A DNA stretch of 64,000 nucleotides, taken from assembly GCF_003334335.1 (NCBI RefSeq), contig NZ_QOWQ01000001.1, one strand, 5' to 3'. This document shows, piece after piece, positions 1 to 64,000 of this stretch (within the stretch, counting starts at the first letter, position 1; the number at the start of each line of letters is the position of its first letter). Origin of the DNA: Escherichia coli (GTDB lineage Bacteria > Pseudomonadota > Gammaproteobacteria > Enterobacterales > Enterobacteriaceae). Under the pieces are notes generated by a model that was not told the origin of the DNA, ran no database searches, and saw only the letters and a list, made by a program, of their open reading frames with translations. The position numbers and the translations under genes are program-made.

Positions 1-24706: not shown

Positions 24707-26440
24707 GTGAAACAACAGATACAACTTCGTCGCCGTGAAGTCGATGAAACGGCAGACTTGCCCGCTGAATTGCCTCCCTTGCTGCGCCGTTTATACGCCA
24801 GCCGGGGAGTACGCAGTGCGCAAGAACTGGAACGCAGTGTTAAAGGTATGCTGCCCTGGCAGCAACTGAGCGGCGTCGAAAAGGCCGTTGAGATCCTTTA
24901 CAACGCTTTTCGCGAAGGAACGCGGATTATTGTGGTCGGTGATTTCGACGCCGACGGCGCGACCAGCACGGCTCTAAGCGTGCTGGCGATGCGCTCGCTT
25001 GGTTGCAGCAATATCGACTACCTGGTACCAAACCGTTTCGAAGACGGTTACGGCTTAAGCCCGGAAGTGGTCGATCAGGCCCATGCCCGTGGCGCGCAGT
25101 TAATTGTCACGGTGGATAACGGTATTTCCTCCCATGCGGGGGTTGAGCACGCTCGCTCGTTGGGCATCCCGGTTATTGTTACCGATCACCATTTGCCAGG
25201 CGACACATTACCCGCAGCGGAAGCGATCATTAACCCTAACTTGCGCGACTGTAATTTCCCGTCGAAATCACTGGCAGGCGTGGGTGTGGCGTTTTATCTG
25301 ATGCTGGCGCTGCGCACCTTTTTGCGCGATCAGGGCTGGTTTGATGAGCGTAACATCGCAATTCCTAACCTGGCAGAACTGCTGGATCTGGTCGCGCTGG
25401 GGACAGTGGCGGACGTCGTGCCGCTGGACGCTAATAATCGCATTCTGACCTGGCAGGGGATGAGTCGCATCCGAGCCGGAAAGTGCCGTCCGGGGATTAA
25501 AGCGCTGCTTGAAGTGGCAAACCGTGATGCACAAAAACTCGCCGCCAGCGATTTAGGTTTTGCGCTGGGGCCACGTCTCAATGCTGCCGGACGACTGGAC
25601 GATATGTCCGTCGGTGTGGCGCTGTTGTTGTGCGACAACATCGGCGAAGCGCGCGTGCTGGCAAATGAACTCGATGCGCTAAACCAGACGCGAAAAGAGA
25701 TCGAACAAGGAATGCAAATTGAAGCCCTGACCCTGTGCGAGAAACTGGAGCGCAGCCGTGACACGCTACCCGGCGGGCTGGCAATGTATCACCCCGAATG
25801 GCATCAGGGCGTTGTCGGTATTCTGGCTTCGCGCATCAAAGAGCGTTTTCACCGTCCGGTTATCGCGTTTGCGCCAGCAGGTGACGGTACGCTGAAAGGT
25901 TCCGGTCGCTCCATTCAGGGGCTGCATATGCGTGATGCGCTGGAGCGATTAGACACACTCTACCCTGGCATGATGCTGAAGTTTGGCGGTCATGCGATGG
26001 CGGCGGGTTTGTCGCTGGAAGAGGATAAATTCAAACTCTTTCAACAACGGTTTGGCGAACTGGTTACTGAGTGGCTGGACCCTTCGCTATTGCAAGGCGA
26101 AGTGGTATCAGACGGTCCGTTAAGCCCGGCCGAAATGACCATGGAAGTGGCGCAGCTGCTGCGCGATGCTGGCCCGTGGGGGCAGATGTTCCCGGAGCCG
26201 CTGTTTGACGGTCATTTCCGTCTGCTGCAACAGCGGCTGGTGGGCGAACGTCATTTGAAGGTGATGGTCGAACCGGTCGGCGGCGGTCCACTGCTGGATG
26301 GTATTGCTTTTAATGTCGATACCGCCCTCTGGCCGGATAACGGCGTGCGCGAAGTGCAACTGGCTTATAAGCTCGATATCAACGAGTTTCGCGGCAACCG
26401 CAGCCTGCAAATTATCATCGACAATATCTGGCCAATTTAG
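24707..26440 (+). CDS. recJ: Single-stranded-DNA-specific 5'-3' exonuclease RecJ
   Basis: ORF track 24707..26440, 577 aa, GTG start; DHH motifs (VVGDFDADGATS, VTDHH). Confidence 0.9.
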   Translation: MKQQIQLRRREVDETADLPAELPPLLRRLYASRGVRSAQELERSVKGMLPWQQLSGVEKAVEILYNAFREGTRIIVVGDFDADGATSTALSVLAMRSLGCSNIDYLVPNRFEDGYGLSPEVVDQAHARGAQLIVTVDNGISSHAGVEHARSLGIPVIVTDHHLPGDTLPAAEAIINPNLRDCNFPSKSLAGVGVAFYLMLALRTFLRDQGWFDERNIAIPNLAELLDLVALGTVADVVPLDANNRILTWQGMSRIRAGKCRPGIKALLEVANRDAQKLAASDLGFALGPRLNAAGRLDDMSVGVALLLCDNIGEARVLANELDALNQTRKEIEQGMQIEALTLCEKLERSRDTLPGGLAMYHPEWHQGVVGILASRIKERFHRPVIAFAPAGDGTLKGSGRSIQGLHMRDALERLDTLYPGMMLKFGGHAMAAGLSLEEDKFKLFQQRFGELVTEWLDPSLLQGEVVSDGPLSPAEMTMEVAQLLRDAGPWGQMFPEPLFDGHFRLLQQRLVGERHLKVMVEPVGGGPLLDGIAFNVDTALWPDNGVREVQLAYKLDINEFRGNRSLQIIIDNIWPI

Positions 26441-26530
26441 CGTCATCTTCTCTATAAAAAAGAGCGTGGATTGGGTACAATCCCGCTCTTATCACCGCAT
26501 TTTGACTAGCTCAATAAAAGAAATCAGACC

Positions 26531-27629
26531 ATGTTTGAAATTAATCCGGTAAATAATCGCATTCAGGACCTCACGGAACGCTCCGACGTTCTTAGGGGGT
26601 ATCTTTGACTACGACGCCAAGAAAGAGCGTCTGGAAGAAGTAAACGCCGAGCTGGAACAGCCGGATGTCTGGAACGAACCCGAACGCGCACAGGCGCTGG
26701 GTAAAGAGCGTTCCTCCCTCGAAGCCGTTGTCGACACCCTCGACCAAATGAAACAGGGGCTGGAAGATGTTTCTGGTCTGCTGGAACTGGCTGTAGAAGC
26801 TGACGACGAAGAAACCTTTAACGAAGCCGTTGCTGAACTCGACGCCCTGGAAGAAAAACTGGCGCAGCTTGAGTTCCGCCGTATGTTCTCTGGCGAATAT
26901 GACAGCGCCGACTGCTACCTCGATATTCAGGCGGGGTCTGGCGGTACGGAAGCACAGGACTGGGCGAGCATGCTTGAGCGTATGTATCTGCGCTGGGCAG
27001 AATCGCGTGGTTTCAAAACTGAAATCATCGAAGAGTCGGAAGGTGAAGTGGCGGGTATTAAATCCGTGACGATCAAAATCTCCGGCGATTACGCTTACGG
27101 CTGGCTGCGTACAGAAACCGGCGTTCACCGCCTGGTGCGTAAAAGCCCGTTTGACTCCGGCGGTCGTCGCCACACGTCGTTCAGCTCCGCGTTTGTTTAT
27201 CCGGAAGTTGATGATGATATTGATATCGAAATCAACCCGGCGGATCTGCGCATTGACGTTTATCGCGCGTCCGGCGCGGGCGGTCAGCACGTTAACCGTA
27301 CCGAATCTGCGGTGCGTATTACCCACATCCCGACCGGGATCGTGACCCAGTGCCAGAACGACCGTTCCCAGCACAAGAACAAAGATCAGGCCATGAAGCA
27401 GATGAAAGCGAAGCTTTATGAACTGGAGATGCAGAAGAAAAATGCCGAGAAACAGGCGATGGAAGATAACAAATCCGACATCGGCTGGGGCAGCCAGATT
27501 CGTTCTTATGTCCTTGATGACTCCCGCATTAAAGATCTGCGCACCGGGGTAGAAACCCGCAACACGCAGGCCGTGCTGGACGGCAGCCTGGATCAATTTA
27601 TCGAAGCAAGTTTGAAAGCAGGGTTATGA
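26531..27629 (+). CDS. prfB: Peptide chain release factor 2, translated with a programmed +1 ribosomal frameshift at codon 26
   Basis: Frame from ATG 26531 reads [25 protein letters not shown] then hits in-frame TGA at 26606; the +1 frame continues [11 protein letters not shown]... and is the ORF-track frame 26748..27629; GGQ motif present. Confidence 0.9.
26594..26609 (+). promoter_or_regulatory. prfB: prfB autoregulatory +1 frameshift site (internal Shine-Dalgarno plus CTT TGA C slippery/stop context)
   Basis: AGGGGG at 26594-26599, 3 nt spacer, CTT at 26603-26605, TGA at 26606-26608, C at 26609. Confidence 0.9.
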
Positions 27630-27638
27630 GGAACCAAC

Positions 27639-29156
27639 ATGTCTGAACAACACGCACAGGGCGCTGACGCGGTAGTCGATCTTAACAATGAACTGAAAAC
27701 GCGTCGTGAGAAGCTGGCGAACCTGCGCGAGCAGGGGATTGCCTTCCCGAACGATTTCCGTCGCGATCATACCTCTGACCAATTGCACGCAGAATTCGAC
27801 GGCAAAGAGAACGAAGAACTGGAAGCGCTGAACATCGAAGTCGCCGTTGCTGGCCGCATGATGACCCGTCGTATTATGGGTAAAGCGTCTTTCGTTACCC
27901 TGCAGGACGTTGGCGGTCGCATTCAGCTGTACGTTGCCCGTGACGATCTCCCGGAAGGCGTTTATAACGAGCAGTTCAAAAAATGGGACCTCGGCGACAT
28001 CCTCGGCGCGAAAGGTAAGCTGTTCAAAACCAAAACCGGCGAACTGTCTATCCACTGCACCGAGTTGCGTCTGCTGACCAAAGCACTGCGTCCGCTGCCG
28101 GATAAATTCCACGGCTTGCAGGATCAGGAAGCGCGCTATCGTCAGCGTTATCTCGATCTCATCTCCAACGATGAATCCCGCAACACCTTTAAAGTGCGCT
28201 CGCAGATCCTCTCTGGTATTCGCCAGTTCATGGTGAACCGCGGCTTTATGGAAGTTGAAACGCCGATGATGCAGGTGATCCCTGGCGGTGCCGCTGCGCG
28301 TCCGTTTATCACCCACCATAACGCGCTGGATCTCGACATGTACCTGCGTATCGCGCCGGAACTGTACCTCAAGCGTCTGGTGGTTGGTGGCTTCGAGCGT
28401 GTATTCGAAATCAACCGTAACTTCCGTAACGAAGGTATTTCCGTACGTCATAACCCAGAGTTCACCATGATGGAACTCTACATGGCTTACGCAGATTACA
28501 AAGATCTGATCGAGCTGACCGAATCGCTGTTCCGTACTCTGGCACAGGATATTCTCGGTAAGACGGAAGTGACCTACGGCGACGTGACGCTGGACTTCGG
28601 TAAACCGTTCGAAAAACTGACCATGCGTGAAGCGATCAAGAAATATCGCCCGGAAACCGACATGGCGGATCTGGACAACTTCGACTCTGCGAAAGCAATT
28701 GCTGAATCTATCGGCATCCACGTTGAGAAGAGCTGGGGTCTGGGCCGTATCGTTACCGAGATCTTCGAAGAAGTGGCAGAAGCACATCTGATTCAGCCGA
28801 CCTTCATTACTGAATATCCGGCAGAAGTTTCTCCGCTGGCGCGTCGTAACGACGTTAACCCGGAAATCACAGACCGCTTTGAGTTCTTCATTGGTGGTCG
28901 TGAAATCGGTAACGGCTTTAGCGAGCTGAATGACGCGGAAGATCAGGCGCAACGCTTCCTGGATCAGGTTGCCGCGAAAGACGCAGGTGACGACGAAGCG
29001 ATGTTCTACGATGAAGATTACGTCACCGCACTGGAACATGGCTTACCGCCGACAGCAGGTCTGGGAATTGGTATCGACCGTATGGTAATGCTGTTCACCA
29101 ACAGCCATACCATCCGCGACGTTATTCTGTTCCCGGCGATGCGTCCGGTAAAATAA
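27639..29156 (+). CDS. lysS: Lysyl-tRNA synthetase (constitutive)
   Basis: ORF track 27639..29156, 505 aa; [31 protein letters not shown]; class II aaRS motifs. Confidence 0.95.
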
Positions 29157-29176
29157 GCATTACGTTATGCTCACAA

Positions 29177-29201
29177 CCCCGGCAAATGTCGGGGTTTTTT
29201 T
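29177..29201. terminator. Intrinsic terminator downstream of lysS (abuts idi stop)
   Basis: CCCCGGCAAATGTCGGGG hairpin followed by TTTTTTT. Confidence 0.75.
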
Positions 29202-29748
29202 ATTTAAGCTGGGTAAATGCAGATAATCGTTTTCTGGCTTCGCGATTTGTCGCCTGCATCACCATCCACGGACTGAACGCCCACGGCGTGGCATCAATAC
29301 CGTGTAATACATCTGCTAAATCACACCATTGATAATCCATCACTTCATCATCATTGATCTGTAACGCACTAGTGGAGCGTGCGGCAAATACCGGACACAC
29401 TTCATTTTCCACAATGCCACTCGGATCGGTGGCGCGGTAGCGAAAGTCAGGATAGATAGATTCAGGAGGCGTAATTTCCACGCCAAGCTCATAACGGCAA
29501 CGGCGGATCACTGCGTCTTCGTTGCTTTCTCCCAGTTGTGGGTGCCCACAAACCGAGTTAGTCCACACGCCAGGCCATGCTTTTTTGCTCAGTGCGCGGC
29601 GGGTAACTAATAATTGTCCTTTGGCATTAAACAGCCAACTGGAGAACGCGAGATGTAAGCGGGTGTCTGCCGTGTGTGCGGCATACTTTTCCAGCGTACC
29701 CGTGGGAACTCCCTGTGCATTCAATAAAATGACGTGTTCCGTTTGCAT
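29200..29748 (-). CDS. idi: Isopentenyl-diphosphate delta-isomerase (Nudix type 1)
   Basis: ORF track 29200..29748 (-), 182 aa; [26 protein letters not shown]. Confidence 0.9.
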
Positions 29749-29870
29749 AATTTCTCACATGTAATTCTGATCACTCATCATTATAGATAATTGAAGAGTG
29801 AAATGATTAACCAAGTGAGCGTTTATCGACAACCGCCCGTTTTGAGCGGATGCCGACAGGTAAAAACCAT

Positions 29871-29996
29871 TTAAAAAAGTAGCATCATATATTTGAAGCG
29901 ACTTTCAATGGCCATTGCAACACAGTCAGAAATGACAGGAATAGAGAGAGTAAAAAGCAACAACAGACTGAATATAGCGCGCATTAAAAAATTCAT
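29871..29996 (-). CDS. Candidate small protein (41 aa, hydrophobic N-terminal half), below ORF-track size cutoff
   Basis: Reverse-strand ATG at 29996 to TAA at 29871 encodes MNFLMRAIFSLLLLFTLSIPVISDCVAMAIESRFKYMMLLF; in the idi-uacT spacer. Confidence 0.35.
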   Translation of the reverse strand: MNFLMRAIFSLLLLFTLSIPVISDCVAMAIESRFKYMMLLF

Positions 29997-29997
29997 A

Positions 29998-31446
29998 TTA
30001 TTCTCCATGCTCATTTTTCTTCAGCTTGCGCATCAGAAGCCACATACGTACTGTCCTGACTTTTAAATCTTTATCAGAGACGGATTCCTTCACCAGGTCA
30101 GCATGATGCTGATAGCCATTAAAGAAGACGTTCAGCACAACGGCGCTAAGGGTTGCGAGCATAATGCCGCTATGTAGCAGCGGTTGCAGTACGGCCGGTA
30201 ACTTAGAAAAGAAATCGTGAGAGAGCGTCGGAGTCATGCCAACGCCGAGACTGATCGCCACAATATAGAGGTTGTAACGGTTGGTGGTGTAGTTACAGCG
30301 CGACAGAATTCGAATCCCTGTCGCCAGTACCATGCCGAACATCACTAGACCAGCGCCGCCCAGCACAAATTGCGGAATGGAGGCTACCAGCACCGCCATT
30401 TTTGGCACCATGCCAAACAGGATTAATATAATTCCCGAAGAAATACACACCCAGCGGCTATGAACGCGCGTCACGCTAACCAGGCCAACGTTTTGAGAAA
30501 ATGACGTGTGGGGGAAGCTGTTAAACGTGCCGCCTATCATTGTCCCTACGCCATCGACACGCAGCCCGCGAATAATATCGTGCGAAGAGAGTTTACGACC
30601 GACTATTTCACCCAGTGCCAGGAACATCCCCATCGACTCGATAAACACGATGATTAACACGGCAGTCATGGTCAGAATGGAAACGGGATCGAAAATCGGC
30701 ATACCAAACGACATCGGCGTAACAATCGCAAACCATGAAGCATCATGTAGCCCGGATAAATTGACTTCATTCATCATCCACGAAAGTAAAAAGCCAAATA
30801 CAATCCCCAGTAATACGGCGACGTTGGACATAAATCCTTTCGCATAGCGAGTAATGAGCAAGATAAAAATTAAGACGGCAAAGGAGATACCTAAATAAAC
30901 GGGATTACCATATTGCGGATTCCCTTTACCTCCGGCGGCCCAGTCAATACCCACCTGAATGATGCTAAGCCCGATAGAAGTAATAACCACACCGGTAACC
31001 AGTGGCGGGAATAAAGGCATCAAGCGACCGATAAGTGGCGCTAATAATGTGGTGATAAAACCCGCGGCGATAGTGGCACCAAATATCCCCAGCAGGCCGA
31101 TATCCGGGTTCATCCCAATGGCTATCATTGGTGTTACAGCAGCAAAGGTCACCGACATAATCACCGGCAGGCGGATCCCCATAAAGCGGCCGATACCGAT
31201 ACATTGCAATAATGTGACGATCCCGCAGCAAAAGAGATCCGAGCTAATGAGCATCGCAATAGCTTCTTTTGAGAGGCCCAGTCGGTCACCAATCATAAGA
31301 GGAACAGCGACTGCACCTGCGTACATGACAAGGACGTGTTGCAGACCGAGTATGATCAGCTTTCCTGGTGATAATATGCGGTCAACCTCATCAGTTGGGC
31401 GGTCTTGCCCAGAAGATGAGGGAAGTTGGGAATCTATGGCGCTCAT
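29998..31446 (-). CDS. uacT: Nucleobase:cation symporter-2 family uric acid transporter
   Basis: ORF track 29998..31575 (-); start set at internal Met (MSAIDSQLPSSSGQDRPTDE..., 482 aa) preceded by AAGGAGAAACACTG; NAT/NCS2 polytopic membrane protein. Confidence 0.85.
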   Translation of the reverse strand: MSAIDSQLPSSSGQDRPTDEVDRILSPGKLIILGLQHVLVMYAGAVAVPLMIGDRLGLSKEAIAMLISSDLFCCGIVTLLQCIGIGRFMGIRLPVIMSVTFAAVTPMIAIGMNPDIGLLGIFGATIAAGFITTLLAPLIGRLMPLFPPLVTGVVITSIGLSIIQVGIDWAAGGKGNPQYGNPVYLGISFAVLIFILLITRYAKGFMSNVAVLLGIVFGFLLSWMMNEVNLSGLHDASWFAIVTPMSFGMPIFDPVSILTMTAVLIIVFIESMGMFLALGEIVGRKLSSHDIIRGLRVDGVGTMIGGTFNSFPHTSFSQNVGLVSVTRVHSRWVCISSGIILILFGMVPKMAVLVASIPQFVLGGAGLVMFGMVLATGIRILSRCNYTTNRYNLYIVAISLGVGMTPTLSHDFFSKLPAVLQPLLHSGIMLATLSAVVLNVFFNGYQHHADLVKESVSDKDLKVRTVRMWLLMRKLKKNEHGE

Positions 31447-31515
31447 CAGTGTTTCTCCTTTCGCCCGCCAGAGTAAAAAGCAACCGTTTACGTTAATGAA
31501 ACTGTCTAAACACAT

Positions 31516-31530
31516 GCTCGTGGAGTGCCA
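31516..31530 (-). promoter_or_regulatory. Candidate sigma54 (-24/-12) promoter upstream of uacT
   Basis: Reverse strand reads TGGCAC-TCCAC-GAGC: GG and GC at canonical 10-nt spacing, about 70 nt upstream of the uacT start codon. Confidence 0.3.
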
Positions 31531-31881
31531 GTTTTTGCGAGGAAGGGGAGTTAGAGACAGGAATTGCGGAGGCAATCACATAATCGTGGTTAAACCACGA
31601 AAATGAGAAGAGAACCTGACAATGGAATTATCTGTAATTTTCTCATATTGATATTTCATTAATCATTCTGGCATGTCGCACTCTCGCATTTAATCGTTTT
31701 TATCTGGATAGCGCTCTTTTGATCGGCAATGTTGAAATAATGAAAGCGGCATAGATTGAGGGGCAATAATTTGAACTCAGTCGCAAAATTATAATTAAAA
31801 CGGTCATGCTACCTAATATATGCCCGTTTATTGCATCGCGAAATTTGAGAAGACATAACTCATTAAATGAAAGGGATGCAA

Positions 31882-33801
31882 ATGAATAAGTTTATTGCTG
31901 CTGAAGCTGCGGAATGTATAGGCTGTCATGCTTGTGAAATTGCCTGTGCGGTGGCACACAATCAAGAAAACTGGCCGCTGAGTCACAGTGACTTTCGACC
32001 GCGTATCCACGTTGTAGGGAAAGGCCAGGCTGCGAATCCGGTGGCCTGCCATCACTGCAACAATGCCCCTTGCGTTACGGCTTGTCCGGTTAATGCTCTG
32101 ACTTTCCAGTCCGATAGCGTACAACTGGACGAGCAAAAATGTATTGGTTGTAAAAGATGCGCAATCGCTTGCCCCTTTGGCGTCGTTGAGATGGTCGATA
32201 CGATTGCGCAGAAATGCGACCTTTGTAACCAGCGCAGTTCCGGCACGCAAGCCTGTATTGAAGTTTGCCCAACACAGGCGTTACGACTGATGGACGATAA
32301 AGGGTTGCAGCAGATAAAGGTGGCCCGCCAGCGCAAAACGGCAGCAGGAAAAGCGTCATCAGACGCTCAGCCATCTCGCAGTGCAGCGTTGCTCCCCGTT
32401 AACTCGCGTAAAGGCGCAGATAAAATTTCAGCGAGTGAACGGAAAACCCACTTTGGCGAAATATATTGCGGGCTGGATCCACAACAAGCGACTTATGAGA
32501 GTGACCGCTGTGTTTATTGTGCCGAAAAAGCTAACTGCAACTGGCATTGCCCGCTGCATAACGCTATTCCGGATTACATCCGTCTGGTACAGGAAGGAAA
32601 GATTATTGAAGCGGCAGAACTTTGCCACCAGACCAGTTCCTTACCAGAAATTTGCGGCAGGGTATGTCCACAGGACCGTCTTTGTGAAGGCGCATGTACT
32701 TTGAAAGATCACTCGGGCGCAGTCTCTATCGGTAATCTGGAACGCTACATCACCGATACCGCGCTGGCGATGGGCTGGCGTCCCGATGTCAGCAAAGTTG
32801 TTCCCCGTAGCGAAAAAGTGGCGGTGATTGGCGCTGGGCCTGCAGGGTTAGGGTGTGCTGATATTCTGGCGCGCGCAGGAGTTCAGGTCGATGTCTTTGA
32901 TCGCCATCCAGAAATTGGCGGTATGCTGACTTTTGGCATTCCTCCTTTCAAACTCGATAAAACGGTATTAAGCCAGCGGCGAGAGATATTCACCGCAATG
33001 GGAATCGACTTTCATCTTAACTGTGAAATTGGCCGCGATATTACCTTTAGCGATTTAACTTCTGAATATGATGCAGTTTTCATCGGCGTGGGGACTTACG
33101 GGATGATGCGAGCAGATCTGCCGCATGAAGATGCGCCCGGTGTCATTCAGGCTCTACCGTTCCTGACTGCCCATACCCGCCAGCTCATGGGATTGCCGGA
33201 GTCTGAAGAGTATCCGCTGACGGACGTGGAAGGTAAGCGAGTCGTGGTATTGGGCGGTGGCGATACGACAATGGATTGTTTGCGGACTTCCATCCGCCTC
33301 AATGCCGCCAGCGTGACCTGCGCGTATCGTCGTGATGAAGTCAGTATGCCGGGCTCGCGCAAAGAGGTGGTTAATGCGCGCGAGGAAGGTGTCGAGTTTC
33401 AGTTCAATGTTCAACCGCAATATATCGCTTGTGACGAAGATGGGCGTTTAACTGCGGTGGGCCTGATTCGTACCGCCATGGGTGAGCCGGGGCCGGATGG
33501 TCGCCGTCGTCCTCGTCCGGTAGCGGGTTCAGAGTTTGAATTGCCCGCCGATGTTCTGATTATGGCCTTTGGTTTCCAGGCGCATGCCATGCCGTGGTTG
33601 CAGGGCAGCGGAATTAAACTCGATAAATGGGGCCTGATTCAAACCGGTGACGTCGGGTATTTACCTACCCAGACGCATCTGAAAAAAGTCTTTGCTGGTG
33701 GTGATGCAGTTCATGGCGCGGATCTGGTTGTCACTGCAATGGCCGCAGGAAGGCAGGCGGCGCGCGATATGTTAACTCTGTTTGATACGAAGGCATCGTG
33801 A
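31882..33801 (+). CDS. ygfT: Fe-S-containing NAD(P)H-dependent oxidoreductase, glutamate synthase small-subunit-like with N-terminal ferredoxin domain
   Basis: ORF track 31867..33801; start set at ATG 31882 ([15 protein letters not shown]..., 639 aa) with AAGGGA upstream; CxxCxxCxxxCP clusters and [19 protein letters not shown] dinucleotide-binding motif. Confidence 0.85.
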
Positions 33802-34289
33802 TGAAATCGTTAATTATCGTTAATCCGGCTGACTGTATTGGCTGCCGTACTTGTGAAGTAGCCTGTGTGGTCGCTCACCCTTCAGAACAGGAGTTGAATG
33901 CCGATGTCTTTTTACCCCGGCTGAAGGTACAGCGACTGGACAGCATCAGTGCGCCGGTGATGTGCCATCAGTGTGAAAACGCCCCTTGTGTTGGCGCTTG
34001 CCCCGTGGGGGCGCTGACGATGGGCGAGCAGGTGGTGCAGACCAATTCTGCCCGTTGTATTGGCTGTCAGAGTTGCGTCAGTGCGTGCCCGTTTGGAATG
34101 ATCACCATTCAGTCGTTGCCGGGGGATACCCGACAACAAATTGTGAAATGCGATCTCTGTGAACAGCGGGAAGAGGGGCCAGCCTGCGTTGAATCTTGCC
34201 CAACACAGGCGCTGCAGTTGCTTACTGAAAGAGAACTCAGGCGAGTCCGCCAGCAGCGTATTGTTGCCAGCGGTGAGAATCCTCTCTGA
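33801..34289 (+). CDS. ygfS: 4Fe-4S ferredoxin-type protein (four cysteine clusters)
   Basis: ORF track 33798..34289; ATG at 33801 overlaps ygfT TGA (TGATG); [55 protein letters not shown]. Confidence 0.85.
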
Positions 34290-34295
34290 AAGAAA

Positions 34296-34319
34296 TCTCC
34301 GCGCTGAAAGGCGCGGAGA
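34296..34319. terminator. Bidirectional hairpin between convergent ygfS and ghxQ
   Basis: TCTCCGCGC-TGAAAG-GCGCGGAGA inverted repeat. Confidence 0.6.
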
Positions 34320-34324
34320 ATCTA

Positions 34325-35692
34325 TTAGATTGCCCAACCACCCGCGTAAAATGCGACCAGTGCGGCAGTAATGATCACCGTACCAATATTCAGCTTTTGC
34401 CATTCGCGTGCAAAGACGCGGCCTACGACCAGTGTCACAAAGCCCAGCATAATACCGGTAACGATATTACAAGTCAGAACGATGAACACGGCACACACCA
34501 GGCCAGCCATAGCGTCAATAAAATCATTGAAATCCAGCTTCGAGACGTTACTTAACATCAGCAAACCTACGTACATCAGAGCGGGTGCAGTGGCGTAACC
34601 AGGGATCAAAAATGACAGCGGTGATAAAAACAGAATTAACAGGAATAACGCCCCCACTACGGTTGCGGTTAAACCTGTTTTACCCCCGGCGGCGGTTCCT
34701 GCCGCTGATTCGATATAAACCGCTGCGGGCGCTGCGCCCACCAGGCCGGAGAATATTGAACTTACTGAGTCACTGGTCAGGGCTTTGCCGCCGTTGATGA
34801 TCTGGTTGTCTTTATCCAACAAATTCGCCTGACCGGCGACGGCACGGATGGTGCCAGTAGCGTCGAACACTGCGGTCATCACCAATGCCAGTACACTCGG
34901 AAGTACAGTTGGCTGGAGTGCACCCATAATATCGAGGCTGAAAATCAGAGACTTACCATCTTCGCCAGTCAGGCTTGGCATCGCCACCAGACCGTGGTAT
35001 TTCACCGCTGGGTCAAAGATTAAGCCGATGATCGAAATTGCAATAATCACCAACAAGATCCCGCCGGGTACGCGACACTTCTCCAGGCCGAAGATGACCG
35101 CCAGCCCCAGCAAGCTCATCATCACCGGGAAGGAGGTAAACGCACCGAGCGCCACTGGCAAGCCTTCAATCGGGTTTTTGATAACCATACCCACACCGTT
35201 AGCAGCAATCAGCAGCAGAAACAGCCCGATACCGATACCTGTACCGTGAGCGATACCCATCGGCAAATTACGTAAGATCCAGGTACGCACACCGGTTACG
35301 GAAATGGCGGTGAAGATGACGCCCATCAGAAATACCGCGCCCAGTGCGACAGGAACGCTAATTTGTTGCCCGAGTACCAGACTGAATGCGGTAAACGCCG
35401 TCAAGGAAATCGCGCAACCAATCGCCATTGGCAAATTAGCCCATAATCCCATCAGCAACGAGCCGAAGCCCGCGACCAGACAGGTGGCAACAAACACAGC
35501 TGCGGGAGGAAAACCTGCTTTGCCCAGCATTCCCGGAACGACGATAACGGAATAAACCATGGCCAGAAAGGTCGTTAAGCCAGCCAGTACTTCCTGACGA
35601 ACGGTACTGCCACGAGCGGTAATTTTAAAATAATTATCCAGCGCGCCCTGTGGCTTTGGTGCGTCCGGTGTTTGTAGGATGTCTCCAGACAT
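34325..35692 (-). CDS. ghxQ: Guanine/hypoxanthine permease (AzgA-like NCS2 family)
   Basis: ORF track 34325..35692 (-), 455 aa; polytopic membrane protein; [25 protein letters not shown]. Confidence 0.85.
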
Positions 35693-35727
35693 AATGATGT
35701 CCTCACGAGGATGTTAAAGTTTTATTA

Positions 35728-46600: not shown

Positions 46601-46753
46601 ACAGGTTTCACCGAAGACGCTAACAGTTTTACCTTTTACAGGTGAGTAAAACTGTTGCTCGGGAATACCAAAGATTGAGCGTTGTTGTTGGTATTCATCA
46701 AATATGCGCGTCAAAAGTTCCTCAAACGGAATGGGACGCATAATATCCCCCAT
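43655..46753 (-). CDS. ygfK: Large Fe-S flavoprotein oxidoreductase (dihydropyrimidine dehydrogenase / glutamate synthase beta-like); putative selenate-reductase-associated subunit
   Basis: ORF track 43655..46753 (-), 1032 aa; [20 protein letters not shown] dinucleotide motif; C-terminal CLECNYVCSKCVDVCP and CNECGNCAQFCP ferredoxin clusters. Confidence 0.85.
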   Translation of the reverse strand: MGDIMRPIPFEELLTRIFDEYQQQRSIFGIPEQQFYSPVKGKTVSVFGETCATPVGPAAGPHTQLAQNIVTSWLTGGRFIELKTVQILDRLELEKPCIDAEDECFNTEWSTEFTLLKAWDEYLKAWFALHLLEAMFQPSDSGKSFIFNMSVGYNLEGIKQPPMQQFIDNMMDASDHPKFAQYRDTLNKLLQDDAFLARHGLQEKRESLQALPARIPTSMVHGVTLSTMHGCPPHEIEAICRYMLEEKGLNTFVKLNPTLLGYARVREILDVCGFGYIGLKEESFDHDLKLTQALEMLERLMALAKEKSLGFGVKLTNTLGTINNKGALPGEEMYMSGRALFPLSINVAAVLSRAFDGKLPISYSGGASQLTIRDIFDTGIRPITMATDLLKPGGYLRLSACMRELEGSDAWGLDHVDVERLNRLAADALTMEYTQKHWKPEERIEVAEDLPLTDCYVAPCVTACAIKQDIPEYIRLLGEHRYADALELIYQRNALPAITGHICDHQCQYNCTRLDYDSALNIRELKKVALEKGWDEYKQRWHKPAGSGSRHPVAVIGAGPAGLAAGYFLARAGHPVTLFEREANAGGVVKNIIPQFRIPAELIQHDIDFVAAHGVKFEYGCSPDLTIEQLKNQGFHYVLIATGTDKNSGVKLAGDNQNVWKSLPFLREYNKGTALKLGKHVVVVGAGNTAMDCARAALRVPGVEKATIVYRRSLQEMPAWREEYEEALHDGVEFRFLNNPERFDADGTLTLRVMSLGEPDEKGRRRPVETNETVTLLVDSLITAIGEQQDTEALNAMGVPLDKNGWPDVDHNGETRLTDVFMIGDVQRGPSSIVAAVGTARRATDAILSRENIRSHQNDKYWNNVNPAEIYQRKGDISITLVNSDDRDAFVAQEAARCLECNYVCSKCVDVCPNRANVSIAVPGFQNRFQTLHLDAYCNECGNCAQFCPWNGKPYKDKITVFSLAQDFDNSSNPGFLVEDCRVRVRLNNQSWVLNIDSKGQFNNVPPELNDMCRIISHVHQHHHYLLGRVEV

Positions 46754-46826
46754 AACCCTCTCCTTAGCTTATACAGATATCATTGAGTGACCGGTGTTGA
46801 GAAATCCGGTGGTTTAGGGGGATAGA

Positions 46827-46841
46827 GCAACAATCGCACCA
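46827..46841 (-). promoter_or_regulatory. Weak candidate sigma54 promoter upstream of ygfK
   Basis: Reverse strand reads TGGTGC-GATTG-TTGC (GG and GC at correct spacing, two mismatches in the -24 box), about 75 nt upstream of the ygfK start. Confidence 0.2.
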
Positions 46842-47074
46842 CTCTTGCCAGGTTTGGCGGGAAATATAAAAAAATGTGAGGCGGCTCGAAACTTAAGGGC
46901 TTTTTGTGAATGAACTCACAGGTGCTAAATGAGAATTAAAATCACTCCTGAAAATTATTATTGCCAGCCCATTTATCAATTTTTCTCTTTTCTCAAAATC
47001 AGTGATTCCTTATCATTATGATAATGAGTGCCGGAAGGATTAAATATTTGAACGCAATCGTTTAACTACGTTTT

Positions 47075-47653
47075 CTAAATTTCAGTATACCTTTCCTTCG
47101 CTGTAATAAAGTCGTCCGGAGTATCAATATCTAAAATTATTTCTGCATTTTCTATTTCGACGGAATAATGATCTCCCATAAGGAGTGCCTGACGCATATT
47201 GGTGACATTGGGTCGTTGGATTGCCTGCATCAGGCATGGTTTTGACACTAAAATCGGATGGCCGGGGATGCCATTATGGAGTGGCAGTATTGCGCCATCA
47301 TTTCGTAACGACCAGATTTTTCTAAAAATATCGATGGTGAGGGTTGGCATGTCACCGTGGGTGAGAAAACAATGTTCTGTTTGCACTGCGGGTACTGCGG
47401 CCTTGACGGATGTTAGTAAACCCTGCGCATAATCTGGGTTGTGAATAATAGTGATATTGCTCTGGTTCGCATAACGTTCGTGCAGTTCATTACCACGATA
47501 GCCGGTGACTAAAATAATTCGGCTACAAAACTGCAACGCATTTTTGATACTTGTATCAAGAATTGTTCCCTGTTCCCAGGGTAACATCATTTTCCATTGC
47601 CCCATTCTTGATGATAATCCGGCAGCGGTAATTATACAGTCGATGGCTGACAT
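47075..47653 (-). CDS. mocA: Molybdenum cofactor cytidylyltransferase (MobA-like NTP-transferase)
   Basis: ORF track 47075..47653 (-), 192 aa; MSAIDCIITAAGLSSRMG nucleotidyltransferase signature. Confidence 0.8.
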   Translation of the reverse strand: MSAIDCIITAAGLSSRMGQWKMMLPWEQGTILDTSIKNALQFCSRIILVTGYRGNELHERYANQSNITIIHNPDYAQGLLTSVKAAVPAVQTEHCFLTHGDMPTLTIDIFRKIWSLRNDGAILPLHNGIPGHPILVSKPCLMQAIQRPNVTNMRQALLMGDHYSVEIENAEIILDIDTPDDFITAKERYTEI

Positions 47654-47755
47654 AGTGGTTCCATTATTTATAGGGGCTAATAACGCCTGATAATTGCGTT
47701 ACTTCCTGATGGATTAAGTTGGGGATAATTTATCCCAGAGAGGTCATAAAGACTC

Positions 47756-48526
47756 GTGAAAAGTATAGTTGACCCATCGGCATTAGTCATTGATTTAGGT
47801 GCGCAGAAACGTCCCACTGTGATTTCTGTTGTTGGTGCTGGGGGGAAAACCAGCTTGCTTTTTTGGCTGGCAGAACTGCTCCAGGCTAGCGGCAGGCGTG
47901 TGTTAATCACGACGACGACACATATGTTTATGCCAACGTCTCACTGGCCCGTGGTTTTCTGTCGTGATCCCGCCATGCTTCCTCATGCGTCTCTTACATC
48001 CCCCATTTCATTTTGTTTTCACAGCTGGAAAGCGAACCAGGGAAAAGTGCAGGGATTTACGCCAGAAGCGATTGATGCACTGGTGCAACGACCAGAGTGT
48101 GACGTAATTCTCATTGAAGCAGATGGCTCGCGTGGAATGCCGTTAAAAGCGCCTGATGAGCACGAACCTTGCATACCCAAAAGCAGTTGCTGCGTGATTG
48201 CTGTGATGGGAGGACATACTTTGGGCGCGAAAGTGAGCACAGAAAATGTCCATCGCTGGTCGCAGTTTGCTGATATTACCGGGTTAACACCTGATGCAAC
48301 CTTGCAACTGAGCGATCTCGTTGCGCTGGTTCGCCACCCTCAGGGGGCGTTTAAAAACGTACCGCAAGGTTGTCGGCGAGTCTGGTTCATTAACCGTTTT
48401 TCTCAATGTGAGAATGCGATTGCACAAAGCGAGCTCCTTCAACCGCTGCAACAACACGACGTAGAGGCAATCTGGCTGGGCGATATACAAGAACATCCTG
48501 CAATCGCGCGCAGATTTGTGAATTAG
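47756..48526 (+). CDS. yqeC: Selenium-dependent molybdenum hydroxylase maturation protein YqeC (P-loop)
   Basis: ORF track 47756..48526, 256 aa, GTG start; VVGAGGKTSLL P-loop. Confidence 0.75.
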   Translation: MKSIVDPSALVIDLGAQKRPTVISVVGAGGKTSLLFWLAELLQASGRRVLITTTTHMFMPTSHWPVVFCRDPAMLPHASLTSPISFCFHSWKANQGKVQGFTPEAIDALVQRPECDVILIEADGSRGMPLKAPDEHEPCIPKSSCCVIAVMGGHTLGAKVSTENVHRWSQFADITGLTPDATLQLSDLVALVRHPQGAFKNVPQGCRRVWFINRFSQCENAIAQSELLQPLQQHDVEAIWLGDIQEHPAIARRFVN

Positions 48527-48573
48527 CGGCCCGGGTATTCCGGGTTACTGAAAGGATATCCATTGAGGTTGGT

Positions 48574-50199
48574 ATGAATATTTTCACAGAGGCTGCAAAA
48601 CTCGAAGAGCAAAATTGTCCGTTTGCTATGGCGCAAATTGTTGATAGCCGAGGCTCGACTCCCCGCCATTCTGCACAAATGTTAGTGCGCGCCGATGGTT
48701 CTATCGTCGGTACAATTGGTGGCGGAATGGTTGAGCGGAAGGTGATTGAAGAGTCGCTTCAGGCATTGCAGGAACGTAAGCCGCGATTATTCCATGGACG
48801 TATGGCTCGTAACGGTGCGGATGCTGTCGGGTCAGATTGTGGAGGTGCAATGTCAGTATTTATCAGCGTCCATGGTATGCGTCCACGTCTGGTGTTGATT
48901 GGCGCGGGGCATGTCAACCGGGCGATAGCCCAGAGTGCGGCGCTATTAGGATTTGATATTGCCGTTGCTGATATTTATCGCGAAAGCCTCAATCCTGAAC
49001 TATTCCCACCATCAACCACGCTTCTCCATGCTGAGTCGTTTGGTGCGGCAGTGGAAGCACTGGATATTCGCCCTGATAATTTTGTCCTGATTGCCACGAA
49101 TAATCAGGATCGTGAAGCCCTCGACAAACTCATTGAACAGCCCATTGCATGGTTGGGGTTGCTGGCAAGTCGTCGCAAGGTTCAGCTTTTCCTGCGTCAA
49201 TTGCGTGAGAAAGGCGTGGCTGAAGAACATATTGCCCGTTTACATGCGCCCGTTGGTTACAACATAGGTGCGGAAACGCCGCAGGAGATCGCCATCAGCG
49301 TGCTGGCAGAAATATTACAGGTGAAAAATAACGCGCCGGGTGGGCTGATGATGAAACCTTCTCATCCTTCCGGACACCAGCTGGTGGTGATTCGCGGTGC
49401 GGGAGATATCGCCAGTGGTGTGGCGCTACGTCTGTATCATGCGGGTTTTAAAGTGATCATGCTGGAAGTGGAAAAACCGACAGTGATTCGTTGTACCGTG
49501 GCGTTTGCCCAGGCCGTGTTCGATGGCGAAATGACGGTCGAAGGCGTCACTGCTCGCCTGGCAACCAGCTCTGCGGAAGCGATGAAACTTACCGAACGCG
49601 GATTCATTCCTGTGATGGTAGATCCCGCCTGTTCATTGCTTGATGAACTGAAACCGCTTTGCGTGGTGGACGCTATTCTGGCGAAACAGAATTTGGGAAC
49701 GCGGGCAGATATGGCACCAGTAACAATCGCGCTTGGGCCGGGCTTTACTGCTGGGAAGGATTGTCATGCGGTAATTGAAACAAATCGCGGGCACTGGCTC
49801 GGTCAGGTGATTTACTCTGGTTGTGCGCAGGAGAATACCGGTGTTCCTGGCAATATTATGGGGCATACCACCCGACGGGTGATCCGTGCTCCTGCTGCAG
49901 GCATTATGCGATCCAACGTGAAATTAGGCGATCTGGTGAAAGAGGGCGATGTGATTGCCTGGATTGGTGAGCATGAAATTAAAGCACCGTTGACGGGGAT
50001 GGTGCGTGGCTTGTTGAACGACGGCCTGGCAGTGGTTGGTGGTTTTAAAATTGGTGATATCGATCCTCGTGGTGAAACCGCTGATTTCACCAGCGTTTCT
50101 GATAAAGCCCGGGCGATTGGCGGCGGCGTACTTGAGGCGTTAATGATGTTGATGCATCAGGGCGTGAAAGCGACAAAAGAAGTGCTGGAAGTGGCTTAA
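48574..50199 (+). CDS. yqeB: XdhC/CoxI-family accessory protein YqeB (selenium-dependent molybdenum hydroxylase system)
   Basis: ORF track 48574..50199, 541 aa; Rossmann-like LIGAGHVNRAIAQ and VVIRGAGDIASGVA segments. Confidence 0.75.
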   Translation: MNIFTEAAKLEEQNCPFAMAQIVDSRGSTPRHSAQMLVRADGSIVGTIGGGMVERKVIEESLQALQERKPRLFHGRMARNGADAVGSDCGGAMSVFISVHGMRPRLVLIGAGHVNRAIAQSAALLGFDIAVADIYRESLNPELFPPSTTLLHAESFGAAVEALDIRPDNFVLIATNNQDREALDKLIEQPIAWLGLLASRRKVQLFLRQLREKGVAEEHIARLHAPVGYNIGAETPQEIAISVLAEILQVKNNAPGGLMMKPSHPSGHQLVVIRGAGDIASGVALRLYHAGFKVIMLEVEKPTVIRCTVAFAQAVFDGEMTVEGVTARLATSSAEAMKLTERGFIPVMVDPACSLLDELKPLCVVDAILAKQNLGTRADMAPVTIALGPGFTAGKDCHAVIETNRGHWLGQVIYSGCAQENTGVPGNIMGHTTRRVIRAPAAGIMRSNVKLGDLVKEGDVIAWIGEHEIKAPLTGMVRGLLNDGLAVVGGFKIGDIDPRGETADFTSVSDKARAIGGGVLEALMMLMHQGVKATKEVLEVA

Positions 50200-50206
50200 A
50201 TGAAAA

Positions 50207-50414
50207 TGGCCGGATGGTATTACCCACCCGGCCTGAGACTGATGACAAACGCCAAATTGCCTGATGCGCTACGCTTATCAGGCCTACAAGTGCATTGCAA
50301 TCTATTGAATTTGCGATGTTTTGTAGGACGGATAAGGCGCTCGCGCCGCATCCGGCATCAACAAAGCGCACTTACTTGACAATCTTTGGCCGGATGGTAT
50401 TACCCACCCGGCCT
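50207..50414. repeat. REP pair flanked by two identical 28-bp near-palindromic direct repeats, filling the yqeB-yqeA convergent spacer
   Basis: TGGCCGGATGGTATTACCCACCCGGCCT at 50207-50234 and again at 50387-50414; between them GCCTGATGCGCTACGCTTATCAGGCCTAC and TGTAGGACGGATAAGGCGCTCGCGCCGCATCCGGCA. Confidence 0.75.
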
Positions 50415-50419
50415 TTAAA

Positions 50420-51352
50420 TTACTGACAAATCACCGTTCCTGTTTTGCCTTCAATCCCTTCTTTCGCTTTGCTCAATACGGTAATCAGTGCTTCACGACC
50501 TGCGCGAGAGCGAGCAAACGAGGCGGCAGCTTCCACTTTAGGCAGCATAGAACCTTTCGCAAAATGACCTTCTTCGATAAAGCGTTCAGCATCACTTAAT
50601 GACAGGCGATCGAGCCACTGTTCATTCTCTTTACCGAAGTTAATGGCCACTTTTTCTACCGCAGTCAGAATGATCAGCATATCGGCATCAATCATTTCTG
50701 CTAAACGGGCGCTGGCCCAGTCTTTATCGATAACCGCGCTGGCACCACGCAGATGGTTACCTTCACGAATAACAGGGATACCACCACCGCCAACGGTGAT
50801 CACCACCTGACCTGCATCTACCAGAGCTTTAACCGTTTCTTTTTCAATGATATCAACCGGTTTTGGCGAGGCAACAACACGGCGATAGCCGCGACCAGCA
50901 TCTTCTTTCAGAGTGTAACCCTGTTTTGTCAGTTGCTCTGCTTCTTGCTCGGTAAAGAACGAACCGATCGGCTTGGTCGGGTTGAGGAATGCCGGATCGT
51001 TAGCGTCGACTTCGACCTGAGTAACCAGCGTTGCTACAGGTTTATTAATGCCCCGAGAAAGCAGTTCTTCTCTTAAAGCGTTTTGTAGATCGTAACCAAT
51101 ATAACCCTGGCTTAATGCAACACAGACAGACATCGGCAGCATTGGCGAGTGCGCTTCAGTTTTTGCGGCAGCTTCAAAGGCCTGGTTAATCATGCCCACC
51201 TGCGGCCCGTTACCATGAGTGACGATAACTTCATGTCCCTGGGCAATTAAATCAACAATTGCCTGAGAAGTAATTTTTACCGCTTTCATTTGCCCGGCCA
51301 GGTCATCGCCCAGCGCATTCCCGCCCAGGGCGAGAACAATTTTCTTACTCAT
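50420..51352 (-). CDS. yqeA: Carbamate kinase-like protein
   Basis: ORF track 50420..51352 (-), 310 aa; MSKKIVLALGGNALG amino-acid-kinase N-terminus. Confidence 0.85.
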   Translation of the reverse strand: MSKKIVLALGGNALGDDLAGQMKAVKITSQAIVDLIAQGHEVIVTHGNGPQVGMINQAFEAAAKTEAHSPMLPMSVCVALSQGYIGYDLQNALREELLSRGINKPVATLVTQVEVDANDPAFLNPTKPIGSFFTEQEAEQLTKQGYTLKEDAGRGYRRVVASPKPVDIIEKETVKALVDAGQVVITVGGGGIPVIREGNHLRGASAVIDKDWASARLAEMIDADMLIILTAVEKVAINFGKENEQWLDRLSLSDAERFIEEGHFAKGSMLPKVEAAASFARSRAGREALITVLSKAKEGIEGKTGTVICQ

Positions 51353-51399
51353 TTTTCCTCACTCATCATTCTTGATTGTGTATAGATCCCTGGCAGTGG

Positions 51400-52785
51400 T
51401 TAGAGCACGGGAGGGACAAACGGTTTGCGTCGCAGGAAACGACCTCGCCCGGCTTTGCCTGTAAAGGTGCCGTCACAGAAAATCGTTTCACCACGGGATA
51501 AGGTTCTGACAATCGCGCCCTGACAGGTAAAACCCTCCCATGGCGAGTAGTCGGCGTTGTCGTGGAGATGGCGATGCTGAATTTGTTGGCTCTGACGTGG
51601 GTCGATAATCACCACGTCGCCGTCGGAACCGGGCGCTAATAATCCTTTTTGCGGCCACAGGCCAAACAACCTGGCGGGCATTGCGCTGGTTAATTCAACA
51701 AAGCGTTCCGGTGTTATACGTCCCGTCATCACGCCACTGGAAAACAGTAACTGCATGCGGTTTTCCACACCGGGTAAGCCATTTGGGCAGCGACTGAAAT
51801 CGCCTTTAGAAATTTGCAGGCGTTGAGCCATCGAGAAGGTGCAGTGATCGGTTGCCACCACGTCAATCGCACCATCGCTGATGCCACACCACAGTTTGTC
51901 CTGCTCGCGTACGTTACGCAGCGGTGGGCTAAGAATGAACTTCATGCCATCTTCTGTATCGTAACTGCGTTCGTCCAACAGGAGATATTGTGGGCAGGTT
52001 TCAACCCAGACTGGCTGGTGATTCGCACGGGCAAGACGCAGATAATCCAGACCTAAGCCGTTAGACAGGTGCACGATATAGAGCGGGGCGTTACCGGCAA
52101 TTTGTGCCAGGTTAATCATGCGGGCGATGGCTTCCGCTTCGCATTCCAGAGGGCGACTCAAGGCATGATAGCGCGGCGCGGTTAACCCTGCGGCGATAAA
52201 TTCCGCCCGCTTGCTGGCGATAGCCGCATCATTTTCCGGGTGCACGGTGGTCAGCGCGCCGGATTCATGCAAGCGGCGTAATGCCTGCAAAACCTCGTCA
52301 TCGTTGAGTTTGTATTGATAGGTTAAATAGAGTTTAAAACTGCTCAGTCCTTCCTCGACCATCATCGGGATTTCGTCGAGGATTGCGTGATTAATGTGCT
52401 GGATCACACCGTGAAAGCTGTAATCGATGACCGCTTTATGGGCGGCATAACCACGATAAACCTCCAGTTGATGGCGTAACCGACAGCCGTTTGGGCCAAA
52501 TCCCATATGGTCAATAATGGTTGTTGTACCGCCACACGCAGCTGCGCGGGTACCGGTAAAAAAATCATCACAACTGCGCGCGATGCCGACATCAATATTG
52601 AAATGCGTATGGACATCCACGCCGCCAGGGAAAACGTAACAGCCAGTGGCATCAATTTCTTCATACGGGAGCTGCGGCGAAATATTGTTGCCCAACTGGC
52701 GAACAATCCCGCTTTCAATCAGCAAATCCTGTTTGGCTTGTCCATCTGCGTTAACGACAGTGCCGTTTTTGATCAATACGCGCAT
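51400..52785 (-). CDS. hyuA: Hydantoinase/dihydropyrimidinase-family cyclic amidohydrolase
   Basis: ORF track 51400..52797 (-); start set at MRVLIKNGTVVNADG (461 aa); DVHTHF metal motif. Confidence 0.85.
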   Translation of the reverse strand: MRVLIKNGTVVNADGQAKQDLLIESGIVRQLGNNISPQLPYEEIDATGCYVFPGGVDVHTHFNIDVGIARSCDDFFTGTRAAACGGTTTIIDHMGFGPNGCRLRHQLEVYRGYAAHKAVIDYSFHGVIQHINHAILDEIPMMVEEGLSSFKLYLTYQYKLNDDEVLQALRRLHESGALTTVHPENDAAIASKRAEFIAAGLTAPRYHALSRPLECEAEAIARMINLAQIAGNAPLYIVHLSNGLGLDYLRLARANHQPVWVETCPQYLLLDERSYDTEDGMKFILSPPLRNVREQDKLWCGISDGAIDVVATDHCTFSMAQRLQISKGDFSRCPNGLPGVENRMQLLFSSGVMTGRITPERFVELTSAMPARLFGLWPQKGLLAPGSDGDVVIIDPRQSQQIQHRHLHDNADYSPWEGFTCQGAIVRTLSRGETIFCDGTFTGKAGRGRFLRRKPFVPPVL

Positions 52786-52837
52786 AGCAAACTCCAAAAA
52801 CCCTCCGGCGAACCGGAGGGGAATAAGTGAAGAGTAA

Positions 52838-54049
52838 TTACTCTGTTGCCAGCCAGCTTAACGGGATTGCAGCGTACATCGCGGCACAGGTCACCAGGTG
52901 AGATTTCCAGGTTTTTTCGTTAGGTGCATGCGCTTCAGGTTCTTTACCCGGGCCAAAGCCGATCACCGGAATGCCGTGACGGCCCATGATAGATACGCCG
53001 TTAGTTGAGAAGGTCCACTTATCAACAACCGGCGCTTTGCCAAACAGCCCTTCGTAGGCATTCACCAGTGCTTTAACGGTGAAGTGATCTTCTTCCACTT
53101 TCCAGGTCGGGAAGTAGCATTCGGTTGGGTAAACCAGGCCAGTCCAGGACGGACGGTCGTAGTTGTACATAGAAACAACCGCGTTAGCTTTCTGTACTGC
53201 AGGCAGGGCGCGGATTTCGTCCAGCGCGCCTTCCCAGGTTTCGCCCCAGGTCAGACGACGGTCGATTGAAACTGCGCAGCTGTCTGCTACAGCGCAACGG
53301 CTTGGGGATGTGAAGAAGATTTCAGAAACGGTGAGGGTGCCTTTGCCGAGGAATTCGTCATAACCCAGACGTTGGGAGAGTTCTTGTAATTCGCCAAGAA
53401 TCGGACCCATTTTGAAAATGGCGTTATCACCGCGTTCTGGTGCAGAACCGTGGCAGCTAACACCCTGAACATCAATACGAATTTCCATACGACCGCGCTG
53501 ACCACGGTATACCTGGCAGTCGGTTGGTTCGGTACTGACCACAAATTCCGGGCGAATGCCGGATTGTTCAATAATGTACTGCCAGCACAGACCGTCGCAG
53601 TCTTCTTCCTGCACCGTACCGGTAACCAGCAGGGTATATTCATCTTCCAGACCGAGGTCTTTAATGATTTTACCGGCATAAACCATAGAGGCCATGCCAC
53701 CTTCCTGGTCGGAAGTACCGCGACCACCAATCAGTTCATCAGTTTCCATGCCTTCGTACGGATCGAAGTCCCAGTTTTTGATGTTGCCAATGCCGACGGT
53801 ATCGATATGAGCGTCCATTGCCACCAGACGCGGGCCGTGGCCGATATAACCGAGAACGTTGCCCATCGGGTCGATTTCAACTTTATCGAAGCCGACTTTT
53901 TCCATCTCTTCTTTAATACGATGTACTACGCGTTTCTCGTCGCAGCTTTCACTGGGAATAGCAACCATGTCGCGCAGGAAGCGAGTCATATCCGCCTGGT
54001 AATCTTTTGCTTTTTCAAGAATCAGTTTGAATGGAATATTCTTAGCCAT
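52838..54049 (-). CDS. ygeY: M20-family metallopeptidase / amidohydrolase
   Basis: ORF track 52838..54049 (-), 403 aa; ArgE/DapE-like pattern ([14 protein letters not shown]). Confidence 0.8.
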
Positions 54050-54106
54050 TATTTTTCTCCAGATTTTTTACTCCCCGTTTTGCAGGGAGCAGTTCCAATA
54101 GGGTGA

Positions 54107-55303
54107 TTAAGGTGCTACAGCGTGTTTGCCTTCCCAGACAACTTCGCGGTAGTGCTTCACGTCGGTGTCGCCTTCAGTGCTGATAACCAGCACCACGGCA
54201 TCTTTGTTCAGCGCCAGTTTTTCCATCAGGCTTTGACGTTGCGGGTGATAATGAACCGCTGCGAGAACGCCCAAACCGACAGCGCCGGATTCACCGGAGA
54301 TGATGCGCGGGTCGTTGCCGTACGGATTACCCAGCACGCGCATACCTAATGCGGCAACGCTGTCCTGGCAGGAGATGAATTGGGTGGCGCAGTTACGTAG
54401 GATTTCCCAGCCCAGCGGGTTAGGTTCGCCACAGGCCAGGCCTGCCATGATGGTGGCCATATCACCGCCAACGTTGACGATGTCGCCTTTGACGCCGGAG
54501 CGATAAATACAGTCAGCTTTGTCAGGTTCAACAATAATGCTGTGCAGATTTTGCGGGCTATAGACGTCGACCAGATAACCCAGCACACCACCGGCCATTG
54601 CTCCGACACCGGCTTGCAGCAGAACGTGCGTCGGGGTTACGCCCATTTCACGCATTTGCTCGACGGCTTCATCTGCCAGGGTTGCGTAGCCTTGCATGAT
54701 CCAGGTTGGGATTTTGGTGTAACCTTCCCATGCCGTGTCCTGTACCACTTCCCAGCCGTGCTGCTGCGCGTGTTGCATGGTCAGGCGAACGGTATCGTCA
54801 TAGTTCATATCCGTGACGATGCACTCGGCACCGAGGTTCAGAATGGCGTCAACGCGTTCCTGAGCAGAACCTTTCGGCATGTAAATCACCGCATTCTGTC
54901 CGAGTTGCTGTGCTGCCCACGCCACACCGCGCCCGTGGTTGCCGTCGGTGGTGGTCGCGAAAGTCATTTTTTCGCCGATGGCATTTTTCAGGTGCTCAAA
55001 TGACAGCGTTTCGATATCAAGATGATATTTTTCACACAATAATTGAGCGATGGCGTACGCACCGCCAAGCATTTTGAAGGCGTTCAGACCGAATCGTTTT
55101 GATTCGTCTTTGACGAGAATTTTCTTCACACCAAAAAGGTTTGCGAGATCGTCCAGCGCACAAAGCGGTGTTGGGCGATAACCAGCTATTTTCTGGTGGA
55201 ACTGGCGCGCCAGTTTGGCCTGGCTTTGCGAAAAGAGCGGTGATGTTTCGCCGTTGAAAAATTTGTTATCGGCGATATCAATCTTCAATGAGAAAACGGA
55301 CAT
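54107..55303 (-). CDS. dpaL: 2,3-diaminopropionate ammonia-lyase (PLP-dependent)
   Basis: ORF track 54107..55303 (-), 398 aa; PLP fold-type II features (KDESKRFGLNAFKMLG). Confidence 0.8.
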   Translation of the reverse strand: MSVFSLKIDIADNKFFNGETSPLFSQSQAKLARQFHQKIAGYRPTPLCALDDLANLFGVKKILVKDESKRFGLNAFKMLGGAYAIAQLLCEKYHLDIETLSFEHLKNAIGEKMTFATTTDGNHGRGVAWAAQQLGQNAVIYMPKGSAQERVDAILNLGAECIVTDMNYDDTVRLTMQHAQQHGWEVVQDTAWEGYTKIPTWIMQGYATLADEAVEQMREMGVTPTHVLLQAGVGAMAGGVLGYLVDVYSPQNLHSIIVEPDKADCIYRSGVKGDIVNVGGDMATIMAGLACGEPNPLGWEILRNCATQFISCQDSVAALGMRVLGNPYGNDPRIISGESGAVGLGVLAAVHYHPQRQSLMEKLALNKDAVVLVISTEGDTDVKHYREVVWEGKHAVAP

Positions 55304-55360
55304 ATCCTATCCTTTTGGCCTCTGGAAATAGAGGGCCGACCAGCTGATCGGCCCGAGGGG

Positions 55361-64000: not shown

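Follow-up and report, generated by a model that had tools for sequence, protein, structure and literature searches.

An Escherichia coli prfB locus with an intact programmed frameshift site and the Ala246 form of release factor 2, probably from a close relative of K-12

The 64-kb stretch of E. coli DNA analyzed here (referred to as the window) contains prfB, the gene for release factor 2 (RF2), on its plus strand. The gene neighbors are, in order, dsbC, recJ, prfB, and lysS, followed by the convergent gene idi. The features of the gene and its immediate surroundings are the following:

24707-26440, recJ, upstream of prfB (open reading frame [ORF] list)
26531-27629, plus strand, prfB, the E. 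coli RF2 gene
26531..26605, plus strand, prfB segment 1, codons 1 to 25 in frame 0 (translation; joined from two pieces by RefSeq at the homologous position)
26607..27629, plus strand, prfB segment 2, codons 26 to 365 in the +1 frame (translation, TIGR00020, and matches to RF2 in the PDB)
27144..27152, plus strand, SPF tripeptide, residues 205 to 207, the stop codon recognition motif of RF2 (translation)
27267..27269, plus strand, codon 246, GCG for Ala; ACG for Thr in MG1655 (translation, alignment)
27279..27287, plus strand, GGQ motif, residues 250 to 252, which drives peptidyl-tRNA hydrolysis (translation)
27639..29156, plus strand, lysS, starting 9 nucleotides (nt) downstream of the prfB stop (ORF list; annotation of the homologous region)
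29175..29196, plus strand, terminator-like hairpin with a T-run after lysS (consensus scan only)

The ATG at 26531 opens prfB in frame 0, which meets a premature in-frame TGA at codon 26, and the +1 frame is open through to 27629, with its TGA stop at 27627-27629. When 26531-26605 and 26607-27629 are joined with T26606 omitted, the product is an RF2 of 365 amino acids. This joined protein scored 525.9 bits with the NCBIfam model TIGR00020 (prfB), for which the cutoff is 370, and ∼305 bits with RF1 models, which is under their cutoffs; E. coli RF2 chains from the PDB matched it along its full length. RefSeq labels the homologous coordinates of other genomes “prfB, programmed frameshift” and joins them from two pieces. 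As pointed out in the initial annotation, the ORF list shows only the downstream frame of the gene, as a 293-amino-acid frame (26748..27629) that starts at an internal ATG. Almost all of prfB is also covered by an antisense open frame of 334 amino acids (26592..27596, minus strand), which we set aside as a shadow ORF of this gene.

Elsewhere in the window, the Rfam scan gave gathering-level matches to 6S RNA (ssrS, 6647-6830, minus strand), to the SibC antitoxin RNA (5848-5998, minus strand), with ibsC opposite, to naRNA4, a REP-derived element (20341-20418, minus strand), and to a tRNA at the glyU position (63756-63826, plus strand), all of them as the MG1655 annotation predicts. Beyond idi, the ORF list has uacT at 29998..31575 (minus strand) with 525 amino acids from a TTG, compared with the annotated UacT of 482 amino acids; the MG1655 start of uacT corresponds to window position 31446, and the longer ORF is merely an upstream in-frame extension. 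The genome-wide K-12 markers (rph-1, the rfb lesions, the ilvG frameshift, IS positions, and lambda/F status) all fall outside the window; in MG1655, IS2H sits just past its end.

The frameshift cassette, AGGGGG-TAT-CTT-TGA-C, spans 26594-26609 on the plus strand and is made up of four elements:

26594..26599, plus strand, internal Shine-Dalgarno (SD)-like AGGGGG, the frameshift stimulator (sequence; motif definition in PMC12421855)
26600..26602, plus strand, TAT, the 3-nt spacer that separates the slippery codon from the SD-like element (sequence)
26603..26606, plus strand, slippery CTT-T, with CTT at 26603-26605 and T26606 formally skipped (sequence; mechanism from established knowledge)
26606..26609, plus strand, in-frame TGA at codon 26 (26606-26608) followed by C26609, a weak TGAC stop context (sequence)

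The initial annotation had described this cassette as intact, and every part that it named can be read at these positions. In the 64-kb window, AGGGGGNNNCTTTGAC has a single occurrence, compared with 0.01 expected from shuffles, and all 11 genomes compared share the same cassette, AGGGGGTATCTTTGAC. At gathering thresholds, no Rfam family matched at the prfB frameshift site. The promoter scan showed no convincing σ70 match upstream of prfB and a single internal match, which was below the shuffle expectation. The E. coli prfB cassette is the type example of the frameshift motif. A survey of 12,753 bacterial genomes, 64% of which have the prfB motif, defined it as an AGGGGG-like SD element with CTTT 3 nt downstream, then TGA, and then C (PMC12421855); each element of the window cassette fits this consensus, and there is no difference between the two.

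The mechanism proposed for this site follows that of the extensively studied, identical site, all of whose elements are present here. After translation of 25 codons, the ribosome would arrive at the UGA of codon 26 in its weak UGAC context. With plentiful RF2, termination would take place at this UGA and a 25-amino-acid peptide would be released, while limiting RF2 would cause the ribosome to pause at UGAC. The AGGGGG, located 3 nt upstream of CUU, would then pair with the 16S anti-SD sequence across a spacing that is too short to allow a relaxed complex, and the P-site tRNA-Leu would slip from CUU to UUU, with GAC decoded next in the +1 frame. Such a slip would yield the full-length RF2 of 365 amino acids, the net result being negative feedback on the RF2 level. 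Given the identity of the cassette with the experimentally studied E. coli site, we infer that both frameshifting and its response to the RF2 level would operate in the source organism of the window.

Residue 246 sits in the RF2 domain that reaches the peptidyl-transferase center. Counted across the shift on the joined protein of 365 amino acids, the local context is YRASGAGGQ with GGQ at residues 250 to 252, which places Ala246 four residues ahead of GGQ and agrees with the residue count given in the initial annotation. The same cassette and the same gene context (dsbC-recJ-prfB-lysS with convergent idi) are found in MG1655 (b2891, NP_417367.1), whose prfB is identical to that of the window at 1,098 of 1,099 nt. 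The sole difference is at position 27267, where the window has G and MG1655 has A, so that codon 246 is GCG (Ala) in the former and ACG (Thr) in the latter; MG1655 does not share the YRASGAGGQ reading, and the outcome that would have refuted the initial annotation was not seen. This confirms its statement that the K-12 laboratory lineage carries Thr246. The literature likewise gives Thr246 for the RF2 of K-12 and Ala for that of other E. coli (PMC5373646, PMC9997739), and the description of Thr246 as the less active allele is found in PMC5373646. According to that work, K-12 strains have Thr246 in place of the canonical Ala or Ser, and their RF2 is poorer in peptidyl-tRNA hydrolysis and almost completely dependent on methylation of the GGQ motif (Q252). 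The RF2 of the window corresponds to RefSeq WP_001701073.1, the “RF2-B” of the same work (PMC5373646), and nothing in prfB differs. Ala246 is the wild-type residue of E. coli RF2 and, by this identity with a gene that has been studied, would represent its more active form; the Thr that takes its place in most K-12 strains weakens catalysis.

To see how the two alleles are distributed, we searched 5,426 complete E. coli genomes by megablast with 55-mers centered on the polymorphic position 27267. Since every 28-base seed within such a 55-mer spans the central base, a match requires the allele in question. The search with the K-12 allele (A) matched 341 of these genomes. When these records were sampled evenly down the list, all 60 that were inspected looked like K-12 laboratory derivatives, including MG1655, DH5alpha, DH1, DH10B-type strains, BW25113, C600/EC600, J53, JM109, MC4100, and HMS174, as well as ER strains, XL10-Gold, transconjugants in such recipients, and records whose chromosomes have a K-12-like size. 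The window allele (G) was present in at least 4,075 of the genomes, O157:H7 among them. The remaining 1,010 genomes were seeded by neither 55-mer, reflecting further differences nearby; four of these, E2348/69, EC42405, EC02, and DFK.1, picked from among those of low identity, have GCA (Ala) at codon 246 and are annotated with the same RF2 accession as the window, WP_001701073.1.

The RF2 protein of the window is identical to that of nine other strains across phylogroups (WG1, NCM3722, G6/7, NCTC9038, REL606, E2348/69, EC42405, EC02, and DFK.1), whose prfB genes have 0 to 22 nucleotide differences from it, all synonymous. The gene is 100% identical over its 1,099 nt in the window, WG1, NCM3722, G6/7, NCTC9038, and many others, and among the genomes compared, only MG1655 has an amino acid change in RF2. 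The window RF2 is thus the species-wide, strongly conserved form of the protein, and Thr246 is derived. The Thr246 of MG1655, W3110, and EMG2 is a substitution of the laboratory lineage, caused by a single G-to-A change, and the window carries the ancestral allele.

The initial annotation had concluded from Ala246 that the window probably stems from outside K-12, with E. coli B given as one example. The latter does not hold. A B-type strain of the REL606/BL21 lineage would account for the RF2 protein, which is identical in REL606 and has Ala246, but REL606 prfB has 4 synonymous differences from that of the window, and over 58.6 kb the two sequences differ by 475 mismatches and 6 gap openings (99.18% identity). 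The entire 64-kb window, in contrast, aligns gap-free with MG1655 (NC_000913.3, 3062812..2998813, reverse strand) with substitutions at only 8 positions, corresponding to 99.987% identity. We therefore rejected a B-type origin, the least probable of all the origins considered.

A second reading assigns the window to K-12 in the broad sense, as a stock of the WG1/NCM3722 type that never acquired A246T, in which case Ala246 would carry no information about its origin. Both of these K-12 stocks have Ala246 and a prfB without any nucleotide difference from that of the window (23932-25030 of the compared regions), and they differ from the window by only 7 substitutions in 49.8 kb. Moreover, Thr246 is listed for EMG2, MG1655, and W3110, and WG1 is described as a distinct K-12 branch similar to NCM3722 (PMC9997739). 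Consistent with that report, Ala246 in WG1 and NCM3722 indicates that A246T is a change within K-12, acquired along the EMG2/MG1655/W3110 branch. Ala246 alone, which is found in WG1, NCM3722, and also NZ_CP025268.1 (see below), thus does not exclude K-12, and as the sole ground for a non-K-12 origin it falls away. The initial annotation had also suggested checking other lineage-diagnostic positions in the window, and three independent single positions (listed without strand) separate it from MG1655, WG1, and NCM3722:

30634, uacT, synonymous: C in the window, G6/7, NCTC9038, and REL606; T in MG1655, WG1, and NCM3722
46418, ygfK, synonymous: T in the window, G6/7, NCTC9038, and REL606; C in MG1655, WG1, and NCM3722
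52360, hyuA codon 142: Met, C on the plus strand, in the window, G6/7, NCTC9038, and REL606; Ile, T, in the K-12 stocks

Given that the window shares its alleles at these sites with the natural phylogroup-A isolates G6/7 and NCTC9038 and with REL606, the K-12 alleles are derived, which places the window outside the K-12 clade. Resting on three sites within 64 kb, this placement is supported, and it is on these sites, rather than on Ala246, that the proposed non-K-12 origin can stand. WG1 and NCM3722 carry the MG1655 alleles at all three, and if the window descended from K-12, three reversions or a regional replacement through recombination would be required, which makes an origin in a K-12 stock improbable. 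Ile142 of the phenylhydantoinase HyuA in MG1655, WG1, and NCM3722 is in itself a K-12-specific amino acid change, and the RefSeq accessions of HyuA differ by the allele at residue 142 (WP_001264442.1 versus WP_001264452.1).

The same three sites bear on a further explanation, in which the window derives from an engineered or laboratory-evolved MG1655 in which Ala246 was restored, as in work on RF1 deletion or recoding. A possible precedent is NZ_CP025268.1, a record labeled K-12 MG1655 (Boston) that has Ala246 together with TAG-to-TAA changes at the equivalents of window positions 26440 (the recJ stop), 47075, and 48526. Judging by these three changes, the record appears to be a genomically recoded derivative of the C321 type under the MG1655 name. 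Several other point differences also set it apart from MG1655, as does an indel near window position 48555; only differences at positions before this indel were used. The fixing of RF2 for RF1 removal has been described, RF1 being removable where RF2 is more active than the K-12 Thr246 form (PMC10521639). In the window, however, the recJ stop is still TAG (26438-26440), and the alleles at 30634, 46418, and 52360 are not those of K-12. We consider an engineered MG1655 origin very improbable, more so than one in a K-12 stock.

Among the complete genomes, ST10-like isolates of phylogroup A, among them G6/7, NCTC9038, LAU-OXA, and FORC_081, come closest to the window. In a megablast search with 25 kb of the window (15000-39999), they showed ∼4 mismatches, all at sites private to the window, and no complete genome gave an identical match over this segment. 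Judged by these sequence comparisons, the window sits among such ST10-like isolates as a very close sister of K-12. In NCTC9038, gcvP (11174-14046 of the compared region) is annotated as frameshifted and shows a gap of 1 base against the window sequence, probably an assembly error rather than biology.

The window has four private substitutions among its 8 differences from MG1655:

16378, gcvP D869E, 55-mer found in 1 of 5,426 complete E. coli genomes
18534, bglA N206, synonymous, 55-mer found in 0 of 5,426 genomes
29376, idi T125S, 55-mer found in 0 of 5,426 genomes
37391, xanQ G358S, 55-mer found in 0 of 5,426 genomes

Two of the four are transversions and three change an amino acid, a share that is unusual for natural variation; mutagenesis, laboratory passage, or assembly errors might have produced them. 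The one other carrier of the gcvP allele, 2022CK-00450, has a different background. We rejected it as the source, given that many of its neighboring genes have other protein accessions, and for the same reason the shared gcvP allele would be a coincidental recurrence. A more specific version of the origin proposed above has the window coming from the nearest-sister lineage of K-12, one absent from the 5,426 complete genomes and perhaps mutagenized or long passaged, or else affected by assembly errors; we regard this as speculative and rather unlikely.

Taken as a whole, we interpret the region, with a probability of about 0.9, as a canonical E. coli prfB that heads the prfB-lysS gene pair, has a functional-looking frameshift site, and comes from a non-K-12 phylogroup-A source. 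There is nothing new in the prfB locus itself, and all of it is already published: descriptions of the frameshift and of the A246T polymorphism go back decades, and the division between WG1 and EMG2 within K-12 was published in 2023. Residue 246 of RF2 is nevertheless a useful quick marker, in that Thr246 points to the MG1655/W3110/EMG2 branch of K-12. The phenotypes that go with Thr246 are weaker termination at UGA and UAA, dependence on methylation by PrmC, and an RF1 that is hard to delete. Ala246 stands for normal termination, and results tied to the defective RF2 of K-12 should not be assumed for the organism from which the window derives.

Follow-up and report, generated by a model that had tools for sequence, protein, structure and literature searches.

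We analysed a 41-codon open reading frame on the minus strand of a 64,000-nucleotide stretch of Escherichia coli DNA (the window). The frame runs from ATG to TAA at 29871-29996 and translates to MNFLMRAIFSLLLLFTLSIPVISDCVAMAIESRFKYMMLLF, exactly the product given in an earlier note on this DNA. It is flanked by uacT (29998-31446, minus strand) on one side and by idi (29200-29748, minus strand) on the other. The features of the locus are as follows.

29871-29996, minus strand: yqfG coding sequence, 41 codons plus TAA, encoding the small hydrophobic protein YqfG (from translation, identity to MG1655, RefSeq annotation and dN/dS)
29998-31446, minus strand: uacT (ygfU), urate/H+ symporter gene, from annotation, with its TAA stop at 30000-29998
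30003-30006, minus strand: GGAG, a Shine-Dalgarno-like element read from the sequence, 6 nt 5' of the yqfG ATG and within the final uacT codons
29824-29858, minus strand: stem-loop with a 14-bp stem, starting 12 nt 3' of the yqfG stop and lacking a U-tract in E. coli
29803-29874, plus strand: yqfH (b4753), a convergent gene of 23 codons that spans the hairpin after yqfG and has a 4-nt coding overlap with yqfG

With near certainty the frame is yqfG, a gene that had been annotated and partly studied before, and not a new one. It is identical at 126 of 126 nucleotides to b4684 of MG1655 (YP_002791254.1, also WP_001010156.1; positions 3032817-3032942 of that genome). RefSeq E. coli genomes label the product 'protein YqfG', and UniRef names the exact protein, which is found on at least 1000 contigs, YQFG_ECOLI. 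The earlier note had guessed at a small protein annotated in some E. coli genomes, and yqfG is that gene; its description of an ORF of 'unannotated size' between idi and uacT holds for the position and fails for the annotation. Its placement of the frame at the border between housekeeping genes (lysS/prfB/idi) and the purine-catabolism cluster is borne out by the MG1655 annotation. At 95% nucleotide identity or more, 5360 of 5426 complete E. coli genomes carry the 126-nt gene, and a 501-nt query spanning the frame has matches in 5393 of 5426 complete RefSeq E. coli genomes. Matches that cover the frame carry the order uacT, yqfG ('protein YqfG'), 'protein YqfH' and idi, and the location immediately 3' of uacT and 5' of idi, on the same strand, was confirmed in the annotation of two RefSeq genomes. 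Over the 8501 nt compared, the window runs collinear with MG1655 and differs from it at 3 single bases, 27267 (upstream of lysS), 29376 (in idi) and 30634 (in uacT), which points to a strain very close to MG1655 and yet distinct from it. Native YqfG was reportedly detected by tagging in the 2008 discovery paper of Hemm et al.

The size of the frame is uninformative by itself, because the window contains 254 ATG-initiated ORFs of at least 41 codons. What takes yqfG beyond chance is its identity to MG1655 and its presence in 5360 of 5426 E. coli genomes, together with its substitution pattern and its score against a family model. Within the yqfG frame, dN/dS (Nei-Gojobori; Escherichia, Citrobacter and locus L085) lies between 0.05 and 0.46, and the E. 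coli and E. albertii genes differ by 8 synonymous and 2 non-synonymous changes (dN/dS 0.05). As far as comparison of sequences goes, these values show yqfG to be a real gene under purifying selection. The family hidden Markov model, built from 22 members, gives its members 58-78 bits and no more than 8.8 bits to any of 5202 other small ORFs from all fetched loci; in the window, yqfG scores 66.6 bits and the next best of 909 small ORFs 6.5 bits. Scans of YqfG against Pfam and NCBIfam found no family, and an Rfam scan of 29600-30200 gave a single match at 21 bits against a model threshold of 100 bits, which is chance level.

The family is wider than its Escherichia-only annotation suggests. A first word-indexed protein search had returned only Escherichia and Shigella, and the resulting picture of an orphan confined to Escherichia was overturned by synteny-guided tblastn and by profile searches. 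The earlier note had proposed TBLASTN for conservation in other enterobacteria, and the reading frame is indeed conserved there: tblastn of UacT loci found a 41-aa homologue in Citrobacter sp. R56, 54% identical to YqfG, and a 38-aa homologue in Kluyvera, each directly after a uacT-type gene. Profile searches added many relatives of 38-42 aa, all labelled hypothetical, in Escherichia, Citrobacter, Kluyvera, Enterobacter, Klebsiella and an Erwinia-like lineage. Named examples come from Citrobacter amalonaticus, C. enshiensis, Enterobacter cloacae, Salmonella enterica subsp. diarizonae, Apirhabdus, an Erwinia species, and Klebsiella oxytoca, K. michiganensis, K. pasteurii and K. aerogenes. At about 30-55% identity, these relatives keep the length and the R6, P20 and S/G-R-F motifs of YqfG.

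The sole invariant neighbour of the yqfG family is a UacT-type permease gene. In 11 of 11 distinct genomic contexts (Escherichia; Citrobacter; Kluyvera; and the loci L085, L088, L089/L090, L091/L092, L093/L094, L095, L096 and L097) the small gene lies directly 3' of a gene for a Xan_ur_permease of 482-490 aa, on the same strand. The genes on its 3' side vary: idi, AraC-type regulators, a molybdopterin oxidoreductase, or a convergent gene (xdhC, mocA-like or phosphatase). Three of the permeases compared share only 41-43% identity with E. coli UacT and yet adjoin the small gene, so the two genes have been kept together through deep divergence; for comparison, XanQ, the nearest UacT paralogue in the window, is 26% identical to UacT. 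All permeases that have a YqfG-family gene carry the C-terminal tail VRTVRMWLL(L/M)RK, which in the window lies at about 30016-30060 on the minus strand (UacT residues ~463-477) and which is absent from the homologues of Morganella, Hafnia, Edwardsiella, Aeromonas and Burkholderiales. The tail is near-identical among permeases that are otherwise only ~42% identical (L088, L089, L091, L093, L004, L005 and L007).

In Klebsiella-type loci, a gene for a molybdopterin oxidoreductase of 715-718 aa begins 12-27 nt past the small gene on the same strand (L089 3638-5785, L091 3644-5800, L096 3641-5788). This suggests that permease, small protein and oxidoreductase form an operon there, an arrangement not present at the yqfG position of E. 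coli. It also raises the alternative that YqfG serves the purine/urate catabolic cluster generally, for example by anchoring or assembling a neighbouring Fe-S or molybdenum oxidoreductase, and not UacT itself. The placement of the small gene between permease and oxidoreductase in Klebsiella, Enterobacter and related contexts, and the divergent ygfT-like Fe-S flavoprotein gene upstream in those same contexts, would fit such a role. However, Escherichia, Citrobacter, L085, L093 and L097 keep the small gene without an oxidoreductase next to it; the permease is its one constant neighbour, and coupling-type spacing is seen only at the permease junction. We therefore consider a general role in the cluster unlikely, and favour an association of YqfG with the permease.

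The junction between the two genes is very tight. In the window uacT ends in CAT GGA GAA TAA (stop at 30000-29998), and after one base the yqfG ATG follows at 29996. Purine-rich counterparts of the GGAG element occupy the same position in E. albertii, Citrobacter and locus L085 (GGTG, AGGA and GAGG), and the junctions of other genera consist of a stop, 1 nt and ATG, of an ATGA overlap, or of a gap of 3-4 nt. Kluyvera is the exception, with a spacer of ~66 nt and its own Shine-Dalgarno sequence. A scan for consensus sigma-70 promoters found none on the minus strand near or in front of yqfG. A 47-aa form of the protein, starting six codons further upstream at an in-frame ATG at 30014, was considered and rejected: it overlaps the end of uacT, its start is not conserved, and it is absent in Klebsiella-type loci. 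We regard it as highly probable that uacT and yqfG have the anatomy of an operon with translational coupling. The spacing would allow YqfG synthesis to be coupled to that of UacT by termination-reinitiation.

The spacer between yqfG and idi is strongly structured. The 142-nt minus-strand RNA of 29749-29890 folds with -41.4 kcal/mol (z = -5.1 versus shuffles), and a strong hairpin is present 3' of the small gene in 8 of 8 loci folded, including those of E. coli, E. albertii, Citrobacter, L085 and Kluyvera. The hairpin lies 10-17 nt past the small-gene stop, and its structure is kept while its sequence is unrelated from lineage to lineage (equivalents in L003, L081, L018, L083, L085, L006 and L087). 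A U-tract follows it in Kluyvera and is absent in Escherichia and Citrobacter. A consensus terminator scan did not report the hairpin after yqfG, because it lacks a T-run. The stem-loop at 29824-29858 is probably the 3' end or a stabiliser of the uacT-yqfG transcript. Because its start is probably coupled to uacT and a terminator-like hairpin follows it, yqfG belongs functionally with uacT and not with idi. A constitutive sigma-70 promoter of idi has been mapped within the yqfG-idi spacer (Shimada et al., 2014; PMC3946193). In K-12, the 3' arm of the hairpin includes TTGTCG, which the same authors assigned as the -35 element of this promoter (PMC3946193).

The close succession of uacT end, yqfG and structured RNA could also mean that the peptide has no function and that translation of yqfG acts in cis, by protecting the 3' end of the uacT mRNA, by preventing Rho termination or by controlling the hairpin, with the protease RseP disposing of the product. 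Loss of yqfG without replacement in some lineages would agree with this. A role in cis does not explain the purifying selection on the amino-acid sequence, or the retention of length and of R6, P20 and S/G-R-F at ~30-55% identity beside permeases that have diverged to ~42%, and we consider it very unlikely.

The convergent 23-aa yqfH on the opposite strand was listed by VanOrsdel et al., 2018 (PMC6001520). Its frame is poorly conserved: an E. coli-labelled strain (L081) has an indel and an in-frame stop, identity falls to 61% in E. albertii, and nothing recognisable is left in Citrobacter. An NCBIfam scan of YqfH found no family. Conservation across yqfH may reflect the RNA hairpin and not a peptide.

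We then considered what kind of protein YqfG is. Arg6, Pro20 and Ser/Gly32-Arg33-Phe34 are invariant in the family. Its members also keep an aromatic at position 36, a C-terminus that is hydrophobic and, within the hydrophobic helix, small residues in GxxxG-like spacing (25 and 29). The best 19-aa Kyte-Doolittle window has a mean of 2.2-2.5. AlphaFold predicts YqfG alone as a single helix of residues 3-40, with pLDDT 86-92 across residues 1-30, and the charge distribution fits an N-in orientation. We infer that YqfG is an N-in, C-out single-pass inner-membrane protein, because of this charge balance, the type II requirement of RseP (see below) and the one predicted helix. Arg6 would then lie on the cytoplasmic side, and the Ser/Gly-Arg-Phe motif (32-34) and aromatic, hydrophobic C-terminus at the periplasmic face. 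A bacterial lipoprotein is excluded since there is no lipobox (L-[AS]-[GA]-C; YqfG has I-S-D-C) and the cysteine is not conserved, members from outside Escherichia having G, S or A in place of Cys25.

The membrane assignment agrees with work on the intramembrane protease RseP. Akiyama et al., 2015 introduced YqfG as a functionally uncharacterised small membrane protein with a predicted type II (N-in, C-out) topology, and picked it for its resemblance to signal peptides; tagged YqfG was integrated into the membrane and cleaved within it by RseP (PMC4597795). The earlier note's description of the N-terminal half as hydrophobic and either transmembrane or signal-peptide-like is in line with that study. 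Yokoyama et al., 2023 classed YqfG as a class I RseP substrate (PMC10470546). [quoted passage not shown] From what these papers describe, YqfG resembles the other small membrane substrates of RseP (YkgR, HokB, HokE, Blr and YshB) and remnant signal peptides in being an N-in, C-out single span with a tiny periplasmic part; in contrast to signal peptides, it is encoded by a gene of its own and has a conserved motif at its C-terminus. Its status as an RseP substrate tells of its turnover, not of its function. Our literature search found no published function of YqfG and no experimental link between YqfG and UacT.

The likeness to signal peptides could be taken literally. YqfG would then be a Sec-type pre-peptide whose N-terminal 23-29 residues are a signal peptide; signal peptidase I would free a C-terminal peptide (e.g. 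DCVAMAIESRFKYMMLLF) at the periplasmic face, and RseP would clear the remnant. YqfG does have an n-region with Arg6, a hydrophobic core of 13-17 residues and Pro20 four residues before a small residue, the -3/-1 residues of Escherichia and Citrobacter (V/A, S; VIS|D, AIS|E) fit the signal peptidase rule, and it was signal-peptide likeness that led the authors of the RseP study to choose it (PMC4597795). Across the family alignment, though, no candidate site has permissible -3/-1 residues throughout: most 38-aa members have Q or R at position 23, which would at the same time be the -3 position of a cleavage behind residue 25, and several members have N, E or D at position 27. What would be the mature peptide is itself hydrophobic, the AlphaFold helix is continuous from 3 to 40, and HA-MBP-YqfG accumulates at about the expected full size in cells without RseP (PMC4597795). 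We find release of a periplasmic peptide decidedly unlikely and retain the single-pass membrane protein.

A type I toxin-like hydrophobic peptide, restrained by antisense RNA that arises on the convergent yqfH side, seems scarcely credible. YqfG is a small hydrophobic single helix, a convergent overlapping transcription unit (yqfH) exists, and several Hok toxins are likewise RseP substrates (PMC10470546). But yqfG has neither a promoter of its own nor a long leader and in all lineages stands in a coupled arrangement with a transporter gene, and yqfH is conserved in neither frame nor sequence and overlaps the coding region of yqfG by only 4 nt. According to the RseP papers, HokA inhibits growth and RseP suppresses the cytotoxicity of HokB, with no such report for YqfG in their available text (PMC10470546).

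Altogether, we propose that YqfG is a small membrane partner of UacT. In this model yqfG would be the distal cistron of a uacT-yqfG transcript, and ribosomes finishing uacT would reinitiate at the yqfG ATG 1 nt further on, so that YqfG is made alongside UacT; the stem-loop would close the unit ahead of the separate idi promoter. YqfG would act on the stability, assembly or activity of UacT and would be removed by RseP through intramembrane cleavage. For the model as a whole (a single-pass protein, coupled to UacT synthesis, partnering UacT and cleared by RseP) we judge the chances to be about evenly balanced. More tentatively, and on balance doubtfully, YqfG and its relatives of 38-42 aa could be dedicated partners of UacT-type permeases, held at a fixed ratio by coupling, with removal by RseP tuning urate uptake in gut Enterobacteriaceae.

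Such partners are known for other transporters and membrane complexes, as with KdpF and KdpABC, CydX and CydAB, AcrZ and AcrB, MgtS and MgtA, or MgtR and MgtC. YqfG has no sequence similarity to KdpF, CydX, AcrZ, MgtS or MgtR. It does share with partners of the KdpF and CydX type a length below 50 aa, a single helix, an operon with a membrane transporter and a coupled start. The role proposed for YqfG follows the same logic of conserved adjacency, and its binding to UacT or effect on it is putative. When UacT and YqfG were modelled in AlphaFold as a fusion through a GS linker, with a paired alignment, the output consisted of confidence values only, without a contact map, and gave no confident docked pose, with YqfG pLDDT at 70/67/59/45 compared with 91/92/86/70/52 alone.

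We know of no permease of the NCS2/NAT family with a small partner; if the proposal is true, NCS2/NAT nucleobase transporters would gain in YqfG their first small-protein subunit or regulator. A real partnership would add the nucleobase:cation symporter family to the transporters under small-protein control, and would connect RseP to purine/urate handling in gut bacteria. The strict and deep linkage to UacT-type urate permeases in any case provides a functional lead for a protein that has been uncharacterised since 2008.

The partner would not be indispensable to the permease, since some tail-bearing UacT orthologues have no intact small gene; these are from C. freundii, Pluralibacter and Serratia oryzae, the last with a decayed remnant. 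In engineered strains that, going by study titles, use plasmid-borne YgfU/UacT for urate uptake, yqfG is said not to be co-expressed, and if so, YqfG is not an obligatory stoichiometric subunit. The small gene is absent after the UacT homologues of C. freundii, Pluralibacter, Morganella, Hafnia, Edwardsiella, Aeromonas and Burkholderiales. In S. oryzae (L005 5443-5547) a decayed start (MIRFWFAAALL...) is all that is left, overlapping the uacT stop and lying before a molybdopterin oxidoreductase gene. In C. freundii (L004 5453-5700) the order is uacT, a terminator and, directly after it, convergent lysS, with both yqfG and idi missing. Both cases are apparent secondary losses of yqfG. The converse arrangement occurs in E. 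coli strain 720632 (L001 2799-4237), in which an IS1A insertion truncates uacT and leaves yqfG, yqfH and idi intact.

Follow-up and report, generated by a model that had tools for sequence, protein, structure and literature searches.

How the genes for a urate importer and for two electron-transfer proteins are controlled from the one short intergenic region that separates them is the question raised by the uacT-ygfT locus of Escherichia coli. The locus lies within a 64,000-nt stretch of contig NZ_QOWQ01000001.1 (assembly GCF_003334335.1), referred to here as the window. Its DNA is ~100% identical to E. coli chromosomes, and the 701 bases around the intergenic region show 98 to 100% identity in 5,185 complete E. 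coli genomes. Relative to K-12, the window is in reverse orientation, such that the K-12 v3 coordinate equals 3062813 minus the window coordinate.

A first-pass annotation had described uacT and ygfTS as divergently transcribed from a 435-bp region, and this layout is borne out by both the coordinates and RefSeq. The ATG start codons lie at 31446 (uacT, minus strand) and 31882 (ygfT, plus strand), and the spacer between them covers 31447 to 31881. The gene products are also as first described, namely, a uric-acid-type permease facing a pair of Fe-S/NAD(P)H proteins. UacT is an NCS2/pbuX-type permease according to NCBIfam and a urate/proton symporter in RefSeq, which names the divergent ygfT product a formate-dependent uric acid utilization protein. 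YgfT, joining a HydN-like 4Fe-4S domain to a GltD-like NAD(P)H/FAD domain, scores 1505.9 bits against the NCBIfam equivalog NF009451 (cutoff 1154); YgfS is HydN-like. The reported TGATG overlap of ygfT and ygfS is indeed found at 33799 to 33803, where the TGA stop of ygfT (33799-33801) shares one nucleotide with the ATG of ygfS (33801-33803), just as in RefSeq. Such a stop/start overlap on the same strand suggests a translationally coupled operon. Elsewhere in the cluster, ygeV encodes the sole sigma-54 activator, with the Pfam domains PAS, Sigma54_activat, AAA_lid_14, and HTH_8. The features discussed below are collected in Table 1.

Table 1. Genes and regulatory features of the uacT-ygfT locus, in window coordinates.
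Feature	Position	Strand	Basis
uacT CDS, urate:H+ symporter, 482 aa	29998-31446	-	ORF; RefSeq on identical DNA; NCBIfam pbuX/NCS2 match
sigma-54-like -24/-12 element of uacT, CTGGCACTCCACGAGCA	31515-31531	-	sequence; cross-genus conservation
CRP-like site A, TGTGATTGCCTCCGCA, at -68.5 of predicted uacT start	31565-31580	-	8/10 half-site bases; conservation
inverted repeat TCTCATATTGATA / TATCAATATGAGA, candidate YgeV upstream activator site common to both promoters	31641-31653		sharing and conservation
CRP-like site B, TTTGAACTCAGTCGCA, at -68.5 of predicted ygfT start	31770-31785	+	8/10 half-site bases; conservation
published ygfT sigma-54 binding site, TATGCCCGTTTATTGCA	31819-31835	+	ChIP-seq OS32; ChIP-exo B83
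ygfT (uacF) CDS, 639 aa	31882-33801	+	NCBIfam equivalog NF009451; RefSeq annotation
ygfS CDS, 4Fe-4S dicluster protein, 162 aa	33801-34289	+	sequence; annotation; NCBIfam
ygeV CDS, sigma-54 enhancer-binding protein of the cluster, presumed activator	57027-58805	+	Pfam; NCBIfam; literature

We were particularly interested in a motif on the uacT side, TGGCAC-TCCAC-GAGC, which had been noted to fit the -24/-12 geometry of sigma-54 promoters. It is present on the uacT strand, running from 31530 to 31516, and its spacing is exact: in the slightly longer form CTGGCAC-TCCAC-GAGCA (31531 to 31515), GG at 31529-31528 and GC at 31517-31516 give GG-N10-GC. The -24 half matches CTGGCAC at seven of seven positions. 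The -12 half, GAGCA, is poor, having an A in place of T at -14. Counting the C of GC as -12, transcription is predicted to start around 31504, which implies a 5′ UTR of about 58 nt.

Judged on the E. coli sequence alone, this motif is at chance level. In a position weight matrix (PWM) built from 135 ChIP-bound E. coli sigma-54 sites (Bonocora et al. 2015, PMC4591121), it scores 5.4 bits, below every one of the bound sites (minimum 6.5, median 14.5). The penalty comes from the G at -15 and mainly from the A at -14, a position at which 127 of the 135 bound sites have T and a single one has A. Scores equal to or above this one are reached at 172 window positions (one per 744 strand-positions, giving ~1.2 expected in any 435-bp spacer), and a 49-site matrix gave the same picture. 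Similarly, a loose sigma-54 consensus with up to two mismatches matches the window 47 times, against 44.6 expected.

The case for function comes from comparison of uacT loci across species, taken from one genome per species. Divergent uacT and ygfT are kept in Citrobacter sp. R56, Trabulsiella, Serratia oryzae, and Kluyvera; the E. albertii locus is interrupted by a contig end, and in Pluralibacter, another gene takes the place of ygfT upstream of uacT. While the spacer is mostly unalignable beyond Citrobacter, a few sharp blocks persist in the alignment. The block at the uacT motif reads AAAACTGGCAY-N5-RAGCATG, with the five central bases being TCCAC, CCCAC, TCCCT, CACCT, or CGGAT, and its flanks are unalignable in the distant species. 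Its core, CTGGCAY-N5-RAGCAT, occurs once each, on the uacT strand and 75 to 102 nt upstream of the uacT ATG, in six genera (a set comprising four E. coli strains, E. albertii, Citrobacter, Serratia oryzae, Kluyvera, and Pluralibacter), and we found no other occurrence across the 84 loci, ~1 Mb of sequence in all. For the 18-nt pattern CTGGCAYNNNNNRAGCAT, window shuffles give an expectation of 0.00. In Trabulsiella, the uacT-proximal spacer is shorter and contains NN, making the absence of the motif there uninformative. Conservation of two half-elements over a variable spacer is the pattern of a sigma-54 promoter, and the uacT side has it.

An alignment-free 10-mer footprint recovers the central repeat and the ygfT -12 element strongly; of the uacT motif, owing to its variable five-base spacer, it recovers the -24 half alone. 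Both the uacT motif and its upstream CRP-like site persist in Pluralibacter, where uacT stands apart from ygfT, and the element therefore belongs to uacT. In three divergent E. coli strains, no change falls in the uacT motif, in CRP-like site A, or in the repeat; the strain differences cluster at 31687-31723 and in a perfect palindrome, CGTGGTTaAACCACG (31585-31599). We had considered this palindrome as a regulator site in its own right and discarded it, since it is neither preserved in E. albertii nor constant among E. coli strains. An RNA element in the spacer (a riboswitch or leader of the xanthine/urate type) was likewise rejected, the Rfam scan having returned only a sub-threshold chance match.

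The order of elements recurs at more distant uacT genes. In Hafnia, Edwardsiella, and Aeromonas, two or three repeat-like copies are followed by a CRP-like site and then by a bipartite element, TGCGCAYGTTYTGTGCA. This element has a good -12 half, lacks the G at -25, scores 0 to 6 bits, and forms a 5/6 inverted repeat. It could be a degenerate sigma-54 promoter resembling that of ygfT, or equally the site of a protein that recognizes inverted repeats, and we give it little weight.

What has been published on sigma-54 binding in vivo points to the opposite end of the spacer. ChIP-seq (Bonocora et al. 2015, PMC4591121) has a single site here, OS32, which is oriented toward ygfT (FAT 3, PSSM 4.5) and whose peak centre lies 3 bp from the centre of the ygfT motif. 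ChIP-exo (PMC9735260) also yielded one peak, B83 (K-12 v3 3030971-3030985), which by coordinate mapping shares bases with the ygfT motif (v3 3030978-3030994) but none with the uacT motif (v3 3031282-3031298). Sigma-54 occupancy centred on a motif is thus documented for the ygfT site by two methods. This site, which the first-pass annotation had overlooked, lies 304 bp from the uacT motif and combines a perfect -12 half with a poor -24 half; the predicted ygfT start, 31846, precedes the ATG by 36 nt. Across species, its -12 half TTATTGCAT is invariant in five and its -24 half is degenerate (YGYCY).

The uacT motif (K-12 v2 ~3029312) is silent in the same data. It has no ChIP-seq peak in either the high-stringency list or the 5-fold lower one (PMC4591121) and no ChIP-exo peak, and the accompanying table of putative RpoN target genes contains ygfS and ygfT, uacT not being found there (PMC9735260). 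Genomic SELEX with the sigma-54 holoenzyme (PMC8743547) lists the ygeV/ygeW spacer, the uacT-ygfT spacer being absent. In the literature searched we found no sigma-54 dataset taken under urate-inducing conditions, no described uacT promoter or transcription start, no rpoN dependence of uacT, and neither YgeV binding data nor a YgeV binding site.

Since sigma-54 normally sits on its promoters without an activator, the ChIP silence counts against the uacT motif, and it is the main evidence against a sigma-54 reading. It could also mean that the closed complex at this motif is too weak without help from CRP or YgeV. Helper-assisted recruitment of sigma-54 is known from the Pseudomonas Pu promoter, where IHF plays this part, and the ChIP-seq cells were grown in M9 minimal medium, in which CRP may have been inactive. 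A weak counter-hint in favour of binding on the uacT side comes from earlier ChIP-chip (Cho 2014): the sigma-54 region reported there (3028352-3029976, 1.6 kb) is as wide as those at strong or double sites even though OS32 is weak, and its centre, 3029164, all but coincides with the midpoint of the two motifs, 3029160.

If the uacT motif is a promoter, its surroundings should tell something of how it is activated. Each half of the spacer has a CRP-like site that preserves eight of the ten core bases of TGTGA-N6-TCACA, a match for which ~0.36 occurrences per spacer are expected by chance. Site A, of the form TGTGA-N6-xCxCA, lies 49 to 50 bp upstream of TGGCA in all six genera; site B, of the form TGCGA-N6-TCAAA, keeps a distance of 50 to 51 bp to the -12 element of ygfT in each of four species. 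Both are thereby candidate CRP sites.

Between the two CRP-like sites lies the inverted repeat, whose cross-genus form is T(A/C)TCA-N3-TGAGA. An exact 12-mer from it, CTCATATTGATA, has three copies in the window: the one in the uacT-ygfT spacer, one in the ygeV-ygeW spacer (56860-56871), and one upstream of xdhA (62677-62688). A palindromic variant, TATCATTATGATA, is found upstream of ygfK (47011-47023). With at most one mismatch, the 12-mer has five matches in the window against 0.21 expected, and the pattern TMTCANNNTGAKA has five against 0.18. Besides that of ygfT, the cluster has three promoter regions with ChIP-confirmed sigma-54 binding, namely those of ygeW, xdhA, and ygfK. In our comparison, the distance from the repeat to the uacT TGGCA is 123 bp in four species, 120 bp in Kluyvera, and 156 bp in Pluralibacter; toward the ygfT -12 element, it ranges from 146 to 204 bp. 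Upstream activator sites lie at ~80 to 200 bp, and uacT would thus be equipped with a suitably placed site as well as with a cognate enhancer-binding protein encoded in the same cluster. From its sharing and conservation we infer that the repeat is the YgeV binding site. The region upstream of ybiY, a member of the YgeV iModulon outside the cluster, contains neither the repeat nor a sigma-54 motif and is uninformative as an independent check.

Expression data from the literature agree with common control of the two units, as the first-pass annotation had proposed. The literature ties YgeV to the expression of ygfT and to an iModulon of 13 genes, and a published gene table places both ygfT and uacT in this group (PMC12133099). 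ygfT is induced by urate and, in the words of another paper citing the result, is less expressed in a ygeV mutant. Urate degradation is repressed by glucose, and a Crp site has been reported in the ygeV-ygeW spacer (PMC12507026). In published expression data, uacT is hardly expressed in ordinary media, which is what one would expect if its promoter needs an activator.

Much of this framework has been published, including the divergent arrangement, the shared regulation of uacT and ygfT, UacT as a urate permease, the YgeV iModulon, and sigma-54 binding at ygfT. Nor is the link that the first-pass annotation suggested between urate uptake and an electron-transfer module a novelty. YgfT (UacF) already carries its name for formate-dependent urate utilization, its paralogue AegA likewise acts in formate-dependent urate degradation, and the reductive urate pathway through XdhD-YgfM and YgfK has also been described. 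As far as the literature searched goes, what is new is the candidate uacT promoter, the proposal that YgeV binds the shared repeat, and the pair of CRP-like sites centred at -68.5.

Taking these observations together, we picture the 435-bp spacer as a control region that works in both directions, depends on an activator, and serves two units of an anaerobic urate-utilization regulon. YgeV would bind the central repeat, on either side of which a CRP-like site and then a weak, non-canonical sigma-54 promoter would follow. With urate present and oxygen low, YgeV would be active, and without glucose, cAMP-CRP would be available. From the central site, YgeV could contact sigma-54 RNA polymerase at both promoters through DNA looping, possibly aided by CRP-induced bending, and the urate importer and the electron-transfer proteins YgfT and YgfS would be induced at the same time. 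Such a scheme fits the urate induction of ygfT, its drop in the ygeV mutant, the repression by glucose, and the near-silence of uacT. Its decisive part, that the uacT motif is a weak, non-canonical sigma-54 promoter dependent on YgeV and CRP and paired with the known one of ygfT, we regard as probable, albeit by no means certain; use of the motif by sigma-54 is something we infer from its conservation and its setting.

The initial claim of a sigma-54-like motif has accordingly fared in two ways: the element has gained a conserved bipartite structure and a conserved upstream architecture, whereas its score is below that of every bound site and published sigma-54 binding is lacking. This leaves room for readings in which the conserved element works through something other than sigma-54. 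CTGGCA might be the weak -35 element of a CRP-dependent sigma-70 promoter, with CRP bound class I-like upstream, or the conserved bases might be the site of a different regulator that recognizes the direct repeat GCAY-N7-GCAT. The lack of a ChIP, ChIP-exo, or SELEX signal and the low PWM score sit well with such readings, as do the fixed distance to the CRP-like site, the extension of conservation to AGCATG, past the usual sigma-54 -12 core, and the inverted-repeat character of the distant-genus counterpart. Still, we think a mechanism independent of sigma-54 unlikely. A scan of 31300-32000 for sigma-70 promoters and terminators found none, and the candidate -10 hexamers 15 to 18 nt past CTGGCA are, by eye, poor and unconserved. 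A perfect -24 half and exact GG-N10-GC kept over a variable spacer in six genera are what sigma-54 would predict, and the activator-type repeat ~120 bp upstream is one that ChIP-confirmed sigma-54 promoters have in common.

Alternatively, sigma-54 might drive only ygfT-ygfS, the uacT motif being weak and non-productive or merely architectural, and uacT being transcribed from another promoter. The only published peak in the spacer, in ChIP-seq as in ChIP-exo, sits on the ygfT motif; the ChIP-exo target table agrees with this division, and Bonocora et al. have argued that some sigma-54 sites are non-functional. It is hard to reconcile, however, with a motif whose sequence and whose distances to the ATG, the CRP-like site, and the repeat have been kept over six genera, in one of them without ygfT as a neighbour, or with the co-expression of uacT with YgeV-linked genes, and we give it a slightly smaller chance than a mechanism independent of sigma-54. 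That the motif is a functionless chance match is what the counts in E. coli would suggest (47 matches where 44.6 are expected, and ~1.2 equal scorers per spacer); a cross-genus footprint with a chance expectation of essentially zero makes this highly improbable. We therefore return to the YgeV- and CRP-dependent sigma-54 promoter as the preferred reading of the uacT motif.

A more speculative extension, in which we place little confidence, would treat uacT and ygfT as a matched "half-consensus" pair, at which occupancy itself needs CRP bending at -68.5 and YgeV phased 123 bp away. If true, closed complexes would be too unstable to form unaided and recruitment of sigma-54 would be the regulated step. 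It would account for the little or no ChIP signal seen here in ordinary media, as well as for the missing -25 G in ygfT, in the yqeC-internal site, and in the uacT elements of Aeromonas and Edwardsiella.

The proposed elements matter beyond this one spacer. Gut bacteria that use the anaerobic urate pathway reduce the uric acid of their host, and engineered strains are under development as a treatment for gout (PMC12507026). A candidate uacT promoter, a candidate YgeV site in four promoter regions, and the CRP-like sites are concrete positions to mutate, and together they offer a testable account of urate induction and glucose repression. Less is gained for sigma-54 biology, to which the uacT element would add one conserved promoter missed by matrices and by ChIP in standard media.

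Most likely, the uacT-ygfT spacer is a bidirectional sigma-54 control region of an already known type. Two opposed sigma-54 sites in one intergenic region are likewise found at hycA/hypA, controlled by FhlA, and zraP/zraSR, controlled by ZraR. In both, the activator sites lie between the paired sigma-54 sites, and the logic is alike, with one activator serving two divergent units. The paired sites listed by Bonocora et al. (Table 1 of PMC4591121) are 128 bp (OS27/OS28) and 154 bp (OS38/OS39) apart. The uacT and ygfT motifs differ from these two systems in lying 304 bp apart, in being both non-canonical with opposite halves of the consensus missing, in having a CRP-like site each, and in that only the ygfT site has been seen by ChIP.

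The closest relatives are in the same cluster. xdhA (OS29), ygeW (OS30), ygfK (OS31), and ygfT (OS32), together the putative regulon of YgeV, share both cluster and iModulon with uacT, and their promoters resemble the uacT candidate in having an upstream repeat, TMTCA-N3-TGAKA, and a CRP-like site between repeat and promoter. Yet xdhA, ygeW, and ygfK are near-consensus (13 to 17 bits in the 49-site matrix) and ChIP-positive, whereas uacT, with its A at -14, reaches 5.4 bits in the 135-site matrix and is ChIP-negative. Another parallel is prpBCDE, a catabolic operon with a sigma-54 promoter, the dedicated activator PrpR, and control by cAMP-CRP; at uacT and ygfT, the involvement of CRP is predicted from sequence.

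Finally, the unusual A at -14 has a precedent. Among the 135 ChIP-bound sites, this base occurs in one alone, the paaY-internal site IS16, TTGGCATGGAAAAAGCA, which has been detected by both ChIP-seq (FAT 5, PMC4591121) and ChIP-exo (PMC9735260). It is intragenic, of unknown function, and scores 11.8 bits compared to the 5.4 of the E. coli uacT motif; however, its form, TGGCAT-N5-AAGCA, is that of the uacT motifs of Serratia and Kluyvera, the Pluralibacter motif being TGGCAC-N5-AAGCA.

In the purine/urate cluster, an inverted repeat, TMTCA-N3-TGAKA, precedes four promoter regions of the sigma-54 type, those of xdhA, ygeW, ygfK and ygfT. Within the window, we counted five matches to this pattern against 0.18 expected, and the 12-mer CTCATATTGATA contained in it recurs in three exact copies. 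Judging from the sequence, we consider the repeat a candidate binding site of YgeV, the presumed activator of the cluster; we came across no description of it in this role in the literature searched. A similar element, TCTCAATGTGAGA, lies ∼230 bp downstream of IS34, a published intragenic sigma-54 site proposed to drive yqeB, which would be an odd placement for an activator site.

Features in and around the purine/urate cluster (window coordinates, or approximate position where negative)
Feature	Position	Strand	Remark
ygfT sigma-54 site TATGCCCGTTTATTGCA	31819-31835	+	published; weak; ChIP-seq and ChIP-exo
Repeat TMTCA-N3-TGAKA	31641-31653		
Repeat TMTCA-N3-TGAKA	47011-47023		
Repeat TMTCA-N3-TGAKA	56859-56871		
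Repeat TMTCA-N3-TGAKA	62677-62688	-	
Repeat-like TCTCAATGTGAGA	48401-48413		inside yqeC
IS34	48157-48173	+	
CRP-like site	31565-31580		uacT-ygfT spacer
CRP-like site	31770-31785		uacT-ygfT spacer
CRP-like site TGTGATCAACCCCACA	about -77.5		upstream of ygeW
CRP-like site TGTGAGTTCATTCACA	about -97.5		upstream of ygfK
CRP-like site	about -67.5		upstream of xdhA; weak
PurR operator-like ACGTAAACGGTTGCTT	31478-31493	-	predicted uacT 5′ UTR
Palindrome CGTGGTT-a-AACCACG	31585-31599		perfect
Sigma-54 matrix match CTGTCGCGATTTTTGCA	11946-11962	+	spacer upstream of gcvT

At every sigma-54 promoter of the cluster, a CRP-like site is found between the repeat and the promoter, and the one at ygfK matches the TGTGA-N6-TCACA core perfectly. 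As predicted sites, these would fit published findings that glucose represses the degradation of urate. CRP-like sequences are also seen in more distant genera: the uacT loci of Hafnia, Edwardsiella and Aeromonas (L008, L009, L011, L010 and L012-L014) share TGCGCAYGTTYTGTGCA, ∼150 to 200 nt upstream of the gene, with a CRP-like site and two to three repeat-like copies ahead of it. Two readings of TGCGCAYGTTYTGTGCA itself are possible: a sigma-54 promoter that is degenerate and has no G at -25, or a protein site in the form of an inverted repeat.

Closer to uacT, ACGTAAACGGTTGCTT agrees at 13 of 16 bases with the PurR operator consensus, and this box is kept in E. albertii and Citrobacter only. 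In Aeromonas and Edwardsiella (L009-L014), better PurR-like boxes than that of E. coli precede uacT. The operator-looking palindrome in the same spacer is probably non-functional, since its sequence varies between E. coli strains and E. albertii lacks it.

A published table of PhoB sites gives uacT RNA levels as low as 5 and 4, so that the gene is nearly silent under the conditions of that study (PMC10294691), which also places a PhoB ChIP-seq site ∼240 bp inside the gene (K-12 v3 3031605, corresponding to window ∼31208). When 31300-32000 was searched against E. coli genomes, strains 200112 and 23CRST036 departed from an intact match: in one of them an IS1 element splits it, and the other retains just the final 129 query bases (31872-32000, essentially the ygfT start).

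Using a weight matrix built from 49 sites, we found CTGTCGCGATTTTTGCA to rank third among the sigma-54 matches of the window (15 bits); it is missing from the published sigma-54 ChIP-seq sites compared. As for the uacT-ygfT spacer, the first-pass annotation had noted a sigma-54-like motif on the uacT side and had overlooked the published site on the ygfT side. In our cross-genus comparison, the -12 half of the latter is invariant and its -24 half degenerate, so that this site mirrors the uacT-side element.

Follow-up and report, generated by a model that had tools for sequence, protein, structure and literature searches.

The mocA, yqeC and yqeB genes of Escherichia coli probably act together as accessory machinery that completes the molybdenum cofactor, including a labile selenium ligand, for XdhD-YgfM and XdhABC, the putative xanthine-oxidase-family clients in the anaerobic purine/urate catabolic cluster. 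A selenium hypothesis for this locus is already known from Haft & Self 2008 and Zhang et al. 2008 (PMC2276186, PMC2432076), the E. coli locus being a founding example of their accessory system (EF2563 TIGR03309, EF2564 TIGR03172 and TIGR03310). The locus agrees with the published system in its three families, in its purine/urate gene neighbourhood and in having a genomic selD, with no difference in sequence. The preliminary description of this DNA, which predicted a cytidine dinucleotide cofactor with a labile selenium ligand for at least one hydroxylase, is supported in its checkable elements but adds nothing beyond the 2008 hypothesis, and the finding is a known opportunity, in print for E. 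coli since 2008, rather than a new one. Of the routes by which biology uses selenium, its placement on the molybdenum cofactor is understood least; in gut bacteria the enzymes in question power the anaerobic breakdown of urate and purines, which affects uric-acid levels in the host. With its complete gene set and easy genetics, E. coli K-12 makes this locus well suited to answering the question, and three details may be useful for the design of experiments, namely the two-module architecture of YqeB, the recurrent fusion of YqeC to MocA and the separate sigma-54 transcription of yqeB.

The locus and its genes

The window, a stretch of 64,000 nucleotides, is E. coli K-12 DNA, and the 3125 bp that hold the trio are 100% identical to MG1655. 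Of 5426 complete E. coli genomes, 5159 carry at least 80% of it, and its genes are named mocA, yqeC and yqeB in RefSeq. Positions, divergent spacer and gene identities stand as first described; all three proteins score above the cut-offs of their curated NCBI families and the two motifs that had been picked out are present, ITAAGLSSRMG as residues 8-18 of MocA and VVGAGGKTSL as residues 25-34 of YqeC. The trio does lie between two hydroxylase operons (Table 1), with xdhD-ygfM-ssnA-ygfK adjoining mocA on the left and xdhCBA 8.6 kb to the right, past the arcC-hyuA-ygeY-dpaL-ygeW operon and ygeV. As the same description had it, no in-frame TGA is seen; none of the 22 genes from uacT to xdhA has an internal stop codon, so that no gene of the cluster encodes a selenocysteine enzyme, and an Rfam search of the cluster found no RNA family.

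Table 1. Coordinates of the genes, modules and regulatory sites discussed (positions in the window)
Feature	Position	Strand	Remarks
xdhD-ygfM-ssnA-ygfK	38627-46753	-	adjoins mocA on left
xdhD-ygfM, candidate client hydroxylase (uric acid -> 2,8-dioxopurine reductase)	38627..42273	-	RefSeq annotation; PMC12507026
Sigma-54 promoter of ygfK-ssnA-ygfM-xdhD operon, in 321-bp gap downstream of mocA	46826..46842	-	OS31, PMC4591121
ATCATAATGATA, variant of the 12-mer recurring upstream of the cluster's sigma-54 promoters; candidate enhancer site	47011..47022	-	
mocA (ygfJ), CTP:molybdopterin cytidylyltransferase (makes MCD)	47075..47653	-	192 aa, ATG start; ORF list, TIGR03310, Pfam
mocA/yqeC divergent spacer	47654..47755		exactly 102 bp
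yqeC, SIMIBI-class P-loop NTPase, marker of the 'selenium cofactor' trait	47756..48526	+	256 aa, GTG start
Sigma-54 promoter TGAGCACGAACCTTGCA within yqeC, drives yqeB mRNA	48157..48173	+	published site, located in window
yqeB, whole gene	48574..50199	+	541 aa; ORF list
yqeB N-terminal half, XdhC-like Moco-binding/insertion chaperone module	48574..49365	+	residues 1-264; Pfam, PDB relatives
yqeB C-terminal half, YqeB-family domain (TIGR03309, EF2563-type)	49384..50151	+	residues 271-526
xdhCBA, second candidate client hydroxylase (xanthine dehydrogenase)	58845..62507	-	RefSeq annotation

Two modules in YqeB

YqeB had been described as XdhC/CoxI-like, which holds for its N-terminal half by Pfam (XdhC_CoxI at residues 12-74, XdhC_C at 106-247) but overlooks the C-terminal domain that defines the family. 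The protein is a fusion, in which the N-terminal module alone is XdhC-like. This module has PDB relatives in 2we7 and 3on5, and by its Pfam domains belongs to the XdhC superfamily, yet it is not an equivalog of classical XdhC, scoring 110.8 bits against a TIGR02964 cut-off of 161.6. The C-terminal domain covers the whole TIGR03309 profile (1-256 of 256) at 417 bits, the cut-off being 220. Both Pfam XdhC domains are shared with the XdhC/PaoD/CoxF chaperones (R. capsulatus XdhC, E. coli PaoD), whereas the extra domain of 270 residues is lacking from XdhC and PaoD and, unlike chaperones of this type, YqeB does not share a transcript with one particular hydroxylase. It has been proposed as a common XdhC-like chaperone for XdhABC and XdhD (PMC2997495). 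Accordingly placed in a pathway, the N-terminal half would bind MCD (molybdopterin cytosine dinucleotide) and pass it to the apo-hydroxylase, E. coli seeming to have no other XdhC-type chaperone for XdhD and XdhABC.

The C-terminal domain may then mediate the SelD-dependent installation of a labile terminal selenium ligand while the chaperone half holds the cofactor, as restriction to selD-positive genomes, fusion or adjacency of the modules and clostridial genetics suggest. The domain is 53-60% identical across phyla and contains invariant Asp, Glu, Arg, Lys and His but no invariant cysteine. A cysteine perselenide relay is therefore unlikely, and the invariant residues suggest instead that the domain directly binds some charged small molecule, such as selenophosphate or the cofactor; this chemistry is one that we infer and no more. 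Searches of the PDB with the YqeB sequence and profile gave nothing matching the whole C-terminal domain, only generic Rossmann and lipoyl-domain matches. Use of the lipoyl/biotinyl-like barrel as a swinging-arm carrier was ruled out, as the hairpin position is without a conserved lysine.

These same features bear on a different account, in which the trio matures ordinary Mo=S MCD enzymes in E. coli, XdhD and XdhA carry no selenium and both YqeC and the C-terminal domain of YqeB handle the cofactor in some other way. We consider this unlikely. It gains from the absence of an invariant cysteine for a selenium relay and from the conventional XdhC-like character of the N-terminal half, a kind of module with a sulfuration role in R. 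capsulatus (PMC2997495), but the extreme conservation of the C-terminal domain argues for one conserved chemistry.

Gene neighbourhood and selD

An association of YqeB and YqeC with selenium-dependent molybdenum hydroxylases had been put forward for this locus; it rests on the published families, and its neighbourhood part was reproduced in an independent test on 80 loci encoding the YqeB C-terminal domain, drawn from at least 590 species genomes. In most of the 80 the domain has yqeC beside it together with an XdhC-like module, as a gene or as a domain. An XdhC-like module is fused to it in 19/80 (Proteobacteria and spirochaetes) and is a separate gene of the same locus in about 47/80, usually within ~1 kb, as in Collinsella, Clostridia and an archaeon. 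Hydroxylase or urate-pathway genes were present in most yqeB loci with sufficient flanking sequence, the neighbours of yqeB in other genomes being yqeC, xdhC-like genes, mocA, a hydroxylase, the urate-pathway genes hyuA, ygeY, dpaL and ygeW, and sometimes selD.

The last of these lies within 2 kb of yqeB in seven of the 80 loci, and TIGR03309 has been reported from selD-positive genomes only, across very different niches (PMC2276186). Both observations weigh against maturation of plain Mo=S enzymes, under which the selD link would reflect shared anaerobic purine-fermenting lifestyles or matter only in other lineages. In MG1655 selD is annotated on the same chromosome (L003 10589-11632), 1.16 Mb from the cluster. 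Being distant and also serving selenocysteine and selenouridine, unlike that of E. faecalis, it leaves genome context in E. coli unable to isolate a third selenium trait.

That the trio serves selenate reduction or detoxification, with YgfK-YgfM-XdhD (YgfN) as a selenate reductase that the accessory proteins would mature, is very improbable. RefSeq still labels YgfK a 'putative selenate reductase subunit', and the idea was discussed by Haft & Self citing Bebien 2002 (PMC2276186). Against this, the distribution of selenate-reductase homologues does not follow that of TIGR03309 and selD (PMC2276186), yqeB travels with the urate-pathway genes in other genomes, and biochemical work has assigned YgfK and XdhD to urate degradation, XdhD reducing urate to 2,8-dioxopurine and YgfK reducing the product further (bioRxiv 10.1101/2025.04.24.650524, PMC12507026). 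These urate roles and the genomic distribution largely refute the selenate-reductase reading.

Client hydroxylases and selenium

Most of the best PDB relatives of XdhD and XdhA are MCD-type enzymes (aldehyde oxidoreductase MOP, CO dehydrogenase, quinoline oxidoreductase and PaoC), and these outrank the R. capsulatus and bovine XDH. PaoC has been confirmed as MCD-type (PMC2997495). An attempt to pick the selenium enzyme by similarity to 3hrd (nicotinate dehydrogenase, a selenium enzyme) was uninformative, XdhD and XdhA being about equally distant from it and both nearer to 4-hydroxybenzoyl-CoA reductase. Physiologically, a ΔxdhA strain leaves xanthine unconsumed (PMC12507026).

Genetic and biochemical indications of selenium come from clostridia. 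Growth of C. difficile on xanthine and urate requires yqeB, and a ΔyqeB strain phenocopies selD mutants (PMC11448449), while 2,8-dioxopurine dehydrogenase (DOPDH) of C. sporogenes obtained from a selD mutant had lost all activity (bioRxiv 10.1101/2025.04.24.650524). This shared purine phenotype and the dead urate-reducing enzyme again oppose a Mo=S-only role. XdhD of E. coli and the C. difficile enzyme given the same role share only ~25% identity (PMC12507026), so that selenium dependence is carried over from clostridia by function and not by close orthology.

Labelling studies with 75Se found a DTT-labile protein of 30 kDa, the size of YqeB or YqeC, in E. faecalis, and in E. coli DTT-stable bands of 80-110 kDa only, under conditions unlikely to induce the cluster (PMC2432076). 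To degrade urate, E. coli requires formate as well as electron carriers for which a dependence on formate dehydrogenase has been proposed. That dehydrogenase contains selenocysteine, and could itself account for a selenium need on urate. The requirement for added Mo and Se for growth on urate in both Proteobacteria species tested (bioRxiv 10.1101/2022.12.12.520169) is therefore confounded, as it may reflect this enzyme instead. Also on the side of selenium-free clients, E. coli XdhD has been purified in active form with selenium supplementation unmentioned, and a labile-selenium enzyme in E. coli is undemonstrated (PMC2276186, PMC2432076), in the words of Haft & Self 'not yet observed'. A literature search found no report of selenium in E. 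coli XdhD or XdhABC, and no data on the activities of these enzymes in E. coli yqeB, yqeC or selD mutants.

MocA and YqeC

MocA matches the TIGR03310 equivalog at 214.2 bits (cut-off 186.45), residues 5-184 covering 1-187 of the 188 profile positions, and Pfam NTP_transf_3 spans residues 6-143. Its translation carries TAAGLSSRMG at residues 9-18 and GLLTS at 78-82. These are reportedly cytosine-specific motifs that replace LAGGxxxRMGG and GPLAG of MobA, a point credited to Neumann et al. 2011 in JBC. Work in E. coli by others, cited as Neumann 2009 in PMC10845959 and PMC2997495, shows MocA to be a CTP:Mo-MPT cytidylyltransferase; in the proposed pathway this is the first step, MocA joining CMP to Mo-molybdopterin to give MCD.

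YqeC scores 240.9 bits against TIGR03172 (cut-off 73.05) and matches PF19842 with an E value of 5.5e-42. It is a SIMIBI-class P-loop NTPase, a fold class that also holds UreG, HypB, CooC, NifH and MobB. Across 60 sequences of the family the Walker A P-loop (G27, G29, G30, K31) is invariant, and the full set of invariant residues comprises the P-loop, TTTT, EADG, K131, E137-P138 and G197. An N[KQ]xD motif resembling that for guanine specificity is found in the family to varying degrees (N in 58/60, K in 38/60, D in 44/60); E. coli YqeC is without it, having N-R-F-S at residues 213-216, and its membership stands all the same since the motif is a majority feature and not a defining one. PDB searches with the YqeC sequence and profile gave no solved structure, only generic P-loop matches. 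Compared with the metallocentre-insertion NTPases UreG, HypB, CooC and MeaB, YqeC differs in having no conserved metal-binding Cys/His motif.

The fold of YqeC and its recurrent fusions to MocA and YqeB suggest that the NTPase couples or gates the hand-off from MocA to YqeB, much as MobB accompanies MobA, and YqeC may be dispensable. It is possible, though doubtful, that YqeC is no selenium factor but an NTPase partner of MocA in MCD synthesis and hand-off, the counterpart of MobB, and that selenium is handled by the C-terminal domain of YqeB alone. Among the 150 best cluster representatives there were 10 YqeC-MocA and 5 MocA-YqeC fusions, one YqeC-YqeB and one YqeC-MocA-YqeB, so that YqeC and MocA are joined, in both orders, in 16, mirroring the bifunctional MobA/MobB proteins; the NCBIfam PRK14489 (MobA/MobB bifunctional) models were matched in this survey. 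The mocA(-)/yqeC(+)-yqeB(+) layout is kept in eight proteobacterial genera, and mocA and yqeC are also neighbours in C. difficile. In both systems a MobA-like nucleotidyltransferase is accompanied by a small P-loop protein of the SIMIBI class, encoded next to it or fused to it. mobB is dispensable in E. coli, which parallels the behaviour of yqeC in C. difficile. There, a ΔyqeC strain showed no phenotype (PMC11448449), and Haft & Self suggested that YqeC and YgfJ serve a smaller subset than YqeB (PMC2276186).

Other evidence ties YqeC to YqeB instead. The two are joined directly, without MocA, in P0340, yqeC adjoins yqeB in loci where mocA was not detected, and phylogenetic profiling ranks YqeC with YqeB and selD (PMC2276186, PMC2432076). 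Likeness to MobA-MobB also has its bounds: MocA uses CTP, in difference from the MobA-MobB system of bis-MGD synthesis, while YqeC exceeds MobB by ~100 residues, carries motifs not shared with it (TTTT, EADG, KAP..HEP) and is a closer match to SRP-type GTPases, MobB being absent from its top structural matches.

A tentative refinement of the selenium-cofactor reading, on which we would not place much weight, departs from the 'selenium cofactor biosynthesis' names and divides the labour so that YqeC is the NTPase partner of MocA, a counterpart of MobB free of selenium, all selenium chemistry resides in the C-terminal domain of YqeB and the supply of yqeB is set separately. The cysteine-free, highly conserved C-terminal domain, with a Rossmann-like part and a lipoyl-like barrel, would then act on MCD held in the XdhC-like half.

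Transcription of the trio

The catabolic operons flanking the trio each have their own sigma-54 promoter. A search with the generic consensus TGGCAC-N5-TTGCW, allowing one mismatch, gave 2 matches, below chance, and the published sigma-54 sites were therefore located by exact sequence. OS31 falls in the gap downstream of mocA, giving ygfK its own sigma-54 promoter there. The 102-bp mocA/yqeC spacer has no sigma-54 site and no CTCATATTGATA motif, and the consensus scan showed only weak sigma-70-like matches in it, with no excess over shuffles (7 against 5.3 expected); for the trio the scan for sigma-70 promoters and terminators gave no excess over shuffled sequence.

The preliminary description took yqeC-yqeB as a simple pair, but yqeB has a sigma-54 promoter of its own within yqeC. 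This promoter has been validated by ChIP, promoter mutation, qRT-PCR and Western blot (PMC4591121). Expression of the trio is in this way tied to the sigma-54 control of the cluster, with yqeB transcribed from inside yqeC. The -12 element CCTTGCAT is identical in E. coli and in 11/11 related proteobacterial yqeC genes. Under the division of labour outlined above, the embedded promoter, conserved at synonymous codon positions, would set the supply of the YqeB C-terminal domain separately in Proteobacteria. At 47011..47022 the candidate enhancer site in E. coli is a variant of the recurring 12-mer, and the exact 12-mer is found at the equivalent place in Kluyvera and Cedecea.

Gene content and genomic setting

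The window is DNA of E. coli K-12. The identities and positions given for mocA, yqeC and yqeB in the preliminary description were confirmed by the open reading frames (ORFs), by the curated family cut-offs and by RefSeq, which annotates the same three genes at 47075-50199. A search of complete E. coli genomes found this 3125-bp segment to be 100% identical in MG1655 and several other strains, and it was present at a coverage of at least 80% in 5159 of 5426 genomes. No match to the trio was found in 250 of the 5426, and a single plasmid-borne copy was seen among the complete genomes. The divergent spacer between mocA and yqeC is exactly 102 bp by ORF coordinates, as had been reported, and the peptide signatures quoted for MocA and YqeC both occur in the translations. 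The trio does lie between two hydroxylase operons, adjoining that of xdhD and standing 8.6 kb from xdhABC. It had also been stated that the hydroxylases are not selenocysteine enzymes, and this holds: from uacT to xdhA all 22 genes are free of internal stop codons, and an Rfam scan detected no RNA family within the cluster.

Two RefSeq names within the cluster, "putative selenate reductase subunit YgfK" and "D-phenylhydantoinase" for hyuA, are outdated, as both proteins were assigned to reductive urate degradation by biochemistry published in 2025 (bioRxiv 10.1101/2025.04.24.650524; PMC12507026). The old selenate-reductase reading, which the YgfK name still echoes, is accordingly left with very little probability. 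In the convergent gap between yqeB and arcC a pair of REP-like units is bracketed by two identical copies of a GC-rich 28-nt hairpin sequence, TGGCCGGATGGTATTACCCACCCGGCCT.

Features of the cluster and its surroundings (coordinates in the window)
Feature	Position	Strand	Remark
SIB antitoxin RNA with ibsC	5848-5998		as annotated in E. coli
6S RNA (ssrS)	6647-6830		as annotated in E. coli
naRNA4-type element	20341-20418		as annotated in E. coli
prfB with programmed frameshift	26531-27629		as annotated in E. coli
xanQ-guaD-ghxQ, ygfT-ygfS, uacT			farther left than xdhD operon
CTCATATTGATA copy	31642-31653	+	upstream of ygfT sigma-54 promoter
sigma-54 site, ygfT	31819-31835	+	published site
xdhD-ygfM-ssnA-ygfK	38627-46753	-	left neighbour of trio
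ygfK	43655-46753
sigma-54 site, ygfK	46826-46842	-	published site
CTCATATTGATA variant ATCATAATGATA	47011-47022	-	gap beside mocA, 169 bp upstream of ygfK sigma-54 promoter
mocA	47075-47653	-	192 aa (ORF table)
yqeC	47756-48526	+	256 aa, GTG start (ORF table)
sigma-54 site inside yqeC	48157-48173	+	published site
YqeC residues 213-216	48392-48403
CTCACATTGAGA	48401-48412	-	3' part of yqeC
yqeB	48574-50199	+	541 aa (ORF table)
TGGCCGGATGGTATTACCCACCCGGCCT, first copy	50207-50234
TGGCCGGATGGTATTACCCACCCGGCCT, second copy	50387-50414
arcC-hyuA-ygeY-dpaL-ygeW	50420-56548	-	right of trio
hyuA	51400-52785
sigma-54 site, ygeW	about 56641-56657	-	published site
CTCATATTGATA copy	56860-56871	+	ygeW/ygeV gap, upstream of sigma-54 promoter
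ygeV	57027-58805		sigma-54 activator gene, right of trio
xdhCBA	58845-62507		right of trio
sigma-54 site, xdhA	62563-62579	-	published site
CTCATATTGATA copy	62677-62688	-	upstream of xdhA sigma-54 promoter
tRNA-Gly	63756-63826		as annotated in E. coli

The three proteins

Pfam matches agreed with the NCBI curated assignments for all three proteins. MocA, a MobA-like nucleotidyltransferase by Pfam, scored 214 bits against its family model TIGR03310 (curated equivalog cut-off 186) and carries the motifs TAAGLSSRMG (residues 9-18) and GLLTS (residues 78-82). Addition of CMP to Mo-molybdopterin by E. coli MocA, giving molybdopterin cytosine dinucleotide (MCD), was shown by Neumann et al. 2009, as cited in PMC2997495 and PMC10845959.

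YqeC scored 241 bits against TIGR03172 (cut-off 73). Throughout its family the P-loop G-x-G-G-K-T is invariant, as are a TTTT run, EADG and KAP..HEP. An N-[KQ]-x-D motif resembling the box for guanine specificity in GTPases is found in most members, with N in 58 and D in 44 of 60 sequences. The E. coli protein has N-R-F-S at this position (residues 213-216), so that it may depart from most of the family in its preference for nucleotides.

YqeB scored 417 bits against TIGR03309 (cut-off 220). Its description as XdhC/CoxI-like applies to residues 12-74 and 106-247, which match Pfam XdhC domains, and does not extend to the whole protein, which is a fusion. The XdhC-like part matches the solved XdhC-like proteins 2we7 and 3on5 and falls below the cut-off for classical XdhC equivalogs, while the family-defining TIGR03309 domain occupies residues 271-526. 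This C-domain is remarkably conserved: the E. coli sequence is 53-60% identical to those of Moorella, spirochaetes and Collinsella, with invariant motifs that include RGAGD, VDAILAKxN, LGPGF, IETNRGH, GDIDPRG and SDKA. In full-length numbering, E408, R411 and H413 are invariant residues of IETNRGH, and D501, D503 and R505 of GDIDPRG. No invariant cysteine was found in the C-domain alignment, so the domain is probably not a perselenide relay and more likely binds a charged small molecule. Comparison of the N- and C-halves of YqeB detected no relatedness.

Co-occurrence and gene fusions

When one genome per species was scanned with the alignment of the YqeB C-domain, relatives turned up in at least 590 genomes, and the best 80 loci were examined using the E. 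coli proteins as tblastn probes. The neighbourhood side of the co-occurrence that had been asserted for YqeB and YqeC was borne out, with yqeC and an XdhC-like module beside the YqeB domain in most of the 80. The module was fused to the domain in 19 of these loci (Proteobacteria and spirochaetes); in Collinsella, Clostridia and an Archaeoglobi genome a separate XdhC-like gene lay in the same locus, usually within ~1 kb. The divergent arrangement of mocA and yqeC-yqeB was kept in Kluyvera, Cedecea, Edwardsiella, Aeromonas, Photobacterium, Morganella, Endozoicomonas and a Rhodocyclaceae genome. Frequent neighbours of yqeB were the urate pathway genes hyuA, ygeY, dpaL, ygeW, arcC, ssnA and ygfK, together with hydroxylase subunits. 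selD was found no more than 2 kb from the YqeB domain in seven of the best 80 loci, and in E. coli it is 1.16 Mb from the trio.

YqeC had 4799 relatives in a search of 1.84 billion cluster representatives. Among the best 150, 10 fusions were YqeC-MocA, five MocA-YqeC and one YqeC-YqeB, and one further representative was a triple fusion, YqeC-MocA-YqeB. MocA, YqeC and YqeB are thus physically linked by fusions. Occasional fusion of MobA-related and XdhC proteins to these families had been noted before by Zhang et al. 2008 (PMC2432076), so the counts confirm and quantify rather than discover.

Selenium and maturation of the hydroxylases

The preliminary description had proposed that the trio matures an MCD hydroxylase carrying a labile selenium ligand, and sequence and literature, as far as they go, support this interpretation. 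It was already known, as Haft and Self (PMC2276186) listed the same E. coli genes and published the same prediction, which was made independently by Zhang et al. (PMC2432076); the locus was among the examples on which the "third selenium utilisation trait" was founded. The candidate clients are XdhD, which reduces urate to 2,8-dioxopurine, and XdhA, which oxidises xanthine (PMC12507026). The XdhC-like half of YqeB would hold MCD and insert it into one or both, as proposed in PMC2997495, its C-domain would depend on SelD to place the labile selenium ligand, and YqeC would couple MocA to YqeB through nucleotide hydrolysis.

Studies on other organisms lend support. The 2,8-dioxopurine dehydrogenase purified from a C. 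sporogenes selD mutant had zero activity (bioRxiv 10.1101/2025.04.24.650524). In C. difficile a yqeB deletion resembled selD mutants on xanthine and urate, and a yqeC deletion had no phenotype (PMC11448449). Growth on urate required added Mo and Se in both species of Proteobacteria tested (bioRxiv 10.1101/2022.12.12.520169), and in E. faecalis DTT-labile 75Se was associated with a 30-kDa protein, the size of YqeB or YqeC (PMC2432076). Overall the full selenium-MCD maturation model is judged somewhat probable for E. coli.

The alternative is that in E. coli the ligand is sulfur only, which is considered unlikely. The literature search found no selenium measurement for E. coli XdhD or XdhABC, nor results on their activities in E. 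coli selD, yqeB or yqeC mutants. The selenium requirement for growth on urate is confounded evidence: urate degradation by E. coli uses formate and electron carriers that have been proposed to rely on formate dehydrogenase, and that is a selenocysteine enzyme. Comparison with the PDB placed XdhD and XdhA both closest to 4-hydroxybenzoyl-CoA reductase and to the MCD-type enzymes MOP, CODH, Qor and PaoC. Both are about equally distant from the selenium enzyme nicotinate dehydrogenase, and solved structures single out neither hydroxylase. With the C. difficile enzyme of the same assigned role, E. coli XdhD shares only ~25% identity (PMC12507026).

Regulation by sigma-54

Of the sigma-54 sites mapped by Bonocora et al. 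2015 (PMC4591121), those upstream of ygfT, ygfK, ygeW and xdhA and one within yqeC were located in the window. The site inside yqeC was identified as the yqeB promoter by promoter mutation, qRT-PCR and Western blot, and its mutation left YqeB protein undetectable. From these sites it follows that yqeC-yqeB is no simple two-gene unit, and that the 321-bp gap downstream of mocA holds a sigma-54 promoter dedicated to the ygfK operon. In 2015 the authors could see "no obvious connection" of YqeB with nitrogen limitation; the connection is plain given that the cluster takes purines to ammonia (bioRxiv 10.1101/2025.04.24.650524; PMC12507026).

The promoter inside yqeC coincides in part with the codons of the invariant HEP. 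When yqeC was compared across L004-L015, loci of other genomes, 11 of 11 other gamma- and beta-proteobacterial genes examined shared the -12 element of E. coli, CCTTGCAT (Pro CCT, Cys TGC), unchanged even at synonymous positions. Endozoicomonas is the proteobacterial exception, having Val or Leu and lacking TTGC like the spirochaetes and Firmicutes examined. This pattern suggests that the promoter is under selection in addition to the protein, and promoter and coding sequence within yqeC appear to have co-evolved. A tentative joint reading, rather doubtful as a whole, is that YqeC is a MobB-like partner of MocA and not a selenium factor, that the selenium chemistry lies wholly in the cysteine-free YqeB C-domain, and that supply of this domain is set separately by the conserved promoter inside yqeC.

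In the 64-kb window the exact 12-mer CTCATATTGATA is present three times, where ~0.008 copies would be expected by chance. A mapped sigma-54 promoter lies 98-203 bp downstream of each copy, and the variant ATCATAATGATA lies beside mocA. Kluyvera, Cedecea, Edwardsiella and Photobacterium carry the motif at the corresponding intergenic positions. It is a candidate enhancer or binding site for the sigma-54 activator YgeV, the regulon of which is still termed putative in the literature; a literature search found no published YgeV motif. A two-mismatch copy, CTCACATTGAGA, follows the yqeC-internal sigma-54 promoter at a distance of ~230 bp and may be due to chance. One-mismatch copies in two Aeromonas yqeC (position 2629 of locus L007 and 9027 of locus L010) are offset roughly as is CTCACATTGAGA.

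Follow-up and report, generated by a model that had tools for sequence, protein, structure and literature searches.

A BIME-1 element between yqeB and yqeA of Escherichia coli is flanked by two copies of a terminator hairpin, a duplication that recurs at many BIME-1 loci

The spacer between the convergent genes yqeB and yqeA of Escherichia coli carries a BIME-1 element that very probably landed in the terminator shared by the two genes and duplicated its 28-bp hairpin, presumably by way of breaks at the hairpin foot followed by gap filling. No repeats are more abundant in enterobacterial genomes than REP and BIME sequences, whose existence has been known for some 40 years. The mechanism of REP insertion was nevertheless still called unknown in 2021 (PMC8266576), and it is still unestablished according to a 2026 preprint (bioRxiv 10.64898/2026.03.23.713779).

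In the 64-kb window, by which we mean the whole stretch of DNA that was analysed, the 28-mer TGGCCGGATGGTATTACCCACCCGGCCT occurs exactly twice, both times on the plus strand, without mismatches and with 180 bp from start to start (Table 1), against a chance expectation of 0 in 100 dinucleotide-preserving shuffles. No third copy was found in the window when up to 3 mismatches were allowed. The left copy begins 7 nt past the yqeB stop codon, and the right copy ends 5 nt short of the yqeA stop codon. Each is a near-palindrome, in which the arms GGCCGGATGG and CCACCCGGCC, of 10 nt each and 90% complementary, enclose a loop of 6 nt; since the asymmetric loop and the stem mismatch are identical in both copies, the two are direct rather than inverted repeats. 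Between them lie two REP units. The perfect repeats, their distances from the stop codons, their near-palindromic form and the enclosed REP doublet had all been picked out beforehand in a sequence-only reading of the window, and each was recovered here. The annotation of NC_000913.3 has only CDS features at this spacer and no curated REP entry. A GTG-initiated open reading frame of 94 amino acids on the minus strand (50087-50371) crosses the REP doublet into the end of yqeB and is without support as a gene.

Table 1. Features of the yqeB-yqeA spacer in window coordinates
Feature	Position	Strand	Remarks
yqeB stop codon TAA	50197..50199	+	ORF 48574-50199; named yqeB in matching genomes
Ancestral A-run AAAA beside the left hairpin copy	50203-50206		upstream
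Left 28-bp hairpin copy	50207..50234		stem 50208-50217 / 50224-50233, loop TATTAC
BIME-1 (RIP/RIB-type) element, the inserted unit	50235..50386	+	152 bp; missing from empty alleles
Left terminal motif GAGACTGATGACAAACGC...	50235..50258	+	invariant columns in the six-locus alignment
Y-type REP, inverted (CTAC-tailed) orientation	50259..50287	+	exact match to GCCTGATGCGCTACGCTTATCAGGCCTAC
Long L-type linker, 35 nt	50288..50322		IHF-consensus-like site ATTCAATAGATTG on the minus strand, ~50298-50310
Z-type REP, GTAG head	50323..50357	+	invariant columns TTTTGTAGG.CGGATAAGGCG...GCCGCATCCGGCAT
Right terminal motif ...AACAAAGCGCAC...CAATCT(T)	50358..50386	+	family consensus end is CAATCTG
Right 28-bp hairpin copy	50387..50414		ancestral TTTAAA retained downstream; distal hairpin for yqeB
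yqeA stop codon	50420..50422	-	ORF 50420-51352; carbamate-kinase-like, 'arcC' in PGAP

Comparison across strains identifies the repeats as the mark of an insertion. A 521-bp query covering the locus is matched over its full length in 1649 of 5426 complete E. coli genomes (filled allele), and in most of the remaining genomes 341 bp are matched instead, exactly 180 bp less. The short alleles, for instance those of O157, IAI39, 214-4 and H8, read TAA-ATGAAAA, one 28-mer, and TTAAA-TTA. Because these alleles are shorter by exactly 180 bp and hold a single hairpin, the insertion has duplicated the complete hairpin, and the 28-mers are its 28-bp target-site duplication. The suspicion in the earlier reading that the repeats are an insertion or duplication footprint is thus supported, and the strain comparison it had called for finds empty sites in most E. 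coli genomes.

The same genomes bear on the view that the 28-mers belong to the repeat family, as terminal direct repeats or a common REP-flanking motif, or else stem from an unrelated local tandem duplication. The 28-mer occurs at most twice per genome (median one copy), at the yqeB-yqeA locus only and on no E. coli plasmid, so that a family-wide or genome-wide motif is refuted, and the genome-wide search proposed at the outset came out in favour of an insertion footprint. Two exact copies are present in 1441 genomes, as compared with 1649 filled ones; about 200 filled genomes are without two exact copies, and in alleles with the insert a point mutation can affect one 28-mer, as in strain Z142-6 (L005), where CCCACCC has become CCCCCCC in copy 1. 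Only the position beside REPs and a weak resemblance of the 28-mer to the Z REP stem, with which it shares GGCCGGAT (local score 9), speak for a family repeat. At other BIME-1 copies the flanking hairpins are different ones, specific to each locus, and among the 5426 E. coli genomes two hairpins never occur without the element. We therefore regard this view as close to excluded.

The insert is the same throughout the filled alleles (1630 genomes at ≥99% identity), and this uniformity indicates a single insertion event. The filled allele probably goes back to a common ancestor of some 30% of the sequenced E. coli, K-12 and BL21 among them. The polarity assigned here is based on the distribution over named lineages, with O157, IAI39, ST95 and ST131 being empty. 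With the polarity reversed, hairpin, BIME and hairpin would be ancestral, and deletion between the two 28-mers would have given the short alleles. Repeats of this length in direct orientation can recombine to a precise deletion, whose product could not be told from an empty site; about 26 genomes with flanks at least 99% identical to those of K-12 do lack the insert (1675 as against 1649), and in 1997 Bachellier and colleagues reportedly spoke of such absences as 'excisions of a whole BIME-1', which we count in favour of this polarity. The short allele is, however, in the majority and spans the O157, IAI39, ST95 and ST131 lineages, whose flanks are 1-2% diverged, and the filled allele is nearly uniform. 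Even if some losses have occurred, two hairpins require an original insertion with duplication, and we consider the reverse order very unlikely. Strain 214-4, empty and with locally identical flanks, was considered as evidence for precise excision and rejected; it is uninformative on this point because its 6-kb flanks are just 99.1-99.5% identical to the window.

In order to delimit the inserted unit, the 152 bp between the repeats were used as a query. Paralogues were obtained in all 5426 complete E. coli genomes at 84-90% identity, and in all of these genomes they span the insert from position 1-2 to position 151-152, which places the family boundaries at the inner edges of the 28-mers. Over its whole length the insert can be aligned with its counterparts at uspB-pitA, mog-satP, entD-fepA, aspC-gloC and yajD-tsx. 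In these copies the ends GAGACTGATGACAAACGC... and ...CGCACTTTGTTAACAATCT are conserved, as are the Y and Z REPs, which constitute arms of the inverted repeats I1 and I4 and are retained across the six loci. The linker core GCAAT.T.TTGAATT is invariant or nearly so over the six loci, all aligned copies keep the core GCAATNTNTTGAATT, and some 100 further cores were found. The linker is identical to the IHF consensus WATCAANNNNTTR at 12 of 13 positions and may thus hold a binding site for this protein. When the survey is extended to the 45 loci described below, GAGACTG is the most frequent 5' end. In the consensus of the six-locus alignment, the outermost 15 nt on the two sides of the element agree, in inverted orientation, at 11 of 15 positions; strong terminal inverted repeats were not found at the extreme ends, where the local aligner prefers the REP arms.

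Published work defines BIME-1 as a single-copy unit in which y and z1 are separated by an L linker that is long and conserved and contains an IHF site (PMC3333891; PMC1187871). At yqeB-yqeA there is one extragenic unit between convergent stop codons and no tandem array, and a search for a second BIME-1 core in the 64-kb window returned this single core only. Judged by its sequence, the spacer insert is a full-length BIME-1 with Y REP, L linker, Z REP and conserved outer ends, the Z1 assignment resting on the L linker and the single-copy organisation and not on a sequence distinction between Z1 and Z2. No near-identical donor copy was found in the 5426 E. coli genomes, the best paralogue being about 88-90% identical; this is surprising, as repeats still perfect at 28/28 positions speak for a young insertion. 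Rfam returned only sub-threshold sRNA models at the locus: ES036/CssrF matches the L linker (50280-50322, minus strand) with 36.3 bits, below its gathering score of 37.6, and naRNA4 matches part of the Z REP (50326-50362, plus strand), so that both models match BIME/REP sequence here. Elsewhere, a REP match lies under an annotated small open reading frame ('yahH: protein YahH', NZ_CP117961.1 186950-186997, hits H40 and H205).

The target of the insertion has the features of a terminator. In the empty allele, a GC-rich stem-loop lies between an A-run and a T-run (AAAA-TGGCCGG...CCGGCCT-TTAAA) and between convergent genes, which identifies it, by sequence, as a probable bidirectional intrinsic terminator common to yqeB and yqeA; termination on the plus strand would be the weaker direction, since the T-tract in the empty allele is short (TTT). 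As RNA, the 28-mer folds with -16.7 kcal/mol on the plus strand (z -3.8) and with -22.6 kcal/mol on the minus strand (z -6.1). In the filled allele, a terminator scan flags a sole site, on the minus strand at 50233..50208 and followed by ATTTTCATTT; this is the left copy, which offers yqeA a distal, T-tract-bearing terminator-like site. On the plus strand the left copy is followed by GAGACTG and on the minus strand the right copy is followed by AAAGATTG, neither of them a T-tract. With a T-tract only at the distal copy for each gene, both mRNAs should include the REP doublet and end beyond it. Pairing of one 28-mer with the other, which would enclose the doublet, is possible as well (fold of -87.3 kcal/mol, z = -7.1). 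The idea that the copies serve as terminator hairpins for both genes therefore fits the empty allele, with its A-run, hairpin and T-run, and has to be narrowed for the filled one, in which only the distal copies keep a T-tract.

To assess whether the footprint is particular to yqeB-yqeA, we turned to other BIME-1 loci. Among the first five paralogous loci, uspB-pitA, mog-satP and aspC-gloC have locus-specific hairpins on both sides of the element. Filled alleles were counted in 1940, 467 and 2811 E. coli genomes, respectively, K-12 being empty at mog-satP, and at all three loci the short alleles have one hairpin and the filled alleles two. The duplicated segments measure about 26 nt at uspB-pitA and about 20 nt at mog-satP and at aspC-gloC and are partly decayed; in the right copy at uspB-pitA, for example, 4 nt of the loop are gone.

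For a more quantitative analysis, the BIME-1 core was searched for in one genome per species. Copies came from E. albertii, E. coli, E. whittamii, Escherichia sp. MOD1-EC7003 and three Pseudocitrobacter genomes, and 102 cores with usable flanks were reduced to 53 with full-length ends and then to 45 non-orthologous loci. At each of these, the 36 nt outside the left end were aligned to the 36 nt outside the right end, and left and right flanks taken from different loci served as a control (99th percentile 9.2, maximum 13). Mean flank similarity is 12.5 for own pairs as compared with 5.6 for the cross-locus control (45 loci, Mann-Whitney p = 3e-16), and the own-flank score exceeds the 99th percentile of the control at 28 of the 45 loci, which come from Escherichia and Pseudocitrobacter. 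Flank repeats of 15-28 nt (median 20) are present at 27-28 of the 45 loci and lie 0-3 nt from the element. The left copy has an A-run in front of it in 17 of 27 cases, and the right copy a T-run behind it in 14 of 27. In 20 of the 23 hairpin cases the borders of the duplicated segment are equally far from the dyad, give or take 1 nt, and either end has 0-2 unpaired nucleotides; the length of the duplication varies and tracks the size of the hairpin. The repeat at yqeB-yqeA is the longest of the set and the sole one that is perfect over 28/28 positions. Shorter perfect duplications occur in Pseudocitrobacter spp. (23/23 at L073, 21/21 at L043, 20/20 at L042, 19/19 at L071 and 17/17 at L041), which suggests that BIME-1 has been active more recently there than in E. 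coli. These data show that the normal footprint of BIME-1, at many loci and in several species, is the duplication of a locus-specific palindrome together with 0-3 flanking A/T nucleotides. They likewise show that the mobile unit is about 152 bp long, from GAGACTG to CAATCTG, and that its preferred target is the palindrome of an intrinsic terminator, usually between convergent genes.

A clear flank duplication is missing at 17-18 of the 45 copies, where either the duplicates have decayed or a second insertion mode exists. Seven copies have a hairpin on one side, on the left only at L069, L021 and L050 and on the right only at L074, L048, L056 and L083; here, either one of the duplicates has decayed or been lost, or the insertion took place without duplication. 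At two loci, short direct repeats that are not hairpins abut the element, namely GATAGCAT with 8/8 matches at L064 (5026-5176, minus strand) and CATAC with 5/5 matches at L015 (8801-8951). These could reflect a second insertion mode with a short duplication or could be chance matches.

The core scan also returned some unusual copies. Escherichia sp. MOD1-EC7003 has two tandem arrays, one with four L-linker cores (L080, 7889-8515) and one with five (L087, 376-1002), at a spacing of 115/230 bp, in which BIME-1-type units are tandemly amplified, contrary to the single-copy rule. Exact BIME-1 cores were furthermore encountered in Desulfosporosinus sp. OT (L014, 262 bp), in Methylobacterium frigidaeris (L059, 261 bp) and in metagenome-assembled genomes of Bacteroides (L013) and Collinsella (L088). 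Such cores, on very short or marginal contigs of unrelated phyla, are most likely due to Escherichia contamination or mis-binning.

A mechanism derived solely from these footprints would run as follows. BIME-1 would integrate at a terminator able to form a hairpin or cruciform, and both target strands would be broken close to the stem foot, each in the mirror-image position of the other and 0-3 nt inside the A/T tract, such that the stagger equals the length of the hairpin and not a fixed number of bases. The element would be joined in, and fill-in of the two hairpin-length gaps would yield the order hairpin, element, hairpin. It is from the mirror symmetry of the duplications, and from their length following that of the hairpin, that we infer an opening of the strands at equivalent positions of the stem foot. 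The simplest account of symmetric breaks would be a hairpin or cruciform target recognised by a complex with two-fold symmetry. If each strand is cut 3' of the hairpin, the polarity would be that of HUH enzymes (in the case of TnpA_REP, the 3'-OH of the target attacks an element linked through a 5'-phosphotyrosine); if it is cut 5' of the hairpin, the polarity would be that of DDE enzymes, and sequence alone fits both. The first candidate for the catalyst is clearly TnpA_REP, the REP-associated tyrosine transposase, which would then have to work on two strands in a non-canonical way; the window itself contains no tnpA_REP gene. More tentatively, and with odds we would put somewhat below even, BIME-1 integration may represent a previously undescribed structure-directed reaction that duplicates a whole terminator hairpin, with a variable duplication of 15-28 nt and a geometry closer to repeat duplication by Cas1-Cas2 or to cruciform resolution than to any known transposition of the IS/MITE or HUH type.

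Canonical RAYT peel-and-paste makes different predictions. In this model TnpA_REP, an HUH/Y1 enzyme, cuts out a single-stranded circle of the REP doublet at C/T (the slash marks the cut) and pastes it into one strand, 3' of a short target sequence as in IS200/IS605. The GTAG-headed REP hairpins are of the type that TnpA_REP binds and cleaves, and both element ends contain the C/T step (GAGAC/TG and CAATC/TT) at which the enzyme cuts 5' or 3' of hairpins (PMC3333891; PMC8266576). IS200/IS605 chemistry, however, gives no target duplication (PMC3333891; PMC2817692), yet duplications of 15-28 nt are the rule here. TnpA_REP needs C/T in vitro (PMC3333891), whereas the target breaks deduced from the footprints are mostly T/T or A/A. 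The C/T steps are internal to the element, by 5-6 nt on the left and by 2 nt on the right, and neither falls on a boundary given by the empty sites; if they were used, GAGAC and TG or TT would derive from the target, but the empty sites are without them. The junctions show no conserved target tetranucleotide, the last target base being T in 35 of 45 cases. Finally, the excision footprint of this model (hairpin-GAGACTT-hairpin) has no single 63-nt match in the 5426 genomes, where the coverage statistic is inflated as both halves of the query match the same 28-mer. Taken together, this makes the canonical reaction an improbable source of the duplications. Of the unit proposed in the earlier reading, MITE-like or RAYT-mobilised, the second description is thus the doubtful part, a duplication of hairpin length not being expected from known RAYT/IS200-IS605 chemistry.

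The footprint could in principle also arise without a transposase, by replicative template switching, in which a nascent strand held up at the hairpin switches to a BIME-1 at another site, copies it and resumes synthesis upstream of the hairpin, which is thereby copied twice. Hairpins are known to stall polymerases and to promote slippage, and the duplicated unit is always a hairpin. Against this stand the precise element ends, which are identical at 45 loci (GAGACTG...CAATCTG) and which point to ends defined by an enzyme; the exact full element would have to be captured every time, and the ends of the element share no microhomology with the sequence on the flanks of the hairpins. We judge template switching to be distinctly improbable, and prefer insertion by breaks at the hairpin foot with subsequent gap filling.

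The footprint described here defines a mobile unit (GAGACTG...CAATCTG) and its target (bidirectional terminators), constrains the geometry of the strand breaks and conflicts with the absence of duplication predicted by the favoured RAYT/IS200-like model. It thereby offers a concrete clue to the long-standing question of how REPs spread. Insertion with hairpin duplication would account for the location of BIME-1 where convergent genes have their 3' ends and for the hairpin kept at the stop codon of both neighbours, and each insertion would remodel two 3' UTRs. If the structure-directed reaction holds true, the flanks of existing copies would constitute a genome-wide record of REP dissemination, and plasmids bearing terminators should capture new insertions, with or without TnpA_REP.

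With respect to the literature, the BIME-1/RIP/RIB elements are said to have been described by Gilson, Bachellier and Hofnung, by Oppenheim in 1993 and by Boccard and Prentki in 1993. The yqeB-yqeA copy shares with them the architecture, the length of about 140-150 bp, the single-copy organisation and the conserved linker (PMC3333891; PMC1187871), as well as the location at 3' ends of convergent transcription units and the presence/absence polymorphism among strains, the latter having been known since 1997 (cited in PMC1187871). The element itself does not differ, and yqeB-yqeA provides a new and well-documented case of an already known element; what is added is the duplication of the entire target terminator hairpin. 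Full-text searches for a duplication of hairpins or terminators around REP or BIME sequences found none, the papers on TnpA_REP, RAYTs and REPINs and the reviews on small repeats do not describe a structure-defined duplication of hairpin length, and the text of Ton-Hoang 2012 contains neither 'duplication' nor 'direct repeat'. As far as checked, the general hairpin-duplication footprint is therefore a new property of BIME-1, with an earlier description possible in the primary papers of 1991-1999, which these searches did not cover.

Among other systems, the REPIN-RAYT pairs are similar in that they comprise an inverted pair of GTAG-headed REP hairpins and are non-autonomous, and in their vertical inheritance, slow duplication and diverged copies (PMC3116915; 10.1101/2021.07.10.451892). 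Elements of the IS200/IS605 type insert 3' of a short, sequence-defined target without duplicating it; BIME-1, in contrast, leaves a structure-defined, dyad-symmetric duplication of 15-28 nt, and its mobile unit extends about 24-29 nt past each REP. Like classical DDE-mobilised MITEs (Correia/NEMIS, ERIC/IRU, RUP), BIME-1 is small, without a transposase of its own, bounded by imperfect inverted ends (11/15) and flanked by direct repeats, with filled and empty alleles, but MITE duplications have a fixed length of 2-10 bp whereas those of BIME-1 (15-28 nt) vary with the target hairpin. We know of no IS with BIME-1-like ends.

By way of analogy only, spacer acquisition by Cas1-Cas2 likewise involves two strand transfers, on opposite strands and at the borders of a partly palindromic repeat of about 28 bp, after which gap filling duplicates the whole repeat; IHF takes part in this reaction in E. 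coli, and BIME-1 has an IHF-consensus-like site. The two differ in the inserted DNA (a 33-bp protospacer versus a 152-bp element) and in the target (one array versus many unrelated terminators), and nothing in the comparison indicates an involvement of Cas proteins in BIME-1 insertion. The choice of an extragenic hairpin as a safe landing site is shared with class C group II introns, which insert after intrinsic terminators, and also with IS1397 and ISKpn1, which target REP loops, and with the IS110-family elements ISPpu9 and IS621, which target REPs. These elements, however, insert beside or inside the hairpin and produce no duplication or one of 3-4 bp, and the hairpin itself is not duplicated, in contrast to BIME-1.
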